From a virus: a DNA stretch of 64,000 nt. This document shows, in pieces, positions 1 to 64,000 of this stretch. Where the stretch lies: the IMG/VR virus record IMGVR_UViG_3300045988_106519, positions 32,001-96,000 of that record; one strand, given 5' to 3'. Under the pieces are notes generated by a model. It saw nothing but the letters and a program-made list of their open reading frames with translations, had not been told where the DNA came from and made no database searches. Position 1 is the first letter of the stretch; every line of letters starts with the position of its first letter. A program made the position numbers and the translations under genes.

Positions 1-35
1 TATTGGGCTTGAACCAATGACACCAGGCTTAGTAT
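1..35 (-). tRNA. 3' half of a split tRNA, truncated by the window edge
   Basis: Minus strand 35->1 reads ATACTAA (loop), GCCTG (stem strand), GTGTC (variable loop), ATTGG/TTCAAGC/CCAAT (T arm), then A. GCCTG pairs with CAGGT of the 5' half at 806-810. Confidence 0.5.
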
Positions 36-37
36 AG

Positions 38-111
38 TGGTTGATATGGGACTCAAACCCATACTCTTCCCTTTAGGAGAGGGATGCTTTATTCAATTAA
101 GCTAATCAACC
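38..111 (-). tRNA. tRNA-Arg, anticodon CCU
   Basis: Hand-folded cloverleaf: acceptor GGTTGAT/ATCAACC, D stem GCTT/AAGC, anticodon stem TCCCT/AGGGA with loop CTCCTAA, T stem ATGGG/CCCAT. Atypical features: the D loop lacks GG and the T loop is TTTGAGT. Confidence 0.75.
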
Positions 112-710
112 ATTTTTGCTTTGCCATAATAAGCACTTTTTCCTCTTGGTGCATTTTTATTTCTAGAACCAAAGTTTTTTGTTAATGAATGACAGTTAGG
201 ACATAATACTTGCAAGTTACTTTCTATATTATTTTTAGAATCCCCATCTATGTGGTGAATCTGCAATGGAATTTTATTTGTATATGGATTCACTTCACCC
301 CAACCACATTTTTCACATTTGTAATTATGTTTTTGAAGCAAGTAATTCCTAACGAATGTACTGCAACTATAACCATTTGTTCCATCTATATGTCCTTCTT
401 TCCATTCTTTAATACGTTGTTCTTTTTTATATTTTACTGCACATTCCTCACTACAAAATAATCCTGTGGAACCAGGATATTTAGCAAAAACTTTCCCACA
501 ATATTTACAAATTCTCGTACTTATTTTTCCTTTATTAAATGTCTCTGATGGATTTATTGTTCTTCTTTTAGGCAGATTTATACCAAGTCTTTGAGCAGCT
601 TTTCTGACTGCATGACCTGAGACATTATACATCTTTCCAATTTCATCATAACTTTTTTGTTCTTTATATATTAAATTGAACAAATTATCCTTTTCTGTTT
701 TCCAATCCAT
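102..710 (-). CDS. HNH homing-type endonuclease with an N-terminal HTH-like region
   Basis: C-terminal motif CEKCGW...LQIHHIDGDSKNNIESNLQVLCPNCHS, plus CxxC pairs. The TAG stop overlaps the tRNA-Arg 5' end by 10 nt. Confidence 0.9.
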   Translation of the reverse strand: MDWKTEKDNLFNLIYKEQKSYDEIGKMYNVSGHAVRKAAQRLGINLPKRRTINPSETFNKGKISTRICKYCGKVFAKYPGSTGLFCSEECAVKYKKEQRIKEWKEGHIDGTNGYSCSTFVRNYLLQKHNYKCEKCGWGEVNPYTNKIPLQIHHIDGDSKNNIESNLQVLCPNCHSLTKNFGSRNKNAPRGKSAYYGKAKMVD

Positions 711-798
711 TTGAACTTATATTTTATATCTACAAAGATACTTAATACTAAGTTCAATTATTCTTATATAACAAAAGGTCTTATTTATTATAATATTA

Positions 799-837
799 TT
801 ACTAAACCTGTGCTCTATCCAACTGAGCTAAGGGAGC
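799..837 (-). tRNA. 5' half of a split, Thr-like tRNA
   Basis: Minus strand 837->799 reads GCTCCCT TA GCTC AGTTGGATA GAGC A CAGGT TTAGTAA. No matching 3' stem, T arm or acceptor strand occurs in the next 90 nt. Confidence 0.55.
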
Positions 838-872
838 ATAAAAACTTCTACTGTTCTCACGAATGGTAGAAG
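838..872 (-). terminator. rho-independent terminator
   Basis: Minus strand has stem CTTCTAC/GTAGAAG followed by TTTTTAT. Confidence 0.6.
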
Positions 873-1307
873 TAAACTAAAAACATTTTCAACCTAACAT
901 TTTAATTATAATTCAATCTACAAAGAACTATTGCAAAGTTATACTGTAAAATAGATAATGCAAAACATATAACCATGAGACTAAGAACGTCTTAATGGAA
1001 ATATGAGGTTTGCTTAGGCTTGACCTTTTCAATAACGAAGAAGGTGGCCTTGCGTTGAATGATGTGCCTAAAACCAAGTTTAAAGCACTGAAACCAACTT
1101 CGGGTGCACATCATGCCATACTCATGAATGTATGGGAGAAGAGAGATGTAATGAAGTTTGTAGAAAGTGATATATCTTTTAGTTCTTGGTATTGCTGTAG
1201 TATTTTGAGAAGTCCTCGAACTTTACTGTATGGGTAGAAGGGTTGTAGATACAACGTGCTATAAGCTGGGTGTTTGATTTAGATACATTGAACATAATAT
1301 ATTAGTT

Positions 1308-1550
1308 TTAATGGTGAAACAATGTTATAAGAATATCATCAAGGGTGCTGAGAAGTCTACGTCTGTAGAATAACTCCATTTTGTTTGGACTATCTTTGTT
1401 GCTATGATAGTCAAGTCTTGCAGTATCAATCTTAGATAGACTATCCATAAAGAATCTATTCTTATACTTGAGGTGATTACACTTTGTATTGAGATAGATT
1501 GCTATGGATAATAGCAAGATGATTAGGAATATTGTTAATAATATAAGCAT
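1308..1550 (-). CDS. small hydrophobic protein (trimmed from ORF 1308..1736 to internal Met MLILLTIF)
   Basis: The upstream part of the long ORF overlaps the better lipoprotein ORF. The trimmed start lies 14 nt after that ORF's stop. Confidence 0.35.
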   Translation of the reverse strand: MLILLTIFLIILLLSIAIYLNTKCNHLKYKNRFFMDSLSKIDTARLDYHSNKDSPNKMELFYRRRLLSTLDDILITLFHH

Positions 1551-1563
1551 AATTATTGTTGTT

Positions 1564-1779
1564 TTAATGTTGTTTCTTTTTATAGCATGAACAATCAGGG
1601 TTATGAACAACTGCAATACCTCTATCTTCATACCATATATAGTAAACATGACCACGGTATTGAAGTTGCTTATCTGGGTAATCCCATCCATTACCTTCAT
1701 ATAATGGATCTGTCTGAGTTTTGGGGTCACATGCACAAAGTGCTATAAGTGCAAGAATGATTAGAATATACTTCTTCAC
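1564..1779 (-). CDS. small putative lipoprotein
   Basis: N-terminus MKKYILIILALIALCAC looks like a signal peptide with a lipobox Cys. Confidence 0.6.
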   Translation of the reverse strand: MKKYILIILALIALCACDPKTQTDPLYEGNGWDYPDKQLQYRGHVYYIWYEDRGIAVVHNPDCSCYKKKQH

Positions 1780-1807
1780 AGTTTTATCTTTCCATTGTTA
1801 ATATCAA

Positions 1808-2137
1808 TCAATTATTAATATCAATCATTAGTCTAAGAAGAGTAGCACTTACAGTAGTTGCAAGGCTACCCTTCAAGAAGAAACCTCCAAGGTCTTCATT
1901 CCATAGTACCTTGAAAGTAACTTTATCAAGCACAATAGTGTCACCCTCATAGACCTCCTTTCCACTCTTATCTTTAAATCCAGTATATTGTCCAACAGTT
2001 AAAGGGTCAACTTCTACTCTATTACAAATAGAGTCTTTATACCATTCAATATATGTACCAAATGGAGTTTTGACAAGAGAACCGTACGCCCATTGGTTAT
2101 TGTCTTTGCGTTTACCACAAAATTTGAATGTTCTCAT
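1808..2137 (-). CDS. YopX-family phage protein
   Basis: KF..K......W.YGSL ... VDPLTVGQYTGFKDKSGKEVYEGDTIV matches the YopX signature. Confidence 0.75.
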   Translation of the reverse strand: MRTFKFCGKRKDNNQWAYGSLVKTPFGTYIEWYKDSICNRVEVDPLTVGQYTGFKDKSGKEVYEGDTIVLDKVTFKVLWNEDLGGFFLKGSLATTVSATLLRLMIDINN

Positions 2138-2140
2138 TAC

Positions 2141-2350
2141 TTATTCCTCCTTAAGTTCTACAGGTTTATCAGTCCAGCTAAGCTCTCGTCCGATGAGCTT
2201 CTTTATGCTGCCATTAGGAAGTTGGAAACCATAGGCTCCGTTTCTATCTTGTGGTAACCAATAGTTGTGCTCGTCATAATCACCAGCCCACATATCTGGC
2301 TTACAGTTGAATATCCATTCGCCAATATAATCTTTTGCTACCCATGCCAT
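2141..2350 (-). CDS. hypothetical protein
   Basis: ORF track; co-oriented with neighbours; 3-nt spacing. Confidence 0.6.
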   Translation of the reverse strand: MAWVAKDYIGEWIFNCKPDMWAGDYDEHNYWLPQDRNGAYGFQLPNGSIKKLIGRELSWTDKPVELKEE

Positions 2351-2352
2351 TA

Positions 2353-2721
2353 TTATTCCTCCTTTATGCCGAATGGTGTACCATCAGCAAATGTATAATC
2401 TTCAAAATCTAATTCAAAATTACAATTACCATCGATATTGCAATATGTGGTATACTTGTTTTCCTCTTTATACTTTACCCACCCAAACGGCTTATGCTTC
2501 TGCATTTCCTGCCAACACTCTTCTGTATCCTTAAAGGGACGGTATTGAGATTCTGGTTTAATGCGATATCTTGAAGAGTGATAATTAAATTTAACATCTT
2601 TGTCACATTGAATATCTCTCCACCATTCTTCTGTTTCAGTTAAACTTAAAAATTGTATCGTTTTACCTTCTGCAAATGCCTGTATAATAGGCAGCAGTTC
2701 TTTCGCTTGTTGTCTGTTCAT
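2353..2721 (-). CDS. hypothetical protein
   Basis: ORF track; tight operon spacing. Confidence 0.6.
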   Translation of the reverse strand: MNRQQAKELLPIIQAFAEGKTIQFLSLTETEEWWRDIQCDKDVKFNYHSSRYRIKPESQYRPFKDTEECWQEMQKHKPFGWVKYKEENKYTTYCNIDGNCNFELDFEDYTFADGTPFGIKEE

Positions 2722-2727
2722 AATTAT

Positions 2728-3078
2728 TTACAGTTTAGTTGGTCGTCCGTGAGTATAAACATCATGCTTGGCACGAGTGCCGTCTTTTTCTTCCCTATAG
2801 AAGAAGAATGTCAAACCTAATGTTGCTCGCATATACTTTTCTGATGGTGTATGTGGAACTATTCTTGAAAGCCAGCCTACGTTTCCATCTTCATCTATAA
2901 CCTTATCTCCGATTTTAAAAGGCAGGGCTTTAATATAGTCCTCTTGAAGTTGTTTCATATCTTGAAGCAATTCCTCACGCCTTATATTTAACCTTACCTT
3001 TCTATCTATAAAAGGCTTCATTGTTTCTAACCGTTTTAGCCATTTATCTATTTGCTTGTCTAATTCTTCTTTTGTCAT
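2728..3078 (-). CDS. hypothetical protein
   Basis: ORF track; tight operon spacing. Confidence 0.6.
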   Translation of the reverse strand: MTKEELDKQIDKWLKRLETMKPFIDRKVRLNIRREELLQDMKQLQEDYIKALPFKIGDKVIDEDGNVGWLSRIVPHTPSEKYMRATLGLTFFFYREEKDGTRAKHDVYTHGRPTKL

Positions 3079-3081
3079 AAG

Positions 3082-3321
3082 TTATTCCTCCAATAAATTA
3101 AAATCAGCAACATTATGATAGAAATCTCCGTCACCATAAATGTTACATGAATAGCTCTTGCCTTCCACACAAACCTCGAAGTAGTTGTTGTCATCATATG
3201 TGATTTCAACATCATCTGGCAGAATATTCTCCTTGAACCATTCTGTGCTATCTATGTTATCCATTGGCTCTGAAGTGCTAAAGGGCACACATTCACAATT
3301 CTTAATATCTTCTATACTCAT
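3082..3321 (-). CDS. hypothetical acidic protein
   Basis: ORF track; 4-nt overlap with the upstream gene. Confidence 0.6.
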   Translation of the reverse strand: MSIEDIKNCECVPFSTSEPMDNIDSTEWFKENILPDDVEITYDDNNYFEVCVEGKSYSCNIYGDGDFYHNVADFNLLEE

Positions 3322-3749
3322 TGTTTGTCCTCCAAAAAATAAATATAAAGGTTATACTTCTCTTTTACTTTCTTGAACTTGTCCAAGAGAAAGGAGTTTT
3401 GCAAGATTGCATCTATTACTTTCTGTACAGTTCCATATTCAACTAATACGATAGTCTTACTACCTGGGCGTTCATCATCTGGAGAGTAAGGAACACCGTA
3501 ACATGTGTAGGGAACTCCGTCTGACAAGTAACGTAGAAAGGTTCCAGTGTTCTCATCTAAAACCTCATCGGTTATGATTCTGTCAATCTCTTGAAAATCC
3601 TTATACTCTTTTCGTGTAAGATTAAATTTGATTCCCAAAGGATAATGCCCAACACAGCCATCAGTACCGAAGTATATTATGCGGTTTGGCTGCTTATTAT
3701 GTTCTACTGGTCGCTTAAGACCAATGTATGAAATATCAGATGTTGACAT
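3318..3749 (-). CDS. hypothetical protein, paralog of 5533..5871
   Basis: Shared blocks IIYFGTDGC.GH.P.GI and YGVP.S.DD.R.GS. Confidence 0.65.
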   Translation of the reverse strand: MSTSDISYIGLKRPVEHNKQPNRIIYFGTDGCVGHYPLGIKFNLTRKEYKDFQEIDRIITDEVLDENTGTFLRYLSDGVPYTCYGVPYSPDDERPGSKTIVLVEYGTVQKVIDAILQNSFLLDKFKKVKEKYNLYIYFLEDKQ

Positions 3750-3751
3750 AG

Positions 3752-3928
3752 TTACAAATTTTCGATTTTTTCTATAAGTTGTTTACGTGAAAGTCCACTA
3801 TAGTAATATTCACCATGTACTGTTAGGACGGAACTATTTCCACCGCACCAATCATGGATCTCCTTGATGTCTGATACTGGAATATTAACAGTATCACGTG
3901 TATCAGAAATTACTTCTATAAACTTCAT
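3752..3928 (-). CDS. small hypothetical protein (58 aa, below the ORF-track cutoff)
   Basis: Hand translation MKFIEVISDTRDTV...KQLIEKIENL. ATGA overlap with the upstream ORF. Confidence 0.45.
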   Translation of the reverse strand: MKFIEVISDTRDTVNIPVSDIKEIHDWCGGNSSVLTVHGEYYYSGLSRKQLIEKIENL

Positions 3929-4083
3929 TGTTCTTCTTCCTTTCTTGGTTTTAAATTTTCACAACGGCATGTTGCTTCTCCGAAATTGATATTGGCAGGA
4001 AAAAAGTGATAATAACTACAATATCCACCATATAGGTCCGCATAAGGACAGCACGGACAATCCCCTTGTATTATATTCTCCAT
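3925..4083 (-). CDS. small Cys-rich protein (52 aa)
   Basis: Hand translation MENIIQGDCPCCPYADLYGGYCSYY...CRCENLK. Fills the gap between flanking genes. Confidence 0.45.
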   Translation of the reverse strand: MENIIQGDCPCCPYADLYGGYCSYYHFFPANINFGEATCRCENLKPRKEEEQ

Positions 4084-4088
4084 GTTTG

Positions 4089-4298
4089 TTAGACCTCCAA
4101 TTCTTTAAGATAAACATATACATCTGTAAATGTAAAGTTTGTCAGTTTTTTATATCTATTTACTACCTTTTCTACAAGATACCATTTGTTTTCAATGATA
4201 ACTTCCTCACCTATACAAGGAATATTATTGTAAGGGCATGTTTCATATTGCAATATGGAATTTTCCTCATCCTCTTTTTTATAAAAAAATACATTCAT
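4089..4298 (-). CDS. hypothetical protein
   Basis: ORF track. Preferred over the antisense plus-strand ORF 4086..4361 on strand context. Confidence 0.55.
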   Translation of the reverse strand: MNVFFYKKEDEENSILQYETCPYNNIPCIGEEVIIENKWYLVEKVVNRYKKLTNFTFTDVYVYLKELEV

Positions 4299-4459
4299 AA
4301 CAATCCCTTCAATTTTAAAGTCATTTCCTCAACCAAGTTTTCTACTTCTCCCCAATCGTGAGGGTCAAATCCTTCATTAAATAAAGCACTATCAGCTATT
4401 TTTTTATTTGATTTAAGAAGATTAAGAAATCTTCCTTGTCTATTTCTACTTTACTCATT
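4295..4459 (-). CDS. small hypothetical protein (54 aa)
   Basis: Hand translation MSKVEIDKEDFLIFLNQ...MTLKLKGLL. Overlapping stop/start at both ends. Confidence 0.45.
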
Positions 4460-4712
4460 ATTTGTCCTCCTTTATCCATCCTTTTTCTAAACAATAATCA
4501 TAAGCATTTTGTATTGCCTCAATAGGAGTATTTTCTTCTTCAACGGGGATAAAATAATTCTCACCATCTGACCAATACAGCTGCCACTTATTACCAACAC
4601 GACTTAAAATTGGCACGTAATCTCCTTTGTCACTCACTTGAGTTGTATCATTATCAGGGTCGATGTCAAAATATGGTATCGACATAAGCATTTTGTCAAT
4701 TATATTCTCCAT
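4458..4712 (-). CDS. hypothetical protein, weakly similar to 11105..11338
   Basis: ORF track. Shared pattern YVP.LS...W......NTP.EAI..AY..C. Confidence 0.55.
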   Translation of the reverse strand: MENIIDKMLMSIPYFDIDPDNDTTQVSDKGDYVPILSRVGNKWQLYWSDGENYFIPVEEENTPIEAIQNAYDYCLEKGWIKEDK

Positions 4713-4723
4713 ATTTGTCAGTC

Positions 4724-5065
4724 TTACAATTCTTTAATTAGTAACTTACTTCTTTTGGAAAATGGTTTATAACCATTTTTTAGATACCAAGCTAAAACAA
4801 AACTTTCAGATTCTTCTTTGTCAAATTCTATTCCAATTACTTGAACTCCATTTGAATTAGCTTGTTGTTCAGCAATTTGCAACAGTCGTTTTGCAACTCC
4901 TTTTCTTCTATACCCACTGTCTACATAGAGTGCATATATAAGTGCATCTGCTTTACCAGAAATTTTACTATTATAGCATGGAATAGATACTTGCACAGAA
5001 CCATAATTTTGTTCATCAGTAATTAAAATTCTTATTTCATCTTTCCATTTTTGATACTGTATCAT
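4724..5065 (-). CDS. GNAT-family N-acetyltransferase
   Basis: LYVDSGYRRKGVAKRLLQIAEQQA matches GNAT acetyl-CoA-binding motif A (R-x-x-G-x-A). Confidence 0.75.
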   Translation of the reverse strand: MIQYQKWKDEIRILITDEQNYGSVQVSIPCYNSKISGKADALIYALYVDSGYRRKGVAKRLLQIAEQQANSNGVQVIGIEFDKEESESFVLAWYLKNGYKPFSKRSKLLIKEL

Positions 5066-5072
5066 TTTCTAA

Positions 5073-5402
5073 CTAGCTAAATTGATTTTTATAAAAGTCT
5101 GGAACTTTATTGACTTCCCACCAAGAACTACATTCGTCTTCACAAGATACTATCCATACTGGTTCTTTAGTATCTTTATCTTGACAATATACTGTACCTT
5201 GAACTTCTTCTTGCATGAAGATAGAATCTACTTCAAAGTCTAAGTCTTCTAGAGTAGTATAGACTTTACAAGACTTGTTTCTTTCTTCCCTATAAAGTCT
5301 GGCAAAAAATTCTTCATCATTATACAAGTCTATTTTAAGTATTTCTAGATTATTTTCTTCGACAATTTCTAGAATTGACTTTTTGACATTTATTTTACAC
5401 AT
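5073..5402 (-). CDS. hypothetical protein
   Basis: ORF track. Confidence 0.6.
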   Translation of the reverse strand: MCKINVKKSILEIVEENNLEILKIDLYNDEEFFARLYREERNKSCKVYTTLEDLDFEVDSIFMQEEVQGTVYCQDKDTKEPVWIVSCEDECSSWWEVNKVPDFYKNQFS

Positions 5403-5536
5403 TATTTATCCTTCAATTCTTTAAGTGCTCCTTCCAAGTAATCAACAATCATTTTTTCTTCAAATTTTGAATAATAGTTACCATTCATATAATGAATAGT
5501 CTTTTCAATAGCTGATTTTATTTTTTCTTTATTCAT
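5402..5536 (-). CDS. small hypothetical protein (44 aa)
   Basis: Hand translation MNKEKIKSAIEKTIHYMNG...LKELKDK. TAATG and ATGA overlaps with neighbours. Confidence 0.4.
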   Translation of the reverse strand: MNKEKIKSAIEKTIHYMNGNYYSKFEEKMIVDYLEGALKELKDK

Positions 5537-5871
5537 TGATTATCTTGCTTTAAATTAAACTGTTTTGATAAAAATGAATTATTCTTTATCAAATTGACAA
5601 TTTTTTCTTCTGTATGAATGCCCTTCCAAAACAATTCGGTATGACTACCACCTCTATCATCATCTACAGAGAACGGAACACCATAATTTGTATAAATCTC
5701 TCCATGATGTTTGATAACGTGACGACCTGGATTATTTTGGATATTACTTATCAAAACTTCATTATCACATTCACACCATATCTCATATTCTGCATTTGTT
5801 AGAGTTTTATCAATTCCAATAGGGAAATGCCCAGAACACCCATCTGTTCCAAAGTAAATAATTTCTGCCAT
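5533..5871 (-). CDS. hypothetical protein, paralog of 3318..3749
   Basis: Shared motifs, see 3318..3749. Confidence 0.65.
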   Translation of the reverse strand: MAEIIYFGTDGCSGHFPIGIDKTLTNAEYEIWCECDNEVLISNIQNNPGRHVIKHHGEIYTNYGVPFSVDDDRGGSHTELFWKGIHTEEKIVNLIKNNSFLSKQFNLKQDNQ

Positions 5872-5901
5872 ATTCTCTTTTTTACCCTCTCTCTGGTATA
5901 G

Positions 5902-6042
5902 TTATTTTCTTTTACGTTTTTTATTTTGCAGATACTGTCCGTATTCTTTTGGTGAGCTTGTAAATATTGGGCCGTAAGTTATAAATGTAGGCTTGTTGTA
6001 GTAAAGTCTGCATATGGGATCTATTTGTTCTATATTATTCAT
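5902..6042 (-). CDS. small basic protein (46 aa)
   Basis: Hand translation MNNIEQIDPICRLYYNKPTF...NKKRKRK. Confidence 0.35.
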   Translation of the reverse strand: MNNIEQIDPICRLYYNKPTFITYGPIFTSSPKEYGQYLQNKKRKRK

Positions 6043-6058
6043 GTTTTGCTATTTTTAC

Positions 6059-6202
6059 TCAGTCTGACTTTTGGAGTTCTTTCAAAGCTTCTTCCAAACA
6101 ACAAATGCAATTATTCAAATATGTCTGTCTGTTTTCATATTTGCGTAAAATTGCTAAATGTTTTGCTTTTTGTATCAGCTCTTTAACTTTTTTCTTATCC
6201 AT
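6059..6202 (-). CDS. small hypothetical protein (47 aa)
   Basis: Hand translation MDKKKVKELIQKAKHLAILRKYENRQ...LKELQKSD. Confidence 0.4.
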   Translation of the reverse strand: MDKKKVKELIQKAKHLAILRKYENRQTYLNNCICCLEEALKELQKSD

Positions 6203-6206
6203 AGTT

Positions 6207-6353
6207 CTAAATTGGTTCTTGTTTAATAACTTCGTCAAGCCTTGCCTCCATCTGCTGAATGATATTGTCTATTGTCTTGCCTTGATAATCAATAGTTACT
6301 TCTTTGAGGATAGCTAACTGTGATGTAAGTCTGAATCTGTTTGGTACTATCAT
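6207..6353 (-). CDS. small hypothetical protein (48 aa)
   Basis: Hand translation MIVPNRFRLTSQLAILKEVTIDYQGK... Starts 2 nt after the upstream stop. Confidence 0.4.
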   Translation of the reverse strand: MIVPNRFRLTSQLAILKEVTIDYQGKTIDNIIQQMEARLDEVIKQEPI

Positions 6354-6355
6354 AA

Positions 6356-6784
6356 TCACGTATGTTTAATTAAATAATCCTTGGCTCTCAATGCAACTCC
6401 CTTGATAGCAGTCTTCTTGTGAGTTACATTGCCAGTTGTTAAGTCATCTGCCATTTCCTCGATGGTGGTGAATTTAGCAATTAACTTATTGCGTAACTTT
6501 TGTTCTATTAACAAACGTTCTTTATTATCCACTCTATTACTTACCCATGCCGGAAATCCACCAATATTTCCAGTATACTCTGCATCTAAAACATAGAAAG
6601 GCACACCGAGATTATTGTGACTTGGTTCATATACCATAACTGATACATAAGAGTTGTTAAGAGGATTTGCTATATACATAACAGAGTCGTCTGGCATATT
6701 CCAGGTAATATCTCTAAATTTTCCAAGATTCATATAATTCCACGCCATATTCTTCCTTCTTTTTACTCTTCTCCCTGTTGCCAA
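6356..6784 (-). CDS. hypothetical protein
   Basis: ORF track. Confidence 0.6.
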   Translation of the reverse strand: MATGRRVKRRKNMAWNYMNLGKFRDITWNMPDDSVMYIANPLNNSYVSVMVYEPSHNNLGVPFYVLDAEYTGNIGGFPAWVSNRVDNKERLLIEQKLRNKLIAKFTTIEEMADDLTTGNVTHKKTAIKGVALRAKDYLIKHT

Positions 6785-6798
6785 GAAGAGGATGGTTA

Positions 6799-6933
6799 TT
6801 ATTCTACAATAAATCCATTTTCAGAGCAAGTGTCAATAGCTTTAATTGCTATCCAAATTGCTTGTTTCTGTTCATCGTCTGTAAGATTGCTTCTAATCTC
6901 ACACAACTTTCTTTTTGCTTCTGTTGCTTTCAT
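6799..6933 (-). CDS. small hypothetical protein (44 aa)
   Basis: Hand translation MKATEAKRKLCEIRSNLTDDEQKQAIWIAIKAIDTCSENGFIVE. Confidence 0.4.
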   Translation of the reverse strand: MKATEAKRKLCEIRSNLTDDEQKQAIWIAIKAIDTCSENGFIVE

Positions 6934-6945
6934 AAGTTATTGTAT

Positions 6946-7188
6946 TTAAAGTTCAAACTCTCTGACTACTTTTGGTAACTTGTTATAACCTTTTTCAAGA
7001 TGGTGCTGCTTGCAAGCTTCGATAGCTTCATCTTCTGTAGTGTAATACTGCTTACAACAAGACATACTTAAATCGTCGTTTTCTATTTCTGTCCATATAG
7101 GCTGTATGTAATATGCACCTTCACTATTTGTTTCTTTACAAACTAAGGCACGATAGCCTTTTTCACTTTTTATGATTCTGTATTTCAT
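6946..7188 (-). CDS. hypothetical protein
   Basis: ORF track. Confidence 0.6.
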   Translation of the reverse strand: MKYRIIKSEKGYRALVCKETNSEGAYYIQPIWTEIENDDLSMSCCKQYYTTEDEAIEACKQHHLEKGYNKLPKVVREFEL

Positions 7189-7583
7189 TTTTTGATTAGT
7201 GTATTATTAGTGTTACTCAATGTCCATTCCATATCAATTCCTCCATATCCACCATATCCACTCTTTTCTAGAGCTTCAATAACATTAGAAGCATTACAAC
7301 AATACTCCCCATTATCGTTTTTCCATTCTTCTAATGTCATAGGAATTGTTTCATGGAGATAAAGATTAGCTAAACCTTCATCATTAAAAGCAAATACATT
7401 AGGATATATCTCTGATACTTTACAACCCCAAAGTCCACCATCACGCCAATAATAAGCCGATAAAAATCCTTCTTTGTCCACATGAGGATGAGAGTTCAGT
7501 CTCATACCATTAACAAAACACGGCATACCTTTATAATATGGGATGTTTCGTTTATAGGTTATTTTTCTATCTTTTTGTGTCAT
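7185..7583 (-). CDS. hypothetical protein
   Basis: ORF track; 4-nt overlap with the downstream gene. Confidence 0.6.
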   Translation of the reverse strand: MTQKDRKITYKRNIPYYKGMPCFVNGMRLNSHPHVDKEGFLSAYYWRDGGLWGCKVSEIYPNVFAFNDEGLANLYLHETIPMTLEEWKNDNGEYCCNASNVIEALEKSGYGGYGGIDMEWTLSNTNNTLIKK

Positions 7584-7594
7584 ATTCTATCTAT

Positions 7595-7750
7595 TTATGC
7601 CTCCGAAGGCGTTAAACACCAAACTTCTGCTTTTGGCTTAGTCTTGAACTGCTTATCTTTAACCTCATGCCAAATTCCATCAGGTGTATTTCTATATTCA
7701 ATAAGAAACAAACCTTTCTCAATTTTGACTATTCTATATTCAAAATACAT
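7595..7750 (-). CDS. small hypothetical protein (51 aa)
   Basis: Hand translation MYFEYRIVKIEKGLFLIEYRNTPDGIWHEV... Preferred over plus-strand ORF 7482..7766. Confidence 0.4.
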   Translation of the reverse strand: MYFEYRIVKIEKGLFLIEYRNTPDGIWHEVKDKQFKTKPKAEVWCLTPSEA

Positions 7751-7762
7751 ACGCTTTACTCA

Positions 7763-7924
7763 TTAAAACATAATTTTAAAACTCTTACCTTTCAAAGTAG
7801 GTCTCTTTTTGAGGACGAACTTTATTAAATCTTCAAAATCAATCGGGAAGAGTGCACAATATTTATACTTTAATGTGCAAATGAATCTTCCATTAAGCAT
7901 AACGTCAAATACAAGAGTTTTCAT
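7763..7924 (-). CDS. small hypothetical protein (53 aa)
   Basis: Hand translation MKTLVFDVMLNGRFICTLKYKY... ATGA overlap with 7921..8247. Confidence 0.4.
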   Translation of the reverse strand: MKTLVFDVMLNGRFICTLKYKYCALFPIDFEDLIKFVLKKRPTLKGKSFKIMF

Positions 7925-8247
7925 TGCTCACTTCTTTTCGGTAATATGTCTTTGATGTAGCACCACTTTGTAATTTTGTTATACTCAACAAATTTCTTCC
8001 ATTCTAAATCGTCGAATATATCATCAATACCAACATCCATACCACCTTGTTCATCATGCCACAGGTAAAGAATATCAGCTGAACCTTGTGGTTTCTCGCT
8101 TACATCATGCCATAAAGCACTCTGTAACCATTTTACATCTTCAACAAATGCTTCACGTTTTGCTGAAACATAGATTCCTTCATCAGCTTCTGGCCCATGA
8201 CCAACATATTGATTGGCAGCTTGGACTATTCTATCATCGTCTATCAT
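7921..8247 (-). CDS. hypothetical acidic protein
   Basis: ORF track. Confidence 0.6.
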   Translation of the reverse strand: MIDDDRIVQAANQYVGHGPEADEGIYVSAKREAFVEDVKWLQSALWHDVSEKPQGSADILYLWHDEQGGMDVGIDDIFDDLEWKKFVEYNKITKWCYIKDILPKRSEQ

Positions 8248-8266
8248 GTTGTTAGAGCTTTAATTA

Positions 8267-8989
8267 TTATTTGTTATATGGGTCTGTTGTGTTAAGCAAA
8301 TGAGCAGTTTGCTCATTGTAAGGAATGCAATACTTCCATCCTTTATGACCTAAACTTACATAAACAAATTCTGAAGACCAGTCATAATGAGAGAACAAAC
8401 CAATCTTCCATTTTTCATCTTTTTTACCATCTCTTACCAACACCTGGTCAAATGGTTTAAACTCACATTCTGGCTTTATAGGTTCTACTTGCAGTGTCTC
8501 GAAGTTATACTTGCCTTTAAGCAGCGTTTCAACCCTCTTGATAAATTGTTTTCGTTCTTCTTCATCAGCTTTACGAAATAAAATAGTTAAACAAACCTCC
8601 TCTTCACCTGTATTGTTGTCACAATATAAATTGATAGTAGTGTTGAACTTTGTGTAAGCGTCATTTGCCCAGCCATCGAAAATAACAGCCATACCAGCCA
8701 TACCCCCTCCCATTTTTATAAGCACATCCCCTCGCTTGAAAAAATGGTTCCAATCTCGCATTTCTGAAGAAGGAAAGAGTATACATTCAGCATTAGGATA
8801 TCCTTTAGTAAGGAATCCTTCTTTTGTATAACTATGTTGACGGTTATAAGTATCTAATATGAAAATAGGATATTCATCATCCTTAGTACTAATTCCGTTA
8901 AAAATGACTTCCCCTTCAATTAAAGAAAATAGTTTCATTTCCTTAGGGCAATCTTTTAAGATTTCTGCTATATTAATTTTATTGCTCAT
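8267..8989 (-). CDS. hypothetical protein, paralog of 9209..10159 (start trimmed to MSNKINIAEILK)
   Basis: N-terminus INIAEILK.CPK and C-terminus FKPFD.VLVR...CIPY......L..TTD are shared with 9209..10159. Confidence 0.6.
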   Translation of the reverse strand: MSNKINIAEILKDCPKEMKLFSLIEGEVIFNGISTKDDEYPIFILDTYNRQHSYTKEGFLTKGYPNAECILFPSSEMRDWNHFFKRGDVLIKMGGGMAGMAVIFDGWANDAYTKFNTTINLYCDNNTGEEEVCLTILFRKADEEERKQFIKRVETLLKGKYNFETLQVEPIKPECEFKPFDQVLVRDGKKDEKWKIGLFSHYDWSSEFVYVSLGHKGWKYCIPYNEQTAHLLNTTDPYNK

Positions 8990-9197
8990 TGTTGTATGAT
9001 TCATAATTTTCTCTTGTGATTTCTTTATAGAATGATATAACAATACTATCTATTGGTAGTTTAACATTTTCTATAACATGTTTTTCTACTTCCTTTAAAG
9101 GAATATCGTTTAATGTTGTATTAAAAGTGCCTTTAACATGTATCATGTTGCTACCTCTTGAGAGAATAGCAACATAATAATAGTACTTTCTATCCAT
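8979..9197 (-). CDS. hypothetical protein
   Basis: ORF track. Confidence 0.55.
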   Translation of the reverse strand: MDRKYYYYVAILSRGSNMIHVKGTFNTTLNDIPLKEVEKHVIENVKLPIDSIVISFYKEITRENYESYNNEQ

Positions 9198-9208
9198 AGT
9201 TGTTTTGT

Positions 9209-10159
9209 TTATGTTGGGGAATCAGTTGTGTCTAACAGATATTCATTGCCTTCATAAGGAATACATTGAGAGTATGTAAGACCTCCAACACAAAAATATT
9301 TAAAAGTATTTGTGTTTATAAAGTTTAGAAAAATAGATGGCATCCATATTTGATTATTATTATTTCTAACTAGCACTTTATCAAAAGGTTTGAACTCTTG
9401 TTTTATAAGTTTATGTTGCTCTTTGTCATACTTGTAGCCTTCTCTAACTAAAGCTGAAAGTAATTTATTCCTTTCTACTGTAGAAGTTGATATAAGATGC
9501 ATTACATTTATTCTAGTAATTATTCCTTCATTATAAATTAACTTATTATCACTATTTCTAAGTTCACAATAATACTGAGTGCAATTATCCGAGTCTAGTA
9601 CTCCTTTTAATAGATATAGATTGTTAATTTCATCTTTTACAATATCACCTTCTTTAAACTTAGGTTCTAATTTCTCTAACTCCAAAGTATCAGCATTCCA
9701 TCTATATCCAGCTTCTGCCATCTTATCAAATAGTTTTTTCTTAGCTTCTTCTGAAGCTGGAATGTAAAATTCAGAAGTCCATCCATAAGTTGTTCCTATG
9801 TTAAAATGGTCAGTACCGTCAACACCACATATATATTTAGGTGAAGTACCCCAGTAATATTCACCACTTGCAATAAATGGTATAGTACCGTCTGCTTCCA
9901 TCATAATGTCACCTCTTTTGACAGGTATTCTAAACTGACTCCAATCTCTTTGGTCTCTAGATGGGAATATGACACATTCTCCACTATGAGAATAACGTCC
10001 TTCATAATCTAAAGTATATGAAGTACTTATTGTATCAGCTACTTTTCTTATTACTATAGTCCCAATATTTGTAATTTCTCCAAGTTCTGCATTACCACAC
10101 AAAGTACAATATAATTTAGTACCTTTAGGACAATACTTTAATATTTCTGCTATGTTCAT
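9209..10159 (-). CDS. hypothetical protein, paralog of 8267..8989
   Basis: See 8267..8989. Confidence 0.65.
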   Translation of the reverse strand: MNIAEILKYCPKGTKLYCTLCGNAELGEITNIGTIVIRKVADTISTSYTLDYEGRYSHSGECVIFPSRDQRDWSQFRIPVKRGDIMMEADGTIPFIASGEYYWGTSPKYICGVDGTDHFNIGTTYGWTSEFYIPASEEAKKKLFDKMAEAGYRWNADTLELEKLEPKFKEGDIVKDEINNLYLLKGVLDSDNCTQYYCELRNSDNKLIYNEGIITRINVMHLISTSTVERNKLLSALVREGYKYDKEQHKLIKQEFKPFDKVLVRNNNNQIWMPSIFLNFINTNTFKYFCVGGLTYSQCIPYEGNEYLLDTTDSPT

Positions 10160-10160
10160 A

Positions 10161-10427
10161 TTATTTAATGTATGTATAAATATCTAAATAAATTTCAGCT
10201 AGATTCCTTTCTTTAAGGTTATCTAAAGCCTGCTGTTCTATCAGACCCATGTTATTTACTAAGTTATTGAACTCTCTTTTATTATAAACGGCTTGCGTAT
10301 CTATGGCATCATAATCTAATATTTCATGCTGCTCACCAAAGTGTGTTTCTGCTGTTAATCTTACTTCTAAATCACCATTTTCTTTTTTATAGTGTTCTAG
10401 AATTTTTTGTAATTCAGATATTTTCAT
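10161..10427 (-). CDS. hypothetical protein
   Basis: ORF track. Confidence 0.6.
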   Translation of the reverse strand: MKISELQKILEHYKKENGDLEVRLTAETHFGEQHEILDYDAIDTQAVYNKREFNNLVNNMGLIEQQALDNLKERNLAEIYLDIYTYIK

Positions 10428-10641
10428 AATCTCTTAATTCAAATGTTTCTTTACAACAAGGACAGTATACTATATAATGGTAGCATCTTTTACGCCCTCC
10501 ATCACTAGTATATACCCAATGATATTCTTTTCCATAATCTCCTTCTTCTATCAAAAGAAGAGAATCACAATGTGGACATCTATATTTCAAAGGTAGTTTT
10601 ATAGATTCCCCTCGCCTAGCTTTATCTTCAAGAATTTTCAT
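10414..10641 (-). CDS. small zinc-ribbon protein
   Basis: Two CxxC pairs (CPHCDS ... CPCCKE). Confidence 0.6.
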   Translation of the reverse strand: MKILEDKARRGESIKLPLKYRCPHCDSLLLIEEGDYGKEYHWVYTSDGGRKRCYHYIVYCPCCKETFELRDYENI

Positions 10642-11101
10642 GAAATAAAGATTTAAGATATTCTTTTGTCCATTTAATATATGGATATGCTGTTTTTAGT
10701 TTATTAATATACTCACGTCCTGGACTAAGAATATCATCAAAAGAATATTCATAACATTCTCTTTTTTCTTCTTTGATACATTCAGGAGACTTACAGCCAT
10801 AATGCCCTACATTCCAAGTATCATAAATAGCAGGATAGATTATTTCATATATAAAGGCACCATCTTTATACTTAAGATTAAGTAAACTAAGAATCTTTTG
10901 ACGTGTAGGTATATCTAATCCAAGTAGTTCTGGATCAATATCTATGTTAGTTTCTCTAAGAAGCCAATATAGATATTGTCTATCCCATATAAGAATATCT
11001 TGAATAGTTTTGCCTTTATGTCTACCAAAACCTATAACTTTATTTAATGTCTTTCGTTTTAGAGATGCAAATCTTTGCTTTAAATCCTCATATTCTTGCA
11101 T
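10628..11101 (-). CDS. hypothetical protein with an FGRHKGKT...YLYWL motif (DUF3820-like N-terminal segment)
   Basis: The pattern GFGRHKGKTIQDILIWDRQYLYWLL resembles the short FGKHKG...YL.WL domain that is common in phages. Confidence 0.5.
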   Translation of the reverse strand: MQEYEDLKQRFASLKRKTLNKVIGFGRHKGKTIQDILIWDRQYLYWLLRETNIDIDPELLGLDIPTRQKILSLLNLKYKDGAFIYEIIYPAIYDTWNVGHYGCKSPECIKEEKRECYEYSFDDILSPGREYINKLKTAYPYIKWTKEYLKSLFHENS

Positions 11102-11104
11102 AAT

Positions 11105-11338
11105 CTATATTAAATGTGCTGATTTACATCCTTCATAAGCTTCTTTAATAGCTTCTTCAGGAGTATTTGCTGTAAAATGTAACCTTAAAATTTCATGAGT
11201 GTCTATATCAATCCAATACACAATATATTGAACTAATATATTGTCTATTACACTAAGAGTAGGTACATATCCTAAATTAGTTTTATGATAATCTTCATCC
11301 AGTTGTGGAAGCTTTGCAAACATTTCTAATTCTGTCAT
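11105..11338 (-). CDS. hypothetical protein
   Basis: ORF track. Confidence 0.55.
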   Translation of the reverse strand: MTELEMFAKLPQLDEDYHKTNLGYVPTLSVIDNILVQYIVYWIDIDTHEILRLHFTANTPEEAIKEAYEGCKSAHLI

Positions 11339-11343
11339 AGTTA

Positions 11344-11862
11344 CTAATTTTTATAAATAGTATCAAGGATTTCTTGAAAGTTAGGATTGTCTATTACTGC
11401 TTGAGCATCTTCTGCCCTATTAAAAAGAGCTTCTATACCAGTTAAACTATTTCTATACCATGCAGAAGCTGTATTAACTCGATAACCTTTGAATCTCATA
11501 TCATATAAAATATTATAACATTTGTCAATTTTGGTATGTAATCTGTTGTAATACTCAGCAATATTAAGAAGTTGATTTAATGCTAACAATCTTTCAAGTT
11601 GTTTTTCATTAGTTGCAACATTTTTCCTAAAATAGAAATCTATATCTCCATTAAATGTAGTTACATGAGATATATATTTATTAATTTTACCCATATTATT
11701 TATACGATAATAATCCGTAATGTCACTATTAAATAACATATTACTTATATCTTTATAAGTTGGATTATGTATAGGTTTGAATCTAACACACTCAAATGTA
11801 GAGTTTTCTTTATCAATTTCATAACCTTTTGGAGCTTGTATTTTAAGTTCTTTTGTTTCCAT
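11344..11862 (-). CDS. hypothetical protein
   Basis: ORF track. Confidence 0.6.
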   Translation of the reverse strand: METKELKIQAPKGYEIDKENSTFECVRFKPIHNPTYKDISNMLFNSDITDYYRINNMGKINKYISHVTTFNGDIDFYFRKNVATNEKQLERLLALNQLLNIAEYYNRLHTKIDKCYNILYDMRFKGYRVNTASAWYRNSLTGIEALFNRAEDAQAVIDNPNFQEILDTIYKN

Positions 11863-11874
11863 ATTTGTAATTTA

Positions 11875-12075
11875 TTTATTAGAGAGGGAGAAGTACGAAT
11901 TGAACGTATTTTGATTACTTGATGTATTAACTTCATCCATTATCATTTATTTGCTAAAACATTATATAGCTAATGATGGAAAGCCTTTACCTGCAACATT
12001 ATCTTGCGTTACCTTTTCACCTTATCACCTGTCCTACATATTTATAACTATGTAGGTATCTCCCTATTTTTTATG
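11875..12075 (-). ncRNA. candidate structured leader or small RNA upstream of 11344..11862
   Basis: ORF-free region. A long-range helix AGGGAGA/TCTCCCT encloses about 180 nt. Inside are an 8-bp hairpin CCTACATA/TATGTAGG and a T-arm-like TACG-TTCAATT-CGTA next to the 3' strand. Confidence 0.25.
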
Positions 12076-12080
12076 AAAAT

Positions 12081-12269
12081 TTATTTAATTTGCTTTTGAG
12101 TTTCTTTTAATAATGTTAAGAACTTAACTTTAAATTTATCATCTATAGCTATAAGTAAATGAAGACCTTTTAGATATTCATTATCTATATTATTTATATG
12201 CTTGATGAGGTACTTTAAAGTATGTTTCTTTATTAATTCTGAATAACTATCATCGTTGTAGCTTAACAT
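12081..12269 (-). CDS. hypothetical protein
   Basis: ORF track. Confidence 0.5.
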   Translation of the reverse strand: MLSYNDDSYSELIKKHTLKYLIKHINNIDNEYLKGLHLLIAIDDKFKVKFLTLLKETQKQIK

Positions 12270-12329
12270 TCTTAGTGATATTTATAGGAGTATCTTCTTT
12301 AAAGTATTCCCATGATGTGTATTCTTCTT

Positions 12330-12503
12330 TCATAGATCATTATATTCTTGTTGTAAACAAACTGCATCTTCATAGTAATCATCTATAAAGAATTGACAGT
12401 CAGCTTTGCTAGTTACACTTCCTTTGAACTTAATATTCATCCATTTCTCAATAAGTTTTATTTTACTTCTTTGAGATGGAGTTGATCTTTCTAAAGTTAT
12501 CAT
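12330..12503 (-). CDS. small hypothetical protein (57 aa)
   Basis: Hand translation MITLERSTPSQRSKIKLIEKWMNIKFKG... TAATG overlap with the upstream gene. Confidence 0.4.
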   Translation of the reverse strand: MITLERSTPSQRSKIKLIEKWMNIKFKGSVTSKADCQFFIDDYYEDAVCLQQEYNDL

Positions 12504-12751
12504 TACTTATAAACTACTGTTGTATCTATGGATATATTGCCTTTATATGTTATTTGTAGAGTTGTTTTGCCTCTATAAACATCTATAGCTTCAGGGGATT
12601 TAAAACTATTTATACACCACATTCCGAATGCTGTAATCATACCTCCAAAATATGCAGTTACAGTAATAGGTATGTCATAGTCAAATTCTACAAAAACTTT
12701 AGCAAATAATATAGATCCAATAAGTATTGCAATTATTCCTATTATAATCAT
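12503..12751 (-). CDS. small membrane protein with two predicted TM segments (holin-like candidate)
   Basis: Hydrophobic stretches IIIGIIAILIGSILFAKVF and AYFGGMITAFGMWCI. Sits upstream of the wall-enzyme gene. Confidence 0.5.
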   Translation of the reverse strand: MIIIGIIAILIGSILFAKVFVEFDYDIPITVTAYFGGMITAFGMWCINSFKSPEAIDVYRGKTTLQITYKGNISIDTTVVYK

Positions 12752-12954
12752 ATTGTTTCAAATGTTAATGTACATTGTTTACATTCTGGGGAATGAATAA
12801 TTCCTTTACCAGGAAAATAGATATAATCATGATGCTTATATTCAAATTCTTGAGGCTTTTTATTTACAGGATAAAAGTTAATTAATAATATCTCCATAAT
12901 CATAAGTATAGCTATAAATGTTATTATAGCTAAAGTTTTAAATGTACTACTCAT
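12748..12954 (-). CDS. small membrane protein with one TM segment
   Basis: TLAIITFIAILMIMEILLINF; 4-nt overlaps on both sides. Confidence 0.5.
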   Translation of the reverse strand: MSSTFKTLAIITFIAILMIMEILLINFYPVNKKPQEFEYKHHDYIYFPGKGIIHSPECKQCTLTFETI

Positions 12955-13334
12955 TTTAATATTTTTACTTTAACTTTCTCTAACTTAACTCTTCTAGTAT
13001 CTTTAGGATGGATTAAGATGTCAATACAATGATTGTGACGTTTGTTCATGACATCTTTTACTTCATAGATACCAAAGCCTTCAATATATACTCTTTTAGG
13101 TTTGTTTTTAGGAAATAACCAGAGTAAGTCTCTTGAGATTGCGCACCACTTTATTCTATTATTCTTTAAATGACGAAGATTTATCTTACTGCCATCAGAA
13201 GTAACCAGTGGCTCAGAATTACATTGAGCCTTGACTGGTTGATAATAGGTGAGAGTGACATGAGTTATTGTTTCTCCTATGATAGGAATATTAACTATAA
13301 AGAATAGTAGAGATATTAATATGTATTTCTTCAT
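12951..13334 (-). CDS. secreted 3D/DPBB-like domain protein (putative peptidoglycan-lytic, MltA/RlpA-like)
   Basis: Signal peptide MKKYILISLLFFIVNIPIIG. Pattern TLTYY.P...QCNSEP..TSDGSKI...WCAISRDL...VYIEG.G.YEVKDVMN....CIDILI. Confidence 0.5.
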   Translation of the reverse strand: MKKYILISLLFFIVNIPIIGETITHVTLTYYQPVKAQCNSEPLVTSDGSKINLRHLKNNRIKWCAISRDLLWLFPKNKPKRVYIEGFGIYEVKDVMNKRHNHCIDILIHPKDTRRVKLEKVKVKILK

Positions 13335-13374
13335 TTGTAATATAATAATTAAAAGTAATATAATTCTTGAGTTG

Positions 13375-13629
13375 TTATAATTTACATCCAGGTTGTCTGT
13401 ATCTATGGTATTTCTTAACCTCTTCTATAGTATGCTTACTTTGTTTTTCTCTGTGCTTTGTGCATTTAGCACAGAGATTTACATCTTCATATAGAGAACA
13501 TCCAGATGTAGTATTCATTCTACTAACTCTATAAGAACATTTTTCTTTCTTTAGAGGACATTGTTTTATCTCTTTTGTTTTCATATTACTAAATCTATTT
13601 TTAAAAGTTATTTTACTAAAGGAGAACAA
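13375..13629 (-). CDS. Cys-rich hypothetical protein
   Basis: ORF track. Confidence 0.5.
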   Translation of the reverse strand: MFSFSKITFKNRFSNMKTKEIKQCPLKKEKCSYRVSRMNTTSGCSLYEDVNLCAKCTKHREKQSKHTIEEVKKYHRYRQPGCKL

Positions 13630-13630
13630 A

Positions 13631-13885
13631 TTAATGTTCTCCTAATTTAGATAAAGCTTCTGCAAACGCATCTACATATTCATAAAGATGTTCTTCTTCC
13701 TGTGAGTCTTGAGCTTGTAAAAAAGCAATTACTTGTTGTGCTACATGTTTACCTTCTTCAGAACAAAAAGATGTATCAACTTTATACCATTCAAGAAAGT
13801 CTGATGTATTAGTTGTTTTATATTGTTCTATACCTACTCCTCCTGATGTTAATGCAATGGCTTCTACTAGTTCTTTATGTGTCAT
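13631..13885 (-). CDS. hypothetical acidic protein
   Basis: ORF track. Confidence 0.6.
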   Translation of the reverse strand: MTHKELVEAIALTSGGVGIEQYKTTNTSDFLEWYKVDTSFCSEEGKHVAQQVIAFLQAQDSQEEEHLYEYVDAFAEALSKLGEH

Positions 13886-14238
13886 AATTTTAAAATGTTA
13901 ATAATATTAGAACCCTATGTGAGTTACAACCTCACTACAATGCTTTTATTTAATAGGGCTAATTCCAACCTATTTAGTTTGATAGCATAACTAAAATCGG
14001 TACTAATAATAATAAGACCTCAATATACTTACTATCCTCATATATTGTCCTTTGTACGGTCTAATAATTAATACTAATTAGAGAAAAGCTTTTACACAAT
14101 ACAAATTTGTTGTTATTTAAGTGGACTTGTATTATGATTTTATTTATCCACATAAAATCCAAACACAAATTAAGCTATCCAGCGTTGCTTGTGTTTAGTT
14201 ATTATATTTATATTGAAGATTATGTTCTCTTGTTATTT

Positions 14239-14460
14239 TTAATGCTTCTTCTTTTTCGGTTTACTAAATTCATAAATTATATGATTGATTTGTGCATAAT
14301 CAAAATATTCAGAGAAATCTTCTGTATCAATAACTATACTATTTTTATGATACACTATATTAGCTGTATCATCTAGTGTAAAAAAACCACGATCATAAAC
14401 ACTTATAGTAATATAACCTCTAAGATTCTTCAGGGCTTTCTTTGTTTTACGAATACTCAT
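14239..14460 (-). CDS. hypothetical protein
   Basis: ORF track. Preferred over plus-strand ORF 14107..14376. Confidence 0.5.
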   Translation of the reverse strand: MSIRKTKKALKNLRGYITISVYDRGFFTLDDTANIVYHKNSIVIDTEDFSEYFDYAQINHIIYEFSKPKKKKH

Positions 14461-14598
14461 ATTTTTAAAGTGTTAAAGCGTTATACATAGACACAGAGTT
14501 ACCATCAGACTATCCAGTGCTAATAGTTCCTCTGTGTTTCGTCCAGTCTCATCAGTATGAATTTTTAAGTCTCCTGGCTGACTTAATTTAGAAATATT

Positions 14599-15012
14599 TT
14601 AATTTCCATATTTGTCTTCTGAACCATCATCTTCTCCTATTGGATTATCAAATCCATATTTAATAGCAACAGCTTTAAATAAAGGTAATCCATACATGGG
14701 ATAATTGTCAAAGTCTTTAAGAGGGTCTTCAAGTATAGTTAACCATCCCCTAACAACTTCATACATCATGCTTGCTGAAATACCTCGTTTATTTAAAGCT
14801 TTTTTAAAACCAAATGCAACATCCATTCTAAGCTGACTAATGATATTTTTCTTCGTGAATTTTTGAGGAGTCCAATTTGGTTCTTGAATTTCCCAACCTA
14901 TAGATTTTGCCTGTTCTATAGTAAGAAACTGACATAATCTATGTCCTAATCTATCTTCAAATGGAGTTTCAAACTTATTCCAATTATTAAGTATATAATC
15001 TAATTGTAGCAT
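14599..15012 (-). CDS. hypothetical protein
   Basis: ORF track. Confidence 0.6.
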   Translation of the reverse strand: MLQLDYILNNWNKFETPFEDRLGHRLCQFLTIEQAKSIGWEIQEPNWTPQKFTKKNIISQLRMDVAFGFKKALNKRGISASMMYEVVRGWLTILEDPLKDFDNYPMYGLPLFKAVAIKYGFDNPIGEDDGSEDKYGN

Positions 15013-15020
15013 GAGTTTTA

Positions 15021-15170
15021 TTAGTTTATATTTACAAGATTTCTGTTATACTGATTGTATGCAAGTGAGTTCTGTATGTTGTACCACTTGAATACTTGAA
15101 GGAATGATTTGTTCATAATGTTATTTTGTAGAGCAAATCTTATTATTGTTTGTAGATCTGATTTATCCAT
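15021..15170 (-). CDS. small hypothetical protein (49 aa)
   Basis: Hand translation MDKSDLQTIIRFALQNNIMNKSFLQVFKWYN... Confidence 0.4.
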   Translation of the reverse strand: MDKSDLQTIIRFALQNNIMNKSFLQVFKWYNIQNSLAYNQYNRNLVNIN

Positions 15171-15181
15171 GTTGATTAATG

Positions 15182-15385
15182 CTAAGAGTTAAACAAATCC
15201 AAGAGGTCTTGGGTTGAGTATTCTATCTTAGTTGCAGATGGAGTAGGAGAGACATTCTTAGCCACACGCTTGGAAGGGTTCTCTTTATACTCCAACTGCA
15301 TCTGAGACAGTATAGAGAAAATGTCAGTATTATCGTCAATATTATTAGTTTTGACATACTGATTTACTTGTGTAAGAGTAATCAT
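15182..15385 (-). CDS. hypothetical protein
   Basis: ORF track. Confidence 0.55.
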   Translation of the reverse strand: MITLTQVNQYVKTNNIDDNTDIFSILSQMQLEYKENPSKRVAKNVSPTPSATKIEYSTQDLLDLFNS

Positions 15386-15549
15386 ATTATTTTAAGAATA
15401 TGACAAATCTGAGCTTCTGTAAGGGAAGGAAACTTATTGAGTAATAGTTTTTTTGTAAACTCAGGCTTAAGTTTAGCACCAGTTGAATGTCTTACTTCAT
15501 AGTTGGCAGCTATAAAAGAGAGTAGATTGGTGAGTTGTCTAGAATCCAT
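15382..15549 (-). CDS. small hypothetical protein (55 aa)
   Basis: Hand translation MDSRQLTNLLSFIAANYEVRHSTGAKLKPEF... ATGA overlap downstream. Confidence 0.4.
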   Translation of the reverse strand: MDSRQLTNLLSFIAANYEVRHSTGAKLKPEFTKKLLLNKFPSLTEAQICHILKII

Positions 15550-15550
15550 A

Positions 15551-15832
15551 TTATTTTAGTTTGTCTAAACAATACTGATACCAACTTCTTTCATGCTGAC
15601 CAGTATATTTTGACATTGCGGGTACTTTTTCTAAGTAAGGTATTACTAATAAGGTTTCAATGAAATCGGCATTTTCACAACTTAGTTCAATGCCTTCTTC
15701 ATTCAAAACTACTCTTTGAGCTGTAATAGAAGGACTAGTTACTATTAACTTGCCCATTGAACGCCAAACTTGATTATGATGAAGAAATAATCCATGTTCA
15801 GGAAGGTTCTTTATTTCTGTTTTTGTTGCCAT
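15551..15832 (-). CDS. hypothetical protein
   Basis: ORF track. Confidence 0.6.
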   Translation of the reverse strand: MATKTEIKNLPEHGLFLHHNQVWRSMGKLIVTSPSITAQRVVLNEEGIELSCENADFIETLLVIPYLEKVPAMSKYTGQHERSWYQYCLDKLK

Positions 15833-15945
15833 AATTCTGCATATTTATTGATGTCTCCTTCTTTTAGTACATCATTTATTACTTGTGTAGTTGTACTATC
15901 TAAGTCAGACATATACATTCTCATAAATATTTCTAAATCTTTCAT
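15811..15945 (-). CDS. small hypothetical protein (44 aa)
   Basis: Hand translation MKDLEIFMRMYMSDLDSTTTQVINDVLKEGDINKYAELWQQKQK. Confidence 0.35.
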   Translation of the reverse strand: MKDLEIFMRMYMSDLDSTTTQVINDVLKEGDINKYAELWQQKQK

Positions 15946-15957
15946 AGTTATGATATT

Positions 15958-16176
15958 TTATAGAATGTCACTTTCATCACATACCATTATGTCCTTGAAA
16001 CACTCAGCTATCGCTTCTTGTTTTGCAAGCATTTTAAAAGTATTGACTAAATGGTTGGTGTTCATATCTTTGATAGGAATGTTTTTACCATCTTTTGTTG
16101 TCCAGATAATAGAGCCAGAGTTGCGCTGTCTAAGTCACAACTCTAGCTTTAAGTCCTGTATAGTTGCTTTTTTCAT
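15958..16176 (-). pseudogene. 72-codon reading frame interrupted by one in-frame TGA at codon 14 (nonsense allele, or a readthrough/recoding candidate)
   Basis: Hand translation MKKATIQDLKLEL-TGA-LRQRNSGSIIWTTKDGKNIPIKDMNTNHLVNTFKMLAKQEAIAECFKDIMVCDESDIL. There is no ATG near the start of the downstream part. The frame's ATG forms an ATGA overlap with the stop of the upstream gene. Confidence 0.4.
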
Positions 16177-16529
16177 GCTATTTGTATTTCTACTTTATCA
16201 AAAGGACACTGAGCAAATAATACTCTTTCTAATGTTTCAAGACATACACAGGCTATAGAATTTCCTCTTCTAACACCTTTAAAAGTAGCTCCTTCATTTG
16301 CCTTAAAATATAGAATCTCATGTTCCTTAGGAAAACAAGATAACAAAGAAGTCATAGCAGCATCAGTAAGCCAATATTCTTGGTAGTATCTACCTTTATG
16401 AGTCTTGGACATAACAATGCTATTATGTTTCTGCTTAAGTAACTTATCTGTAGCTGTTGGCTCATTCTTAGCCATAAATCCAAGATTATAGTTTGGATAT
16501 GTATCAAAAAACTCTTTTACTTGTATCAT
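16173..16529 (-). CDS. hypothetical protein (start trimmed to MIQVKEFF)
   Basis: ORF track. The first 24 codons of the track ORF are low-complexity. Confidence 0.55.
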   Translation of the reverse strand: MIQVKEFFDTYPNYNLGFMAKNEPTATDKLLKQKHNSIVMSKTHKGRYYQEYWLTDAAMTSLLSCFPKEHEILYFKANEGATFKGVRRGNSIACVCLETLERVLFAQCPFDKVEIQIA

Positions 16530-16807
16530 TGTGATAATGTTTTTGTAATACTTAAAGAGAAATGTTGTAAAAAATGTAATATTGCTAAGTAGTTTTAACA
16601 AAAAAGTAGCTGGATAAGTTGCTGAAAGATAGATAGTTGACTTTTAAGAAGCAGTAAAAAATACTATAGGATTTAAAAGTGTGAAAGAATTGCCAGTTAA
16701 GAAAACCTCTTTATTGGGGAGAGGATTAATAACCAGCAATTCTAACACCTAACTATCTATAACACAATTACTTACAAACTTATTACACATACAATTTTAC
16801 TGTGCAA

Positions 16808-17128
16808 TTAGATGCCTAAATTGACATCCTGCCAAGCATTAGCACCAGCATTGCAAAGTGAGAAGTTACCACTATCAAGTTCAACAACCTGTAGTTCATC
16901 CTTTTTCTCTGCAATCTCCTTAGGTGAGAGAACACCAAGTTTAGAAGAGAAGGCTACAAAGGTTCTTGTGTTATCACTTGGATTAGTGAAGATGCAAGAC
17001 TTGAACATTTCTCCTGACTCTTGGTTGACAAATTCTCCAACCTGCATTTTACCATGAGACTTAGCAAAGTCAATGAGAGACCATGAATCCTTGATACCTT
17101 TCAAAACTGAACCATTATTGGTAGACAT
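16808..17128 (-). CDS. WSL-MQVGEF-FKSC-FVAFSSKLG family protein, stand-alone copy 1
   Basis: About 55-60% identical by eye to 19945..20274. The same domain occurs at the C-termini of 48472..49011 and 49004..49783. Confidence 0.75.
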   Translation of the reverse strand: MSTNNGSVLKGIKDSWSLIDFAKSHGKMQVGEFVNQESGEMFKSCIFTNPSDNTRTFVAFSSKLGVLSPKEIAEKKDELQVVELDSGNFSLCNAGANAWQDVNLGI

Positions 17129-17175
17129 TATACTTCCTCATCTCAGAGGCACTATCATTTGTAGACAATGACTAA

Positions 17176-17192
17176 CTGACTGCAATATAATA
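17176..17192 (-). promoter_or_regulatory. -7-like promoter box TATATTGCAGT about 55 nt upstream of 16808..17128
   Basis: Resembles the TAnnTTTGCAGT boxes at 21982 and 24555. The counterpart in the paralog upstream region is TCCATTTGTCAGT. Confidence 0.35.
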
Positions 17193-17263
17193 TTATTCCT
17201 CAAGGACAGTCAACCCTATTGGAATTATAAAACTATTAGAAGGCAGATATTCTGAGAATCCTC

Positions 17264-17300
17264 TATATCCCCTCAAGATATAGGAGTGGTGATGTGTCCC
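17264..17300 (-). repeat. conserved non-coding block shared with 20427..20465; partial third copy at 17951..17974
   Basis: Plus strand TATATCCCCTCAAGATATAGGAGTGGTGATGTGTCCC versus TATATCCCACTCCAAGATATAGTGGGGGTGGTGTGTTAC. Confidence 0.6.
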
Positions 17301-17578
17301 TTAAAATCTTATAAAACTATAAAACTTCTTTTCTTACAGAACTTACAGAAAAGAAAGAAATATATAAAGAAAGAAAAGATATGAGATTTGACATACATAA
17401 TCTATGTATAAGAAGTTTGTTGAATACAATTTCATTGACCTTTACTATAGGTATTGTTAATATAATGAATAGTATTCTATTCATCAATAAGTAATAAGAT
17501 ATTGTGAAGAAAAATACTATAGAATTAAATAAACAAATACTAATCTATTAATCAATAAATCATATGCTTCTGTTTCAA

Positions 17579-17619
17579 CAAATGCTAAAGTATTGAGGTA
17601 TTAAATGCTAAAGTATTGA
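17579..17619. repeat. 17-bp direct repeat AAATGCTAAAGTATTGA, two copies
   Basis: Exact copies start at 17580 and 17603. Confidence 0.8.
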
Positions 17620-17950
17620 ACAGAAAGTACTAGTGTAATAAAAATACGCTACTAATATAGTTAAATATGTTAAATAATTTGGTAATATAAAAACTCAGCA
17701 TATATTACTATATAATAGTAACAGATTTTCAACAAATAGGGTAGAGTGGATTAGTTCTATAGGGTTTAGTGAAGCAATATATTGTACAGAATGAAACAAC
17801 ATTTAGTGTAGATAAGCATAGATAAGTAGGGTAGATATGAGTAATTAAGTACTAAAGAATGAGGTATACAAATACTATAGAAGTTACTCAATATTTAGTA
17901 AAGAATAATATCAACAAATACTATTGTGTTTAATGATATTTACTATAAAA

Positions 17951-17974
17951 GACTAACTGTGATGTGTTCCCTTT
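17951..17974 (-). repeat. third, condensed copy of the conserved upstream blocks (GACTAACTG + TGATGTGTTCCCTT)
   Basis: Combines the two blocks found at 17170 and 17289 upstream of 16808..17128. Confidence 0.45.
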
Positions 17975-18200
17975 AGCTTATTAATCTAAGTATATTTGAA
18001 GAGGAATGTTCCTTCTGACCAGTAAAAGATAATAGTAGTAAGATTTATATAGAATAAGCTAAGTTTCTGTTTAGAATTGTGCTACTTTTCTCTCTTGGTT
18101 TGAGAGATTAGAGTGACTGAAAAATACTGATAGTACATCTTTATATGTTTGCATATATTATTGTAAAAACTGTAGTATAAGCTAAAAACTAATGATTGAA

Positions 18201-18236
18201 ATAAAAAAGCTAGCCCAATAGGGTTAGCTTTTATTC
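18201..18236 (-). terminator. rho-independent terminator (bidirectional architecture)
   Basis: 10-bp stem AAGCTAGCCC/GGGTTAGCTT with loop AATA, flanked by an A-run and a T-run. Lies just downstream of 18247..18441. Confidence 0.7.
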
Positions 18237-18246
18237 TGTCTAAGAC

Positions 18247-18441
18247 TTAAGACCTTAAAAATTTATACCAAGTTGAATAACCACTATACTTAATAAACTC
18301 TCTAAAGGTGATATTATTGTAGCACCATACAATTAAAGTTATATCAAGTGCTGCAAGAACTAACCAAGTAAGAGATAACTCTGTACAGCAGATGAGCAAT
18401 GTAGAAAGAGTAAATGTTATGTAAAATATGATTGCTTTCAT
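18247..18441 (-). CDS. small membrane protein with two TM segments
   Basis: ORF track; hydrophobic throughout. Confidence 0.55.
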   Translation of the reverse strand: MKAIIFYITFTLSTLLICCTELSLTWLVLAALDITLIVWCYNNITFREFIKYSGYSTWYKFLRS

Positions 18442-18507
18442 GATTGATATTTTTTATGAATGGAAAAAGGCTGCAAGGTAATGTACCAAGCAGCCTTTGT
18501 TTAGTGA

Positions 18508-18765
18508 TTATAGTCCAAGAGCTTTGCAGTGAATATTGTACTCTTCAATAGAGACCTTGATGTTTCTTCCAAAGATTTTGATTGTCTTGTACTTTGGAGT
18601 GATAGTATTGTCCTTGAAGATAGGTACATCAATACTTATCTCTCCATTTATTATCATGTTGTTGAAGTGAGAATGTCTTTCTTCAAGCATATTAAGGTGA
18701 ACTCTCTTGCTGGCTTCATAGTTATCACTTGAGCATACAGCATTACGGTTGATTTTCTTTCTCAT
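18508..18765 (-). CDS. hypothetical protein
   Basis: ORF track. Confidence 0.55.
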   Translation of the reverse strand: MRKKINRNAVCSSDNYEASKRVHLNMLEERHSHFNNMIINGEISIDVPIFKDNTITPKYKTIKIFGRNIKVSIEEYNIHCKALGL

Positions 18766-18782
18766 AGTTGTAAAGGATTTAG

Positions 18783-19061
18783 TTATTGATAAAGCTTGTT
18801 TATAAAATAGGAAAGTGTGCTTTCACATTGAATACTATCTAGTTTAGCTCTTGACTCATAATAATCTTGTGGGTCAAAAGCATCTACCCAGTCATATTTA
18901 TTATCAAGAGTATCAAGCAAATCTTCTGTAGCTTTGTTGTATGAATTATAAGCACTAAGAAGATTGTTAACTCTTGTATTGTTAGTATTTTGGCATACCA
19001 TAAAACCTGCAACCATACCAATTATCATTGATATGATGCAAAGAATGATAATTTTTTTCAT
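18783..19061 (-). CDS. membrane-anchored hypothetical protein
   Basis: N-terminal TM segment MKKIIILCIISMIIGMVAGFMV. Confidence 0.55.
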   Translation of the reverse strand: MKKIIILCIISMIIGMVAGFMVCQNTNNTRVNNLLSAYNSYNKATEDLLDTLDNKYDWVDAFDPQDYYESRAKLDSIQCESTLSYFINKLYQ

Positions 19062-19077
19062 TGTTATTGTGTGTAGA

Positions 19078-19112
19078 TAATAAAAGGTAAGAAAATCAAT
19101 GTCTTCTTACCC
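19078..19112 (-). terminator. rho-independent terminator
   Basis: Minus strand has stem GGTAAGAA/TTCTTACC followed by TTTTATT, downstream of 19127..19453. Confidence 0.6.
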
Positions 19113-19126
19113 TAATCTTTATATCA

Positions 19127-19453
19127 TTAAATATCTGATGGAATAGCTGGTATATCACAATATCCTACTATTATTCCTTCATATTTTAAGTTTGAATAAT
19201 AATGAACTTCTACTTCTTCTGATGTATTAAGGTCATTATCATAACTGTCTTCTGTAGACCAGTTATATTCAAATGACATCTTAAAGAGTCTTTTCTGTGC
19301 ATACATTATACACTCATAATGGGTATTATTACCACCTGTAGGATATCCTATTACATCAAGTACTACTGCTTTTATAGGATGCTCTACATTAGGAATAGTT
19401 ATTTCTAATATCTGTCCTTTCTCTATAGGTTGTCCATATATTATTTTTTCCAT
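19127..19453 (-). CDS. hypothetical protein
   Basis: ORF track. Confidence 0.6.
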   Translation of the reverse strand: MEKIIYGQPIEKGQILEITIPNVEHPIKAVVLDVIGYPTGGNNTHYECIMYAQKRLFKMSFEYNWSTEDSYDNDLNTSEEVEVHYYSNLKYEGIIVGYCDIPAIPSDI

Positions 19454-19511
19454 AATTCTTTTATTTAGAAGTAGTGCAGAGTTTTTTACTCCACACTACT
19501 TGTTATACATA

Positions 19512-19856
19512 TTACCATTCACCTTTCAAGGTGGCAATGAGTTCTTCTCTTACATAAGAAGGAAGCTCTACACCATAGGCTTCATCAAAGAATTTGCCTA
19601 ATGTAAGTACAAAAGTATCTGTTACTTCATTAGTTTCACCTACTGTAAAGAATACTTCATATCCATCTATAGGTATAGTTTCTCCTTCTTTTGGAACAGC
19701 ATAGCCATTAAACTCTATCATATCTCCTTGGAAGTCGGCAAGGTCATTTAAACAGTCTTCAAAATGATATATCATGAAGTTTTTTAGTTCTTCACAATTG
19801 TTGAGGCATTCAAATGTTGGAATTTTATTTTCAATCATAATAAAAACAGTCTTCAT
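19512..19856 (-). CDS. hypothetical acidic protein
   Basis: ORF track. Confidence 0.6.
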   Translation of the reverse strand: MKTVFIMIENKIPTFECLNNCEELKNFMIYHFEDCLNDLADFQGDMIEFNGYAVPKEGETIPIDGYEVFFTVGETNEVTDTFVLTLGKFFDEAYGVELPSYVREELIATLKGEW

Positions 19857-19944
19857 ACTAGAGTAGACTGAAAGAACTTTTGTTAATACTTTAAAGAATG
19901 ATTATTTTAATGAAAGGAGGAGCAGAAGCCCCTCCTTTATATTC

Positions 19945-20274
19945 TTAGAGTCCAAGGTCAACATTTTCCCAAGAGTCCTGCCCCTGATGGCAAAGTGAAT
20001 ACATGTCATCACCATCCTTTGTCTCACAGAGAACCACCTGAAGGTCATCCTTCTGTGCTGCAATTTCTCTTGGAGAGAGAACACCAAGCTTGCTGCTGAA
20101 TGCAACAAAGGTGCGAGTGTCACCCTTTGTGAAGATGCAGCTCTTAAATTTGTCACCAGATTCTGAGTTTACAAACTCACCAACCTGCATCTTAGGACCA
20201 AACTCTCTTGCAAATGAGAGAAGTGACCAGCTGTTCTTGATTTTGTTTGCCTGTGCCATAGATAGTTGCCTCAT
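19945..20274 (-). CDS. WSL-MQVGEF-FKSC-FVAFSSKLG family protein, stand-alone copy 2 (may start at the second Met, 20259)
   Basis: Paralog of 16808..17128. Followed by the hairpin at 19913..19938. Confidence 0.75.
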   Translation of the reverse strand: MRQLSMAQANKIKNSWSLLSFAREFGPKMQVGEFVNSESGDKFKSCIFTKGDTRTFVAFSSKLGVLSPREIAAQKDDLQVVLCETKDGDDMYSLCHQGQDSWENVDLGL

Positions 20275-20426
20275 AGCAGGACTTCATTAGTGCTATGCCT
20301 TTAGTTCCTCGGATGCTTTCTCCAGAGGCATGTATGCAGATGGATATTTGCCATTGAACAAACTGACAAATGGAAGGTTACTATTCTTCACCCTCAAATC
20401 ATCATGGAATGAAATACCCCAGGGGG

Positions 20427-20465
20427 TATATCCCACTCCAAGATATAGTGGGGGTGGTGTGTTAC
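20427..20465 (-). repeat. conserved non-coding block, copy of 17264..17300
   Basis: See 17264..17300. Confidence 0.6.
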
Positions 20466-20604
20466 ATTATCTTCCCTCTTTATACACACACTTCATTTTT
20501 CATCATTATCTATATCTACACATTTTATTATATACTATTTTGCTGTTAAAAGTATTATAAGTAACTTTGCAACAGAGCATTAGTAACAAATACATCTATA
20601 AGAA

Positions 20605-20925
20605 ATGAAAGGATTGGAAGTATATATCTCAAAGCATGGTAGGCACTTTACTGAAAGACTTGCCATTGCAGCTATAGACAATAGATGGAGTCCCTCAGAA
20701 ATAGAAAGATCTTCTGAAGCAATGGTTTATTATAATGTGTCTGAGGCAACATTAGGAGATATAGTATTTCTAGTCAATAAGTATAAGAAGAATCATTGTT
20801 GTGCTACTAAGAAGAAATGTCTTAGATATGCTCTTAATATAATAGGAGATTATAGTTCCAATGGTTATGCTTTTACTCTGTTTACTTTACTGAATAGCAG
20901 TATAGATTTAAAAGAATATGTATAA
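20605..20925 (+). CDS. hypothetical protein
   Basis: ORF track; followed by a terminator hairpin. Confidence 0.55.
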   Translation: MKGLEVYISKHGRHFTERLAIAAIDNRWSPSEIERSSEAMVYYNVSEATLGDIVFLVNKYKKNHCCATKKKCLRYALNIIGDYSSNGYAFTLFTLLNSSIDLKEYV

Positions 20926-20933
20926 AACAATAT

Positions 20934-20960
20934 AAGAGGAGGCTATTACAGCTTCCTCTT
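20934..20960. terminator. hairpin between convergent genes
   Basis: AAGAGGAGGC-tattaca-GCTTCCTCTT. Confidence 0.55.
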
Positions 20961-20995
20961 ATCCAATTAATTATAAATCTTTAAACGTATGAACA

Positions 20996-21379
20996 TTATT
21001 TTACATTACCTAACTTATCTGCCCAAGCTTCTGTGTAAAACCAATTGTATGATTTGTCTGGAGCTATAGTCTTATGTGTCATAGCCCATAGTATACTTGG
21101 AATACCTATTATAATAAGGTATAGTGGTCCGAGATACAAACTCTGCCTTGTATGTCCATACTCATGTTTTATAGTATTCTCAGTTGCTTTTGGAGAAATG
21201 AATATGTAATTTCCAAATGTTACACTTCCTGAAGAATACTTTGTATAAACCTTTATCCCTTTATATTTTGTTATTGCAGGAATCTGATTCTCTACTATCA
21301 AATAGCTCAAATAAATTAGAGCAATAATGTTCTGAGGCAACTGCCAAATGTATTTCAGAACTGACTTTATTCTTTTCAT
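20996..21379 (-). CDS. small membrane protein with an HExxH zincin motif
   Basis: HEYGH motif between hydrophobic segments (IIALIYLSYLIV and LYLIIIGIPSILWA). Confidence 0.55.
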   Translation of the reverse strand: MKRIKSVLKYIWQLPQNIIALIYLSYLIVENQIPAITKYKGIKVYTKYSSGSVTFGNYIFISPKATENTIKHEYGHTRQSLYLGPLYLIIIGIPSILWAMTHKTIAPDKSYNWFYTEAWADKLGNVK

Positions 21380-21387
21380 AGTAATCT

Positions 21388-21855
21388 TTATTTTATTGTT
21401 ATCTCAATATTCTCACCTTTCTTGTATGCAGTATACATTATATTATATAGCTTCAAGAAATAGTCCTTTGACTTTGTAACCATTCCTTTCACATCATTCT
21501 TTCCTACAAGTATACAACCTTCTGTATCTTTGGCTGTGTTTCCTGCATGTATCAGTACACCATCATATCCAGGAACTTTCTCAAGTCTTGGTATTCTTGC
21601 ACCATTACAATTCTTTACATACCAACTACTCTTGCTGTATTTTGGACTAACAATATCCATACTTATCTTATAAGTTCCAGTAGGTATTGCTGTTTCACCA
21701 ACTTTCTTCTTTTTCTTAATCTCTTCAATGGACATACTGCTTGTTAAACTTCTATCTCTATCTTCCAAAGTATTTGAGAAGAATACACCATCAACATATA
21801 ACTTACCAATAGTATAATCCTTTTTTTTCCATTTTCTATCTATCAATATCTTCAT
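21388..21855 (-). CDS. YkuD-fold-like (DUF5675-like) putative cell-wall peptidase / endolysin candidate
   Basis: GKLYVDG.FFSNTLEDRDR...GETAIPTGTYK...LIHAGNTAKDTEGCILVG carries an L,D-transpeptidase-like His...Gly-Cys catalytic pattern. Confidence 0.5.
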   Translation of the reverse strand: MKILIDRKWKKKDYTIGKLYVDGVFFSNTLEDRDRSLTSSMSIEEIKKKKKVGETAIPTGTYKISMDIVSPKYSKSSWYVKNCNGARIPRLEKVPGYDGVLIHAGNTAKDTEGCILVGKNDVKGMVTKSKDYFLKLYNIMYTAYKKGENIEITIK

Positions 21856-21981
21856 ATTATATATGTATTAGTTATAACACAAAGGTACTATTATATGTTT
21901 CTCTATGAAAGTAGTTAAATGAATGTATTAACATGATATAAATGGTATTATTAGGTTATTGTCATGTAAGTCTATTGATTA

Positions 21982-22000
21982 TATCTTTGCAGTACTTAAA
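21982..22000 (+). promoter_or_regulatory. Bacteroidota-type -7 promoter box TATCTTTG, extended as TATCTTTGCAGTACTTAAA
   Basis: Matches the TAnnTTTG consensus. Nearly identical 19-mer at 24555. Lies 10 nt upstream of the ATG at 22010. Confidence 0.5.
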
Positions 22001-22009
22001 GAAAACAAA

Positions 22010-22633
22010 ATGGAAAAGTTAAAGAAATATGTTTGTATTGGAAGTATTGTATTAATGATAATAACAATAATTGTTCTATGTTTTATACTTAAAAGTAAGG
22101 TCAAAACGGAGAATAGATGGAAAGAAGCTATTACTAATGTAAAGTCCTACGAGAATATGTTCAGTGATTCTAAGGACAATAGTATAGCATTCCAATTGAC
22201 TATTGCTCAGTTGAAGCATTCCAATGACTCCATCTTCCAAGAGCTTAATAATACAAGAAAGGAACTGAAGATAAAAGACTCCAAGCTAAAGAGCTTGCAG
22301 CATATATCTTCTAACTTCACAAAATCTGATATTATAATTTTGAAAGACACTGTTTTTAAAAACAAGGGGATTAATATTGATACTCTGTTATCAGATGAAT
22401 GGTATTCTGTGAGGGTTGGTCTAAGATACCCTTCATCTGTAACTGTCACACCAAAATTCAAGAGTGTGAAAACTGTGATAGTATCAACTAAGAAGGAAAC
22501 AGTTAATCCTCCAAAGAGGTTCTTCTTATTCAGATGGTTTCAAAAGAAACACACTGTTCTACATGTGAATGTAGTTGAGAAGAATCCTTATATAGAAAGT
22601 CAGGATAACAGATACGTTGAGATTATTAAGTAA
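22010..22633 (+). CDS. membrane-anchored coiled-coil protein (start trimmed to MEKLKKYV)
   Basis: N-terminal TM segment IGSIVLMIITIIVLCFIL, then a heptad-like region. Has its own promoter and terminator. Confidence 0.6.
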   Translation: MEKLKKYVCIGSIVLMIITIIVLCFILKSKVKTENRWKEAITNVKSYENMFSDSKDNSIAFQLTIAQLKHSNDSIFQELNNTRKELKIKDSKLKSLQHISSNFTKSDIIILKDTVFKNKGINIDTLLSDEWYSVRVGLRYPSSVTVTPKFKSVKTVIVSTKKETVNPPKRFFLFRWFQKKHTVLHVNVVEKNPYIESQDNRYVEIIK

Positions 22634-22682
22634 GTAGTATTCTATTTGCTTTTTTATTATTTTTTAATTGTTAGGTTGGTTC

Positions 22683-22713
22683 TCCCCCTGTCAGCGGACA
22701 GAGGGAGTTTTTG
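22683..22713 (+). terminator. rho-independent terminator
   Basis: CTCCCCCTGTC-agcg-GACAGAGGGAG followed by TTTTTG. Confidence 0.7.
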
Positions 22714-22725
22714 TTTTATCAAAGT

Positions 22726-23910
22726 CTATTTGGATTTATGATAGATAAGCTTCTCTATATAAGCAATAACCTTTTCATTGGCTTTATTGATATTGGTATA
22801 ATCCTTTTGTATATAGATGTCAGTAATACTCATATCTGATACATGGTTCAATGCTTCATGTATAGTATACTTATCTATACCAAGCCTGTTTCTTGCTATT
22901 GATGCCCAAGTATGTCTGGCAGAATAGAAATCAAAATGAGGAATACTCAAGGTGTCTGCAATTATATACAGTCCTTTATTTATATGTTTGTTGAAATTAG
23001 CTGCATTGCTATACTTCTTATAGAAGTTAAACACTCTTGAGTCTCCTTTATATTTATCAAAAAGAGGTTTTATTATATTAGGTACTGCTATTTCAATATG
23101 TGCATTATCTATTCTTCTATCTCTTGTCTTTGCTCTGTCATAAGCAAGTACACCATTACTATATGATGTACATTCATATAGATCAACAGAGTTCATACCT
23201 ATAAGACAGAATGATAAAATATAGCAATCCCTTGCCATTCCAACTCTTCTTGTTCCATGAAAGTTAAATAGTTTAATTAGGTTATCAACACTGATAATTC
23301 TATTCTTTGTCATTGATACACTCTTAGGAATGATAAAGCTATTAAATGGATTATTGGTTATTACCTTGTTATCATCCATATTATATTCTCTTATAGCCTC
23401 ATTGAATATATGACGCATACAACCTAAGTATAAAGACTGTGCTCTTGGATGTCCAGTAAGATAATCTTTATAGTTGTTGAGAAGATTATAATTAATATCA
23501 GAGAATAAAAGTGTGTCACTTTTTAGAAATCTGTATAAAGAATTAAGCATAATAGAGTAGTTGCCTTTTCCTTTATTATTTGATTTCTCAACCCACTTTC
23601 TTGTATATTCAAAAAAGTCCAGTGTCTTGACATTACCTGTTAATTGAGAATATATCCATTCAATATCAGCATCTTTATTTCCCAAGCTAGTCTCTATTTC
23701 ATATAACCTATTCTTTAAAGTATTTATAGTGTCTTCAATATTTCTTTTAAGACTATCAGACTTTATCTTTCCTTGTTTTGTTAGGTCACACTCCTTTATA
23801 ACAATATTTGTATGGATTCTCTTTCTTATTCCTTTATGAGATAGTGTTATTGAAACTTTCCTTGTCTTATCTTTTTTAGGTTCTTCTATTTTATATGTGA
23901 TTGTAGCCAT
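22726..23910 (-). CDS. int: tyrosine recombinase / phage integrase (Bacteroidota type)
   Basis: C-terminal catalytic pattern FYSARHTWASIA (R-H-x-x-R context) ... ALNH ... DIYIQKDY (His/Tyr). Has an N-terminal arm-binding-like beta region and sits next to a tRNA-derived sequence. Confidence 0.9.
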   Translation of the reverse strand: MATITYKIEEPKKDKTRKVSITLSHKGIRKRIHTNIVIKECDLTKQGKIKSDSLKRNIEDTINTLKNRLYEIETSLGNKDADIEWIYSQLTGNVKTLDFFEYTRKWVEKSNNKGKGNYSIMLNSLYRFLKSDTLLFSDINYNLLNNYKDYLTGHPRAQSLYLGCMRHIFNEAIREYNMDDNKVITNNPFNSFIIPKSVSMTKNRIISVDNLIKLFNFHGTRRVGMARDCYILSFCLIGMNSVDLYECTSYSNGVLAYDRAKTRDRRIDNAHIEIAVPNIIKPLFDKYKGDSRVFNFYKKYSNAANFNKHINKGLYIIADTLSIPHFDFYSARHTWASIARNRLGIDKYTIHEALNHVSDMSITDIYIQKDYTNINKANEKVIAYIEKLIYHKSK

Positions 23911-23948
23911 AGCAATGTTAACTTATGATTGTCGTTTTATGTCATTAA

Positions 23949-23986
23949 CTGCAATAATTTATATCTATTGAATTAATTCTGCAATA
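23949..23986. repeat. two CTGCAATA repeats left of the tRNA-like core (candidate arm-type sites)
   Basis: CTGCAATA at 23949 and 23979. Confidence 0.4.
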
Positions 23987-24017
23987 TTTTCATCCTTTAA
24001 ATACTATAACTCTCTCT

Positions 24018-24092
24018 GTTTCAATAGCTCAGTTGGATTAGAGCAACAGCCTTCTAAGCTGTGGGTCTTGGGTTCGAACCCCAACGGAATCA
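24018..24092 (+). tRNA. tRNA-Arg(UCU)-derived sequence with a non-pairing 5' acceptor strand; putative attP core
   Basis: D arm, anticodon arm (ACAGC/CTTCTAA/GCTGT), T arm (TTGGG/TTCGAAC/CCCAA) and 3' strand CGGAATC-A are intact. The 5' strand GTTTCAA pairs at only 4 of 7 positions. Confidence 0.6.
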
Positions 24093-24121
24093 CAACGAAA
24101 AAATGCTTCAAATTTGATTGT

Positions 24122-24168
24122 ATCGCTAATAGCTTATTTATCAAGCTGTTAGCGATATTTTTTTATTG
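24122..24168 (+). terminator. rho-independent terminator after the tRNA-like sequence
   Basis: ATCGCTAATAGCT ... AGCTGTTAGCGAT followed by ATTTTTTTTATT. Confidence 0.65.
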
Positions 24169-24247
24169 TATTATATACTAATGTCTATAATTTCTTTTGC
24201 TTATTGAAATTTCTTTGTTATGTATTTAAAGATATGTAATGGGAAGT

Positions 24248-24278
24248 ATTGCAACATTATTGCAATAAAATTGCAATT
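24248..24278. repeat. three ATTGCAA(C/T) repeats phased at 11 bp (operator or arm-type site array)
   Basis: Copies start at 24248, 24259 and 24270. Confidence 0.5.
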
Positions 24279-24554
24279 ATTAATTTAAATAATTGGTAGG
24301 AGTAATTGTACTTCTAAAAATAATAGAAGGCAATGTAAATGTAGAGAAGACTTAACATAGTAAATGTAAATTAATATGATGTAATACGTAAATTCATTAT
24401 TTGAGTTTGTGTGAGTGAATTAATGTATACAAAGGTATATATTATTTGAATAATGTAAGTATAAGTAAATAAGACAAATTAAAATATCTCATTTAAAGTT
24501 TGTTAATATGAAAAGTATTAACAGATTTACTATGCCAATTTAAGAGAAAAATTG

Positions 24555-24573
24555 TATATTTGCAGTACTTAAA
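24555..24573 (+). promoter_or_regulatory. -7 promoter box TATATTTG, extended as TATATTTGCAGTACTTAAA; candidate promoter of the virion-module operon
   Basis: Matches TAnnTTTG. 17 of 19 positions identical to 21982..22000. Confidence 0.5.
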
Positions 24574-24650
24574 CCAACAATTATAAATAACTATAAAATA
24601 GTGTGTTATGAAAGTTGGTTAAAGTAAAACTTTAAGTAAAATCAAATGTT

Positions 24651-24866
24651 ATGGTGGCAATAAAAAAGACAAGAAGCAGGGATGAACTGAGGTGGCAGGC
24701 TGAGAGTGATGCTCAAACAATGGCAACCTATCAAGAAATACTTAGTGATAAGGCAAGAATGAATAGGGCTATTAAGGTAGCAAAATCTCAGGCAGCAGAT
24801 CTTACAAAGAGAGTTAATGCTCTACAGAGTGTATCAAGGACAAAATCATCATCTAAAAGAAAGTAG
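24651..24866 (+). CDS. small basic helical protein
   Basis: ORF track; first gene of the plus-strand block. Confidence 0.6.
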   Translation: MVAIKKTRSRDELRWQAESDAQTMATYQEILSDKARMNRAIKVAKSQAADLTKRVNALQSVSRTKSSSKRK

Positions 24867-24869
24867 ATT

Positions 24870-25058
24870 ATGTGTGAGCAAGAAGGCAAAACTGTACAGA
24901 AAATACAGATGGACTATATACAAGCATCTTCATTAAGAGAGCTTTTGAATAAAGTCAATAGTTATAACAGTGATTATCCTGAATGTGCAATACTGAAGGA
25001 AGATATAGTTGAAATCCTCAAGGAAGAAGAGACATTCATTATGCTTTATTATAGATAA
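24870..25058 (+). CDS. hypothetical protein
   Basis: ORF track. Confidence 0.55.
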   Translation: MCEQEGKTVQKIQMDYIQASSLRELLNKVNSYNSDYPECAILKEDIVEILKEEETFIMLYYR

Positions 25059-25102
25059 TGTAGTATATATAATAATGTGTAACTATCTAATCAGATATAA
25101 GT

Positions 25103-25537
25103 ATGGCAAAGCAAGAGAGTATAAATGAGATGGAACTTGACACAGTGGACTTCTGTTCAAAGTGTTATTCCCTAAAAATAAAGTATGAGGATTCCATTGG
25201 TATGGATTGCTGTGAGGACTGTGGCTGTACTGATTTCAAGACAGCATCTTTTGATGAATGGGAAAAACTGTATAAAGAAAGATACGGTCATAAATATGTA
25301 GAAGAAGTTGGGGACATTAGGAAGTCACCTATATTTCAGATGTCAAATGATAAACTGAAGATAAAGGTTTCTAATGATCCATCATGGAGGGAGATATGCA
25401 GAGCCATGTATCCTGCATTTCCAAATTGGCTCAGTAAGGCAGACTCTATTATACTATTGTTTGCAAAGTTGTATCAAGAAAACAGATTGGATGATTTAAG
25501 AATGGAGCTTATAAACAGAAGTAATAACAAACACTAA
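25103..25537 (+). CDS. zinc-ribbon-containing hypothetical protein
   Basis: CSKC ... CEDCGC. Confidence 0.6.
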   Translation: MAKQESINEMELDTVDFCSKCYSLKIKYEDSIGMDCCEDCGCTDFKTASFDEWEKLYKERYGHKYVEEVGDIRKSPIFQMSNDKLKIKVSNDPSWREICRAMYPAFPNWLSKADSIILLFAKLYQENRLDDLRMELINRSNNKH

Positions 25538-25551
25538 AGGAGGAGAATAAA

Positions 25552-25815
25552 ATGGAAGAGCAGAAGAAACTTACATATGAGCAACTTAATGATGCCTGTA
25601 ATCAGTTATGGCAACAGAACAAGCAGCTTGTAAAGAGAAATAAGGAATTGGAACAGTTTGTTATGAACAAGAGACTTGATTATCTCTTTAAAGTGCTTGA
25701 ATGTAGTAAGGAATTTTCAAGTGATTTTATTGGAAACTGTGCAAGTGAAATTGAGGAAGCAATGACTATTCCTCAAGACATGGAATATAACAGCAAGGAG
25801 GAGAGACATGAATAA
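25552..25815 (+). CDS. coiled-coil hypothetical protein
   Basis: ORF track; SD-like AAGGAGGAG upstream. Confidence 0.6.
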   Translation: MEEQKKLTYEQLNDACNQLWQQNKQLVKRNKELEQFVMNKRLDYLFKVLECSKEFSSDFIGNCASEIEEAMTIPQDMEYNSKEERHE

Positions 25816-26230
25816 TACTGTTAATAAGCAAGGTCTACCAAAGCCAAACAATATAGTGACTATCTCCACTTCTCCAGGTATTGAGTTCTTTAAATGGTGG
25901 TGTATATTCCTCAGACCATTTATAAATCTCACAAATAGAGAGATAGATGTTATAGCCAGCTTCTTAAAGCAAAGATGGGAGTTGTCAAAAAGTATAAGCG
26001 ACCCTACTATTCTTGACAGTATGGTTATGAGTGAAACAATCAAAGGCAAGGTGATAGAGGAATGTCAAATGACACAGCAACACTTCTATGTGGTAATGAG
26101 TAATCTGAGAAAGAACAATATTATAGTAAATAATATCCTTAACCCCAGACTTGTACCAAATATAAGAAAGGATGATAATGGATGTTTTCAGCTACTTATA
26201 CTGTTCAAGGAAAACAAGAAGGCTGTATGA
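25808..26230 (+). CDS. hypothetical protein. Position is compatible with a small terminase or a DNA-binding regulator, but neither is demonstrated.
   Basis: ORF track. LTNREIDVIASFL is an HTH-like segment. Lies upstream of terL. Confidence 0.55.
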   Translation: MNNTVNKQGLPKPNNIVTISTSPGIEFFKWWCIFLRPFINLTNREIDVIASFLKQRWELSKSISDPTILDSMVMSETIKGKVIEECQMTQQHFYVVMSNLRKNNIIVNNILNPRLVPNIRKDDNGCFQLLILFKENKKAV

Positions 26231-26517
26231 CCTATGATGAGATTGTGATTGAAGTATCCAAGAGATTAGGACTCAGTAAAGAATTAGTCAATAAGACTTA
26301 TAAAGCTTATTGGAAATCTGTCAAGGAACACATAGCTTCTTTACCTCTGAAGAAAGATTTGTCAGATGAGGAGTTTATGAAGTTACAACCAAATGTGAAT
26401 ATACCTTCACTTGGTAAGTTCTGTGTCACCCTTGACAGATATAAAGTAATGACTAAAGCATTTAGAAACAAAACAAAAATAAAGGAGAAACAAGATGTTA
26501 CATGTAACAAAGATTAA
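26227..26517 (+). CDS. HU/IHF-like DNA-binding protein (start trimmed to MTYDEIV)
   Basis: MTYDEIVIEVSKRLGLSKELVNKTYKAYWKSVKEHI ... IPSLGKFCV parallels the HU pattern (helix-helix, then GFG.F beta arm). ATGA overlap upstream. Confidence 0.5.
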   Translation: MTYDEIVIEVSKRLGLSKELVNKTYKAYWKSVKEHIASLPLKKDLSDEEFMKLQPNVNIPSLGKFCVTLDRYKVMTKAFRNKTKIKEKQDVTCNKD

Positions 26518-26908
26518 ACCACTTTTTGACCACTTGCTTATTACAGCAGATAGATTTGAAAAGGATATGGTACATAATGGAGTTATCTTGGCAAACAAGG
26601 GAGACTTGAAATTATGGCAGACTGTAGTGGCTGTTGGTTCAGTAGTAAGGGACATCAAGGTAGGAGACAAGGTGATGATTAATTCAAATGATTTTGCTGT
26701 AAAGAAGTATAACAAGAACTCTGTGCAAAATGACTTGGACAACAATCCAGTACTGACATATAACTTCCCATTTGAGACTGTTGATGATGAAAAGGGAAAT
26801 CCAAAAGATTATCTCTATATCTCAGACAGGAATGTAAAATATGTGTTTGAGGGTATAGAGAAAGATGAATCACTGATATTGCCAGGAAAACCAAAGTTGA
26901 TAATATAA
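26495..26908 (+). CDS. GroES/gp31-like co-chaperonin
   Basis: IKPLFDHLLI....E......GVILA........Q.VVAVGS..RDIKVGDKVM follows the Cpn10 pattern. Confidence 0.6.
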   Translation: MLHVTKIKPLFDHLLITADRFEKDMVHNGVILANKGDLKLWQTVVAVGSVVRDIKVGDKVMINSNDFAVKKYNKNSVQNDLDNNPVLTYNFPFETVDDEKGNPKDYLYISDRNVKYVFEGIEKDESLILPGKPKLII

Positions 26909-26925
26909 GAGTAGAAGTTTGCAAT

Positions 26926-26956
26926 AGCCTAAGTTTTAATCGATTTAGGCTTTTTT
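26926..26956 (+). terminator. rho-independent terminator
   Basis: AGCCTAA ... TTAGGCT followed by TTTTT. Confidence 0.55.
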
Positions 26957-26972
26957 AGTTATAGAAAGAAGT

Positions 26973-29228
26973 ATGGAGAACATAAGATTTAACAAGTGTC
27001 AGACACCTTTGGAAGATTTGCATTTAGAGAAATATCCAAAAGAAGTGCAAGAGCAGTGGTGGGACACAATAAATAATGTACCTTTTATTAAATGGATGGT
27101 GTCTGAGGACAGACCATTGGTTTCAGAATTGCCAAGAGATAAGGAAGGCAAGGCAATAATAGACATAACACATCCACCTATTCTTGAGGGAAGTGATTAT
27201 TTCAGACCATCAGCATTGGCATATAAGAAGAACAAAGGAAGATATACAACTCTTAGACCAAATGCTAATCCAAACAGTGACTTTGGCAAGTGGTTGTATG
27301 AAGAGAGGAAGAGAGGATGGAATGGTTACTGCAATCCAAAGACAGGAATGTGGGTGACAGGAGATTACTACTGGATGCTTAACTTCTGCCCAATGCACCT
27401 TGTAGAGAAAAATAGTAATGGAGTAGCAATAAGAACAGTAGCTCATCCAAGGTTTTGGGATGGTCAGTTTCTTATGTCCCATTACCTTAACCAAGGCAGA
27501 ATACATGGACATCATGCTTCAACATTAGCTTCACGAGGAAGAGGAAAGACATCATTTGGTGCAGGACTGCTTTCAAGAAGATGTATAATAGGGGAGTCAG
27601 AGGAAAACTCAAAAGAAGTGCAGTGTATGGTAACAGCGGTGGATAGGACAAAACTGATGGATACTAATATGATACTAAAGGTATTTAAGGATAATCTTGA
27701 TCATTGTGCAAAGTACACACAGTTTGCTTCACACAGACTGAAATCCTCAGACCAAGAGATGGAATGGAAGATGGGATATAAGAAGGCAGGAAGTGAAATA
27801 GAATATGGAAGTAAGAACTCAGTATCAGGAATTATCTCAGGAGTAAATCAGGATAAATTGAATGGTTCACGTGGAGTGTTGTATCTTATTGAAGAGGCAG
27901 GTATTTTTAAGAATCTCCTTAGCATGTATAATATGATTAGACCTTCAGTAGAACAAGGCAATGATGTATTTGGAGAGATATTCTGTTATGGTACAGCAGG
28001 AGATGACCAAAGTGATTTCACTTCATTTGCAGAGATGTTCTATTCTCCAATAGGTTATAACATGGAAGCACTTGACAATGTGTATGATAAGGAAGGTCAG
28101 GGAAGAAAACAATGCTGTTTCTTTTATGGAGCCTATATGAATTATGCAGATGATTGTATAGATGAAGATGGTAATTCAGATATTACAAAGTCATTATTGC
28201 TTATATTGTATGACAGATACAAGACAAAATATGGTTCTATAGATGTGAATACCATTACAAAACGTATATCACAGTATCCTATAGTGCCACAGGAAGCTAT
28301 GATAAGAAGTCATAGTAATGTGTTTCCAGTAACAGAACTTAATGAGAGACTTAATCAGATAGACAATAATCCAGATGAATATGCAGACACTTATGTGGGA
28401 AAGCTTGTGCAGGATAATAAGACAGGAGAAGTGAAGTTTAATCCTACTGTAGATATTCCGATAAGAGATTTTCCTACCAAAGATAACAAAGTGACTGGAG
28501 CTATTGAAATATTTGAGATGCCAAAGAAAGGTAGTGATGGTAAGGTACCCTTTGGCAGGTATATATGTTCTTGTGACCCTTATGACAGTGATGTTTCAAA
28601 TACAATGTCATTAGGTTCTATCTTTATATTGGACTTATGGACAGACATGTTAGTAGCAGAATATACTGGAAGACCGCCCTTTGCAGAAGACTTCTATGAA
28701 ATATGTAGGTTGATATGTTTGTTTTATAATTGTAGGTGTATGTATGAGCAGAATATTATGGGAATGTTTTCATACTTTAGTTCACATAATTCAACACATC
28801 TATTAGCAGAAACACCAGAATATCTTGTGCAGAGAAATATGATAGGAGGTATAGGATATGGTAATAAGGCAGTAGGAATTAGAGCTACCACACCTATTAT
28901 AAATGGTGCTTTCAAGATGATACAGACATGGTTGAGGAAACCAGTAATAATTATAAAGACAGATGCAGAAGGAAACAATATAGAAGTGACAATACCAAAT
29001 CTCTATAGGATAAAGAATAGAGCATTGCTGAAAGAACTTGTGCTATGGAATCCACAGGGAAACTTTGATAGAGTGATGAGCCTTGTGCAGTTGATGTTAT
29101 ATAGAGAAGAGAAACTTGTGCTTGGTCACGGTGACTTGAGGAGTTCAGAGACAGTTAGCAGTGGAATGGAGAATGATGATTATTGGGAGAAGAACTATCC
29201 AGGAAAAAAGAAAGTAATGGTGTGGTAA
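26973..29228 (+). CDS. terL: terminase large subunit
   Basis: Walker A ASRGRGKTS, Walker B VLYLIEEAG, and a C-terminal nuclease-like acidic motif CSCDPYDSD. The 751-aa size is typical of crAss-like TerL. Confidence 0.85.
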   Translation: MENIRFNKCQTPLEDLHLEKYPKEVQEQWWDTINNVPFIKWMVSEDRPLVSELPRDKEGKAIIDITHPPILEGSDYFRPSALAYKKNKGRYTTLRPNANPNSDFGKWLYEERKRGWNGYCNPKTGMWVTGDYYWMLNFCPMHLVEKNSNGVAIRTVAHPRFWDGQFLMSHYLNQGRIHGHHASTLASRGRGKTSFGAGLLSRRCIIGESEENSKEVQCMVTAVDRTKLMDTNMILKVFKDNLDHCAKYTQFASHRLKSSDQEMEWKMGYKKAGSEIEYGSKNSVSGIISGVNQDKLNGSRGVLYLIEEAGIFKNLLSMYNMIRPSVEQGNDVFGEIFCYGTAGDDQSDFTSFAEMFYSPIGYNMEALDNVYDKEGQGRKQCCFFYGAYMNYADDCIDEDGNSDITKSLLLILYDRYKTKYGSIDVNTITKRISQYPIVPQEAMIRSHSNVFPVTELNERLNQIDNNPDEYADTYVGKLVQDNKTGEVKFNPTVDIPIRDFPTKDNKVTGAIEIFEMPKKGSDGKVPFGRYICSCDPYDSDVSNTMSLGSIFILDLWTDMLVAEYTGRPPFAEDFYEICRLICLFYNCRCMYEQNIMGMFSYFSSHNSTHLLAETPEYLVQRNMIGGIGYGNKAVGIRATTPIINGAFKMIQTWLRKPVIIIKTDAEGNNIEVTIPNLYRIKNRALLKELVLWNPQGNFDRVMSLVQLMLYREEKLVLGHGDLRSSETVSSGMENDDYWEKNYPGKKKVMVW

Positions 29229-29352
29229 AGTAACGAGTTGTATAAGAGGATTTTTTATGAAGGCTTAGAGAAAAAATAAGGAATAATATTAAGCATTGAT
29301 GTTTTTGTACTTTTGTGGAAAAGAAGAATGTAGAACTAAAGAGAAGAAAAGT

Positions 29353-30540
29353 ATGGAAGCATTAAGTTTTGACAATATTTTGGGTGAGAATGAGATTGAT
29401 ACCCTATTCACAGACCCAGAAGATACTACTGCTCAAGAAGAGCAAGACAACTCAGAAGAAGAGAATAATGATAATCCTCTTGATTCTGATAAGGAAAAGA
29501 ATGAGAAAGAAACTACTGAGGTTGTTGACCCTGAGACCATGTTTGAAGAAGAGACACCAGAGAGCGTAAGTAGTGGAAAAGATAAAGAAGGTAAGGAAGA
29601 TACTGTCACTGACGGGGAAGCAGATGGCACTTCTCCAAACAATAACTTCTACTCTTCCATTGCCAACGCCTTGGCTGTGGATGGTATCTTTCCTAACCTT
29701 GATGATGAGACAGTGAAGAAGGCAGTTGATGCTGAGTCTTTCAGTGATTTGATAGAAGCAGAAATCAATGCTAGGTTTGATGAAAAACAACAAAGGATTT
29801 CAAAGGCTCTTGAGAATGGAGTAGAGCCAACTGATATTAGGAAGTATGAGAGTACCCTTGACTACATCAACAAGATAACAGATGCAGCTATTGCTGAAGA
29901 GAGTGAGAAGGGAGAGCAATTGAGGTATAATCTTATCTATCAAGACTTCTTGAATAAAGGAATGTCAGCAGACAAGGCAAAGAAGTACACAGATAGAACT
30001 ATTAATGCAGGAACAGATGTTGAAGATGCTAAGGAAGCCTTGCTAAGTAACAAGGAATACTTTAGTAATGAGTACAACAAACTACTTCAAGAGGCACAGC
30101 AGCAAGCAGATGAGGAAAAAGCAGATAGAGCAAAGCAGGCAAAGCAGTTGCAGACATCTCTTTTGAAAGACAAGAATCTGTTTGGTAATATGGAAATCAG
30201 CAATGATATTAGGAAGAAAGCCTTTGAAACAATATCCAAACCAGTGTATAAAGACCCAGAGACAGGAGATTATTTAACAGCTCTTCAGAAGTATGAGATG
30301 GAGCATAAAGCAGATCTTCTTAAATACACAGGTCTCATCTTTGCAATGACCAATGGCTTCAAGGACTTTGATTCCTTTGCCAAAGGTAAGGTTAAGAAAG
30401 AAATGAAAAAAGGTCTTAGAGATTTAGAGAAAACCCTGAACAACACATCAAGGTCGAAGGATGGTAACCTAAGAATGATAACCAATCAGAGGGAAGATCC
30501 AGACTCCTTTATTAGTAAGGGGATGAAGCTTGATTTGTAA
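29353..30540 (+). CDS. acidic, all-helical protein; scaffolding-protein candidate (start trimmed to MEALSF)
   Basis: D/E-rich N-terminus and long predicted helices or coiled coil. Lies directly upstream of the 507-aa capsid/portal candidate. Confidence 0.45.
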   Translation: MEALSFDNILGENEIDTLFTDPEDTTAQEEQDNSEEENNDNPLDSDKEKNEKETTEVVDPETMFEEETPESVSSGKDKEGKEDTVTDGEADGTSPNNNFYSSIANALAVDGIFPNLDDETVKKAVDAESFSDLIEAEINARFDEKQQRISKALENGVEPTDIRKYESTLDYINKITDAAIAEESEKGEQLRYNLIYQDFLNKGMSADKAKKYTDRTINAGTDVEDAKEALLSNKEYFSNEYNKLLQEAQQQADEEKADRAKQAKQLQTSLLKDKNLFGNMEISNDIRKKAFETISKPVYKDPETGDYLTALQKYEMEHKADLLKYTGLIFAMTNGFKDFDSFAKGKVKKEMKKGLRDLEKTLNNTSRSKDGNLRMITNQREDPDSFISKGMKLDL

Positions 30541-30583
30541 GACCATGAAAAACAAATTTATAAATGCTTAATGTAAATAAAAA

Positions 30584-32107
30584 ATGGCCGGAAAATTAGG
30601 TAAATTCCAGAAGCAGACATTTAGCCATTGGAAGGGTACAACTAAGGCAAATCATCTTGGTGGTATTTTCCAGATGCAGCCACAGAGGGCAACATCCTTG
30701 ATGGTACAGCTGCTTGCTTGGCATAAAGGTAAGACCCTTGAAACATTTTTGTCACAATTTCCAACAAAGTCTTTTGACAATGATGATGAGTACACATGGG
30801 ATATTTGTGGTAGTTCATCAAGGAACATTCCATTGGTAGAGGCAAGGGATGCAGATGGTATAGATGTATCAGCAACTTCACGTAATGGAGCAAATGTTGG
30901 TGTGAATGGTGAGCCATTCTACTTGGTGTTTGCAGAAGATTGGTTTGCTGATGGTGAGGTAATTGTTGGTGAGCGCAATGAAGTATATCCTATTAGGGTG
31001 CTTGCAGATGGTAGGAATGAGGGAACCAACACTGTATACAAGGTAGAGTTGATGGGTGGTATCACCTCTGGTATTCCAGTAGAAGAGCTGCTTGCAGGAA
31101 AGAGGTTCTCAGTTGACTTTGCCCCAGTAGAAAAGGACTTCTCTCGTAAGGTTGGTGATGTACGCTTCTCAAGTCCTATAGCAATGAGGAATGAGTTTAC
31201 AACCATTCGTATTCATACCAAAATAGCAGGCTCAATGATTAATAAGAAAGTAGCCTTTGGTATTCCTATTGTAAAAGAGACAAATGGTCGCTATGTGAAG
31301 GACACTGTAAACATGTGGATGCACTATGAGCAGTGGGAGCTTGAACAGCAGTGGAGTGATTATAAAAACAATATGCTTGCTTATGGTCGCTCAAATAGAA
31401 ATATGAATGGTGAGTACCTTAATATTGGTAAGAGTGGTGAGGTAATTCGTATGGGAGCAGGTCTTTATGAGCAGATGGAGGCAGCTAATACTTTTACTTA
31501 TAACACCTTCTCATTGAAACTTATTGAAGATGCTCTCTATGAGTTATCAGCAGCAAAGCTTGGTATGGAAGATCGTACATTTGTAATCCAGACAGGTGAG
31601 CGAGGAGCTATTCAGTTCCATAAGGCAGTGCTTAACACTGTAAGTGGTTGGAAAGCATTTACAATTAATGGAGACCAGATAGATATGGTAAGGAAGGTAC
31701 AGTCGCCATTGCATAAGAATGCTTTGTCAGCAGGCTTCCAGTTTGTAGAGTTCCAAGCACCAAATGGTGTAACTGTACAAATTAAGGTTGATTCTCGATA
31801 TGATGACCCAGTGCGTAATAAGATTATGCATCCAAATGGAGGACCTGCTTATTCTTATAGGTACGACATCTTTGACATGGGTAACATGGACCAGCCAAAC
31901 ATCTTTAAGTGTGGTGTAAAGGGTATGGAAGGTGACTTGACATCTTATGAGTGGGGTCTAAGAAATCCATTTACAGGTCAGATGGGTAATCCAAATGCTT
32001 CACATGATGAGGATTCAGCAACCGTCCACAAGATGACAACAATGGGCATATGTGTGCTTGATCCAAAAAGGACATTGAGTTTGATACCAGCTATTTTGGT
32101 AGCTTAA
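30584..32107 (+). CDS. major head component: major capsid protein candidate (portal not excluded)
   Basis: 507 aa of mixed alpha/beta sequence following the scaffold-like gene. No diagnostic motif is visible by eye. Confidence 0.45.
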   Translation: MAGKLGKFQKQTFSHWKGTTKANHLGGIFQMQPQRATSLMVQLLAWHKGKTLETFLSQFPTKSFDNDDEYTWDICGSSSRNIPLVEARDADGIDVSATSRNGANVGVNGEPFYLVFAEDWFADGEVIVGERNEVYPIRVLADGRNEGTNTVYKVELMGGITSGIPVEELLAGKRFSVDFAPVEKDFSRKVGDVRFSSPIAMRNEFTTIRIHTKIAGSMINKKVAFGIPIVKETNGRYVKDTVNMWMHYEQWELEQQWSDYKNNMLAYGRSNRNMNGEYLNIGKSGEVIRMGAGLYEQMEAANTFTYNTFSLKLIEDALYELSAAKLGMEDRTFVIQTGERGAIQFHKAVLNTVSGWKAFTINGDQIDMVRKVQSPLHKNALSAGFQFVEFQAPNGVTVQIKVDSRYDDPVRNKIMHPNGGPAYSYRYDIFDMGNMDQPNIFKCGVKGMEGDLTSYEWGLRNPFTGQMGNPNASHDEDSATVHKMTTMGICVLDPKRTLSLIPAILVA

Positions 32108-32201
32108 GATATAGAAAGAGGCAGTGAGGGAGTAAGACTCCCTCCTGTACTCTAACTAAAGTAAAACAAAAACAAAAAACAAAATAAAAGGAGAAGTTGA
32201 A

Positions 32202-33245
32202 ATGGGAAGAGTTAAGAAGGAAGAAAATCCAAATACAGAGACAATTATGCAGGATGTAGAATTGGATGTGACACCACAGGAGGAAATGAAAACAGAAATT
32301 CCGTTGCCTAAGACAGAAACAAAGCCAAGTTATAGGGAGAAGAAAGAACCGAGCTATAGTAATGAGACAGTGAACTGCTTGAGGAATGAGCGCATTATAG
32401 TAAGGTTTGTTCCAAGTCCTACAGCAATGGTGCAGCGGAAGGGACATATTCTGTATGGAGGTATGGCAGAGAATGCAATAAGAAGCTTTGTAGTGCCAAG
32501 GCTCAGTAAGACAGGTATGTTCAAGAATGTTCTTACAGATAGTGAGAAATCCTTCTTGGAGAAGGCAATGGGATTGGAAATCAATGCTCTCAGTATCTAT
32601 AAGAAAGAAAACAACTTCTGGGATGACAGTAATCCAAATGGTATAGGTAGAGTGACACTGCATAAACAAGATAACTATCTTGACCTAAGTATTCCAGAAC
32701 AGTACATACAGTATAAGATTCTGCTTGCCAACAAGGATTATATTGCAGCGTCAATGGAGGAACTTGAGGAAAGACCAAAGGCAACATATCAGTTTGTGAT
32801 TATCTCTGAAGGTGCAGAGGCACAGAAGAATCTCAGCAGGATGGACATTACAATGGAATGCTATACAGAATATGGTGCTGTAAAGAGAGACAAGAATACC
32901 CTCAAGACCATTATAGAGCAGCTTGAGAAACGTCCTATTAGTCCTAATGTGAAGATAGACTACTTGCAGAATAAGGTTAATAATTATATTCAGGCAGATC
33001 CACGTAAGTTCTATACAGTGATTACAGACGAGTATCTTCCTGCAAAGGTTCTTATTAAGAGAGCTGTAGAGGCAGGACTTGTAGGAACAAAGAATAATAC
33101 ATACTATCTGCGTAAGGATGGTTCTCCATTGTGTGAAATGAATGAGGAGAGCACATTGAACAATGCAGCCAAGTATATTAGTTCTATCAAGCATCAAGAA
33201 CTGAAGTATATGTTGGAAGCACAGATAAAAGAGGCAGAAGAATAA
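32202..33245 (+). CDS. virion-module protein of unknown role
   Basis: ORF track; SD-like AAAGGAGAAG upstream. Confidence 0.6.
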   Translation: MGRVKKEENPNTETIMQDVELDVTPQEEMKTEIPLPKTETKPSYREKKEPSYSNETVNCLRNERIIVRFVPSPTAMVQRKGHILYGGMAENAIRSFVVPRLSKTGMFKNVLTDSEKSFLEKAMGLEINALSIYKKENNFWDDSNPNGIGRVTLHKQDNYLDLSIPEQYIQYKILLANKDYIAASMEELEERPKATYQFVIISEGAEAQKNLSRMDITMECYTEYGAVKRDKNTLKTIIEQLEKRPISPNVKIDYLQNKVNNYIQADPRKFYTVITDEYLPAKVLIKRAVEAGLVGTKNNTYYLRKDGSPLCEMNEESTLNNAAKYISSIKHQELKYMLEAQIKEAEE

Positions 33246-33356
33246 ATTTAATCATATTGAGATTTGAAGAGAAGTATTGAGTGTGATAGAGTTGTTGCCT
33301 ATTCTTATTAAACATTTGATACTTCCTTCATATTTCCTTTTTAAAGCTATAAAGAT

Positions 33357-34283
33357 ATGTCAGTAGAAGAGATGGATAATATGTTTGATGTGTTATATAA
33401 CAATATAACCTCAAATCAAGCACCAGGATTAAATGCATATGAGAAGAGTGTCTTCCTTACCAAAGGTCAGGATGAGACTCTTAAGAACTACTTTAATCCC
33501 AAGAGTAAAGGTAACAATACCCAAGATGGTTTTGACGGTAGTGCTAAGAGACAAGTAGATTTTTCCATGCTCACTACTGTAGCTACAACAAGCACAACTT
33601 CTTACTCTTACACTCTTGTGTCTGATAAAACAGATAAGAATGGTAATCCTGTATATTCAAGAGTAGAAGTTTCCAGCATTATACCTAAATCTACCTATAG
33701 CTATACAGAAGCTTATGATTCAGATGGTAAGGTATTGAAGGATGCTATAGGAAATATACTTTATGTAAAGAATGAGGGAACAGATGTTTCAGGTTTTGAC
33801 ACACCATTGTTTGACACACGACCAAATAGCAAGAGTATTACCTTACCTTCAAAGCTTATGTTTGCCATCAATGAAATGGTGGAGGTAAACAGGAACAATA
33901 AAACCACTCTCTTGCAGGTAGTGCCAGTTAAGTTTGATGAATATTCAAGGTTGATGTGTAAGCCATATAAGAGACCTTTGAAATATCAGGCATGGAGGCT
34001 TACTAATAATAATGTAGTGAATAAGGCGGATATTGTAGTAGGACCCTCAGACACACTTACTAAATATACTATCAGATATGTAAGGAGACCAAATCCAATC
34101 ATTGTATCAAACCTTGATGGACTTTCGATTGAAGGTAAAGAAGACAAGACGGAGTGTGAGTTGGACCCAATACTTCATGAGGAGATACTTCAGAGAGCAG
34201 TAGAGCTTGCGAAGATAGCTTGGACAAACACAGGTCAAGATAATTTACAAGCAGTAATGCAAGCAGGTCAGAGGAGTGAGTAA
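33357..34283 (+). CDS. head-tail adaptor/connector-like protein, paralog of 34301..35026
   Basis: Shared N-terminus (F..L.N......YEKSV.LTK.Q.E) and C-terminus (V.PVK.DEY ... Y.IRY.......V..L.DGLS.EG......C.L....H..IL.RAV.LA). Confidence 0.55.
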   Translation: MSVEEMDNMFDVLYNNITSNQAPGLNAYEKSVFLTKGQDETLKNYFNPKSKGNNTQDGFDGSAKRQVDFSMLTTVATTSTTSYSYTLVSDKTDKNGNPVYSRVEVSSIIPKSTYSYTEAYDSDGKVLKDAIGNILYVKNEGTDVSGFDTPLFDTRPNSKSITLPSKLMFAINEMVEVNRNNKTTLLQVVPVKFDEYSRLMCKPYKRPLKYQAWRLTNNNVVNKADIVVGPSDTLTKYTIRYVRRPNPIIVSNLDGLSIEGKEDKTECELDPILHEEILQRAVELAKIAWTNTGQDNLQAVMQAGQRSE

Positions 34284-34300
34284 CCATAAACAATAATGAT

Positions 34301-35026
34301 ATGACAATAGATGAGTTTTCAAACAGCTTTGACACACTGCTTAACAGTTATGCTCTTACTCCTAACTTTGGTGAAGAGACATCTAAGCAAACAATAACTC
34401 TTGATGAATATGAGAAGTCAGTGCTTTTGACAAAGGCACAAGAGGAAATAGTTCTTAGCTTGTATAATGGTAAGAATCCTTATGGAGAAGCTTTTGAGGG
34501 AACAGAAGAACTAAGAAGGTATTTATCAAATTTGATAACAGAGAAATATCTTAAACCAATAACAAATACCTCTGGTACACCTCTTGGTCTTGAGAGTAAG
34601 TCAAAATTCTTCACTCTTCCTGAAGACTTATGGTTCATAACATTAGAGTCAGTGGTTGTTGACAATGGTAAATGTAATGATAACACAATAATAAAGGTAT
34701 ATCCAGTCAAGCAGGATGAGTATCAAGTAATTAGAGATAATCCTTTTAGAGGAGCTAATGATAGAAGAGCATTGAGGCTTGACTTGTCAGAAGGTAATGT
34801 AGAGATAATCTGCAAGTACTTAGTATCAGTCTACTACATTAGATATATCAAGAAAGTACCTCCAATAGTTCTTATTGACTTACCAGATGGTTTGTCAGTA
34901 GAAGGAGAAGCAGAAGCAAAAGACTGTATCTTGCATAAAGCTTTGCATCAAAGAATACTTGATAGAGCAGTACAGCTTGCATTGCAAAGTAGAGGATATG
35001 GAATTAATAAGAGCAATAATAGTTAA
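34301..35026 (+). CDS. head-tail adaptor/connector-like protein, paralog of 33357..34283
   Basis: See 33357..34283. Confidence 0.55.
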   Translation: MTIDEFSNSFDTLLNSYALTPNFGEETSKQTITLDEYEKSVLLTKAQEEIVLSLYNGKNPYGEAFEGTEELRRYLSNLITEKYLKPITNTSGTPLGLESKSKFFTLPEDLWFITLESVVVDNGKCNDNTIIKVYPVKQDEYQVIRDNPFRGANDRRALRLDLSEGNVEIICKYLVSVYYIRYIKKVPPIVLIDLPDGLSVEGEAEAKDCILHKALHQRILDRAVQLALQSRGYGINKSNNS

Positions 35027-35068
35027 GGTCTACAATGTAGACAATGTTTAATTTAATACTTAATAAAA

Positions 35069-36058
35069 ATGAGTGTATTTAGTACAAACCAGGTAAGGCA
35101 CCTGTATGTAGCAACAAAGTCAGTGGCATCAGATGCTACATTGGCAAATAAGGGAGAGTTCAAGGTGAAGACCTGTGGTGACATTGAGAAGGAGGTTTAC
35201 TTTGAGGTACTTGGTCCAGATACAGTATTGAAGAGTGATAGGATTCCAGTGAAGAACATTAACTATGTTAAGGTTATCAAGGCAGCAGCTATGGCAACAC
35301 CTATGAAGAAGGTGAAGGTAGTTTTGGACTCAACAGTTAACAGTGGTAATCCTATTGCAGGTCAGGATTATATTCTCCGCATTAATCTTCGTCAGTTCTA
35401 TGGAATGAGTGATCAGGACCAGTACTTCAAGGATGCAGCAGTACATGCAGTAAAGGGCATGACAGCAACAGCCTTCTATCAAGCAATGGCAAAGTCACTT
35501 AATCTAAGTTTCTCACGTGAGGTAGGAGCAAATGCAACAAGTAATCCATATCTCAAGTTTACAGCAAGTGCAGCTGGTCTTGTAATTGAGGAGCTTCCTC
35601 AGTCATGGCATCTTGGTACAGAAGCACAGGAAAGGGTATACTTTGATGTAGTACCAACTACAGTGTATGATGGAGTAGATGATTTGATATGGGGAACTGT
35701 AACAACAGAAGCTTCAACCACATTGGTTGGCAATGGTAAGAAGATGGCAGATCTTGAATACTTCCTTCTTGGGGAGCGTGGAGATCAATATAGGAAGATA
35801 GGCTGGCCTAATGATATTGAGACAGTAGGCATGATAGACCCAAGCAAGGACTATGATGTAATTGAGATTCATTATGCCTTTACAGATACAGGTGTCAATA
35901 GCTATAGGACAGAGAAGGACATGACCATTGCAGTACCATCAGAGGGAGGAGAAACCTTTACTGAGATTAATAAGATTATCACTGCATTCAATACTGCTAC
36001 TGGTCTTACAATTAGTCCACTTGTAAAGGAAAGTGTTGTAAGTGCCAAAAACATATAA
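35069..36058 (+). CDS. abundant virion protein candidate (alternative major capsid protein or decoration/head-fibre protein)
   Basis: 329 aa. Immediately followed by the strongest terminator in the module, the arrangement seen after major capsid genes in T7-like phages. Confidence 0.45.
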   Translation: MSVFSTNQVRHLYVATKSVASDATLANKGEFKVKTCGDIEKEVYFEVLGPDTVLKSDRIPVKNINYVKVIKAAAMATPMKKVKVVLDSTVNSGNPIAGQDYILRINLRQFYGMSDQDQYFKDAAVHAVKGMTATAFYQAMAKSLNLSFSREVGANATSNPYLKFTASAAGLVIEELPQSWHLGTEAQERVYFDVVPTTVYDGVDDLIWGTVTTEASTTLVGNGKKMADLEYFLLGERGDQYRKIGWPNDIETVGMIDPSKDYDVIEIHYAFTDTGVNSYRTEKDMTIAVPSEGGETFTEINKIITAFNTATGLTISPLVKESVVSAKNI

Positions 36059-36091
36059 TGTAGTAGTCTTTGTTTCATAAATTATATGATG

Positions 36092-36128
36092 GAGGGATTG
36101 GGGAATGTATCCCTGATCCCTCTTTTTT
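36092..36128 (+). terminator. strong rho-independent terminator
   Basis: GAGGGAT ... ATCCCTC with an inner GGGA/TCCC helix, followed by TTTTTT. Confidence 0.75.
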
Positions 36129-36151
36129 ATTTTACTTAAAGAAAGGAAGAT

Positions 36152-36766
36152 ATGATAATTTTCGATCAGCTAAGAGTCTCAGATGATGGAAAGAGACTGT
36201 ATATCAATGCACATGTGAATAAGGCAGATTATTTTGCTAATGTGTATATAGACTCTATAGTGATAATGACAGCAGATAAAGTGTCAGAGACAGCACCAGG
36301 AACTCCAACCTCAGACTATGTGTATATAAAAAAGGCAGAAGACAATGCCAAGGAGTTGAACCTTGTATTGGAAGCATCAGATTTGTCAAGGTCATGGGAA
36401 GCAGACCCAAAAGCAATAGCCTTTGGTAGAGCAGATATGAGTAACACATTGTTCTTTGTATACATAAAATGTAAGGGAACACCAGAAGCTTGCACACCAT
36501 GCAGACTTGATGAAAAGACGACTCTTGGAGTAGTGTTTGATGAGAATATTCTTTATCAGAGAGTAATGGATTACACTAAAGAACTGATTGCAGACTGTAG
36601 TGTACCAACAGAATTTACAGATTTCATATTATTGTGGAATGCTTTTAAGGCAGCTATAGAGACAGAGCATTATATAGCAGCCATTAAGTTTTATAACAAA
36701 CTATTTGGTGTTGTAAGAAGCGGTTGCAGCAATAATATAATAAAAACTTGTGGATGTAATGGATGA
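36152..36766 (+). CDS. virion-module hypothetical protein
   Basis: ORF track. Confidence 0.6.
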   Translation: MIIFDQLRVSDDGKRLYINAHVNKADYFANVYIDSIVIMTADKVSETAPGTPTSDYVYIKKAEDNAKELNLVLEASDLSRSWEADPKAIAFGRADMSNTLFFVYIKCKGTPEACTPCRLDEKTTLGVVFDENILYQRVMDYTKELIADCSVPTEFTDFILLWNAFKAAIETEHYIAAIKFYNKLFGVVRSGCSNNIIKTCGCNG

Positions 36767-37127
36767 AATATTGTTTGAAGCATTGTCTAAATATTTTCAT
36801 GCCTTAGAGTTAAGAGGATATATGTCAAAGAGTCACAGTATAAAACTGTTAGTATTAAGTTTCTATAGAGACTTTGTATTCCATGACTATCGAGGTATGT
36901 TGAGTGAGAAAGAGTATTGTTTTATAGAGAAAGCTTTAGATTGTATCTATGGAACAAGTTGTTTAATACCTTATCCAGATTATTTGAAAATGGGAAAACT
37001 ACATTTAGGAGAAATGACAGAAATGGCTCAGAGGTTGAAGACTCTTGAGAATACAGAAGTTGTAAAGGTGATACATGAGGCTGAAGCAGACACTCAGTCA
37101 GATGTTATGGTTGTAATGGAAGAGTAA
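36750..37127 (+). CDS. virion-module hypothetical protein
   Basis: ORF track; 17-nt overlap upstream. Confidence 0.6.
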   Translation: MDVMDEILFEALSKYFHALELRGYMSKSHSIKLLVLSFYRDFVFHDYRGMLSEKEYCFIEKALDCIYGTSCLIPYPDYLKMGKLHLGEMTEMAQRLKTLENTEVVKVIHEAEADTQSDVMVVMEE

Positions 37128-37166
37128 AAAAAGTAAAAAAGTAAAAGAGTAAAAAAGTAAAAAATA
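37124..37166. repeat. tandem GTAAAA(A/G)A octamer repeat, about 5 units
   Basis: GTAAAAAAA GTAAAAAA GTAAAAGA GTAAAAAA GTAAAAAA, starting inside the stop codon of the upstream gene. Confidence 0.8.
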
Positions 37167-37168
37167 AG

Positions 37169-37260
37169 GAGTTAAGAAGTTAAAGGAGTTAAGCCAAATG
37201 CTTTTTCTTTAGAGTAGAGCAGGAGGGTATACTATAAATCAAACAAAAACTTCTTAACTC
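37169..37260 (+). repeat. perfect 13-bp inverted repeat GAGTTAAGAAGTT/AACTTCTTAACTC around a 66-nt loop, followed by TTTTTG
   Basis: Read directly from the sequence. Also a direct repeat AGGAGTTAAG (two copies) and TTTCTTTAGAG/TTTGCTTTAGAG. Confidence 0.7.
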
Positions 37261-37340
37261 TTTTTGCTTTAGAGCTATACTATTTTTAGTATAAAAAGAC
37301 AATAAAATCTTGGAACTTTTAGCTTAAAACAAAAAGAGAT

Positions 37341-38042
37341 ATGTTAGTAAAGGAAATTGTATATATGGTGCTGGACTTGGCAAAGGCAAATACTTCAGAT
37401 GATTCATTCTTCAATGAAGACCATGTGCTATTTCTACTAAAGAAATACAGGAGTTTTCTGATAAAAAAGGAGCAGGAGAAATTGAAGACAACTACTGACA
37501 TAGCATCAGAGTTTGAGTATCAGCAGATATGCCTTGCCTTGGAGAAAGTACCAGCAATAGATGGAAGTCCATGTACTGGAGGATATTATCTTAGAACAGT
37601 GAAAAAGATACCAAAGCTACTTGAAGGTAATATGCCAAGAGTATATCCTATAGATTTCTATCAGGGTATAAATATTACTTATGTGCCAAGAGACAAGATG
37701 AGATATATAGGCACAAACAAGTTCTTGAGAAACATAATATATGTGTCATTGGGAACAGACTTGCATCTGTATCTTAAAAGTATAAATTCACAATTTCTGT
37801 ATCTTGAGAAAATAAGTATGAGTGCTATATTTGAGGACTTTGATGAGATAGAGAAATATAAATGTGAAGGAGATACTACAGTATGCGATGTAATGGAGAG
37901 GGAGTTTCCAATAAGAGAATATCTGGTACCTACCTTGACAGAGCTTGTAGTAAAAGAACTTGTAGGAAGCATGTATAAGCCTGTAGATCAAGTTAATAAT
38001 GCAAGTGATGATATGTCAAAGGTAGCAACAAAACAGAGTTAG
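37341..38042 (+). CDS. virion-module hypothetical protein
   Basis: ORF track. Confidence 0.6.
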   Translation: MLVKEIVYMVLDLAKANTSDDSFFNEDHVLFLLKKYRSFLIKKEQEKLKTTTDIASEFEYQQICLALEKVPAIDGSPCTGGYYLRTVKKIPKLLEGNMPRVYPIDFYQGINITYVPRDKMRYIGTNKFLRNIIYVSLGTDLHLYLKSINSQFLYLEKISMSAIFEDFDEIEKYKCEGDTTVCDVMEREFPIREYLVPTLTELVVKELVGSMYKPVDQVNNASDDMSKVATKQS

Positions 38043-38044
38043 AA

Positions 38045-38572
38045 ATGGATTATAAGGAGTTTAGAACCAAGCTTATGAAGGCAGATGCTCCAAAGAAAAC
38101 AAAAGTAAGAAATTCATGGGGAGTATATGATGCTTATAAGCAGATAAGAAAGAAAGGTTGGTATGATATAGGCAGACCTTTGAAAGAGCATGAGTTCTAC
38201 AGTATTGTTAGAGGTATAAATGACTTATTAGCAGAAGAGATAGTCAAGGGAAATACAATAAAGTTTCCACATAATATGGGGGAACTTGAATTGAGAAAAT
38301 ACAAGCCAGAGGTAAAAATAGTAGATGGAAAGTTAAAGATAGGTTATCCTATAAATTGGGACAAAACAATAAAACTTTGGTATAAGGATGAAGAAGCAAG
38401 GAAAAACAAAACTCTTCTTAGATATGAGCCAAAGTACATATATCACATAAAATACAATAGACATCATGCTATGTATGAGAACCAAGTTTTCTATGAATTT
38501 GATGTAAACAGATTTATAAAACGATCATTAGTAAAGAGTATTAATAACGGTAAAACAGATACATTATGGTAA
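38045..38572 (+). CDS. IHF/HU-like protein of the structural module
   Basis: EFYSIVRGINDLLAEEIVKGNTIKFPHNMGELELRK resembles the HU/IHF helix plus beta-arm pattern. crAss-like structural modules are known to encode IHF-like genes. Confidence 0.45.
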   Translation: MDYKEFRTKLMKADAPKKTKVRNSWGVYDAYKQIRKKGWYDIGRPLKEHEFYSIVRGINDLLAEEIVKGNTIKFPHNMGELELRKYKPEVKIVDGKLKIGYPINWDKTIKLWYKDEEARKNKTLLRYEPKYIYHIKYNRHHAMYENQVFYEFDVNRFIKRSLVKSINNGKTDTLW

Positions 38573-39327
38573 CAGAGATACAATATACAAATATAAGGAG
38601 AGTGCTTGATGACTTAGTAGAGCACCCATTATTGAGAAACTTAACTCTTGAGCAAGTGGTAAGGCATACTCTTAGGTTTATATCTCTGCATGGTTATCCA
38701 AGGCTATACCAAGATAAGATTGCTGAAATAGAGATAAAAGACTTTAGAGGACTATTGCCTTGTGACCTTATATCAATAATACAAGTTAAGGGTCTTGATA
38801 CAGGGATTTGTCTGAGAGCAATGACAGATACCTTTGCTAAGGGATTGAGGTCAAAGCCAAGAGAAGTAAATGCACATAAGGACTTGTTGAATAATATTCA
38901 GAATGAGTATATACCACCAAGGAATGAACATACGGAAGAACTATCATTCAAGACACAAGGTAGAGTAATATTCACATCATTTCCAGTAGGAAGAGTAGAA
39001 GTGGCATATAAGGCAATACCAGTAGATGAAGATGGTTTTCCGTTGTTGATAGACAATGAGACATATCTCAATGCACTGGAGGCATATATTAAGGTAAAGG
39101 TATTCACTGTAAGGTTTGATACAAACAATATGTCAGCAGGAGTATTAAGTAATGCACAGACAGAATATGCTTGGGCAGCACATCTATTGCAGAGTGAGAT
39201 GACAACACCATCAGTGTCAGAGATGGAAAGTATCACAAGGTATCTTAATACATTGATAAAGCCAGTGACACATTTTGATAATGGATTTAAGAACTTAGGA
39301 GATAGAGAATATAGGAGGAGATATTAA
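38566..39327 (+). CDS. tail adaptor/gatekeeper candidate (assigned from position only)
   Basis: Directly precedes the giant nozzle-like gene, abutting it with a 1-nt gap. Confidence 0.4.
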   Translation: MVTEIQYTNIRRVLDDLVEHPLLRNLTLEQVVRHTLRFISLHGYPRLYQDKIAEIEIKDFRGLLPCDLISIIQVKGLDTGICLRAMTDTFAKGLRSKPREVNAHKDLLNNIQNEYIPPRNEHTEELSFKTQGRVIFTSFPVGRVEVAYKAIPVDEDGFPLLIDNETYLNALEAYIKVKVFTVRFDTNNMSAGVLSNAQTEYAWAAHLLQSEMTTPSVSEMESITRYLNTLIKPVTHFDNGFKNLGDREYRRRY

Positions 39328-39328
39328 T

Positions 39329-42300
39329 ATGACAAAGAAATATATCAATTGGAAAACAAAAGGCATGAACAAAGATATGTCAGTTTCTGCCTTTAATCCA
39401 GAGTTTGCTTTTGAGAATCTTAATATAAGACTTGCTACCAATGAAGGTAACACAATGATGTCTTGGGTAAATGAAAGAGGACCAAAGAAACTGAGACTTC
39501 GTGTAGACACTATGCCTTGGGCTACAGAGAATATTGATGGTAGGTATGATAGTAATGTTGATGAAGAAACTAAAGAGATAACTGATACAACTGTTATCAG
39601 AGGAATACCTATAGGTACAGCTGTGCTTAATCATAAGTTAGTGTTGTTTACTGCCAGTGATTATATCTATCTATTTGAGAAATCAGATGATAAGGATTAT
39701 GACCTTAAAGGCAAGATTCTTTATTTTGGTTCATTAGGATTTAGTCCTAATTATCCTATAGAGACAGTAGTATCTTATGAGTCAGAAAATATTCAGAAAG
39801 TGTATTGGACAGATGGACTGAATCAACCAAGAGTAATCAATATAGCTCCTTCAATGGATTATAAGACAAATAAGTACATTAGTTCCTCTTTTGACTTTGT
39901 ACCAGAGTTAGCTTTAAAAGAAACTGTGTCTGTTAGTAAGATGTATGGTGCAGGAGAGTTTCCTCCTGGAGTAATACAGTATGCTTTTACCTACTATAAT
40001 AAATATGGTCAGGAAAGCAATATATTCTATACAACACATTTACAGTATATCTCTTATACCAATAGAGCAGGAAGTCCAGAAGAGAAGATAGCAAATTGTT
40101 TTAAGATACAGGTAAACAATATAGACAAGAACTTTGATTATATGAGGATTTACTCAATTCTCAGAACATCAAAGGATGACACACCATTAGTTAAGAGAAT
40201 ACAGGATTTAGAGATAAAAGAGACTACTGAATCCCTGACCTATATAGATAATGGAACAAGTGGGGAGACTGTAGACCCTACAGAGCTTTTGTATAAAGGC
40301 GGAGAAGAGATAGCAGCCAAGACAGTAGAGCAGAAAGATGAGACACTGTTTTTAGGAAATATAGTAGTAACAAGACCTTCTATTATTAATATAAAGAATA
40401 TATTATTGAAGGAAAATGAAGTTACTAAAGAAGAACCTTTAATAAAAGATGAGTTAAATAAGGTTACAGCAATAGCAAAGCCAAGGAACTTTAGATTAGC
40501 TTCTAAATCTCCTTTCACTTACTATAATACTCTTGATACTAAAGGTGATTATCAAGGAGCCTCTTGTTTTAAATCCAGGGAATATTATAGACTTGGAATA
40601 CAGTTTCAGTATAAGAATGGAAAGTGGTCAGAGCCTTGTTGGATAGGAGACAAGCAATGTAATGCAATACCTTTAGAAGATACTGAGAAAGGAATTATAA
40701 AAGTTCCAGAGTTTGAGTATAAGATAAGAGATGTAGGGGACACTTATTCAAATAGTATATTTGAGAGTTTATATGAACAAGGTTATAGAAAGGTAAGACC
40801 AGTATTTGCAATACCAAGAACACAGGATAGAACCATTCTATGTCAAGGAATAGGATGCCCTACAATGTATAGAACAGTAGATAGGAAGAATAATTTGCAT
40901 GCTATTGCATCATGGTTGTTTAGAACAGGATATTTTACAAATGATGCTGGTTCTGATTGGAACATACCAAATAGTAAATTCACTGAAAAGGATGGATATA
41001 CAGGAGGAGGTTATGTAGATATAAATGGAAATCTTGTATCACAGTATAAGGAACCATTTATTGTTTTTCCCTCAAATATTCAAGGATTCAGTTCTATATT
41101 AGTATCTCCATATCTATCAAGTACAGAAGTTATGGGCACATTTAGTGACGATGATTCTTATAAGATAGATATAGACTTTATAACTTTAAATTCTCCAGAT
41201 GTAGAATTTGATGACTTTATGGTTCATACAGACTTCAAGGGATATGATTTAAGTACTGTTGGGCGTGCTACCTTTGAGAAGACCTATGGAGATATAAGTA
41301 TTCAAACATCAACACCAACAATGGGTTCAGATGCAGCAGGATTCATTCATAGAAGTATTGTAGCTCCAGGATGTGGTGCTCTTATTTCAGGACTCTTTTA
41401 TAATGATTATGTAGTAGATGATTATGAAAATGTAAAATATAGTGCTTATAATACCAGTAGTCCTCCTATAGATTTTCCAATTTATATGTGGCATAAGAAT
41501 GGTTCTTTGAACAATGATGTAGCCAGAGATAACAGAAGTGCTCAACTTTTAAAAAAGAAAATAAGTAACTATAGATTTGGTTCCAATATTGAATATGCAG
41601 AAATAAAAAAAGCTCCGATATTAGGAGCCTCCGATATTCAATTATTCAATGCTGACTATCTATCTGTAGTGAAAGTTAATGGGCAGATATATCAAGGTAA
41701 TGTAGATACTATGGTAGTTCCAAGTGAACCTTCCCCATATTATTTAGTAGGAGATCCTTGGAGAAAAAATGTAGATACAACTTATAAATCAAGAAGTTAC
41801 TTCAGATTAACACTTAAAGATCCAAATGACACCAGTTCAGAAAATGGTATATGGGAATTATATAAGAAAGATAATACTTGGGATTGGTATAAAAGAAGAA
41901 AAGAAAACAATAATATAGGTGATAGGGTAAAAGGATTGGCTCAATGGAGAGATGGTGTAAGTATAAAATATAAGTCTACTCCACATTTGGTAGCAAGTAT
42001 TGGAACAGATGTTTATACTTGGGTAGGTACAGAGTCTTTAAGTATGGGACAAGCTCCTATAATTGAAGTTTTTAAGGCATATAACAAAGATGTGATATTT
42101 GGAGGAACATCAGATGAAGCATTGCAGGCAGCTACATGGATACCATGTGGACCACCTATTGCATTTGATGAAAACACTAAACAATGTACATTAGAGTTTA
42201 AATGGGGAGATACATATTTTCAGAGATATGAATGTCTGAAGACATATCCTTTTACTACAGAAGACAAAAATCAAGTAATAGAGATAGCATCCTTTATGGT

Positions 42301-43615
42301 AGAGACAAGAGTGAATATAGATGGAAGATATGATAGGAATAGAGGACAGTTAAGTAATTTGAATATGACCCCTCAGAACTTCAATCTTATAAATCCAGTA
42401 TATTCACAGATGGATAATTTCTTCTCATATAAGATAATGGATGAAGATAGCTATAAGAACACATCATTTCCAAATACAGTTACTTGGACTAAGACCAAGC
42501 AAAATGGAGCAGATGTAGATTTGTGGACAAACATCACTATGGCTAATACTTTGGAGATGGATGGAGACAAAGGAAAGATAAACAAGCTTACAAGGCTTAA
42601 TAATCAGTTGCTTTCATTCCAAGATAGTGGTATATCCCAGATACTGTATAATGAGAATACACAAATTTCTACTACAGAAGGAGTACCTATTGAGATAGCA
42701 AACTCACAGAAAGTACAAGGTAAGAGATACTATTCAGACACAGTAGGTTGTTCAAATAAGTGGTCTATGGTGCAGACACCTTTAGGCATATACTTTATGG
42801 ACAGCAATGAGAAGAGTATATATCTGTTTAATGGTCAGTTGAATAATTTGAGTACAGCAGGAGGCTTTAATGCTTGGGCTAAGCAGAATATTCCATCAGC
42901 AGAAGTAGAATGGACACCTAATATGTTTGATTCATTTGTAACTTACTATGACAAACTTAATCAAGATGTATTGTTTATCAATGGAAATATAGCATTGGCC
43001 TATTCAGAAAAGTTTAACTGCTTCACTTCATTCTATGATTATGGTAGAACGCCCTATTTTATTAATCTTGATGATATGGGAATATGGATGAAATCTTCAA
43101 ATTTATGGCAACATCAAGCAGGAGGATACTGTAACTTCTTTGATGTAACAAAACCCTTCTCAATGACATTAGTTGCTAATCAAGAGCCACAGATGGATAA
43201 GATGTTTACTAACTTGGAGTTTAGAGCTTGTGTAGAAGGGGAAGGGGTATATGATGAAATTAAGGATAAGTTTACTCCTATCTTACCCTTTGACACTATA
43301 GAAGTATGGAATGAGTATCAACATGGAAAGCTTAGTCTTAGTGATAGAAATGGTCATGACAGATTTACTCATGGAAACTTAGATGGTAATGCTTCATTAA
43401 ACAGAAAGTTCAGAATGTGGAGGTGTGATATTCCGAGGGACAATGTAGAGATAAACAAGATAAATGCTGCTACAGAGTCCTTGATGGGAATAAAGAGGTT
43501 TAAGGCAAGACCATTGGATAGAATAAGAAATCCTTGGGCATATATAAAGCTTACAAAAAATGAAGTCATAAGTAAGATAGAGGTACATGATATCATGGTA
43601 ACATACTTTGAATAA
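39329..43615 (+). CDS. 1428-aa tail hub/nozzle (muzzle)-like protein with a beta-propeller-like segment
   Basis: IQKVYWTDGLNQPRVINI is a YWTD-type propeller blade motif. Size and position parallel T7 gp12 and the crAss tail muzzle protein. Confidence 0.5.
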   Translation: MTKKYINWKTKGMNKDMSVSAFNPEFAFENLNIRLATNEGNTMMSWVNERGPKKLRLRVDTMPWATENIDGRYDSNVDEETKEITDTTVIRGIPIGTAVLNHKLVLFTASDYIYLFEKSDDKDYDLKGKILYFGSLGFSPNYPIETVVSYESENIQKVYWTDGLNQPRVINIAPSMDYKTNKYISSSFDFVPELALKETVSVSKMYGAGEFPPGVIQYAFTYYNKYGQESNIFYTTHLQYISYTNRAGSPEEKIANCFKIQVNNIDKNFDYMRIYSILRTSKDDTPLVKRIQDLEIKETTESLTYIDNGTSGETVDPTELLYKGGEEIAAKTVEQKDETLFLGNIVVTRPSIINIKNILLKENEVTKEEPLIKDELNKVTAIAKPRNFRLASKSPFTYYNTLDTKGDYQGASCFKSREYYRLGIQFQYKNGKWSEPCWIGDKQCNAIPLEDTEKGIIKVPEFEYKIRDVGDTYSNSIFESLYEQGYRKVRPVFAIPRTQDRTILCQGIGCPTMYRTVDRKNNLHAIASWLFRTGYFTNDAGSDWNIPNSKFTEKDGYTGGGYVDINGNLVSQYKEPFIVFPSNIQGFSSILVSPYLSSTEVMGTFSDDDSYKIDIDFITLNSPDVEFDDFMVHTDFKGYDLSTVGRATFEKTYGDISIQTSTPTMGSDAAGFIHRSIVAPGCGALISGLFYNDYVVDDYENVKYSAYNTSSPPIDFPIYMWHKNGSLNNDVARDNRSAQLLKKKISNYRFGSNIEYAEIKKAPILGASDIQLFNADYLSVVKVNGQIYQGNVDTMVVPSEPSPYYLVGDPWRKNVDTTYKSRSYFRLTLKDPNDTSSENGIWELYKKDNTWDWYKRRKENNNIGDRVKGLAQWRDGVSIKYKSTPHLVASIGTDVYTWVGTESLSMGQAPIIEVFKAYNKDVIFGGTSDEALQAATWIPCGPPIAFDENTKQCTLEFKWGDTYFQRYECLKTYPFTTEDKNQVIEIASFMVETRVNIDGRYDRNRGQLSNLNMTPQNFNLINPVYSQMDNFFSYKIMDEDSYKNTSFPNTVTWTKTKQNGADVDLWTNITMANTLEMDGDKGKINKLTRLNNQLLSFQDSGISQILYNENTQISTTEGVPIEIANSQKVQGKRYYSDTVGCSNKWSMVQTPLGIYFMDSNEKSIYLFNGQLNNLSTAGGFNAWAKQNIPSAEVEWTPNMFDSFVTYYDKLNQDVLFINGNIALAYSEKFNCFTSFYDYGRTPYFINLDDMGIWMKSSNLWQHQAGGYCNFFDVTKPFSMTLVANQEPQMDKMFTNLEFRACVEGEGVYDEIKDKFTPILPFDTIEVWNEYQHGKLSLSDRNGHDRFTHGNLDGNASLNRKFRMWRCDIPRDNVEINKINAATESLMGIKRFKARPLDRIRNPWAYIKLTKNEVISKIEVHDIMVTYFE

Positions 43616-43621
43616 TAAAAA

Positions 43622-43661
43622 GAAGGTAAGGAAGTCTTAATGATTTTCTTACCTCTTTTTA
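43622..43661 (+). terminator. rho-independent terminator (imperfect stem)
   Basis: GAAGGTAAGGAA ... TTCTTACCTC followed by TTTTT. Confidence 0.5.
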
Positions 43662-43686
43662 TTATAAGGATAAGAGAGGAGTTGTA

Positions 43687-46600
43687 ATGAGTGTAAAGAA
43701 GTATCTTTGCAATAAACATATTACTAATATGAGAAAAAGAAATAAATTATATAAAGTGAACAAATGGAATCAACCATTGTTTGCTACAGAAGTAGATAGA
43801 GAACATCAGAATATCTTTGATGGTCTTGATTTTAGCTACTTGAATAATATTAATGCAGGAAGTTTAGGAAGTCTAACTAAGACAATAGACCCATCAGAAA
43901 TAACAAGTTCACAAATGTCAAGCTGGTTACCTAAGCATGTAGATGTGCCTGTAGGTAAGGTAGGTGGAGTAGGTAAGGTAGGCAATATTGTAGGTGCATT
44001 AGGTAATGTAGTAGGTGGTGCAGCAAATAGAGTTATAAGTGGAGGGCTTAGTTCTGGTGTAGGTAATGCAATAAGTGGTATAGGAGGTACTGTAGGTGGT
44101 GCATTAAGTACTGTCAATCCTTTAGTAGGAGGTATAGTATCAGCAGCATCAGGTATTGTTAGTGGTGGTATTAATGCCCTCTTTGGCATGAAAACAGACC
44201 AAAAGAAACTTAATGCTGCTAATGAAGGTACAAGTTATCTGAACAACTTTATATCTAATGCTTCATCTTTTGATGATATACAAGGTCCAAATGCTGTTGC
44301 AGGAGTGCAGAATGCTTATAAAGGAGGGGTTTTTAATAAAGGTAAAGCCAGAAGGTTGAATGCACAGCTAAGAGCAGAAAGAGCAAATGCAGAGTCATGG
44401 GCAAATAGAAGTGTAGATAATAACATTGATAATATAGCAGGGACACAGATGGATAATATGCTTGCAAACTATGCAGCTTTTGGTGGACCTCTTGGAGGTA
44501 TGCCTATTCAAGATACAGGAGCTATAGATTATGGATTTATGTCAGATTATCTTGTAACAAAGAATAGAATGGCAGACATGAAAAACAAGGTTACAGGAAC
44601 TGTATTTGATAATATACCTTCAACACCTATAAATACCTTTGAGTCAGGTGGAGGTATTCATATTAAGAAGAGTCATAGAGGATTATTCACTAAAGAAGCT
44701 AAGACACATGGTATGGGAGTACAAGAGTTTGCATCACATGTGTTAGCTAATAAAGATAAGTATTCACCTGAAGTAGTGAAGAGGGCTAACTTTGCAAGGA
44801 ATGCTGCTAAGTTTGCTTTAGGTGGAGATATGCAGACTAATGGAGGAGACTTTACAGATGGTCTTACTATTATTGATGCAGGAGGTTCACATGAGGAGAA
44901 TCCTTATGATGGTGTGCAAGTAGGTGTAAGCAGAGAGAATGGTCAGCCAAACTTGGTAGAAGAGGGAGAGACTATATTTGATGATTATGTGTTTAGTAAG
45001 AGAATAAAGGCAGATGCAGAGACAAAGAAGAAATTCCATGTAGGAAAGAATACTAATATAAGTTATGCAGACTTGTCAAAGAAACTTGAGAAGGAAAGTC
45101 TTGAGAGGCCAAATGACCCAATATCACAGAATGGGTTGAAGAAACAACTTCATAATCTTGCAGATGAACAGGAGAGGCAGAAGGGAGAAGAAATGCAAGA
45201 TGCTTTTGACAAACTACCTCCAGAACAGCAGCAGGTAATAATGCAACAGATAGCTATGCAGGAACAGCAGGCTAAGGAAGCACAGCAAGCTCAGAGTGAA
45301 GAACAGCTAAATAACGCACAGCAGGAAGAGCAGCTTCAAGGACAACAAGATAATGGAGAACAGATGGTAGAAGAGCCTAATAGAGAAGAAGAAAATACAG
45401 AACAGATAAATGCTTGTGGTGGAAAGATGAACAGATTTGATAAGGGTGGAGACATGAAGAAAAAGATATATAATCTTTTGAAAACACCTACAGACAGAGA
45501 ATTTAATAAGTGGGCAGAAGACCATAAGATAGGTAAGATAGATGATTGGGAAAACATATTGAAAAACAAAGCCTTTGTAGAAGCTTTAGGAAAAGACGAT
45601 CCTATGTTGAAGGATGCTCTTTCAAGAGGATATGACTTTGGTTTCTATGTTCCAAATAAAAATGGAAAACTAACCTTTGACTTTGTACATGGAGGTTGGG
45701 GAAAGGAAGACTATAATGCTTGGAATGGTAGTACTGATGCAGCTTGGAAAGAAGCAGTAGAGAAGGGTCTTGTAAAGAAAGGTATGAAGTCGGAGGAAAT
45801 AGGCAAAGCCCTATCACAGACAGATGCTTATAAGAGAGGCTCAGATTGGCTAAAAGAGAATGAGGAAAACAGACTATTCTACTTGCAGCAGATACTTAAT
45901 AGTAAGGATGCACCAGAAGCAGCAAGACAATATGCAGCAAGATATGTTGATAATAATGGTTGGCTGAAAGATGCAAAGAGAGACTATCAGACCATCTTTG
46001 AAGACCCCAATGGAACTGGTGTTAGAAATACTCATCCTGGAACATATTGGAAAACCCCTAATGAAATGTTGAGAAACAAAGTAACAGGAAACTTTGTAGT
46101 GAATGATGATGGAACAGTAGATGAGATTGTAGGGGATATACCAAAAGAATGGAATAGTGCAGGAAATTATAATTGGAAAGATGCTAATAGTGATTATGTG
46201 TATAACTATTATAAAAGACCAGTAGATACTGTAGTTACTTCTGATAAGAAGAATGAGGTAGATGATGAGGAGTATGAGCCAGCACATAAACCAACATGGG
46301 GAAGGACAGCAGGACTATTAGGACCAGTGGTAGGTCTTGGAATGCAAGCCTTAGGTATAGGAAAGCCAGACTATTCAGGAATGGATGCTTCATTGGAGAT
46401 AGCAAATGGAAGTCCTGCAATGGCACATTATAAGCCAATAGGCAACTATCTGACCTACAGACCAATGGATATATGGTATGAACAGAATAGGATGGATGCT
46501 AATAGTAGAGCTACAGATAGAGCAATTCTAAATAATGCTTCACCAATGGGAACTAAAATGGCAGGACTTATAGCAAACGGTTATAATAGTCAGATAGCAG

Positions 46601-47025
46601 ACGGTGAGCTTTATAGGAAAGCTTTGGAATATAATGATGCACAGAGACAGAGAGTAGCAGAATTCAATAGAGGTACAGATATGTATAATGCTAATGCTGC
46701 AAATCAGACATCAGCTACTAATGCTCAGATAGCAAACAATAACAGACAACTTAGAGCACAGATACAGATGGATGCTGCAAGGCAGAGAATGGCTGCTGAT
46801 GCTGCCTGGAATCAAGGAATATATGGTAATGTGAATGGCTTATTTGCAGGTTTGGGAGCCTGGGGTAAGGAGAATGCACAACATAATATGATTGCAGATA
46901 TGGCTGCTGATGGATTGTTTGGAACAATGAGTGACAAGCAGAATATAGGTAAAGGCTATATTAGAAAGAAAAAGGCAGCATGTGGAGGCAAGATAAATAG
47001 GAAAAAGAAAGGTTTAACATTTTAA
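43687..47025 (+). CDS. 1112-aa virion protein with a glycine-zipper N-terminal region; internal/ejection protein candidate
   Basis: GKVGGVGKVGNIVGALGNVVGGAANRVISGGLSSGVGNAISGIGGTVGGAL... A Q/E-rich linker follows. CGGK(M/I)NR motif occurs twice. Confidence 0.5.
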   Translation: MSVKKYLCNKHITNMRKRNKLYKVNKWNQPLFATEVDREHQNIFDGLDFSYLNNINAGSLGSLTKTIDPSEITSSQMSSWLPKHVDVPVGKVGGVGKVGNIVGALGNVVGGAANRVISGGLSSGVGNAISGIGGTVGGALSTVNPLVGGIVSAASGIVSGGINALFGMKTDQKKLNAANEGTSYLNNFISNASSFDDIQGPNAVAGVQNAYKGGVFNKGKARRLNAQLRAERANAESWANRSVDNNIDNIAGTQMDNMLANYAAFGGPLGGMPIQDTGAIDYGFMSDYLVTKNRMADMKNKVTGTVFDNIPSTPINTFESGGGIHIKKSHRGLFTKEAKTHGMGVQEFASHVLANKDKYSPEVVKRANFARNAAKFALGGDMQTNGGDFTDGLTIIDAGGSHEENPYDGVQVGVSRENGQPNLVEEGETIFDDYVFSKRIKADAETKKKFHVGKNTNISYADLSKKLEKESLERPNDPISQNGLKKQLHNLADEQERQKGEEMQDAFDKLPPEQQQVIMQQIAMQEQQAKEAQQAQSEEQLNNAQQEEQLQGQQDNGEQMVEEPNREEENTEQINACGGKMNRFDKGGDMKKKIYNLLKTPTDREFNKWAEDHKIGKIDDWENILKNKAFVEALGKDDPMLKDALSRGYDFGFYVPNKNGKLTFDFVHGGWGKEDYNAWNGSTDAAWKEAVEKGLVKKGMKSEEIGKALSQTDAYKRGSDWLKENEENRLFYLQQILNSKDAPEAARQYAARYVDNNGWLKDAKRDYQTIFEDPNGTGVRNTHPGTYWKTPNEMLRNKVTGNFVVNDDGTVDEIVGDIPKEWNSAGNYNWKDANSDYVYNYYKRPVDTVVTSDKKNEVDDEEYEPAHKPTWGRTAGLLGPVVGLGMQALGIGKPDYSGMDASLEIANGSPAMAHYKPIGNYLTYRPMDIWYEQNRMDANSRATDRAILNNASPMGTKMAGLIANGYNSQIADGELYRKALEYNDAQRQRVAEFNRGTDMYNANAANQTSATNAQIANNNRQLRAQIQMDAARQRMAADAAWNQGIYGNVNGLFAGLGAWGKENAQHNMIADMAADGLFGTMSDKQNIGKGYIRKKKAACGGKINRKKKGLTF

Positions 47026-47037
47026 AGAGTAGAAGAT

Positions 47038-48429
47038 ATGCCAGACTATTCATTTGTAGTTTCACCAACATTTAATCCATTCAGTATGCAGGAAATGCTT
47101 GTACCATTTTCTGCATACAAGGATGCTTTTGAGAAGAGTGAAGAACAGTATGACACCTTAACACAAGGTGCAGATAAATTCAAGTATCTTAGTGAGACAT
47201 TGCCAGAAGGAAGTAAGGCAAGGCAAATATATGAAGGTTATGCTAATGACCTTAGAACACAGGCAGAAGACCTTGCACATAATGGTCTTACTATGGGAAA
47301 TAGGAGAGCCTTGACATCCTTGAAAAGAAGATACCAGGGAGAAATGGGTAGAATACTTCAAGCAGATGAAGCTATGAGAGAAGAGAAGAAGCTAAGGCAA
47401 AGTCTTGGAACACAAGATACTTCATTGCTTTATGCTAATGATAATCTTAATATAGATGACTTCTTAGATGGTAATACTCCTAACCTATATAGGATTAGTG
47501 GTAATGAACTGTATACAAGAGGGGCAGCTGCTGGTAAGGCAGCATCATCGAGGATATTCTCAGCAGGAGATGCAGGAAGTACACTGAATGGTTATTATAG
47601 AGATTATGTGCAGAAAATGGGATATAGTCCTGAGACCATAAGAAAGTTCTATGAAGACATGTCTACAATACCAGAGTTGCAAAGAGCTGCTGATGCTATA
47701 CTTGAGGAGAGAGGAGTGAATGAAAACCTCAGTGGATATAACCTCAGAAGAGCAAGGCAATCAGTTATTAATGGTATGATAGATGGAGCAGTATATCAGG
47801 AGAATCATAGTCCTCAGAGAGATTTGGGAGTGATGACACTTGCAGAGAAAACAGCTGATGCAAGGCAGAGAGAACAGATGGAACTCTCAGCAGCTTCAAA
47901 TGGATTTGAAAGAGTGAATGGTAAATGGCAGTATAATCCTGATGTAGATCCATCATTAAAGAAAGCCATTGCAGTGGCAAATATAAAAGCAGAGGCTTCT
48001 GGTAAAAATGGAAATAATAGAACATCAGCTTATAATACAAGAAATAAGCAAGTGACAATGGTAGGAGCAAAGACTGGAACAAAGTATAAAGACAGTAATG
48101 ATGAAAATAGTGCTGGTACTCCTATTGATGATTTGAGTACAGCAAGAGCCTTATCTGAGCAGGAGTTTAATACTCTTGTAGATGCTAATGGTAATATTAG
48201 AAATCCATATCTTAGAAATGCAATAGGTAATGGAAATCTTTCTGACTATGAAATATATGTAATTCCTGCTGGAGCAGATGCAGAGAAACATTGGTGGAGA
48301 CCAAATGAAACAACAGAAGAAGATGTGTATATAGCAATACCACGAGATTCTAAGAGAGCTGTAACAGATAATAGTGGTTCTAGTAGTACTGGAAGTTCTA
48401 GTGGAGGAGAGAATGATATACCATCTTAA
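47038..48429 (+). CDS. virion-module hypothetical protein
   Basis: ORF track. Confidence 0.6.
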   Translation: MPDYSFVVSPTFNPFSMQEMLVPFSAYKDAFEKSEEQYDTLTQGADKFKYLSETLPEGSKARQIYEGYANDLRTQAEDLAHNGLTMGNRRALTSLKRRYQGEMGRILQADEAMREEKKLRQSLGTQDTSLLYANDNLNIDDFLDGNTPNLYRISGNELYTRGAAAGKAASSRIFSAGDAGSTLNGYYRDYVQKMGYSPETIRKFYEDMSTIPELQRAADAILEERGVNENLSGYNLRRARQSVINGMIDGAVYQENHSPQRDLGVMTLAEKTADARQREQMELSAASNGFERVNGKWQYNPDVDPSLKKAIAVANIKAEASGKNGNNRTSAYNTRNKQVTMVGAKTGTKYKDSNDENSAGTPIDDLSTARALSEQEFNTLVDANGNIRNPYLRNAIGNGNLSDYEIYVIPAGADAEKHWWRPNETTEEDVYIAIPRDSKRAVTDNSGSSSTGSSSGGENDIPS

Positions 48430-48437
48430 TATATTTA

Positions 48438-48464
48438 GGGGCAGATTATTTTCTGCCCCTTTTT
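48438..48464 (+). terminator. rho-independent terminator
   Basis: GGGGCAGA-ttattt-TCTGCCCC followed by TTTTT. Confidence 0.75.
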
Positions 48465-48471
48465 ATAAAGA

Positions 48472-49011
48472 TTAAAGACCTAAGTCAACAGTTTTCCATT
48501 CATTAATGTCTTTATCATAAAGATAAAGTTTATTATTAGACATCTTACCTATTTTTAAATTATTTTTTCTTGCTGATATTTCAGAAGGAGTAAGTTCTCC
48601 AAGTTGAGACAGAAACTTTACAGAAGTTTCTTTACCAGAATTATCTATGAATATACATAGTTTAAAAGGCTCTCCAGTTGAATTATTAGTGTAACTTCTT
48701 ACTTGCATTTTTGGACCATACTTTCTTGCAAAATCAAGAAGTGACCATGACTGAATAAACAAAGAAGGTTGTTCAGTTGTTCCTACATCATCAATACTAG
48801 TACCTTTATGATAGTATCTCCAAATGAGATAAACTACACATCCTAATATTAATGGGATTGTTACTAACCACCCAATAAACGGTTCCCAAAAATGATGGCC
48901 TCTTTCACCTGCGATAGCAATTAATACAATACTTGCATAAATGCTATATCCAATAATGTAAGGTAAATACTTTTTCATAATCAATCTTTTATTATCAAAT
49001 TTTTTATACAT
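48472..49011 (-). CDS. membrane protein (3 TM segments) fused to a C-terminal WSL-MQV-FK.C domain (family copy 3)
   Basis: N-terminal hydrophobic segments. C-terminus QSWSLLDFARKYGPKMQVRSYTNNSTGEPFKLCIF...WKTVDLGL. Confidence 0.65.
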   Translation of the reverse strand: MYKKFDNKRLIMKKYLPYIIGYSIYASIVLIAIAGERGHHFWEPFIGWLVTIPLILGCVVYLIWRYYHKGTSIDDVGTTEQPSLFIQSWSLLDFARKYGPKMQVRSYTNNSTGEPFKLCIFIDNSGKETSVKFLSQLGELTPSEISARKNNLKIGKMSNNKLYLYDKDINEWKTVDLGL

Positions 49012-49783
49012 CTACATCTTTCCAAGCTTTTCTTCTTCCCTTTATCAGACTATAATGTCCTGCCTTTGACTTGATAACAGCCAAGTCCTCCTTCATATCT
49101 GCTATCTCTCTTTCAGTAAGTACACCTAATTTTGAAGAGAATGCTACAAATGTCTTGGTTCCATTTTCTTGTGTGAATACACAACTCTTGAATTTCTCAC
49201 CTGTGTCATGATTAGTAAATTCTCCTACTTGCATCCTCGGGCCAAACTCTTTTATAAAGGTAATCAAGCTCCATGTGTTAGAAGAATGTCTATCATTTTT
49301 CTTGGAGTCGGAGGAAACATGGGAATTTTTATAGGATGATATTGACTTAAACTCCTCTTCTGTCATTTCCTTATAAACATTATATTTCTTGAATATCTTT
49401 ATAACCTCTGACTTTAGCTCTTCTTGAGTAAGAAGGTTCAGCTTTGAATTAACCTCAATATCCCATCTTAAAGCAGCACCTATTGAAGCCAATATCTGTG
49501 TATCATTTGACCTAAGCATGAATCTCCACATTCCACATATAACAGAAAGGAAGTCAATATAATTAGGAGCTATACCTTTATTTGCTGATTTCTTTAGGAG
49601 CCTTTCTATTTTTGAAGAAGACACAACAATTCTCATTACATCCCTTGCATTGTTTCTACTATGGTCTTGGTAATAGAATCTATCAAGAAAATGATTTCTT
49701 ATTTCATAAAGATCTAATGAACAGTTCTTGTATAAGTCATATAATGAGTACTGCATGATACATAGTTTTTTCATATAACGCAT
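49004..49783 (-). CDS. helical N-terminal domain fused to a C-terminal WSL-MQVGEF-FKSC-FVAFSSKLG domain (family copy 4)
   Basis: C-terminus NTWSLITFIKEFGPRMQVGEFTNHDTGEKFKSCVF...FVAFSSKLGVLTEREIA...WKDVDV. Confidence 0.65.
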   Translation of the reverse strand: MRYMKKLCIMQYSLYDLYKNCSLDLYEIRNHFLDRFYYQDHSRNNARDVMRIVVSSSKIERLLKKSANKGIAPNYIDFLSVICGMWRFMLRSNDTQILASIGAALRWDIEVNSKLNLLTQEELKSEVIKIFKKYNVYKEMTEEEFKSISSYKNSHVSSDSKKNDRHSSNTWSLITFIKEFGPRMQVGEFTNHDTGEKFKSCVFTQENGTKTFVAFSSKLGVLTEREIADMKEDLAVIKSKAGHYSLIKGRRKAWKDVDV

Positions 49784-49873
49784 GATTACTTGATTTATTA
49801 TATTGCAGTTAGTAAAAAAGGTACACTTTTTAAGTATTTTATTTAAGCTATTCTTACACTAATCCTTAATGCC

Positions 49874-49881
49874 TACCTTTG
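49874..49881 (+). promoter_or_regulatory. -7 promoter box TACCTTTG
   Basis: Matches TAnnTTTG, 34 nt upstream of the ATG at 49915, in a divergent intergenic region. Confidence 0.45.
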
Positions 49882-49914
49882 TACATATAGATTAATTGAA
49901 TAATAGATAATATA

Positions 49915-50760
49915 ATGTTAGACAAAATTTCTACACTAATACAGTCCTTTGCTGATTTTCTTGGAGGATTTAGCAAATTGAATGATGTCAAAGATCATTC
50001 AGTGACTGTGTTCTTTAAAATCATTCTTTGCACCCTTGGTGCTCTTTTCTTTGGTAAGTTGTTTCTACGTGATGACCTTTATGACTGGGTTGTCACTATA
50101 GCCTTGAAACCTAATCCTATTACTATTGCTATTGTTGTTGGGCTTGGAATGCTTGTCTATTCTGTGTATGCACAGAGAAGAATAATGACAGCAGTAACAA
50201 GTGCTATTCAGCAACAGAAGAAACAAGACAAGCTTAAGAATAAAGAGTGCTATGCACAGACTTCAAGGATAGAAGAAGAAGCTAATGCTCTTACCAATCA
50301 TCTTAGAAAGTCACTCAATTGTGATATAGTGACTATAGAGCTTATGCATAATACAGAGAAATATATTGGAGGTTATCATAAGAGGTTCTATGATGAAAGT
50401 TTTCCATCAATTAATACTGCTGAGGGAATCACCTTTAACTATAAAGACTTCCAATGTATCCCTACCAATATATTCCCTATTATAGGACATATACTGAAGA
50501 CTAAGTTTAAGTGGTTTACTTCTATGGATGAAGTAGCAAAGATTGATTCTGGCTATGCACATATTCTCAAGGAAACTAATTGTACTGCCCTTGGTATGAG
50601 AGCTATGAAGACTTCAAAGAATGAAGATCTTGGAATACTAACAGTAACATGGAGGAAAGGACATGAAGACAGGATTCCTGATATAGACATAATACAGGAT
50701 ATGATGACTGAGGTTGCTTCTAAACTTGAGGTTCTGTTGGATATGTCAGCTTATGAGTAA
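49915..50760 (+). CDS. membrane-associated virion-module protein
   Basis: Hydrophobic N-terminal segments (FFKIILCTLGALFFGKLFL and ITIAIVVGLGMLVYSVY). Confidence 0.6.
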   Translation: MLDKISTLIQSFADFLGGFSKLNDVKDHSVTVFFKIILCTLGALFFGKLFLRDDLYDWVVTIALKPNPITIAIVVGLGMLVYSVYAQRRIMTAVTSAIQQQKKQDKLKNKECYAQTSRIEEEANALTNHLRKSLNCDIVTIELMHNTEKYIGGYHKRFYDESFPSINTAEGITFNYKDFQCIPTNIFPIIGHILKTKFKWFTSMDEVAKIDSGYAHILKETNCTALGMRAMKTSKNEDLGILTVTWRKGHEDRIPDIDIIQDMMTEVASKLEVLLDMSAYE

Positions 50761-50796
50761 ATTTTAATAAAATATTTATTATAAAGTATTTATATT

Positions 50797-53700
50797 ATGA
50801 GTAATAATAGTTCATGTATTTTATATCCTGATGCTCCTAATGGAGAAGAGTCAAGATTGTATAAAAAGTTATTAAAGAAACTTCCAGACCGTCCACTTAC
50901 TAATTGGTTCTATGCTTACTATAATATGCCTACATCAGATATAGCAAACAAAATGGACCAAGCAGGCTATCAGAGAAATAGTCAAGGGCAACATAATGCA
51001 GAGGATTTATTGAAGTTTCTCGACTATGGAACTATGGAAGCTGAGATAGCAAACCTCTCTTCTGCTGAAATACAGCTTGGAGCTGTAGATACAAATGGTA
51101 AAAGAGTAGACTTTACCAATGCTGAAGATGCTTTAAGAAAAGCAGATGACTTTAACAACACTCATAAAGGACTTGTTGCTACTGTTGTTCAATATGGTGA
51201 TGTTTATAATATTATTGTTGCAGAAAAGAACTCAAGAACTCATACTTATGCAGATACAATTAAGGATAATCTTAAAGCATGGGATATTTATAAACAAGTG
51301 TTTAATGCTGTAGGTGTTGACATTACTTCTGTGCCTCAAGAAATACAAAGTGTGTTCAATCCTCTTAATGATGGGTTAGCTAAGTATCTAAAAAGTGTAA
51401 GTAAACTAAACATTACTAATATTTATAAAAGAGATGCCTTGCTTCTTTTTTCACTGAATCCAAACTCTCGTCATATACAGAATTTGATTAATGCTTTTGG
51501 TTCTATTGAAGATGCTGCACAAGCTCTTGATGACTTTAATCATGGTTCTATTAATCTATCTAATCCCCAACAAACACTATTATTAAGAGCTGTAAACGAT
51601 GCTCAAAAATTTCAAGGAATAGATTTGGATGCACTTATTACTCAGATAAAAGGAATATGGGTTAATACTGCTGCATATAGTGTAGAACAAGATATTAAGC
51701 AAGAAATTCGTAGCCTTGATAAGAAGTATAATATAGAGGTCAATGAAATTCATAGAGCCACTAAGAAAATCAAAACCCTTTCTGACGCTGCTGCTGATGC
51801 TGTTGTCACTCTTCAAAGACAGATTAGACAATTAGAGAAAGAGAAAGGTAACAATTCTGAAGGTAGAAGACTTGAAATAATACTTAATAGGTTGATGAAA
51901 GAGCTTGCTTGTAAGAAGTATTGTTCAGGTGTACTTAACTTCCTGGGAGAAGCTTCTGTACAGATTTCAAATATTGACAATATGCTTCAGAATATTCCTC
52001 AAACAGGTACTGAACTTGAAAAGGCTTTTGGTACAGCTAAGATTCTACAAGACATAAAATCTCTTAAAGACCAATACTATACTTTGGTTTCTGCACTTGC
52101 GGATGAAAATTTGATTATTGATGAGTCTATCAGTCAGAATGACATTAATAATATTAGAATGTCTGCCAAGGATTTGAAGGATTTTTTTGATAAAAAGGAT
52201 AAAGCAATAGATGATCTTACTGAAGGTACTATGATTAATCTTATGTTACAGATAGTGGGTAATACAGCCCCAGATGGCCAATCTATCATTAATGCAGTTA
52301 GAATGGCAGCTGCTGATTCTTCTTATATGAATTATCTGTATAGTATGGGCAGAGCCTCAAACCCAGTAGTTGCAGCTGCTGGTTCTATCATTCATAATGC
52401 CCAAGACTCTCGTGATAAGAAGATAAATGACATCTCTCTTAGAATACGCAGGGCTACAGACAAACTTTATAAAGCAGGTTTCAATTCAGAGTTTATGTAT
52501 GAAGATGAAGAACATATTGCAAGTGATATTGATTGGGAACTCTATAAGGCTACAAGACAAGCTAAAATAAAATCTTTCTATGCTCAGAATCTTCGTGGAT
52601 TTGATTTAAAACAGGCTATTGAAGATTGGGAAGACCAAAATACTGAAGAGCGTGTAGTTGATAAAACCAATGGAAGAACAGAAAGAGTTCCAAATAGTAA
52701 TTACCGTAAGCAAGATAATTTCCAAAAAGATTGGTCTCCTGAGCAAATAGAGTATTATGATACTATGATGCAGCTTAAGGGAGAGATAGGTTCTCTGCTT
52801 CCTACTTATGCTCAGCATCAATATCTTCCTCCTCAGGTTAGACGAAAATTTCTTGATGCTATGAATAATGCTAAAAGTATTAAAGATGTGGGCAAGGCAA
52901 TTAAAGATAAGATACAAAACCTTTATAAAGTGAGAGAAGATGATGAGAACTATAATACAAATGGTATTATTGATGGTGATGAGTATTCTATTACACATGG
53001 AGCATTTGACAATACACCTCTTAGACAGATACCTATATTCTTTATTAATAAGGTAGAGCAAGGTGAACTTTTGAGAAACTTCTCTTCAGGTATACAAGCA
53101 CTTGCTGGTACAGCAGTAAACTATGACACTATGAGTCAGGTTGCAGATGTAGTGGAGTTTATTGGTAATTTCATAAAAACACAGGAAGGTAAGGATAATA
53201 AATCACAAGCTGATATAGTACAGAATGGTGAGATACGAGTATTTAAAGACCTTTGGAAAAGAGCTGTAAATACCAATACTCAATCCATTATTGAAGGCTT
53301 TATCTCTCAGCATATCTATGGACAGTCAAGAGACCCTAATGAGAATAAAACATGGTCAAAGATATTTGGTAATATAGTTGCTTATTCTTCATTTAAAGGT
53401 CTTGCAACAAATGTTAAGGGTGCTGTTGCCAACTATCTGATGGGTGAGTTTCAAATGCTTATTGAAGCAGGTGCTGGTGAGTTCTATGGCTTTAAAGATT
53501 ATGCCTGGGCACATACTAAACTGTTTGGTAATACAGGTGTTAAAGGAGAGTTTGCAGAACTTCTTACTAATAATATCAATCATAAGAGTGTTCTTATGAG
53601 AGAGCTATTTGATCCTCTGCAAGAGAATTTCTCTCAGAAGAGCCATACAAAGTACTATACAAGCATGTTTAGACAACTTGTTTCTCATGACTGTTCATTT

Positions 53701-54693
53701 ATAGGCTACTCCTCTGGTGAGTATCTTATTCATTATGTCAATATGTATGCTCTTCTTCATAATCAGAAGGTATTGCTTAATGGTAAGAAGATAAGCTTAT
53801 ATGATGCCTTTGAGGTCAAAGACAAGCAGGATGGTAACTCAGAACTACACTTGAAAACAGGAGTCACAGACCTTGATGGTAATGTCATTACTGATGACTT
53901 TATTGATAAAATAAGAAAGAAGCTGAGATATGTAAACCAGTCTACACATGGAGCAATGAATGATGAGGATAAAGGTATTCTTCATCAGAAATGGTGGGGA
54001 CGTGGTATAATGAACTTTCGTCAGTGGATGGTAGAACATTATTCACGAAGATGGAGAGCACGTCATTTTGATGCTTCTCTTGGTATGGATAGGGAAGGTT
54101 ATTGGGTAAGTCTTTGGAAAGGGCTTGCCAATGATGATACTAAGGACATTTGGAATAGAAAGCAACATGCAAAAGCTATAGGTATGTTTATGAAAGATTT
54201 CTATACTTTTATGCTCAGGTCAGAAGCACAATGGCATAATCTTGATGAAATGCAGAGATATAATATCAAGAGAGTCAGAACTGAAATGTTGATGTTTGCT
54301 TGTCTGTTGGGACTTAGTTTTACTCTTGGAGCACCAGAAGACCATAAGAAAGAAGCTTGGCGTAGATTTTGGATTTACCAAACTAAGAGAGCACTGCTTG
54401 ATACAGAAGCTTCAATGCCTGTACCACAAGCAGCTTCAAGTATTCTTACTACAATCAATTCTCCAATGGCATCTTTAAATACTATAAATGGTTTCTTTTA
54501 TGCTTTTTATGGTCTTGGTAATGGAGATGTATTTACTGAAATTAAGTCTGGGGACCATAAGGGTGAAAATAAATATGTAAGAAACATGCTTAAGTATGTT
54601 TTCCCTTTCTTTAAAGATTGGGAACAAATGCAGAAAATGGATGAGGATGATGCTATTTTCAAAGTATTTGAAAATTCACCGAGTAATCATTAA
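50797..54693 (+). CDS. 1298-aa giant virion protein (internal/ejected cargo candidate)
   Basis: Uninterrupted ORF. Position between the tail hub and the fibres. Hydrophobic segment near the C-terminus (MLMFACLLGLSFTLG). Confidence 0.6.
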   Translation: MSNNSSCILYPDAPNGEESRLYKKLLKKLPDRPLTNWFYAYYNMPTSDIANKMDQAGYQRNSQGQHNAEDLLKFLDYGTMEAEIANLSSAEIQLGAVDTNGKRVDFTNAEDALRKADDFNNTHKGLVATVVQYGDVYNIIVAEKNSRTHTYADTIKDNLKAWDIYKQVFNAVGVDITSVPQEIQSVFNPLNDGLAKYLKSVSKLNITNIYKRDALLLFSLNPNSRHIQNLINAFGSIEDAAQALDDFNHGSINLSNPQQTLLLRAVNDAQKFQGIDLDALITQIKGIWVNTAAYSVEQDIKQEIRSLDKKYNIEVNEIHRATKKIKTLSDAAADAVVTLQRQIRQLEKEKGNNSEGRRLEIILNRLMKELACKKYCSGVLNFLGEASVQISNIDNMLQNIPQTGTELEKAFGTAKILQDIKSLKDQYYTLVSALADENLIIDESISQNDINNIRMSAKDLKDFFDKKDKAIDDLTEGTMINLMLQIVGNTAPDGQSIINAVRMAAADSSYMNYLYSMGRASNPVVAAAGSIIHNAQDSRDKKINDISLRIRRATDKLYKAGFNSEFMYEDEEHIASDIDWELYKATRQAKIKSFYAQNLRGFDLKQAIEDWEDQNTEERVVDKTNGRTERVPNSNYRKQDNFQKDWSPEQIEYYDTMMQLKGEIGSLLPTYAQHQYLPPQVRRKFLDAMNNAKSIKDVGKAIKDKIQNLYKVREDDENYNTNGIIDGDEYSITHGAFDNTPLRQIPIFFINKVEQGELLRNFSSGIQALAGTAVNYDTMSQVADVVEFIGNFIKTQEGKDNKSQADIVQNGEIRVFKDLWKRAVNTNTQSIIEGFISQHIYGQSRDPNENKTWSKIFGNIVAYSSFKGLATNVKGAVANYLMGEFQMLIEAGAGEFYGFKDYAWAHTKLFGNTGVKGEFAELLTNNINHKSVLMRELFDPLQENFSQKSHTKYYTSMFRQLVSHDCSFIGYSSGEYLIHYVNMYALLHNQKVLLNGKKISLYDAFEVKDKQDGNSELHLKTGVTDLDGNVITDDFIDKIRKKLRYVNQSTHGAMNDEDKGILHQKWWGRGIMNFRQWMVEHYSRRWRARHFDASLGMDREGYWVSLWKGLANDDTKDIWNRKQHAKAIGMFMKDFYTFMLRSEAQWHNLDEMQRYNIKRVRTEMLMFACLLGLSFTLGAPEDHKKEAWRRFWIYQTKRALLDTEASMPVPQAASSILTTINSPMASLNTINGFFYAFYGLGNGDVFTEIKSGDHKGENKYVRNMLKYVFPFFKDWEQMQKMDEDDAIFKVFENSPSNH

Positions 54694-54702
54694 CAATATG
54701 GT

Positions 54703-54736
54703 AAGGAGTGATACTATTAAGGTGTCACTCCTTTAT
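54703..54736 (+). terminator. hairpin terminator candidate
   Basis: AAGGAGTGA ... TCACTCCTT followed by TAT. Confidence 0.45.
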
Positions 54737-54890
54737 AGTATAAGTCTATATGAGCTTTAAATAATAAGATATGTAAGATAAGAAAATAGAACTTAATAAT
54801 ATAATTAATAAAGATAATGAAAACACTAAACAACATCGAGACATCTAAGTAGTTTATTAAATTTGCATATATAACTAAAATAAAAAGAAT

Positions 54891-57800
54891 ATGCCAATAA
54901 ATAAGCCACAAGGATTGAAAGGACTGCAAGGATTAGGTGGTCTTTCTAAAACACAATATGATAGTTTTATAGAGAAGAACAGAAACTTGATTTCACAGCA
55001 TGGATATGATCCTACATATATTAATAATTTGTATTCAAATAAACAGTTTATAGATAGGTATGGTGTTGAGAAGTTTAAAGCTATGCCTAATATAGATATG
55101 CGTAATGCTATGTATAAGGACGATGTAGTAAATACAGAGTTTAGTAGGTTATATAGTCCATTTGATGTAGATGGTGTAAGAAACAATAATAGAGGACTTG
55201 GAGCTGATTTTGAGAAATATAATCAACTCTCAACAGATGCTAAGTTAAAACTAATGGAGAGTAATTACTTGACTCCAAATGAGTTTAATAATAAATGGGA
55301 GAGGCATATAAAGGAAATTAATGATAGGGGTAAAGTACTTGGACAAAGTAGAGCAGGTGCATTTATGCCTTTAAGTGCAGTACTTAATGCTCCTGCTGCT
55401 GAGAGTTCTACAGGTAGTGCAAGCGTAGATTTTTTAAGAGGTATTTCAGGTGATGAAGCAGGAAGGAAATTAGCACTGGATAAGAATAACAGGATACTTG
55501 AGAAAATATACAATGATGATGTAGACAATGCTGCAAGCAAGTTTGCATCACAGGTAGCTGATGCCTATTATGGTTCAGAGATTGCAACAATGAGTGACAC
55601 TCAAGTAAAGAAAGCTTTTGTACAAGCCATCAATGGTAATCCAAGGAAGGGAGACTTAGGTATTCCAGAGTTAGCATCACATTATGGAAATGGTACTGAA
55701 AATCAAATAACGTCAGAGATGCAAGACTTTAGTATTGATGATATGAGACAAGTGCTTGCAAAGAAGAGAGTCTATGATGCCTATATGTCACCAGATATGG
55801 CAATGACAGCATTGAATAATGATGCGAAAAGATATATTAGAGATCATCAAGGAAGTGTAAAGAGATTTGGATTGTTCCTAAAAGATGTAGGCATCTCTTC
55901 AATGAGCTACACAGCAGATAAACTGAATGGTATAGCAGAGATTTACAGAATGGGACAAGATGCTTGGGCAGAGAAACCCATTGTAATGGTAGATGATAAA
56001 GGAAATATTCTTGACCCTAAGAAGATAAAAGTTATAAGTGACAAGCAGGGAAGATTGCATTATCAAGACAAAGATGGACAACTACATTCAGTACATCAAG
56101 AGCAAGTAGACTATACTACATTACATAATATGGGAAAGAATCCTGATGGTAGTGATATAGAGGGAGCTTTTGGTGTAGATTGGATGACACTGAATCCACA
56201 ATATTGGACAAGGGCAGAGCAGTATGGAACCCTTGATGATAATGAGCAAAAGCAATATGAGAAGTTAGGAAGCAGCCCTTATAAGGTAGCATATAATCCT
56301 AATGAAGACAGTGATATAATGTATGAGGCATTTAAGATGATGAGCTTTGGTATTGCAGATGCAGCATCACAACTTATACCTTATGGTGTAGGAATATTAG
56401 GAAAATCATTAAGTACAGCAAGTAAGGTAGGAAAAGTTGCAAGAGGCTTTGGTAAAGTACTTGACACTACTGGAAAAATGCTTACAGCAGAGACAAAGAT
56501 AGGACAAGTAACACAGGGTACAGCAGGTGCTCTTGGTATTGCTTATGCTTATGGTAGAGGAGCATTTCAAGAGACACTGCAACAAAATCTTGCAAATGCA
56601 GAGGAAGCAGCACAAACAGCAAGTAGGAATGACATCTATAATCAATATAATAGTGACAAAGACTATAAGGCAGGAGTAGATAAACTTATCAATGCAAGAG
56701 CTGCAAGTATGAAGGCTGACTATTTAGCTAAAATTCAGAAAGACAGCAACATGAAAGTAATAGATAAGAATACCCTTGACAAGATGATTCATGCAAGGGC
56801 ACAGGAAGCTGTGCTTGGAGAATTGGTGCAAAATAGAATAAAGGAAAGAATGGCATCAAAGGAATATGCAGATTTACAACAGAAAGCCATTGATGGTGCA
56901 GGAGATGCAGCTTTCAACTCATTTTTAACAGAAGGAATAAAGTATGGATTTGTAAATAACTTTGGATATAGGAAATACTTATATACCAATCCTGCTGGAC
57001 TGTCAAAGAAAGTATCTTCTACATTTAAGGGATTAGAAGAAATTACAACAAAAGAAGGCAGGCAGAGATTGACAGCAGGAGCAAGTAAGTTTCTTACAAG
57101 AGATCAGAAGCTGAAGGAGTTTGGTAAGACATTAGGTTCACAAGCATGGGGAGGAGCATGGACTAATGGCACTGATGATATGCAAGTAGATGCAGCAGAA
57201 AGAATCAATGAGGATAGCTTTAAGAGATATCTTGATGCCTATCAGAATGGAGAAGCCATAGCAGATATTTATGGTTTTGCAGATGGACTATATTCATATA
57301 TGAAAGGACTAAGTAACTCAATGGGTCAAGAGACAACATGGAATGCAGCATTGGTTGGAGGTCTAGGAAGTATAGTGAATTTCACTCCTAACTTTGCTAA
57401 TATAGCAAGGCTTGCTACAAAGGAAGGTAGAGAAGCTTACAATAATAACTTTACAAGAAGAATTGTAAGAGATGAGAATGGAATACCAGTGAAGAATGAA
57501 GATGGTTCCATTAAATATGAAGACCTTAAAAGAACAGATAACTGGAGAGAAAGAGCAAACTATTTCATTCAGAATGGTGTGCTAAATACCTATTATGGAA
57601 AGAAACAGAGTGAAAGAGACTTACAAAGTCATGCAGACTATGTTAATGACTTATTGGACAGTTATAATGACTTTAAGGATATAGAGGGACTTGTAGCATC
57701 AAATGGGGCTTCAGAAAATTTAGAGAGTCAGGGAGATGCAAAGACATTACAGTTTATAAAAGCACTTCATTCTATTAATGCTCTGAATAGGTTAGGAGAG

Positions 57801-60800
57801 AACTCTAATGACCCAACTACATTATCATCGGTAGTACAGAATGCAAAAAACTTCATTGCTAAGGCTTCACAGCTTAATGATGAGAATGGAGAGAGTCCTT
57901 TCAGTGAAGAAGAGATAAGCAATCTTCTTTCACAATACTATGCTGCAAACCCAGACTTAGACCAAAGTGAGTATAATTCACAGAAAGTATTATACACCAT
58001 TGCACAGAATGCACAGAAGCTACAAGAAGCATCAGAAGCCTTTGACAAGGCAGAAGGTGAGATTCAGAAGATAGAGAAAAATAGAGGTGAAGCCATAGAT
58101 CCAGAGGTGAGAACAAAGATGAAAATTCAGCAAGCACTCAATGGACATTGGGAAGAAAGAAAACAAAAAATGCAGTCAGAGATAGACGATGCTTCAACAA
58201 GTGAGCAAACACATGATGCAAGTACAATCATAGCAAGTGTTGGAGGTATAGACAATGCCAAAGCACTTGTTAAAGTATATGATAAACAGAAAGCTGAGAT
58301 AGAAAAAGAACTTACAGAACAACAGAAAAGAACAAAGACTTTTGATGAAGAATACAAAAATGCAACAGAAGAATTGAACACTGCAAGAAGTAATGAAGAT
58401 AGTGAGGCAGTACTTAAAGCAGAGAAAAAACAAAGAGAGACTAAAGCAAGGCTTGATTCATCAAAGGAGCAGGAGAATTATCTTGAAAGACTTGTTTCAA
58501 TGACTGAAGACAAGAAGAAATCTTTGGAAGAGAACTTTACAGATGTTAGTGCAAAGATACTAACTGCTGATGAAATATTTGCACTTGACCCAGTGACAAG
58601 GGCAAGGATGGTGAATAAAGATAATAGAGAACTGTATAGCAAAGAACAGCAAAGAGAAATAGAGAAACTTGAGCAGAGGCTTATTATGAGAGATGCTGAT
58701 GCTCTTCAGAAAATACAAGACATAGCACTGTTGACACAAAGAATAGATTCTAATAAGGATGCTTATAGTAGAATGGCACAGAATCCAGAGGCAGCAGCAG
58801 TTTCCTTGGAGGCTCAAAGATTACAGTCAGCTGAAGCTGCATATAAACTGATAGGTCAGAGGAATGCAGAGACTGTTGCAGACTTTATCAATAAATTTGA
58901 TGAAGGACTAAAGAACCGTTCTGATATATCTGAAGATAGTAAGAAGAACTATGTATTCAGAACATTAAGAAAACTCAATACAGGACTGCTTGATATTATA
59001 GATGAAGACTCCATGCTTCCTAAATATCAGCAGCAGGTAGTTGATGCAAAGGAATGGGGTAAAGTTGTTGAGGATATTGTTTCTATAATCAGTCAGTCAG
59101 ACAAGGGAGAAGATTGGCAAAATAATATATTGAAGAATATAGACACAATAGTAGAAAATGCCAACAATAAAGAAGAGATTATGTCAGCTCTTGAGAAAGT
59201 TGTAGATGATACAGAAGGTTCAGAATCATCGAAAGACTTTGAATATATCCTTGATGGTATGAGGAAGTTAGGTTATCTGAGAGATGCTACTATTATTGAG
59301 AATAGAAAACAAAGGAAGCAACGTGAAGCAGAGGAAGCAAAGAAGAAGGAAGAAGAAAAGAATAAAGTAGATGAGGCTGCAAAGAATGCTGCTGAGAAAA
59401 AGACTGTTGAAGAGAAGGAGAAGCAACAGAATGAAGAAGGAATGGATATGGGTAGAAAACCAAATAAAAATGATGTTATAAATAGCACAGAAGATGTAGA
59501 TATATTTGGTGATGAAAAGCCTTCAGAGGAGCAAAGTAAAGAAGAAGTAGGAGAAAAGCAGAGTGCTACAGCACCTGTTACTCAGAATATAAGAACTATC
59601 TTGAGTGATGGGTCTGGGGATAGGAGTGTTACAGCAGGAGATATGTGGCATGGTACAAAGGGTAATGCTAAGAAAGGAAAGTTCACTGTGACAAAGATGG
59701 GAGATACTGTAACCTTTGATACAGATGAGAAGAATGATGTGCTGAGTGTTACTTCTGATGAATATGATGTAACTCCTGAGACTAAGGAGCATGAGGAAAA
59801 TGCAGTGTTTGAGGCAAGTTCTATGGAGAAAAGAGGTGATGATTGGTATTTTGTTGGTAATTTTGCAGGAACCAAAAATACTACAGAAGTGAAAGCAAAG
59901 AAATCTTTTGACATAGAAAAGGCAATAAAAAGACAGCAGGAATCAAGGGAAGCAGAACTTGCAGCCAAGGGAGTAGATGTTGATAATGTGAATGTTGTTG
60001 ACAATGGGGATAGTGTGCAAGGTAGATCTGAGAATATTGATGAACAGAATAATAACATTACTCCTGATGATAAGGTGATAGAGGTGTCGGAGATTAATGA
60101 AGATGCTGATGAATTGAATGGTATAGGAGAGCATAATATAGAGACAAATGTTAATACTATTAGTGGTAATGCAATGAGTAGATATGAGTCTGATCCATTA
60201 GCGAAGGATGGTAAACTTGTTAATAAAAAAGGCAAGGATGATAGAAAGCAGATGGATGAATATTATGCTTGGATGGATGCAGCTGGAATAAAGTTGCAGA
60301 ATATTATTGACAGAGAACTTGCAAAAATACTAAAGAGAAATCCTAATGCCAAGGTGAAGTTTATGGCAGTGAGACCAGAAAGCAATGCTACTAATGATAG
60401 CAGTATGCAGAGACACTTAATGCTTGTATTAGACTATGACAATAGTATTAATAAAGGAATTACTGCAATACACAACGATGATAATGGTGGAGTGATAGAG
60501 AGTCAAGGAAAGAAGTATCTTGTGATAGGAGTTGCTGGTTATAGGAATGGAAACTTTGCGCAACAGTCACTCTATAATGTGTTATGGAATCCTATATCTC
60601 CTACTTCAAGAAACAGTAAGGGAGAACCATTTGGATTGATGATAAAGCCTAAAAAGGAGTTCTTTGAGACACATCCTAATGAAAGATTCTATGTGAATGA
60701 GAGTCTAAGTACTGAGATAGTGCCATATTCTTTGATACCAGGGTATATTGTTAAGCAGGGATTGAATGACAGTAATACAGAGTTCAGGAGTGTAAGAGAA

Positions 60801-62252
60801 CTACTTGCTGACAAGGAGAGAAATCCTATGGGATATGATATGCAAAGTGTAGCATGGGGAATACAAGAATTGACAAAGTTCTTGACTATAGGGGCTTTTG
60901 TAGATGATGTAATGGTTCCAAGGAATACTATAAGGAATGCAGGAAGTGCTTTTGTGCTTATGCCAGCAAGTAATGGAAAGATGGTACCATCCTACTTGAA
61001 AGTGTTGAAGTATAATGAGATGAGAGATGGTGCATTAAAAGACAAAGTAGAAGGATTATTACAAAATGTTGTATCTCCAGACTATGCAACAAGGTATCAG
61101 GCAGTGATAGATTTGAGTAATATCTTCTATTTTGATAAGGAAGGTGACACCATATTGCTTAGGAAAAACAAAGCAGAGTTATCATTGGTGCATGATGGAA
61201 TAGTGCAGAAGACATTTGTTCTTGACAGTAACTTTGACAGAGCAGAGTTTATGAAGGCAATGGAAGATATGAATCCAAGAATTAATATTACTGCAAGAGT
61301 ACTACAAAGTCAAGAGTTACTTAAAGAGTATGATGAAGTAGGAGCACTTATGACAGATGCAGCAATGTTTGGTACAGCAGGAAGTTCTTATAGTATTTAT
61401 GGACTTGATGGTGAAGGCAATATATTGAAACCAAAACAGCCTGTGAATGAAGCTTCTAAGACTACTGTTAATAGTGATTTTAAGAATGAGAATAAAAGTC
61501 AGGTGATATATAAGCACCAATATTACACTTATAGAGTGGATGATAGAATGTATTATCTTAATGGAGAGCCTGTCACTGATGAAAAGATGATAAAGCAGTT
61601 GGAGTATAACAAGATGATTATAAACAATCAGCTTAGTCCTATCAAGAATGAAGGAGTATGGGAATACTTTATTTTGAAAGAAGGAGAACATCCAGAGGCT
61701 ATAAAGGTGAATAGAAATACTAAAGAAGTAAAGGAAGTAAGTGAGGAAAAGGTTAAGGAGATTATTAGTAAGATAGAAGAAGAGAAAGCCAAGAAGCAGA
61801 GAGAAGCTGAGGCACAGAAGCAACTGAAGATAATAAACTCTGAAGATGTAGATATTATAGGAAATTCTGATAATACAAACCTTGTGATGGATCCAAACAC
61901 TGGAGAAATGGTTGTAAATAATACTGTTGATGAAACACCTGTTCCCAAAGAAGAAAACAAGAATGAAAACAAAAAAGAAGAAATAAAGAAAGAATCTAAG
62001 AGTGAGAAGAATAATAAGAAGACTGAGAGTAGTGACAATGCTACATCAACACAAACCTTTGCAGAACTTATAGGGAATAAGAAACATAGGATAAGTATAA
62101 TAAAGTTGGTTAAAGGTAAATGGAAAGATGCTCCAGTTGTTCCTACCCAGCTTGAAAAGTTCTTGAGAGATAGAGATGTGGAGGTAGATAGTATTGGAAC
62201 ATCAGAGAAAGATATTGATGCTTGGATGAAGACAATAGAAGATTGTAGGTAA
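54891..62252 (+). CDS. 2453-aa giant virion protein. It occupies the position of the virion-packaged RNA polymerase or cargo protein of crAss-like phages, but the function is not confirmed.
   Basis: Uninterrupted 7.4-kb ORF with a long E/K-rich coiled-coil centre and a globular C-terminal part. I could not find a clear DxDxD metal-binding motif. Confidence 0.55.
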   Translation: MPINKPQGLKGLQGLGGLSKTQYDSFIEKNRNLISQHGYDPTYINNLYSNKQFIDRYGVEKFKAMPNIDMRNAMYKDDVVNTEFSRLYSPFDVDGVRNNNRGLGADFEKYNQLSTDAKLKLMESNYLTPNEFNNKWERHIKEINDRGKVLGQSRAGAFMPLSAVLNAPAAESSTGSASVDFLRGISGDEAGRKLALDKNNRILEKIYNDDVDNAASKFASQVADAYYGSEIATMSDTQVKKAFVQAINGNPRKGDLGIPELASHYGNGTENQITSEMQDFSIDDMRQVLAKKRVYDAYMSPDMAMTALNNDAKRYIRDHQGSVKRFGLFLKDVGISSMSYTADKLNGIAEIYRMGQDAWAEKPIVMVDDKGNILDPKKIKVISDKQGRLHYQDKDGQLHSVHQEQVDYTTLHNMGKNPDGSDIEGAFGVDWMTLNPQYWTRAEQYGTLDDNEQKQYEKLGSSPYKVAYNPNEDSDIMYEAFKMMSFGIADAASQLIPYGVGILGKSLSTASKVGKVARGFGKVLDTTGKMLTAETKIGQVTQGTAGALGIAYAYGRGAFQETLQQNLANAEEAAQTASRNDIYNQYNSDKDYKAGVDKLINARAASMKADYLAKIQKDSNMKVIDKNTLDKMIHARAQEAVLGELVQNRIKERMASKEYADLQQKAIDGAGDAAFNSFLTEGIKYGFVNNFGYRKYLYTNPAGLSKKVSSTFKGLEEITTKEGRQRLTAGASKFLTRDQKLKEFGKTLGSQAWGGAWTNGTDDMQVDAAERINEDSFKRYLDAYQNGEAIADIYGFADGLYSYMKGLSNSMGQETTWNAALVGGLGSIVNFTPNFANIARLATKEGREAYNNNFTRRIVRDENGIPVKNEDGSIKYEDLKRTDNWRERANYFIQNGVLNTYYGKKQSERDLQSHADYVNDLLDSYNDFKDIEGLVASNGASENLESQGDAKTLQFIKALHSINALNRLGENSNDPTTLSSVVQNAKNFIAKASQLNDENGESPFSEEEISNLLSQYYAANPDLDQSEYNSQKVLYTIAQNAQKLQEASEAFDKAEGEIQKIEKNRGEAIDPEVRTKMKIQQALNGHWEERKQKMQSEIDDASTSEQTHDASTIIASVGGIDNAKALVKVYDKQKAEIEKELTEQQKRTKTFDEEYKNATEELNTARSNEDSEAVLKAEKKQRETKARLDSSKEQENYLERLVSMTEDKKKSLEENFTDVSAKILTADEIFALDPVTRARMVNKDNRELYSKEQQREIEKLEQRLIMRDADALQKIQDIALLTQRIDSNKDAYSRMAQNPEAAAVSLEAQRLQSAEAAYKLIGQRNAETVADFINKFDEGLKNRSDISEDSKKNYVFRTLRKLNTGLLDIIDEDSMLPKYQQQVVDAKEWGKVVEDIVSIISQSDKGEDWQNNILKNIDTIVENANNKEEIMSALEKVVDDTEGSESSKDFEYILDGMRKLGYLRDATIIENRKQRKQREAEEAKKKEEEKNKVDEAAKNAAEKKTVEEKEKQQNEEGMDMGRKPNKNDVINSTEDVDIFGDEKPSEEQSKEEVGEKQSATAPVTQNIRTILSDGSGDRSVTAGDMWHGTKGNAKKGKFTVTKMGDTVTFDTDEKNDVLSVTSDEYDVTPETKEHEENAVFEASSMEKRGDDWYFVGNFAGTKNTTEVKAKKSFDIEKAIKRQQESREAELAAKGVDVDNVNVVDNGDSVQGRSENIDEQNNNITPDDKVIEVSEINEDADELNGIGEHNIETNVNTISGNAMSRYESDPLAKDGKLVNKKGKDDRKQMDEYYAWMDAAGIKLQNIIDRELAKILKRNPNAKVKFMAVRPESNATNDSSMQRHLMLVLDYDNSINKGITAIHNDDNGGVIESQGKKYLVIGVAGYRNGNFAQQSLYNVLWNPISPTSRNSKGEPFGLMIKPKKEFFETHPNERFYVNESLSTEIVPYSLIPGYIVKQGLNDSNTEFRSVRELLADKERNPMGYDMQSVAWGIQELTKFLTIGAFVDDVMVPRNTIRNAGSAFVLMPASNGKMVPSYLKVLKYNEMRDGALKDKVEGLLQNVVSPDYATRYQAVIDLSNIFYFDKEGDTILLRKNKAELSLVHDGIVQKTFVLDSNFDRAEFMKAMEDMNPRINITARVLQSQELLKEYDEVGALMTDAAMFGTAGSSYSIYGLDGEGNILKPKQPVNEASKTTVNSDFKNENKSQVIYKHQYYTYRVDDRMYYLNGEPVTDEKMIKQLEYNKMIINNQLSPIKNEGVWEYFILKEGEHPEAIKVNRNTKEVKEVSEEKVKEIISKIEEEKAKKQREAEAQKQLKIINSEDVDIIGNSDNTNLVMDPNTGEMVVNNTVDETPVPKEENKNENKKEEIKKESKSEKNNKKTESSDNATSTQTFAELIGNKKHRISIIKLVKGKWKDAPVVPTQLEKFLRDRDVEVDSIGTSEKDIDAWMKTIEDCR

Positions 62253-62268
62253 GATAGATTGATATAAG

Positions 62269-62318
62269 AAGGTATATTGAGGTGAAAGATTTATTAGCCT
62301 TGATATACCTTTTATTTG
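62269..62318 (+). terminator. rho-independent terminator
   Basis: 14-bp stem AAGGTATATTGAGG/CCTTGATATACCTT (two G-U pairs) followed by TTTTATTT. Confidence 0.7.
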
Positions 62319-62385
62319 TTATTAGAACTTTATTTACATTATATGAATGGTTTTATTAGTTGCTTAAAATACAGGAAAAGAGTTT

Positions 62386-62393
62386 TTACATTT
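62386..62393 (+). promoter_or_regulatory. -7 promoter box TACATTTG
   Basis: Matches TAnnTTTG, about 25 nt upstream of the ATG at 62416. Confidence 0.45.
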
Positions 62394-62667
62394 GCATAAA
62401 ATAAAATCATTAAGTATGAATAAAGAAAATTACTTTGGTGAAGCTGCTATGAAGGATAATCCCAAGAAAAAAATAAGACTTGAGATTAGAGATAATTCTG
62501 TGACAGAGAAAAAGATAGCAGAGAATGCTGTAACTACAGATAAGATATTTGATGGAGCTGTAACTAAAGATAAACTCTCTCCTGAATTGTTGGAGGAGAA
62601 TATGGTGGAGAGAATAACGGAGGAGGAGATAACAGAAATAGTAGGAGAGAAAGGAGACATACAATGA
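62392..62667 (+). CDS. small tail-fibre-associated protein (likely real start at the ATG at 62416)
   Basis: ENAVTTDKIFDGAVTKDKLSPELL is the repeated ..AVT.DKI/L motif common at phage fibre N-termini. Confidence 0.55.
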   Translation: MHKIKSLSMNKENYFGEAAMKDNPKKKIRLEIRDNSVTEKKIAENAVTTDKIFDGAVTKDKLSPELLEENMVERITEEEITEIVGEKGDIQ

Positions 62668-63488
62668 ATAAGTTTGTAGATGATAAAGGACTTAAAAGAT
62701 ATACTGACAATATGAAACTTCTTCTTAAGAAGAAAGTTTCTAAGAAAAGACCTTATGGTCAGATAGTTATTGGTAAGTCAATAGATCCAACATCGTATAA
62801 TTGGGGAACAATATATGCTTTTCGTGGACATCCATGTATAACAATATGGAGTGATAATAAAGTTGAGACATTTAATATAATTATTCGTGATACTACGGAT
62901 AAAGATGTAAGTAATACATATCAATCATCAGGAACAGTACTTACTAACACAAAAACTAAATATGTTCATTTTATATACTTAATAGGATATCCAAATATTT
63001 CATGTGGTTTTAAAATGTTTACTCAATATACAAAGGGAGATACTACTATACATTTACAAGAAATTAAGATTCCAGCGGATAACCTTACTGGTACTTCAAA
63101 AAAATACAGTTGGGTTAATGGAAAACGTGTGACAAGTAAAAAGGGAACTTTTGAGATGGCTTGTGAAATATTGAGATATAGGTTTGATCCTAATCAAACC
63201 TATACAGAGATTGGTATAGTAAAAGCTTATCAGTTACTTAATGGGGATTTTGGAGTACCGTATTGGAAGCATAATGTATTTCGAGGTAAACCTTATAGAG
63301 ATAAATTTCCTGATAAAAAGTATAGATATACAAGATTTACGAGAAAAAGTACAAATAATGACTCATCATTAGGGGGTGGTCTATGGCTTGTACGTTTCTA
63401 TGATGGAAGGAGTAAAACATATATGAATGATGTAAAAGTATATGTAAGGGAAACTAAAGAAGGAAAACTTATTTTCAAAAGGACATAA
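62664..63488 (+). CDS. tail fibre / receptor-binding protein candidate 1
   Basis: N-terminus MNKFVDDKGLKRYTDNMK is homologous to the N-terminus of the next gene (MTKFVDSLGLKRLVTKI). ATGA overlap upstream. Confidence 0.55.
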   Translation: MNKFVDDKGLKRYTDNMKLLLKKKVSKKRPYGQIVIGKSIDPTSYNWGTIYAFRGHPCITIWSDNKVETFNIIIRDTTDKDVSNTYQSSGTVLTNTKTKYVHFIYLIGYPNISCGFKMFTQYTKGDTTIHLQEIKIPADNLTGTSKKYSWVNGKRVTSKKGTFEMACEILRYRFDPNQTYTEIGIVKAYQLLNGDFGVPYWKHNVFRGKPYRDKFPDKKYRYTRFTRKSTNNDSSLGGGLWLVRFYDGRSKTYMNDVKVYVRETKEGKLIFKRT

Positions 63489-63672
63489 AAAAAGGGCAGC
63501 GTTAGACAAGGAGGATACATAACCACATGGTCAGTACTTCATCCACCGTCTAACTTACCACCCATTGCAAAGATACTATATAATATTCAGTTTTGCAAGA
63601 GTTTGAGTAATAAAATAAAGATAAAAGATAAAGTTTAACAAACATTAGTAATAAATTAACAAACAAACAATT

Positions 63673-64000
63673 ATGACAAAATTTGTAGACAGTTTAGGAC
63701 TAAAAAGATTAGTCACAAAGATTGCTGAGGCAGTTGGTAATGGAACTTGGTTGCCAGTTAAGAAAGGAGAGGGTGAAGGTTCTGTTGTAATGGGAGAGAA
63801 TACTATCGCATATGGTTCATATTCTCATGCTGAAGGTTCTGGTAATCATGCAATGGGTTCATGTTCTCATGCTGAAGGAAGCGAAACTAACGCAGAGGCA
63901 GAGTGTTCTCATGCAGAAGGATTAAATACTATAGCAAATGGAGAGTTTTCACATGTCGAAGGTTATAACACTGAAGCCGATGGAAAAGGTTCACATGCAC
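63673..64000 (+). CDS. tail fibre / adhesin-like protein, 5' part only (runs off the window)
   Basis: Hand translation MTKFVDSLGLKRLVTKIAEAVGNGTWLPVKKGEGEGSVVMGENTIAYGSYSHAEGSGNHAMGSCSHAEGSETNAEAECSHAEGLNTIANGEFSHVEGYNTEADGKGSHA. The reiterated SHAEG units look like a YadA-head/Hep_Hag-type beta-roll. Confidence 0.6.
   Translation, partial: MTKFVDSLGLKRLVTKIAEAVGNGTWLPVKKGEGEGSVVMGENTIAYGSYSHAEGSGNHAMGSCSHAEGSETNAEAECSHAEGLNTIANGEFSHVEGYNTEADGKGSHA

Follow-up and report, generated by a model that had tools for sequence, protein, structure and literature searches.

What happens to a tRNA gene when an endonuclease gene and a complete tRNA gene with the same anticodon lie inside its anticodon loop? 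This question is raised by one end of a 64,000-nt stretch of a crAss-like phage genome (IMG/VR record IMGVR_UViG_3300045988_106519, positions 32,001 to 96,000; hereafter, the window), where two parts of a tRNA-Arg(CCU) gene, referred to here as the resident, are separated by a gene encoding an HNH endonuclease and by a second tRNA-Arg(CCU), referred to as the cargo. Our answer, to which we assign a probability of roughly 80%, is that the insert is a free-standing homing-endonuclease cassette residing inside its own target gene, in which rescue is achieved through gene replacement and not through splicing. The features of the locus, numbered within the window, are the following:

837 to 804, minus strand: 5' part of the resident tRNA-Arg(CCU), tRNA positions 1–33, matching the uninterrupted tRNA-Arg(CCT) of L001–L007 at 34/34 nt
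810 to 800, minus strand: 5' strand of the predicted closing helix, CAGGTTTAGTA, 11 bp with 34 to 24
803 to 33, minus strand: inserted cassette of 771 nt, substituting one C of the CCT anticodon; blastn alignments of occupied against empty loci break exactly there
803 to 711, minus strand: AT-rich cassette leader of 93 nt, bearing a promoter-like motif
740 to 733, minus strand: promoter-like motif within the leader, TATCTTTG
710 to 102, minus strand: predicted HNH homing-endonuclease ORF, 202 aa, with Pfam and PHROGs matches
111 to 38, minus strand: complete cargo tRNA-Arg(CCU), detected by ARAGORN and by the Rfam tRNA family (66.1 bits, gathering score 29)
37 to 33, minus strand: spacer CTATA, 5 nt, between the cargo tRNA and resident-derived sequence, read directly, its junction set by blastn
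34 to 24, minus strand: 3' strand of the predicted closing helix, TACTAAGCCTG, from cofolding and covariation across lineages
32 to 1, minus strand: 3' part of the resident tRNA-Arg(CCU), matching the uninterrupted allele at 31/32 nt

Read on the minus strand, the 5' part of the resident is GCTCCCT TA GCTC AGTTGGATA GAGC A CAGGT TT, and the 3' part is CTAA GCCTG GTGTC ATTGG TTCAAGC CCAAT A, which comprises CTAA, the 3' strand of the anticodon stem, the variable loop, the T arm, and the first acceptor base, at which the window edge (position 1) cuts the gene. An uninterrupted 75-nt tRNA containing ...CAGGT TTCCTAA ACCTG... is carried by six IMG/VR contigs (L001–L005 and L007), and since the two halves match it at 34/34 and 31/32 positions, they are not chance pieces. 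The exact search of IMG/VR with the 5' half of the window found matches, while the same search with the 3' half returned none because the window has a G39 variant. In ten contigs encoding an identical HNH protein (L008–L017), the sequence past position 1 continues as ...CCAAT AGGGAGT A, in which AGGGAGT closes the resident acceptor stem with G1.U72 and six Watson–Crick pairs. The sequence-only reading had proposed that the left flank would complete this stem; it does so, except that it ends in U72 and not in C72, and the expected G1-C72 pair is in fact G.U. The Thr-type body suggested at the same time gives way to tRNA-Arg(CCU), the identity of the uninterrupted alleles in related contigs. The central claim of that reading, a single tRNA gene split at its anticodon loop by an HNH gene and a tRNA-Arg(CCU), stands on the empty alleles, the completed stem, the conserved cassette, and the homologous cassettes found in other tRNA-Arg(CCU) genes. 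A compensated acceptor-stem change was also observed within the split tRNA of L015.

The cassette junctions read TT/AGTA...CTATA/CTAA, with slashes marking the boundaries of the insert, and the resident anticodon is destroyed by the cassette inserted in it. Measured between these boundaries, the insert is 771 nt long with one C replaced, the leader 93 nt, and the spacer before the resumed 3' half 5 nt, correcting first estimates of 763 bp, 88 nt, and 2 nt, respectively. The impression of two full 7-nt loops produced by a target duplication also dissolves at this resolution, given that the old loop contributes only TT and CTAA and that the two junctions match as inverted, not direct, repeats of 11 bp. 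In the leader, the motif TAnnTTTG was found 20–30 nt 5' of the ATG in 10/11 Arg-clade lineages, and in L023 as well, while on its own the motif occurs at chance density within the window; we infer from the sequence that it acts as a promoter of the Bacteroidota type. The HNH ORF is composed of an N-terminal HTH-like region, a zinc ribbon, and a C-terminal HNH region, and its HHIDGD...N...LCPNCH motif is intact. It matches the Pfam HNH family (7.5e-6; 26.4 bits, over the curated cut-off of 21.4) and, best among the PHROG HNH families, PHROG 1271 (3e-20). Among deposited sequences, the closest HNH protein shares only 35% identity, and megablast of window positions 1–3000 against deposited phage genomes gave no match. 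The contig collection lists an identical HNH protein in 31 blocks, and 23 of the contigs carrying it were read. At E≤1e-20, 1137 homologues were retrieved; every homologue with at least 54% identity and readable flanks adjoins a tRNA-Arg(CCT) gene or its remnant.

An integrase-mediated island in a tRNA gene was rejected: such an island would bring an integrase and directly repeat the 3' end of the tRNA at its far end, and neither an integrase nor a duplicated tRNA segment was found in the 771-nt insert. An integrase-like ORF of the window is situated 22 kb away. Regarding transposon features, the insert has no transposase and no direct duplication; an inverted repeat of 11–13 bp is present at the cassette ends, 7 bp of which are host tRNA sequence that varies between hosts. 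A hairpin terminator directly 3' of the 5' half was discarded, the terminator scan giving no support.

An insert in an anticodon loop could also be an intron, of group I or another type, or its flanking halves could be joined as RNA, in which case the resident tRNA-Arg would still be functional. Distant relatives of the HNH protein are situated in tRNA arrays or in inserts that separate U34 from A35 in tRNA-Leu(UAA)-like genes, which is where group I introns classically sit; pairing between the cassette ends lengthens the anticodon stem, as is often the case in introns; and the intron mode of ARAGORN accepts the resident halves joined over a 770-nt 'intron'. Nevertheless, only one C of the anticodon remains, so that no excision could regenerate CCU, and ACU is what a 7-nt loop would present. 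The 5' half ends in U, but G, the base with which group I introns end, is absent from the final 12 nt of the insert. Outside the ORF and the cargo tRNA, the leader and the 5-nt spacer are the only room for a ribozyme. Loop positions 32–33 are AA in L217, and other lineages are devoid of one whole half. No intron family was detected with Rfam, either in the window (E≤10) or in five cassettes (E≤1), a negative result that counts for little since the presumed positive control, the tRNA-Leu intron of L084, was missed too. The unconventional intron and the RNA-level joining, both raised by the sequence-only reading, are contradicted by the unrecoverable CCU, the lack of ribozyme space, the missing terminal G, and the L217 loop, and we regard them as extremely improbable. 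An archaeal-type intron or split tRNA was rejected as well: the junctions form one continuous 11–13-bp helix without the pair of 3-nt bulges flanking a 4-bp helix that defines a bulge-helix-bulge, the joined product would have no anticodon, and the phage is crAss-like with Bacteroidota-type promoter motifs.

The homing reading is addressed directly by the distribution of the cassette, which showed presence/absence polymorphism at one precise site, with occupied alleles in L008–L017 and L116. Percent identities among these 11 contigs were 98.7–100% for the cassette and 76–98% for the flanks, a few near-identical contig pairs excepted. With such pairs again set aside, upstream flanks of the type found in the window (L008/L014) were 76–86% identical to the others, and the downstream flanks were 84–98% identical. 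Upstream of the empty alleles in IMG/VR, the flanks reach only about 80% identity with the window's. The flanks of L116 are of the L001/2/4 type and those of L008 of the L003/5/7 type, matching empty contigs, so that both cassette-bearing backgrounds also have empty alleles. In addition, no fewer than four other tRNA-Arg(CCU) genes are interrupted by homologous cassettes at this position of the loop; the site is occupied in L018/L117 (for which L099 represents the empty allele), L102/L103, L114, L196, and L217. A parallel case was identified in L023, where a split tRNA with G3.U70 (Ala-type) contains a tRNA-Ala(UGC) cargo. The search of relatives for an uninterrupted allele and for the same HNH and tRNA-Arg unit elsewhere succeeded on both counts, the former in IMG/VR contigs and the latter in the 11 contigs and in other tRNA-Arg(CCU) genes, and the original proposal, in which a mobile cassette of endonuclease gene and tRNA entered a phage tRNA gene by homing and inactivated it, is supported by the empty alleles and by a cassette more conserved than its flanks.

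The same observations bear on the notion that the arrangement is ancestral, stems from rearrangement of the tRNA array, or is an assembly artefact, with empty alleles arising by deletion and without any site-specific mobility. The tRNA arrays of these phages are indeed rich in orphan tRNA pieces and rearrangements. However, deletion would need to restore TTCCTAA exactly, the cassette is about 99% identical over backgrounds whose flanks differ by 15–24%, and the same loop position has been struck in at least five different resident sequences; the arrangement also recurs in contigs of independent origin, by sample as well as by collection (ENA, Logan, IMG/VR, and a public metagenome-contig collection). 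This explanation is therefore considered highly unlikely.

A series of decayed forms was identified in L113, L106, L104, L197, L214, L217, and L235. One decayed form consists of a tRNA nested in a split tRNA, the HNH gene having been deleted; in L217, the HNH gene is gone and the AA at loop positions 32–33 is found. Resident halves have been lost in L113, L106, L214, and L235, with the cargo still in place. In L104 and L197, an intact canonical tRNA-Arg(CCU) is located directly upstream of the HNH gene and the cargo is degraded; because of these two, a simple scheme of insertion into a target does not cover every arrangement. When applied to tRNA arrays, the intron mode of ARAGORN produced many chimeric calls composed of halves of different tRNAs, which were filtered against intact tRNAs, and neither a scan for orphan T arms nor a search for matching 5' halves was clean enough to widen the class past Arg and Ala.

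Another element of the locus concerns the cassette ends, whose pairing lengthens the old anticodon stem to 11–13 bp, with compensatory changes across lineages. Cofolding of 810–800 with 34–24 yielded −14.6 kcal/mol against −8.8 ± 1.4 for shuffled sequences (p about 0.0025), and four lineages, among which the helix has three different sequences, gave p values of 0.0025–0.009. Outside the anticodon stem, the six additional pairs were formed in 92.9% of cells, compared to 67.3% when shuffled (0/500) and 26–48% when the same pairs were slid, and compensatory types occurred at 5/6 of them among 7 sequences (about 5 independent lineages). The helix is still present in L217, without its HNH gene, and is weak in L114, L196, and L023. 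Judging from these sequences, the pairing probably serves to close off the insert in the RNA, whether as a stalk for processing or to keep folding insulated.

A broader interpretation, compatible with homing, would regard the split outer tRNA and the closing helix as a functional RNA module and not as debris, for instance a tRNA-like shell that insulates cargo folding, or a stalk at which RNase III or RNase P frees the HNH mRNA and the cargo. The formation and compensation of the six extra pairs, the cofolding values in four lineages, the retention of the helix in L217, and the compensated acceptor-stem change of L015 are consistent with such a module. On the other hand, the helix is weak in the three lineages mentioned, the independent lineages number only about five, and halves have disappeared from L113, L106, L214, and L235 while the cargo was kept; moreover, the inverted repeat may be of DNA-level or insertion-scar origin, and the L015 change could derive from the recipient allele. 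We consider this module possible, with doubt prevailing. Tentatively, and with slightly less reserve, we suggest a composite in which a mobile 'tRNA-in-tRNA' uses its outer-tRNA/helix shell to process or insulate the cargo and the mRNA and drives the turnover of tRNA-Arg in crAss-like phages; if this were true, gene replacement would join introns and inteins as a third way of coping with homing into a useful gene.

The cargo tRNA is tightly packed against the endonuclease gene, its first 10 nt overlapping the last HNH codons and the stop codon. Among cargo homologues, the acceptor and anticodon stems are compensated and position 19:56 covaries as A:T, T:A, and C:G. The cargo type is kept where the HNH gene is truncated, deleted, or absent (L214, L217, L235, and L213). 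In the ORFs of the window, AGG represents 25% of the Arg codons, and the only other phage tRNA within the window is Arg(UCU). The disrupted tRNA and the cargo share one anticodon, a point absent from the earlier reading. If the resident were dispensable, the cargo could be only a hitchhiker and nothing would be 'rescued'; co-transfer of flanking DNA is common for free-standing endonucleases, SegB of T4 taking adjacent tRNA genes with it (PMC2330249), and the cargo type corresponds to an ordinary, widespread phage tRNA-Arg architecture. We find this unlikely in view of the agreement between cargo and target anticodons in all Arg lineages, the tRNA-Ala cargo of L023, which matches the Ala-type G3.U70 of its split tRNA, the tight ORF/tRNA overlap in all lineages, the compensated stems of a cargo that outlasts the HNH gene, and the proportion of AGG codons. 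As for the presumed immunity of the cargo, it cannot rest on the anticodon arm, because the cargos of L018, L102, and L113 share with resident tRNAs the 13-nt core GT TTCCTAA AC. The 19:56 pair (A:T, T:A, or C:G, not G:C) as the source of immunity was weakened in turn, since stand-alone phage tRNA-Arg genes commonly have the same architecture.

According to the preferred reading, a homing cassette that replaces the gene it destroys, the HNH enzyme would act when a cassette-free phage co-infects the cell, cutting or nicking its uninterrupted tRNA-Arg(CCU) gene close to the anticodon loop. The break would be repaired from the cassette-bearing genome, with the two tRNA halves and the flanks as homology, and the cassette would be copied in. 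The occupied allele would then be immune because its site is split, and the cargo tRNA, which is unlike the resident over most of its length, would escape cutting and provide AGG decoding. Transcription of the cassette may proceed from its own Bacteroidota-type promoter. Because the HNH stop codon sits within the cargo tRNA, processing of the latter by RNase P would take this codon away and could restrict how much endonuclease is made. Once the cassette is fixed, decay would set in for the HNH gene and for both resident halves, the cargo staying as the new resident tRNA.

Homing endonucleases persist in useful genes via self-splicing introns or inteins, or they sit between genes. Endonuclease-bearing group I introns are found in the anticodon loops of bacterial tRNA-Leu(UAA), tRNA-fMet, tRNA-Arg(CCU), and tRNA-Ile, and, like the cassette, they are mobile inserts around which the stem is kept paired. 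The cassette differs in having no ribozyme, no terminal G, and no recoverable anticodon; the introns restore function through splicing, whereas the cassette would do so through a second gene. In synthetic cleave-and-rescue (ClvR) elements, a useful gene is lost to a nuclease and carriers are rescued by a linked copy that resists cleavage; being engineered, Cas9-based, and eukaryotic, with the rescue copy usually elsewhere, they share only their logic with the cassette and no family relationship. In Aeromonas phage Aeh1, nrdA is reportedly split by insertion of the mobE endonuclease gene. Aeh1 mobE is mentioned in a review of T4 (PMC2988022), and 'fractured genes' with split inteins are a related example (PMC2677866). 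In these cases, as in ours, an endonuclease gene within a host gene leaves two pieces; their pieces still yield a working product by subunit assembly or trans-splicing, whereas the resident pieces are unable to decode and the cassette brings a complete gene in their stead. In collaborative homing, a free-standing endonuclease is located beside an intron that protects the target site (PMC2988022). There, too, the own genome is protected by an interrupted target site, the interrupting DNA being a self-splicing intron in that system and an endonuclease cassette with a replacement gene here. A parallel in gene location, outside any intron or intein, is offered by the free-standing endonucleases of T-even phages ('intronless homing'), such as SegB of T4, whose gene sits between tRNA-Arg and tRNA-Ile; SegB recognises tRNA-gene sequence and spreads itself and the neighbouring tRNA genes in mixed infections (PMC2330249, PMC2988022). 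SegB is, however, a GIY-YIG enzyme and not an HNH enzyme, its gene lies between genes and leaves no split target, no same-anticodon replacement is nested in its target, and its homing was shown experimentally, while that of the cassette is deduced from sequence. The present arrangement was not found in a full-text literature search of incomplete coverage.

If the preferred reading holds, homing endonucleases would have a third route, namely entering a gene, destroying it, and supplying a working copy, and the logic of cleave-and-rescue gene drives would occur in nature, in a highly abundant group of human gut phages. The reading predicts a tRNA-gene-specific HNH enzyme, and the nested tRNA pair with its conserved closing helix poses a concrete RNA-processing question. 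Standard tRNA finders report the inner tRNA only, so that current annotation misses both such disrupted genes and the surrounding mobile element. For phage genomes, the cassette would offer a mechanism for the fast replacement of tRNA alleles.

The left end of the window holds, on the minus strand, a tRNA-Arg(CCU) gene (the resident) divided by a cassette made up of a leader, an HNH endonuclease ORF, and a second, complete tRNA-Arg(CCU) (the cargo).

Features of the split locus
837-804, minus strand: resident tRNA 5' piece, position 1 to U33, GCTCCCT TA GCTC AGTTGGATA GAGC A CAGGT TT (direct reading)
803-711, minus strand: AT-rich leader, 93 nt (direct reading)
710-102, minus strand: HNH endonuclease ORF, 202 aa (Pfam HNH, 7.5e-6; PHROG 1271, 3.3e-20)
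111-38, minus strand: cargo, complete tRNA-Arg(CCU) (ARAGORN; Rfam, 66.1 bits)
Between cargo tRNA and 3' piece, minus strand: spacer CTATA, 5 bases (direct reading)
32-1, minus strand: resident 3' piece, CTAA GCCTG GTGTC ATTGG TTCAAGC CCAAT A, with the window edge at its end

In IMG/VR, exact matches to the 5' piece were found at seven loci, of which six carry an uninterrupted 75-nt tRNA (...CAGGT TTCCTAA ACCTG GTGTC ATTGG TTCAAGC CCAAT AGGGAGT A), which the window pieces match at 34/34 and 31/32 positions. Since this uninterrupted allele is a tRNA-Arg(CCU), the split gene shares the anticodon of its cargo and does not have the Thr-type body suggested by the sequence-only reading. The exact HNH protein was listed in 31 blocks of a public contig collection, from which 23 carrier contigs were read. 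The acceptor stem, whose completion was the main point on which that reading could have failed, is closed in 10/10 places returned, the 3' piece continuing as AGGGAGT A. When an occupied locus was compared with empty loci by blastn, the alignment broke exactly at the junctions, and 771 nt stood in place of a single nucleotide, a C of the anticodon. These empty alleles and exact junctions confirm that a tRNA gene was split in its anticodon loop by an HNH and tRNA-Arg(CCU) cassette. Bordering the tRNA genes here are hairpins whose loop is GTGAGA or GTGAAA and which lead into T runs (window 844-873, minus strand); for example, CTTCTACCATTCGTGAGAACAGTAGAAGTTTTT immediately precedes the resident tRNA, and others lie downstream of the 3' half in the related loci L008-L017, L106, and L114. 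They are probably terminators or processing signals common to these phages.

The cassette is 98.7-100% identical among 11 occupied contigs, while in the upstream 1 kb the window's own type (L008/L014) is only 76-86% identical to the other occupied contigs; the downstream kilobase shows 84-98% identity among non-duplicate contigs. Two flank types were found, each both occupied (L116; L008 and others) and empty (L001/2/4; L003/5/7). Homologous cassettes, composed of an HNH gene 58-81% identical and a tRNA-Arg(CCU), occupy the same loop position in clearly different tRNA-Arg(CCU) genes, namely in L018/L117 (empty allele, L099), L102/L103, L114, and L196. All HNH homologues at least 54% identical with readable flanks adjoin a tRNA-Arg(CCT) gene or its remnant, and more distant relatives were found in phage tRNA arrays. 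L023 has the same design with another identity: a tRNA-Ala(UGC) and an HNH gene are enclosed by a split tRNA that has G3.U70, the alanine determinant. Conserved above its flanks, present or absent at the same locus, and found at the same site in other genes, the insert, judged from these comparisons, behaves as a mobile element, as had been proposed. On L117, a 96-kb phage contig, the L018-type cassette is followed ~300 nt further downstream by a tmRNA gene (2217-2589; Rfam, 49.4 bits).

The earlier suggestion of an unconventional intron was rejected. The junctions TT/AGTA...CTATA/CTAA leave only one C, so CCU cannot be rebuilt, and the intron mode of ARAGORN on the joined halves gave an Arg body whose loop reads ACU. 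No G occurs in the final 12 nt of the insert, the insert has no room for a ribozyme core, and the related lineage L217 has AA at loop positions 32-33, which is incompatible with a decoding tRNA. Rfam found no intron family, a result of little weight because the presumed group I intron of L084 was likewise missed.

Two similar 7-nt loops had been described at the junctions, which are actually reverse complements: CAGGTTTAGTA (810-800) pairs with TACTAAGCCTG (34-24) in a closing helix that lengthens the old 5-bp anticodon stem by 6-8 pairs, of which the old loop supplied only two. The added pairs differ between lineages, in three versions (TTAGTA/TACTAA; TTATAAG(A)/(T)CTTATAA; AAGTAAA/TTTGCTT), and in four lineages the helix is significantly better than in shuffled sequences (p = 0.0025-0.009). 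When seven sequences were compared, 92.9% of cells for the six pairs outside the stem were paired; the figure was 67% for shuffles (0/500) and 26-48% for slid controls, and compensatory types occur at 5/6 pairs. The helix is weaker in L114, L196, and L023, and is retained in L217, which is without the HNH gene. It may be of DNA-level origin; we think that it acts at the RNA level, where it could shield the nested tRNA, as it folds, from the outer halves that resemble it or, alternatively, be a processing stalk of the kind that flanks rRNAs.

The HNH ORF encodes an HTH-like region at its N-terminus and a zinc ribbon. As a putative promoter, the motif TAnnTTTG, the -7 element of Bacteroidota promoters, stands 20-30 nt ahead of the ATG in 10/11 Arg-clade lineages and in L023; by itself it occurs at chance density within the window. 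The ORF overlaps the cargo tRNA by 10 nt, with the final three HNH codons and the stop codon inside the tRNA. The stop codon always lies there (window 102-111, L018, L102, L113, L114, L196, L214), covering tRNA positions 4-6 or 8-10 and read in one of two frames, and the cargo acceptor stem co-varies, retaining both stop codon and base pairing. With the end of the ORF inside the cargo tRNA in all lineages, cleavage by RNase P would strip the stop codon, a loss that could restrain endonuclease synthesis.

The phage is crAss-like, and its major head protein shares 67% identity with its counterparts in cr106_1, IAS virus, and crAss001. Such phages are usually regarded as non-integrating, and the pairing of an integrase-like ORF (window 22726-23910, minus strand; PHROG 1, 4.8e-15) with a tRNA-Arg(UCU) ~100 nt away (24018-24093, plus strand) was unexpected. 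To the left of the window edge, the same phage carries a LAGLIDADG endonuclease ORF followed directly by a group I intron (L008 16424-17874; Rfam, 54 bits). This second mobile element, independent of the cassette and ~7 kb away from it, is present in L008, L009, L011, L012, L014, and L017 and absent from L010 and L013.

Other tRNA and endonuclease arrangements were also observed. In L084, L085, L088, L091, L093, and L095 (~2590-3510), tRNA-Leu(UAA)-like genes are interrupted between U34 and A35 by ~780-nt inserts that contain distant HNH homologues and go undetected by the Rfam group I model; given in-frame TGA codons in the HNH ORFs, these phages probably read TGA as sense. Structured inserts of 80-110 nt, too small for group I introns, occur just 3' of the anticodon in tRNAs adjoining HNH homologues (L021 2770-2921 and 3904-4057; L111/L112 2112-2293, a tRNA-Arg(CCU) in L111; L224; L129 ~1020-1118). 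These inserts share an order of parts: a hairpin and a spacer, next a minihelix-like element that includes a T arm (TTCGAAT), and finally CAA. HNH homologues in L118, L119, L120, L124, L148, L198, and L108 adjoin genes that resemble tRNA-Arg(CCU) but have a long variable arm and odd D arms and are not called by ARAGORN. In L227 (~910-1178, minus orientation), a tRNA 5' half (GGCTCCT TA GCTC AACAGCATA GAGC A TGTAT) leads directly into a different endonuclease ORF (HNH_3-like, ...YAVIPEHP...YVLLHR...), so endonuclease genes outside the HNH family of the cassette also split tRNA genes.

The cargo homologues preserve their stems via compensatory changes, and their 19:56 tertiary pair, usually G:C, stays Watson-Crick as A:T, T:A, or C:G. 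Since this architecture is common in phage tRNA-Arg, the cargo is probably an ordinary phage tRNA that was captured. Phage tRNA-Arg genes of this kind, for UCU as well as CCU, form a widespread family (cargo 38-111, L199-L237) in which the near-universal G19:C56 gives way to C19:G56, A:T, or T:A; the D-loop is AAYTG-N- and the T-loop TT-N-GAGT. Arg codons in window ORFs are 63% AGA and 25% AGG, and Arg(UCU) is the sole other tRNA within the window.

Homing endonuclease genes usually pass through invasion, fixation, and decay, and the related loci fit this cycle: HNH is truncated and the 5' half lost in L214; HNH is deleted in L217, leaving a tRNA nested within a split tRNA; L113 and L235 keep only the cargo and the resident 3' remnant; and L213 has a cargo-type tRNA alone, where the related L104 has a canonical tRNA, the HNH gene, and a cargo remnant. 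On this comparative evidence, the cargo seems functional and persists beyond the endonuclease. The reverse outcome was seen in L104/L105 and L197, where an intact canonical tRNA-Arg(CCU) (with an unusual CCCCTAA loop, C33, in L104) lies upstream of the HNH gene and the downstream cargo-type tRNA has shrunk to a T arm and acceptor remnant.

Among known systems, three come closest: the free-standing homing endonucleases found in T-even phages, with SegB of the T4 tRNA cluster foremost (PMC2330249; PMC2988022); group I introns that carry an endonuclease and lie in tRNA anticodon loops; and genes split through endonuclease insertion. In contrast to all three, the cassette sits within its target, abolishes it, and brings a complete gene of the same function, a logic equal to that of synthetic cleave-and-rescue drives; our literature searches found no description of this target-destroying, gene-replacing arrangement. 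Same-function gene replacement by a target-splitting cassette is a reading that genome comparisons support well, and the net outcome of invasion and decay would be the replacement of a tRNA allele.

Follow-up and report, generated by a model that had tools for sequence, protein, structure and literature searches.

The region 23911-24650 of the window (the whole 64-kb stretch of DNA that was analysed) is very probably the attP of a temperate, Steigviridae-like crAss phage with a genome of about 111-113 kb, and the open reading frame at 22726-23910 its tyrosine integrase. As judged from sequence comparisons, the integrase would recombine a core (24025-24093) with a stretch of a Prevotella tRNA-Arg(UCU) gene that is identical to it. 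At attL, the promoter and the strand GGTTCCG of the host stay in place, while the rest of the tRNA is the same from whichever partner it came; the phage P' arm comes after the rebuilt tRNA and brings an intrinsic terminator, followed by the crAss structural operon. At attR, the integrase gene lies beside a promoter-less, acceptor-defective copy (GTTTCAA plus the core), followed by the host downstream DNA. Excision would presumably restore attP, and virus production would follow.

Identity of the phage

The crAss-like virion architecture claimed in the earlier note is borne out by Pfam, the virion genes of the window matching Crass_capsid (E 2.2e-196), CrAss_Ring_3_4, crAss_AuxCP and crAss_CARGO2. 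The capsid protein is 66-67% identical to those of ΦcrAss001 (Kehishuvirus primarius) and Mahstovirus, both Steigviridae, and on a comparison of the capsid protein alone we provisionally call the lineage 'Steigviridae-like'. It also resembles ΦcrAss001 and the Steigviridae in its crAss-type Pfam families and in the divergent arrangement of its early and structural modules (the GC skew switches near 24 kb), whereas its host is Prevotella and that of the Steigviridae isolates is Bacteroides. Crass-like isolates have been described as being without lysogeny genes (PMC10354031, PMC10136315), and the integrase of the window, when compared with the GenBank phage set, found no match in records named crAss-like or Crassvirales.

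The integrase gene

The integrase gene (22726..23910, minus strand) specifies 394 amino acids and is transcribed away from the tRNA-like core. The sole Pfam model to pass E 0.01 was Phage_int_SAM_5 (PF13102; E 1.4e-12), and among PHROGs the protein matched PHROG_1, 'integrase' (E 4.8e-15, covering residues 274-370). At the same Pfam threshold neither the catalytic-domain model PF00589 nor PF17293 (Arm-DNA-bind_5) was matched, a search of NCBIfam returned nothing and a search of PDB sequences found no relative. When the protein is aligned with a PF00589-positive integrase, its SARH, LNH and DIY fall opposite VARH, LGH and QIY; these catalytic motifs (the second Arg and His, the later His and the nucleophile Tyr) show no variation in eight relatives, and Asn takes the place of the first catalytic Arg. 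Judged by these profiles and motifs, the protein is a divergent branch of the tyrosine recombinases. It has more than 1,200 homologues, the best 120 listed being 89-98% identical, and in an alignment of relatives divergence is greatest at its N-terminus, with 59% identity compared with 82-86% in the rest. The earlier note had placed a full-length tyrosine integrase next to a tRNA copy, and this stands; the gene does not, however, end 108 nt from the copy, as had been thought, since the end facing the tRNA is the start codon, and 107 nt separate the two.

Arms, repeats and terminator

The P arm (23911..24017), which separates the integrase start codon from the core and is found as the same sequence beside host B' DNA in attR contigs, contains two copies of CTGCAATA (23949-23956 and 23979-23986; repeat family D2). 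In attL contigs, the P' arm (24094..24650) comes immediately after the rebuilt host tRNA and leads into the structural operon. Close to the core it carries an intrinsic terminator (24120..24168, plus strand), made up of a 16-pair hairpin (24120-24158) and a T run, in agreement with the terminator previously noticed at 24122-24168; one terminator was found against 0.2 expected. A hairpin and T run come straight after the core in every related attP shown, and the host B' flank likewise opens with a hairpin. By this comparison, the phage terminator is a stand-in for the displaced host terminator of the rebuilt tRNA.

Further along the P' arm (24248..24276) are three copies of ATTGCAA, starting at 24248, 24259 and 24270 and so phased at 11 bp. 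The phased triple is unique within the 64-kb window, and when the arms were shuffled 20,000 times with a Markov model, a triple of this type arose in 2 of the shuffles. In related attP sites, ATTGCCGCAAA occurs at the place matching the P-arm copies of CTGCAATA, and is also the counterpart of the ATTGCAA repeats of the window; the related P' arms have two to four tandem AATTGCCGCAAAA units with the same 11-bp period.

Might these repeats instead be operators, at which a transcription regulator would act on the divergent promoters of the early and structural genes? They do lie within a 740-bp divergent intergenic region, where promoters are to be expected; ATTGCAAT is palindromic, as are many operators; and the integrase lacks a Pfam match to Arm-DNA-bind_5. 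Nevertheless, every related attP has repeats to either side of the core, and repeats phased at 11 bp recur in all of them. They are present too in a sister group of phages that shares the integrase alone, set among unrelated genes, and the window group has a motif unlike that of its relatives, the N-terminus being the most diverged part of the integrase. The operator reading is unlikely on this evidence, and we infer that the ATTGCAA and CTGCAATA repeats are candidate arm-type sites for the N-terminal domain of the integrase. The left-hand and right-hand repeats on which the earlier note had based a layout of this kind are both present, and the comparison with related attP sites favours it.

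Junctions, prophage and host

The evidence for integration comes throughout from metagenome assemblies, in which each of the four junction types is represented: attP in the window and in five public metagenome contigs, the empty attB in three, attL in seven and attR in six. In the attL contigs, the promoter and the 5' strand GGTTCCG of the host are followed by the core, and this by phage P' DNA; in the attR contigs the order is integrase, GTTTCAA, core and host DNA, GTTTCAA thus being retained with the phage. The flanks of the four types are exactly reciprocal. With its GGTTCCG strand the tRNA at attL is intact and scores 66.9 bits with Rfam, the same as at the empty site, against 50.1 bits for the copy at attP and attR. 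The search for a host tRNA gene and integrated copies that the earlier note had proposed has therefore produced all the junctions, with the 5' strand restored at attL, although that strand is GGTTCCG (giving a G.U pair at 2-71) and not GATTCCG as predicted.

A whole prophage is contained in IMGVR_UViG_3300045988_117470 (111,450 nt), with attL at its start and attR at its end; the integrated copy spans a full-length genome and has 95% identity with the window in a comparison of 7.6 kb. At least 11 different ENA assemblies and several IMG/VR contigs, from multiple samples and assemblers, have the reciprocal attL and attR junctions. Among the ENA assemblies, attL is represented in ERZ27287438, ERZ27287269 and ERZ28621273, attR in ERZ27956831, and attP in ERZ27295818 and ERZ28618637. 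Roughly 20 long contigs include a neighbouring gene for a 144-aa protein, about 15 of them being of the attL type and about four of the attP type, and free and integrated forms are both present in many samples. The host flank is chromosomal (yidC, pyrG and trmO) and has a GC content of about 0.45, that of the phage being about 0.31; the proteins that it encodes fall into clusters (90% identity or more) with NCBI entries labelled Prevotella sp.

A GC-rich flank beside attR, with another integrase and a tape measure gene, was considered as a sign of chimerism and rejected, as empty-site contigs have it downstream of the same tRNA. Some strains have this element in complete form and others have a remnant of it, and a search against GenBank phages provided no name for it. 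When genome contigs were scanned, only contigs of metagenome-assembled genomes (MAGs) were found, carrying inconsistent taxon labels (Bacilli, Lachnospiraceae, Waltera and others) that we read as indicating mis-binned phage contigs; a Segatella copri contig, L069, was alone informative. When the 6 kb surrounding the site were compared with the DNA of GenBank phages, the only matches were unrelated phage tRNA-Arg genes, among which a match to MT835482 was discarded (complete tRNA, no integrase nearby).

How might lysogeny be regulated? Scanning the 53 small open reading frames of the window with Pfam and PHROGs revealed no repressor, excisionase or helix-turn-helix (HTH) protein, in keeping with the earlier remark that no CI-like repressor is visible there, and the window has no homologue of the S24 repressor or HTH proteins of the sister group. 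The search covered the 64-kb window, beyond which the genome extends for about another 47 kb; a repressor and a directionality factor presumably exist, either of an unrecognised type or in those 47 kb. The lack of both an excisionase and a repressor among these small reading frames, and the divergence of an integrase with no PF00589 match, would also be compatible with a relic module, the integrated copies being old defective prophages and the free phage being past integrating or excising. This is highly improbable in view of the full length of the integrated genome and its closeness to the window, the presence of both free and integrated forms in many samples, the full-length integrase with its many close homologues, and a core that matches the host exactly in most contigs.

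The tRNA-like element and the core

The element at 24018-24092 (plus strand) looks like a tRNA-Arg(UCU), scoring 50.1 bits with Rfam and being called by ARAGORN as tRNA-Arg(tct) at 24018-24093; such calls are pattern detection and no proof of function. The core proper (24025..24093, plus strand) is 69 bp long and corresponds to positions 8-76 of the host tRNA-Arg(UCU) plus one further base. It is identical in attP, attB, attL and attR, and matches the Prevotella gene over 69 bp in all three empty-site contigs, so that the tRNA form recognised earlier from position 8 to the discriminator (24025-24092) is upheld and reaches 24093. In most of the phages compared the core is 100% conserved, despite integrases that are 67-79% identical to that of the window, the exceptions being two contigs with one substitution each.

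The copy had been described as 5'-truncated, which is not the case: all 76 positions are there, and the first seven (24018..24024, plus strand) have merely diverged, forming a decayed, phage-specific 5' acceptor strand (GTTTCAA, for GGTTCCG in the host) outside the recombining core. Opposite the 3' strand CGGAATC, this leaves three non-pairs (U.U at 2-71, A.G at 6-67 and A.C at 7-66), and hence four pairs out of seven, as the earlier note had counted; two of the three are adjacent, at the base of the stem. Among relatives, the 5' strand may be GTTTCAA, GTTTCAG, GTTACAG or ATTACAG, and the 3' strand is essentially fixed, without compensation. Compensatory change that keeps a seven-pair acceptor stem, as would be expected of a functional tRNA, is therefore not seen.

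These features bear on the suggestion that the element is a working phage tRNA-Arg(UCU), serving AGA codons in an AT-rich phage and lying beside the integrase gene by coincidence. Both ARAGORN and Rfam call a tRNA, many lytic phages carry a tRNA-Arg(TCT), and the window holds another tRNA gene, an intact tRNA-Arg(CCT) at 37-111. Set against this are the broken acceptor pairs and the uncompensated drift of the 5' strand, and also the equality of positions 8-76 with the host gene, without the divergence usual in phage tRNAs; in addition, the sister group retains only the 3' two-thirds of the tRNA, no Bacteroidota-type promoter box resembling the TAcctTTG of the host is visible upstream, and the junction contigs identify this same sequence as the recombination core. 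The probability that the element works as a tRNA is accordingly very small indeed, as the earlier note had supposed from its acceptor stem.

Where in the core might recombination take place? From the junction contigs, strand exchange must fall inside the 69 bp, and because these are identical in both partners the crossover cannot be located to a point. Crossover sites are associated with inverted stem arms flanking a 7-nt loop. The anticodon stem-loop (24046..24062, plus strand; ACAGC CTTCTAA GCTGT) is thus a candidate crossover region, and in the sister group the stretch identical to the tRNA starts shortly before the anticodon stem, on its 5' side (position 26 or 22). We infer that the crossover is in or near this stem-loop.

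Related phages and the integrase slot

The integrases of the sister group are 67-70% identical to that of the window and are found in phage contigs of 100-130 kb, one of them integrated in the Segatella copri contig L069. The sister group is like the window in integrase family, in having tRNA-Arg(UCU) as its target, and in the 3' boundary of the core, the terminator and the 11-bp phased repeats. It is unlike the window in that its core is shorter (positions 26 or 22 to 76), runs in the same direction as the integrase gene and is flanked by genes for an S24 repressor and an HTH_3 protein. The integrase apart, no similarity to the window was detected, and none of the sister group contigs was among the 80 best capsid matches.

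In related crAss-like phages, a different integrase is present in the same slot as in the window, and insertion is at the 3' end of a gene for a host protein. This second type of cassette carries the last 52 or so codons of a host gene of the GGGtGRT family, and was found integrated there. A third type of cassette in the slot is different again from both the tRNA-Arg(UCU) and the GGGtGRT-gene types. Integration of two cassette types, those for tRNA-Arg(UCU) and for the GGGtGRT-family gene, can be read from the assembled contigs. We lean towards the view that a whole Prevotella-associated, Steigviridae-like branch of crAss phages is truly temperate, with swappable integrase-attP cassettes in one fixed slot between the structural operon and the lysis genes, and with lysogeny kept up by regulators that current profile libraries do not recognise.

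That assemblers created the hybrid junctions by linking phage and host contigs through the 69-bp tRNA sequence common to both, with no real integration, has next to no probability: many IMG/VR contigs do break inside or just beyond the core, which assemblers therefore treat as a repeat, but reciprocal junctions recur in many assemblies, both surround a full-length phage on one contig, the k141 and k119 in the MEGAHIT names of several junction contigs are (as we read them) word lengths greater than the repeat, and a second crAss-like group gives a free and integrated pair at a target without a tRNA repeat.

Lysogeny in crAss-like phages

The years-long persistence of crAss-like phages at high abundance is a standing question. 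It has so far been explained by phase variation and a carrier state and, for prototypic crAssphage, by a phage-plasmid life style (PMC10136315, PMC10983915), and reviews and recent preprints hold true lysogeny to be unsupported. The earlier note's statement that crAss-like lysogeny is rarely documented agrees with the literature, in which it has been considered absent or undocumented (PMC10136315; bioRxiv 10.64898/2026.08.21.746148), and catalogue-level hints of crAss-like integration exist (PMC13503771, PMC12454387). What is added here is a base-resolved set of attP, attB, attL and attR for a crAss-type phage in Prevotella. Together with the related group that has another integrase and target, this set indicates, as we read it, that chromosomal lysogeny is available to at least one branch of the order. 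The paper of Fujimoto in 2020 is reportedly cited for 'a temperate crAss-like phage'. The lineage of the window may have been described earlier.

The mechanism itself is classical, and the surprise is the group of phages that carries the integration module. About three quarters of the long contigs found represent the integrated form, which leaves the crAss signal of bulk metagenomes open to reinterpretation. Prevotella and Segatella are hard to manipulate genetically, and the integrase-attP pair is a possible integration tool for them.

Comparison with known systems

The closest integrase from a cultured phage is that of Bacteroides phage Versailles (ON453897.1), which is 36.5% identical over its full length and has the ARH, NH and IY motifs in common with that of the window. 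As in the window, it is encoded some 100 nt from a tRNA-Arg; unlike the window, Versailles is a 58-kb Bacteroides phage in which this is a complete tRNA-Arg(CCT), in the same direction as the integrase gene. With recombinases of the IntDOT/NBU type (Arm-DNA-bind_5, Phage_int_SAM_5 and Phage_integrase), the integrase of the window shares the SAM_5 core-binding domain, and in IntDOT the first catalytic Arg position is likewise not Arg. The same-slot integrases of related crAss-like phages have the full three-domain IntDOT/NBU architecture, in contrast to that of the window, in which PF00589 and PF17293 are not matched at E 0.01.

Integration into tRNA genes by a tyrosine integrase, according to the Campbell model, is familiar from temperate phages and genomic islands, examples being P4, P22, HP1 and mycobacteriophage L5. 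The system described here is unlike these examples in being carried by a crAss-type podophage of about 111 kb, in its unusually long block of identity (tRNA positions 8-76), and in having the integrase gene at the tRNA-distal end of the prophage, with no directionality factor or repressor recognised in the window. An integrase gene on the far side of the core from the rebuilt tRNA, as here, is less usual than an order in which the tRNA is followed directly by the integrase gene. In other respects the resemblance is close, with an integrase gene beside attP, the 3' part of the tRNA within attP, repeats in the arms that are candidate integrase sites and a displaced partial copy at attR; and, as in the classical cases, attP carries the 3' part of its target, so that the gene is rebuilt at attL.

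The integrase and its tRNA-like core

Junctions preserved in metagenome assemblies, from which alone the phage is known here, indicate that a Steigviridae-like crAss phage integrates into the tRNA-Arg(UCU) gene of Prevotella, at sites resolved to the base. The earlier note had described, at 22726-24300, an integrase adjoining a tRNA-Arg(UCU) copy with a faulty acceptor stem in a phage of crAss-like virion architecture. The integrase and tRNA copy were borne out by ORF, Pfam/PHROG, ARAGORN and Rfam analyses, and the architecture by matches in the virion module to Crass_capsid (E 2.2e-196), CrAss_Ring_3_4 (twice), crAss_AuxCP and crAss_CARGO2. The capsid protein is 66-67% identical to those of ΦcrAss001, IAS virus and Mahstovirus (all Steigviridae); a DNA-level search of GenBank phages gave no close record.

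The integrase gene (22726-23910, minus strand) encodes 394 aa, matching Phage_int_SAM_5 (E 1.4e-12) and, over residues 274-370, PHROG_1 'integrase' (E 4.8e-15). PF00589 and Arm-DNA-bind_5 were unmatched at E 0.01 in Pfam, NCBIfam gave no match, and a PDB sequence search found no relative. Its SARH, LNH and DIY motifs align with their counterparts in a PF00589-positive integrase and are invariant in eight aligned relatives, among them the enzyme of Bacteroides phage Versailles, a cultured phage (36.5% identical to that of the window). Asn occupies the usual first-Arg position, where IntDOT also lacks Arg. Judged by its sequence, the protein is a divergent Bacteroidota-type tyrosine recombinase. 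Residues 1-90 show 59% identity to the 79% group of nearer relatives, and the remainder 82-86%. In a search of GenBank phage records with the integrase, no match came from any record named crAss-like.

The tRNA-Arg(UCU) look-alike (24018-24092 or 24093, plus strand; ARAGORN and Rfam, 50.1 bits) lies 107 nt beyond the integrase start codon, and its acceptor stem contains three non-pairs (2-71 U.U, 6-67 A.G and 7-66 A.C). Among 64 loci compared after an integrase search in IMG/VR, most have a tRNA segment 100% identical to that of the window, despite integrases down to 67-79% identity, and two have one substitution each; the seven 5' bases drift among relatives without compensation (GTTTCAA, GTTTCAG, GTTACAG, ATTACAG). 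The relatives show that the tRNA-like stretch is conserved to match host sequence rather than for tRNA function. Its extent and orientation vary between integrase groups: positions 8-76, directed away from the integrase gene, in the window group and the 78-79% group, and only 26-76 or 22-76, in the same direction as the integrase gene, in a sister group (67-70% identity).

One attP of the 78% group (L006/L067, contig 103006 = CAAGQJ010000060.1) has a core substitution at tRNA position 69 (CGGGATC for CGGAATC); a MAG labelled 'Bacilli bacterium' also includes this 111-kb phage contig, most likely through a binning error. Elsewhere in the window, a tRNA-Arg(CCT) (37-111, minus strand; 66.1 bits) with a perfect acceptor stem is probably a genuine phage tRNA; an HNH endonuclease ORF (102-710, minus strand) overlaps it by about 10 nt.

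The arms of attP

Directly after the core is a hairpin of 16 pairs with a T run (24120-24168; one found against 0.2 expected), and each related P' arm (the structural-operon side) has one too, which supports the earlier suggestion of a terminator standing in for that of the host. The repeats on which that note had remarked are also present: two copies of CTGCAATA, recovered by a repeat search at 23949 and 23979 in the P arm (the integrase side), and three of ATTGCAA, at 24248, 24259 and 24270 in P', with 11-bp phasing. ATTGCAA is not enriched across the window (22 matches against 18.7 expected), but the phased triple is unique in the 64 kb, and Markov shuffling of the arms gave one in 2 of 20,000 trials. 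In every related attP the P' arm carries repeats phased at 11 bp and the P arm one or two copies, the motif being AATTGCCGCAAAA rather than ATTGCAA. We infer that the repeats are candidate arm-type sites, a reading with which the divergence of integrase residues 1-90 accords; they may instead serve as operators.

The 10-15 nt between the core end and a conserved gcttcaaattt of P' vary with strain (aacgaaaaaat, aaatagacaaaaat, aactaaaaaat, tttgaacatta; attL contig L088, 6560-6600), and one variant opens with the same four bases as the host downstream flank, B'.

Free, empty and integrated sites

The earlier note had proposed looking in bacterial genomes for tRNA-Arg(UCU) genes and hybrid junctions; all four junction types were found, with the 5' acceptor strand restored at attL. 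The window itself supplies attP, in the order P, GTTTCAA, core, P'. In six attR contigs (L003, L004, L005, L062, L079, L081) the P side and integrase lead via the core into a GC-richer flank beginning ctttgtgaccccatgcgggtcac. Looking up contigs that encode the first P'-side genes gave attL in seven (L075/L090, L084, L085, L088, L091, L092, L179), in the order host PepSY_TM gene, TAcctTTG box (which we take to fit the Bacteroidota promoter consensus), complete tRNA with 5' strand GGTTCCG, and P' with crAss capsid genes. Lookup of the PepSY_TM protein then gave the empty attB in L094, L095 and L096: yidC, pyrG, DUF3078, trmO, DUF6078, PepSY_TM, tRNA-Arg(UCU) and the exact attR flank. The host-flank proteins cluster at ≥90% identity with WP_308267028.1 and WP_308267027.1, both named [Prevotella sp.].

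One record, IMGVR_UViG_3300045988_117470 (111,450 nt), reads as a whole prophage, with attL and attR at opposite ends. It starts with 67 nt of host flank, an intact tRNA and P', this opening stretch being 95% identical to window 24025-31656; its other end runs through the integrase and then GTTTCAA with the core into 158 nt of B'. Some 20 long contigs carry the neighbouring 144-aa gene, roughly 15 attL-type and four attP-type, approximate counts that include places judged merely 'similar'.

Unbroken identity between attP and attB covers 24025-24093 (69 bp), with four of seven more bases matching to its left, and the junctions place recombination within this interval. Many contigs end inside the shared segment, as expected of a repeat common to phage and host DNA. 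By the junction sequences, the host retains its promoter and 5' acceptor strand at attL, P' places its terminator beside the rebuilt tRNA, and the distal junction receives the defective copy and the integrase; the intact tRNA at attB and attL scores 66.9 bits against 50.1 bits for the attP/attR copy. The crossover point probably falls within or close to the anticodon stem-loop (24046-24062). In the sister group tRNA identity begins immediately 5' of the anticodon stem, and crossovers at tRNA integration sites commonly fall where the inverted arms of a stem enclose a 7-nt loop.

Immediately downstream of the target tRNA the host carries a further element, with an integrase of its own and a tape measure gene (GC 45-54%; L005 1-5800, L079 1-9800, L094 9610-10341). 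Some strains have it whole, others only as a 5' remnant of the integrase, so that the tRNA-Arg gene looks like an integration hotspot with tandem elements. A sister-group contig (L012 and L013; IMGVR_UViG_3300045988_093521, 118.9 kb) has an attL-type start and an attP-type end with a second integrase copy, as would arise either from prophages in tandem or from assembly running on from the host into the circular phage form.

That the hybrid junctions are assembly chimeras is very improbable: they recur across independent samples and assemblers, attL and attR are exactly reciprocal, several of the contigs bear MEGAHIT names (k141 or k119) that we read as word lengths exceeding the 69-bp repeat, and a related phage group, at a target without a tRNA repeat, likewise occurs in both free and integrated form.

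Probable exchange of integration modules

The integrase-attP module lies at the switch from leftward early to rightward structural genes and adjoins probable lysis genes for a DUF5675 protein with YkuD-like fold and a DUF6549-like membrane protein. The stretch 20996-22633 resembles a lysis cassette (DUF5675, with weak YkuD/Tlde1 similarity; the DUF6549-like protein; a 127-aa membrane protein with HEYGH), syntenic in all related crAss-like contigs. In related crAss-like phages, whose DUF5675 proteins are 72-76% identical and whose capsids, where known, share about 82% identity, other tyrosine integrases occupy the same slot. A second type, with full Arm-DNA-bind_5, SAM_5 and PF00589 (L196 2479-4142; L192 1104-2767; L205-L212), is preceded by an ORF of 66-71 aa corresponding to the C-terminal ~52 residues of a GGGtGRT-family protein (E 4e-30) and labelled 'GGGtGRT protein [Crassvirales sp.]' in NCBI nr. 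Its free form runs from portal through this fragment and integrase to DUF5675; in the integrated form, host IleRS, MgsA or SmpB genes precede a full-length 337-aa GGGtGRT gene, integrase and DUF5675. Cassettes of integrase and attP thus seem to be exchanged at a single position of the genome, and at least two crAss-like groups integrate. In the window phage's branch, integration modules look routine.

A third integrase type with the same three domains fills the slot in another related crAss-like group (L193 2753-3928; also L194), with no tRNA detected nearby. In one related crAss-like contig (L192 2912-4117) a Mutator-family transposase (E 4e-100) is inserted beside the integrase slot.

Sister-group integrases (L008-L065, e.g. 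L032 4441-8109; L069) lie in 100-130 kb phage contigs in which no similarity to the window was detected outside the integrase, and a Segatella copri MAG contig (L069) contains one of these phages in integrated form; this suggests that the module is passed among Prevotellaceae phages. In the sister group, attP is flanked by an S24 repressor and an HTH_3 protein. Among 53 small ORFs of the window, beyond which lie ~47 kb of genome, no member of an HTH, S24, Xis or anti-repressor family was detected, in keeping with the earlier remark that no CI-like repressor is visible.

Comparison with known systems

The crAssBcn isolates lack lysogeny genes (PMC10354031), prototypic crAssphage shows phage-plasmid behaviour and no integration (PMC10983915), and a 2026 preprint has Crassvirales persisting 'without stable lysogenic integration' (10.64898/2026.08.21.746148). 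Some papers hint at integration: Parabacteroides carries incomplete epsilon-like prophages (PMC11054128), pig MAGs contain 12 crAss-like 'prophages' (PMC12454387), and at catalogue level integrases are enriched in mouse Intestiviridae and Zeta, Steigviridae being termed integrase-poor (PMC13503771). PMC8776839 cites Fujimoto 2020 for 'a temperate crAss-like phage'. Our literature search, incomplete in coverage, found no att sites reported for any crAss-like phage, and an earlier description is possible.

The mechanism is textbook knowledge, and the interest lies in its carrier, a Steigviridae-like crAss phage. Among cultured phages, Versailles offers a likeness: its own integrase likewise adjoins a tRNA gene, tRNA-Arg(CCT).
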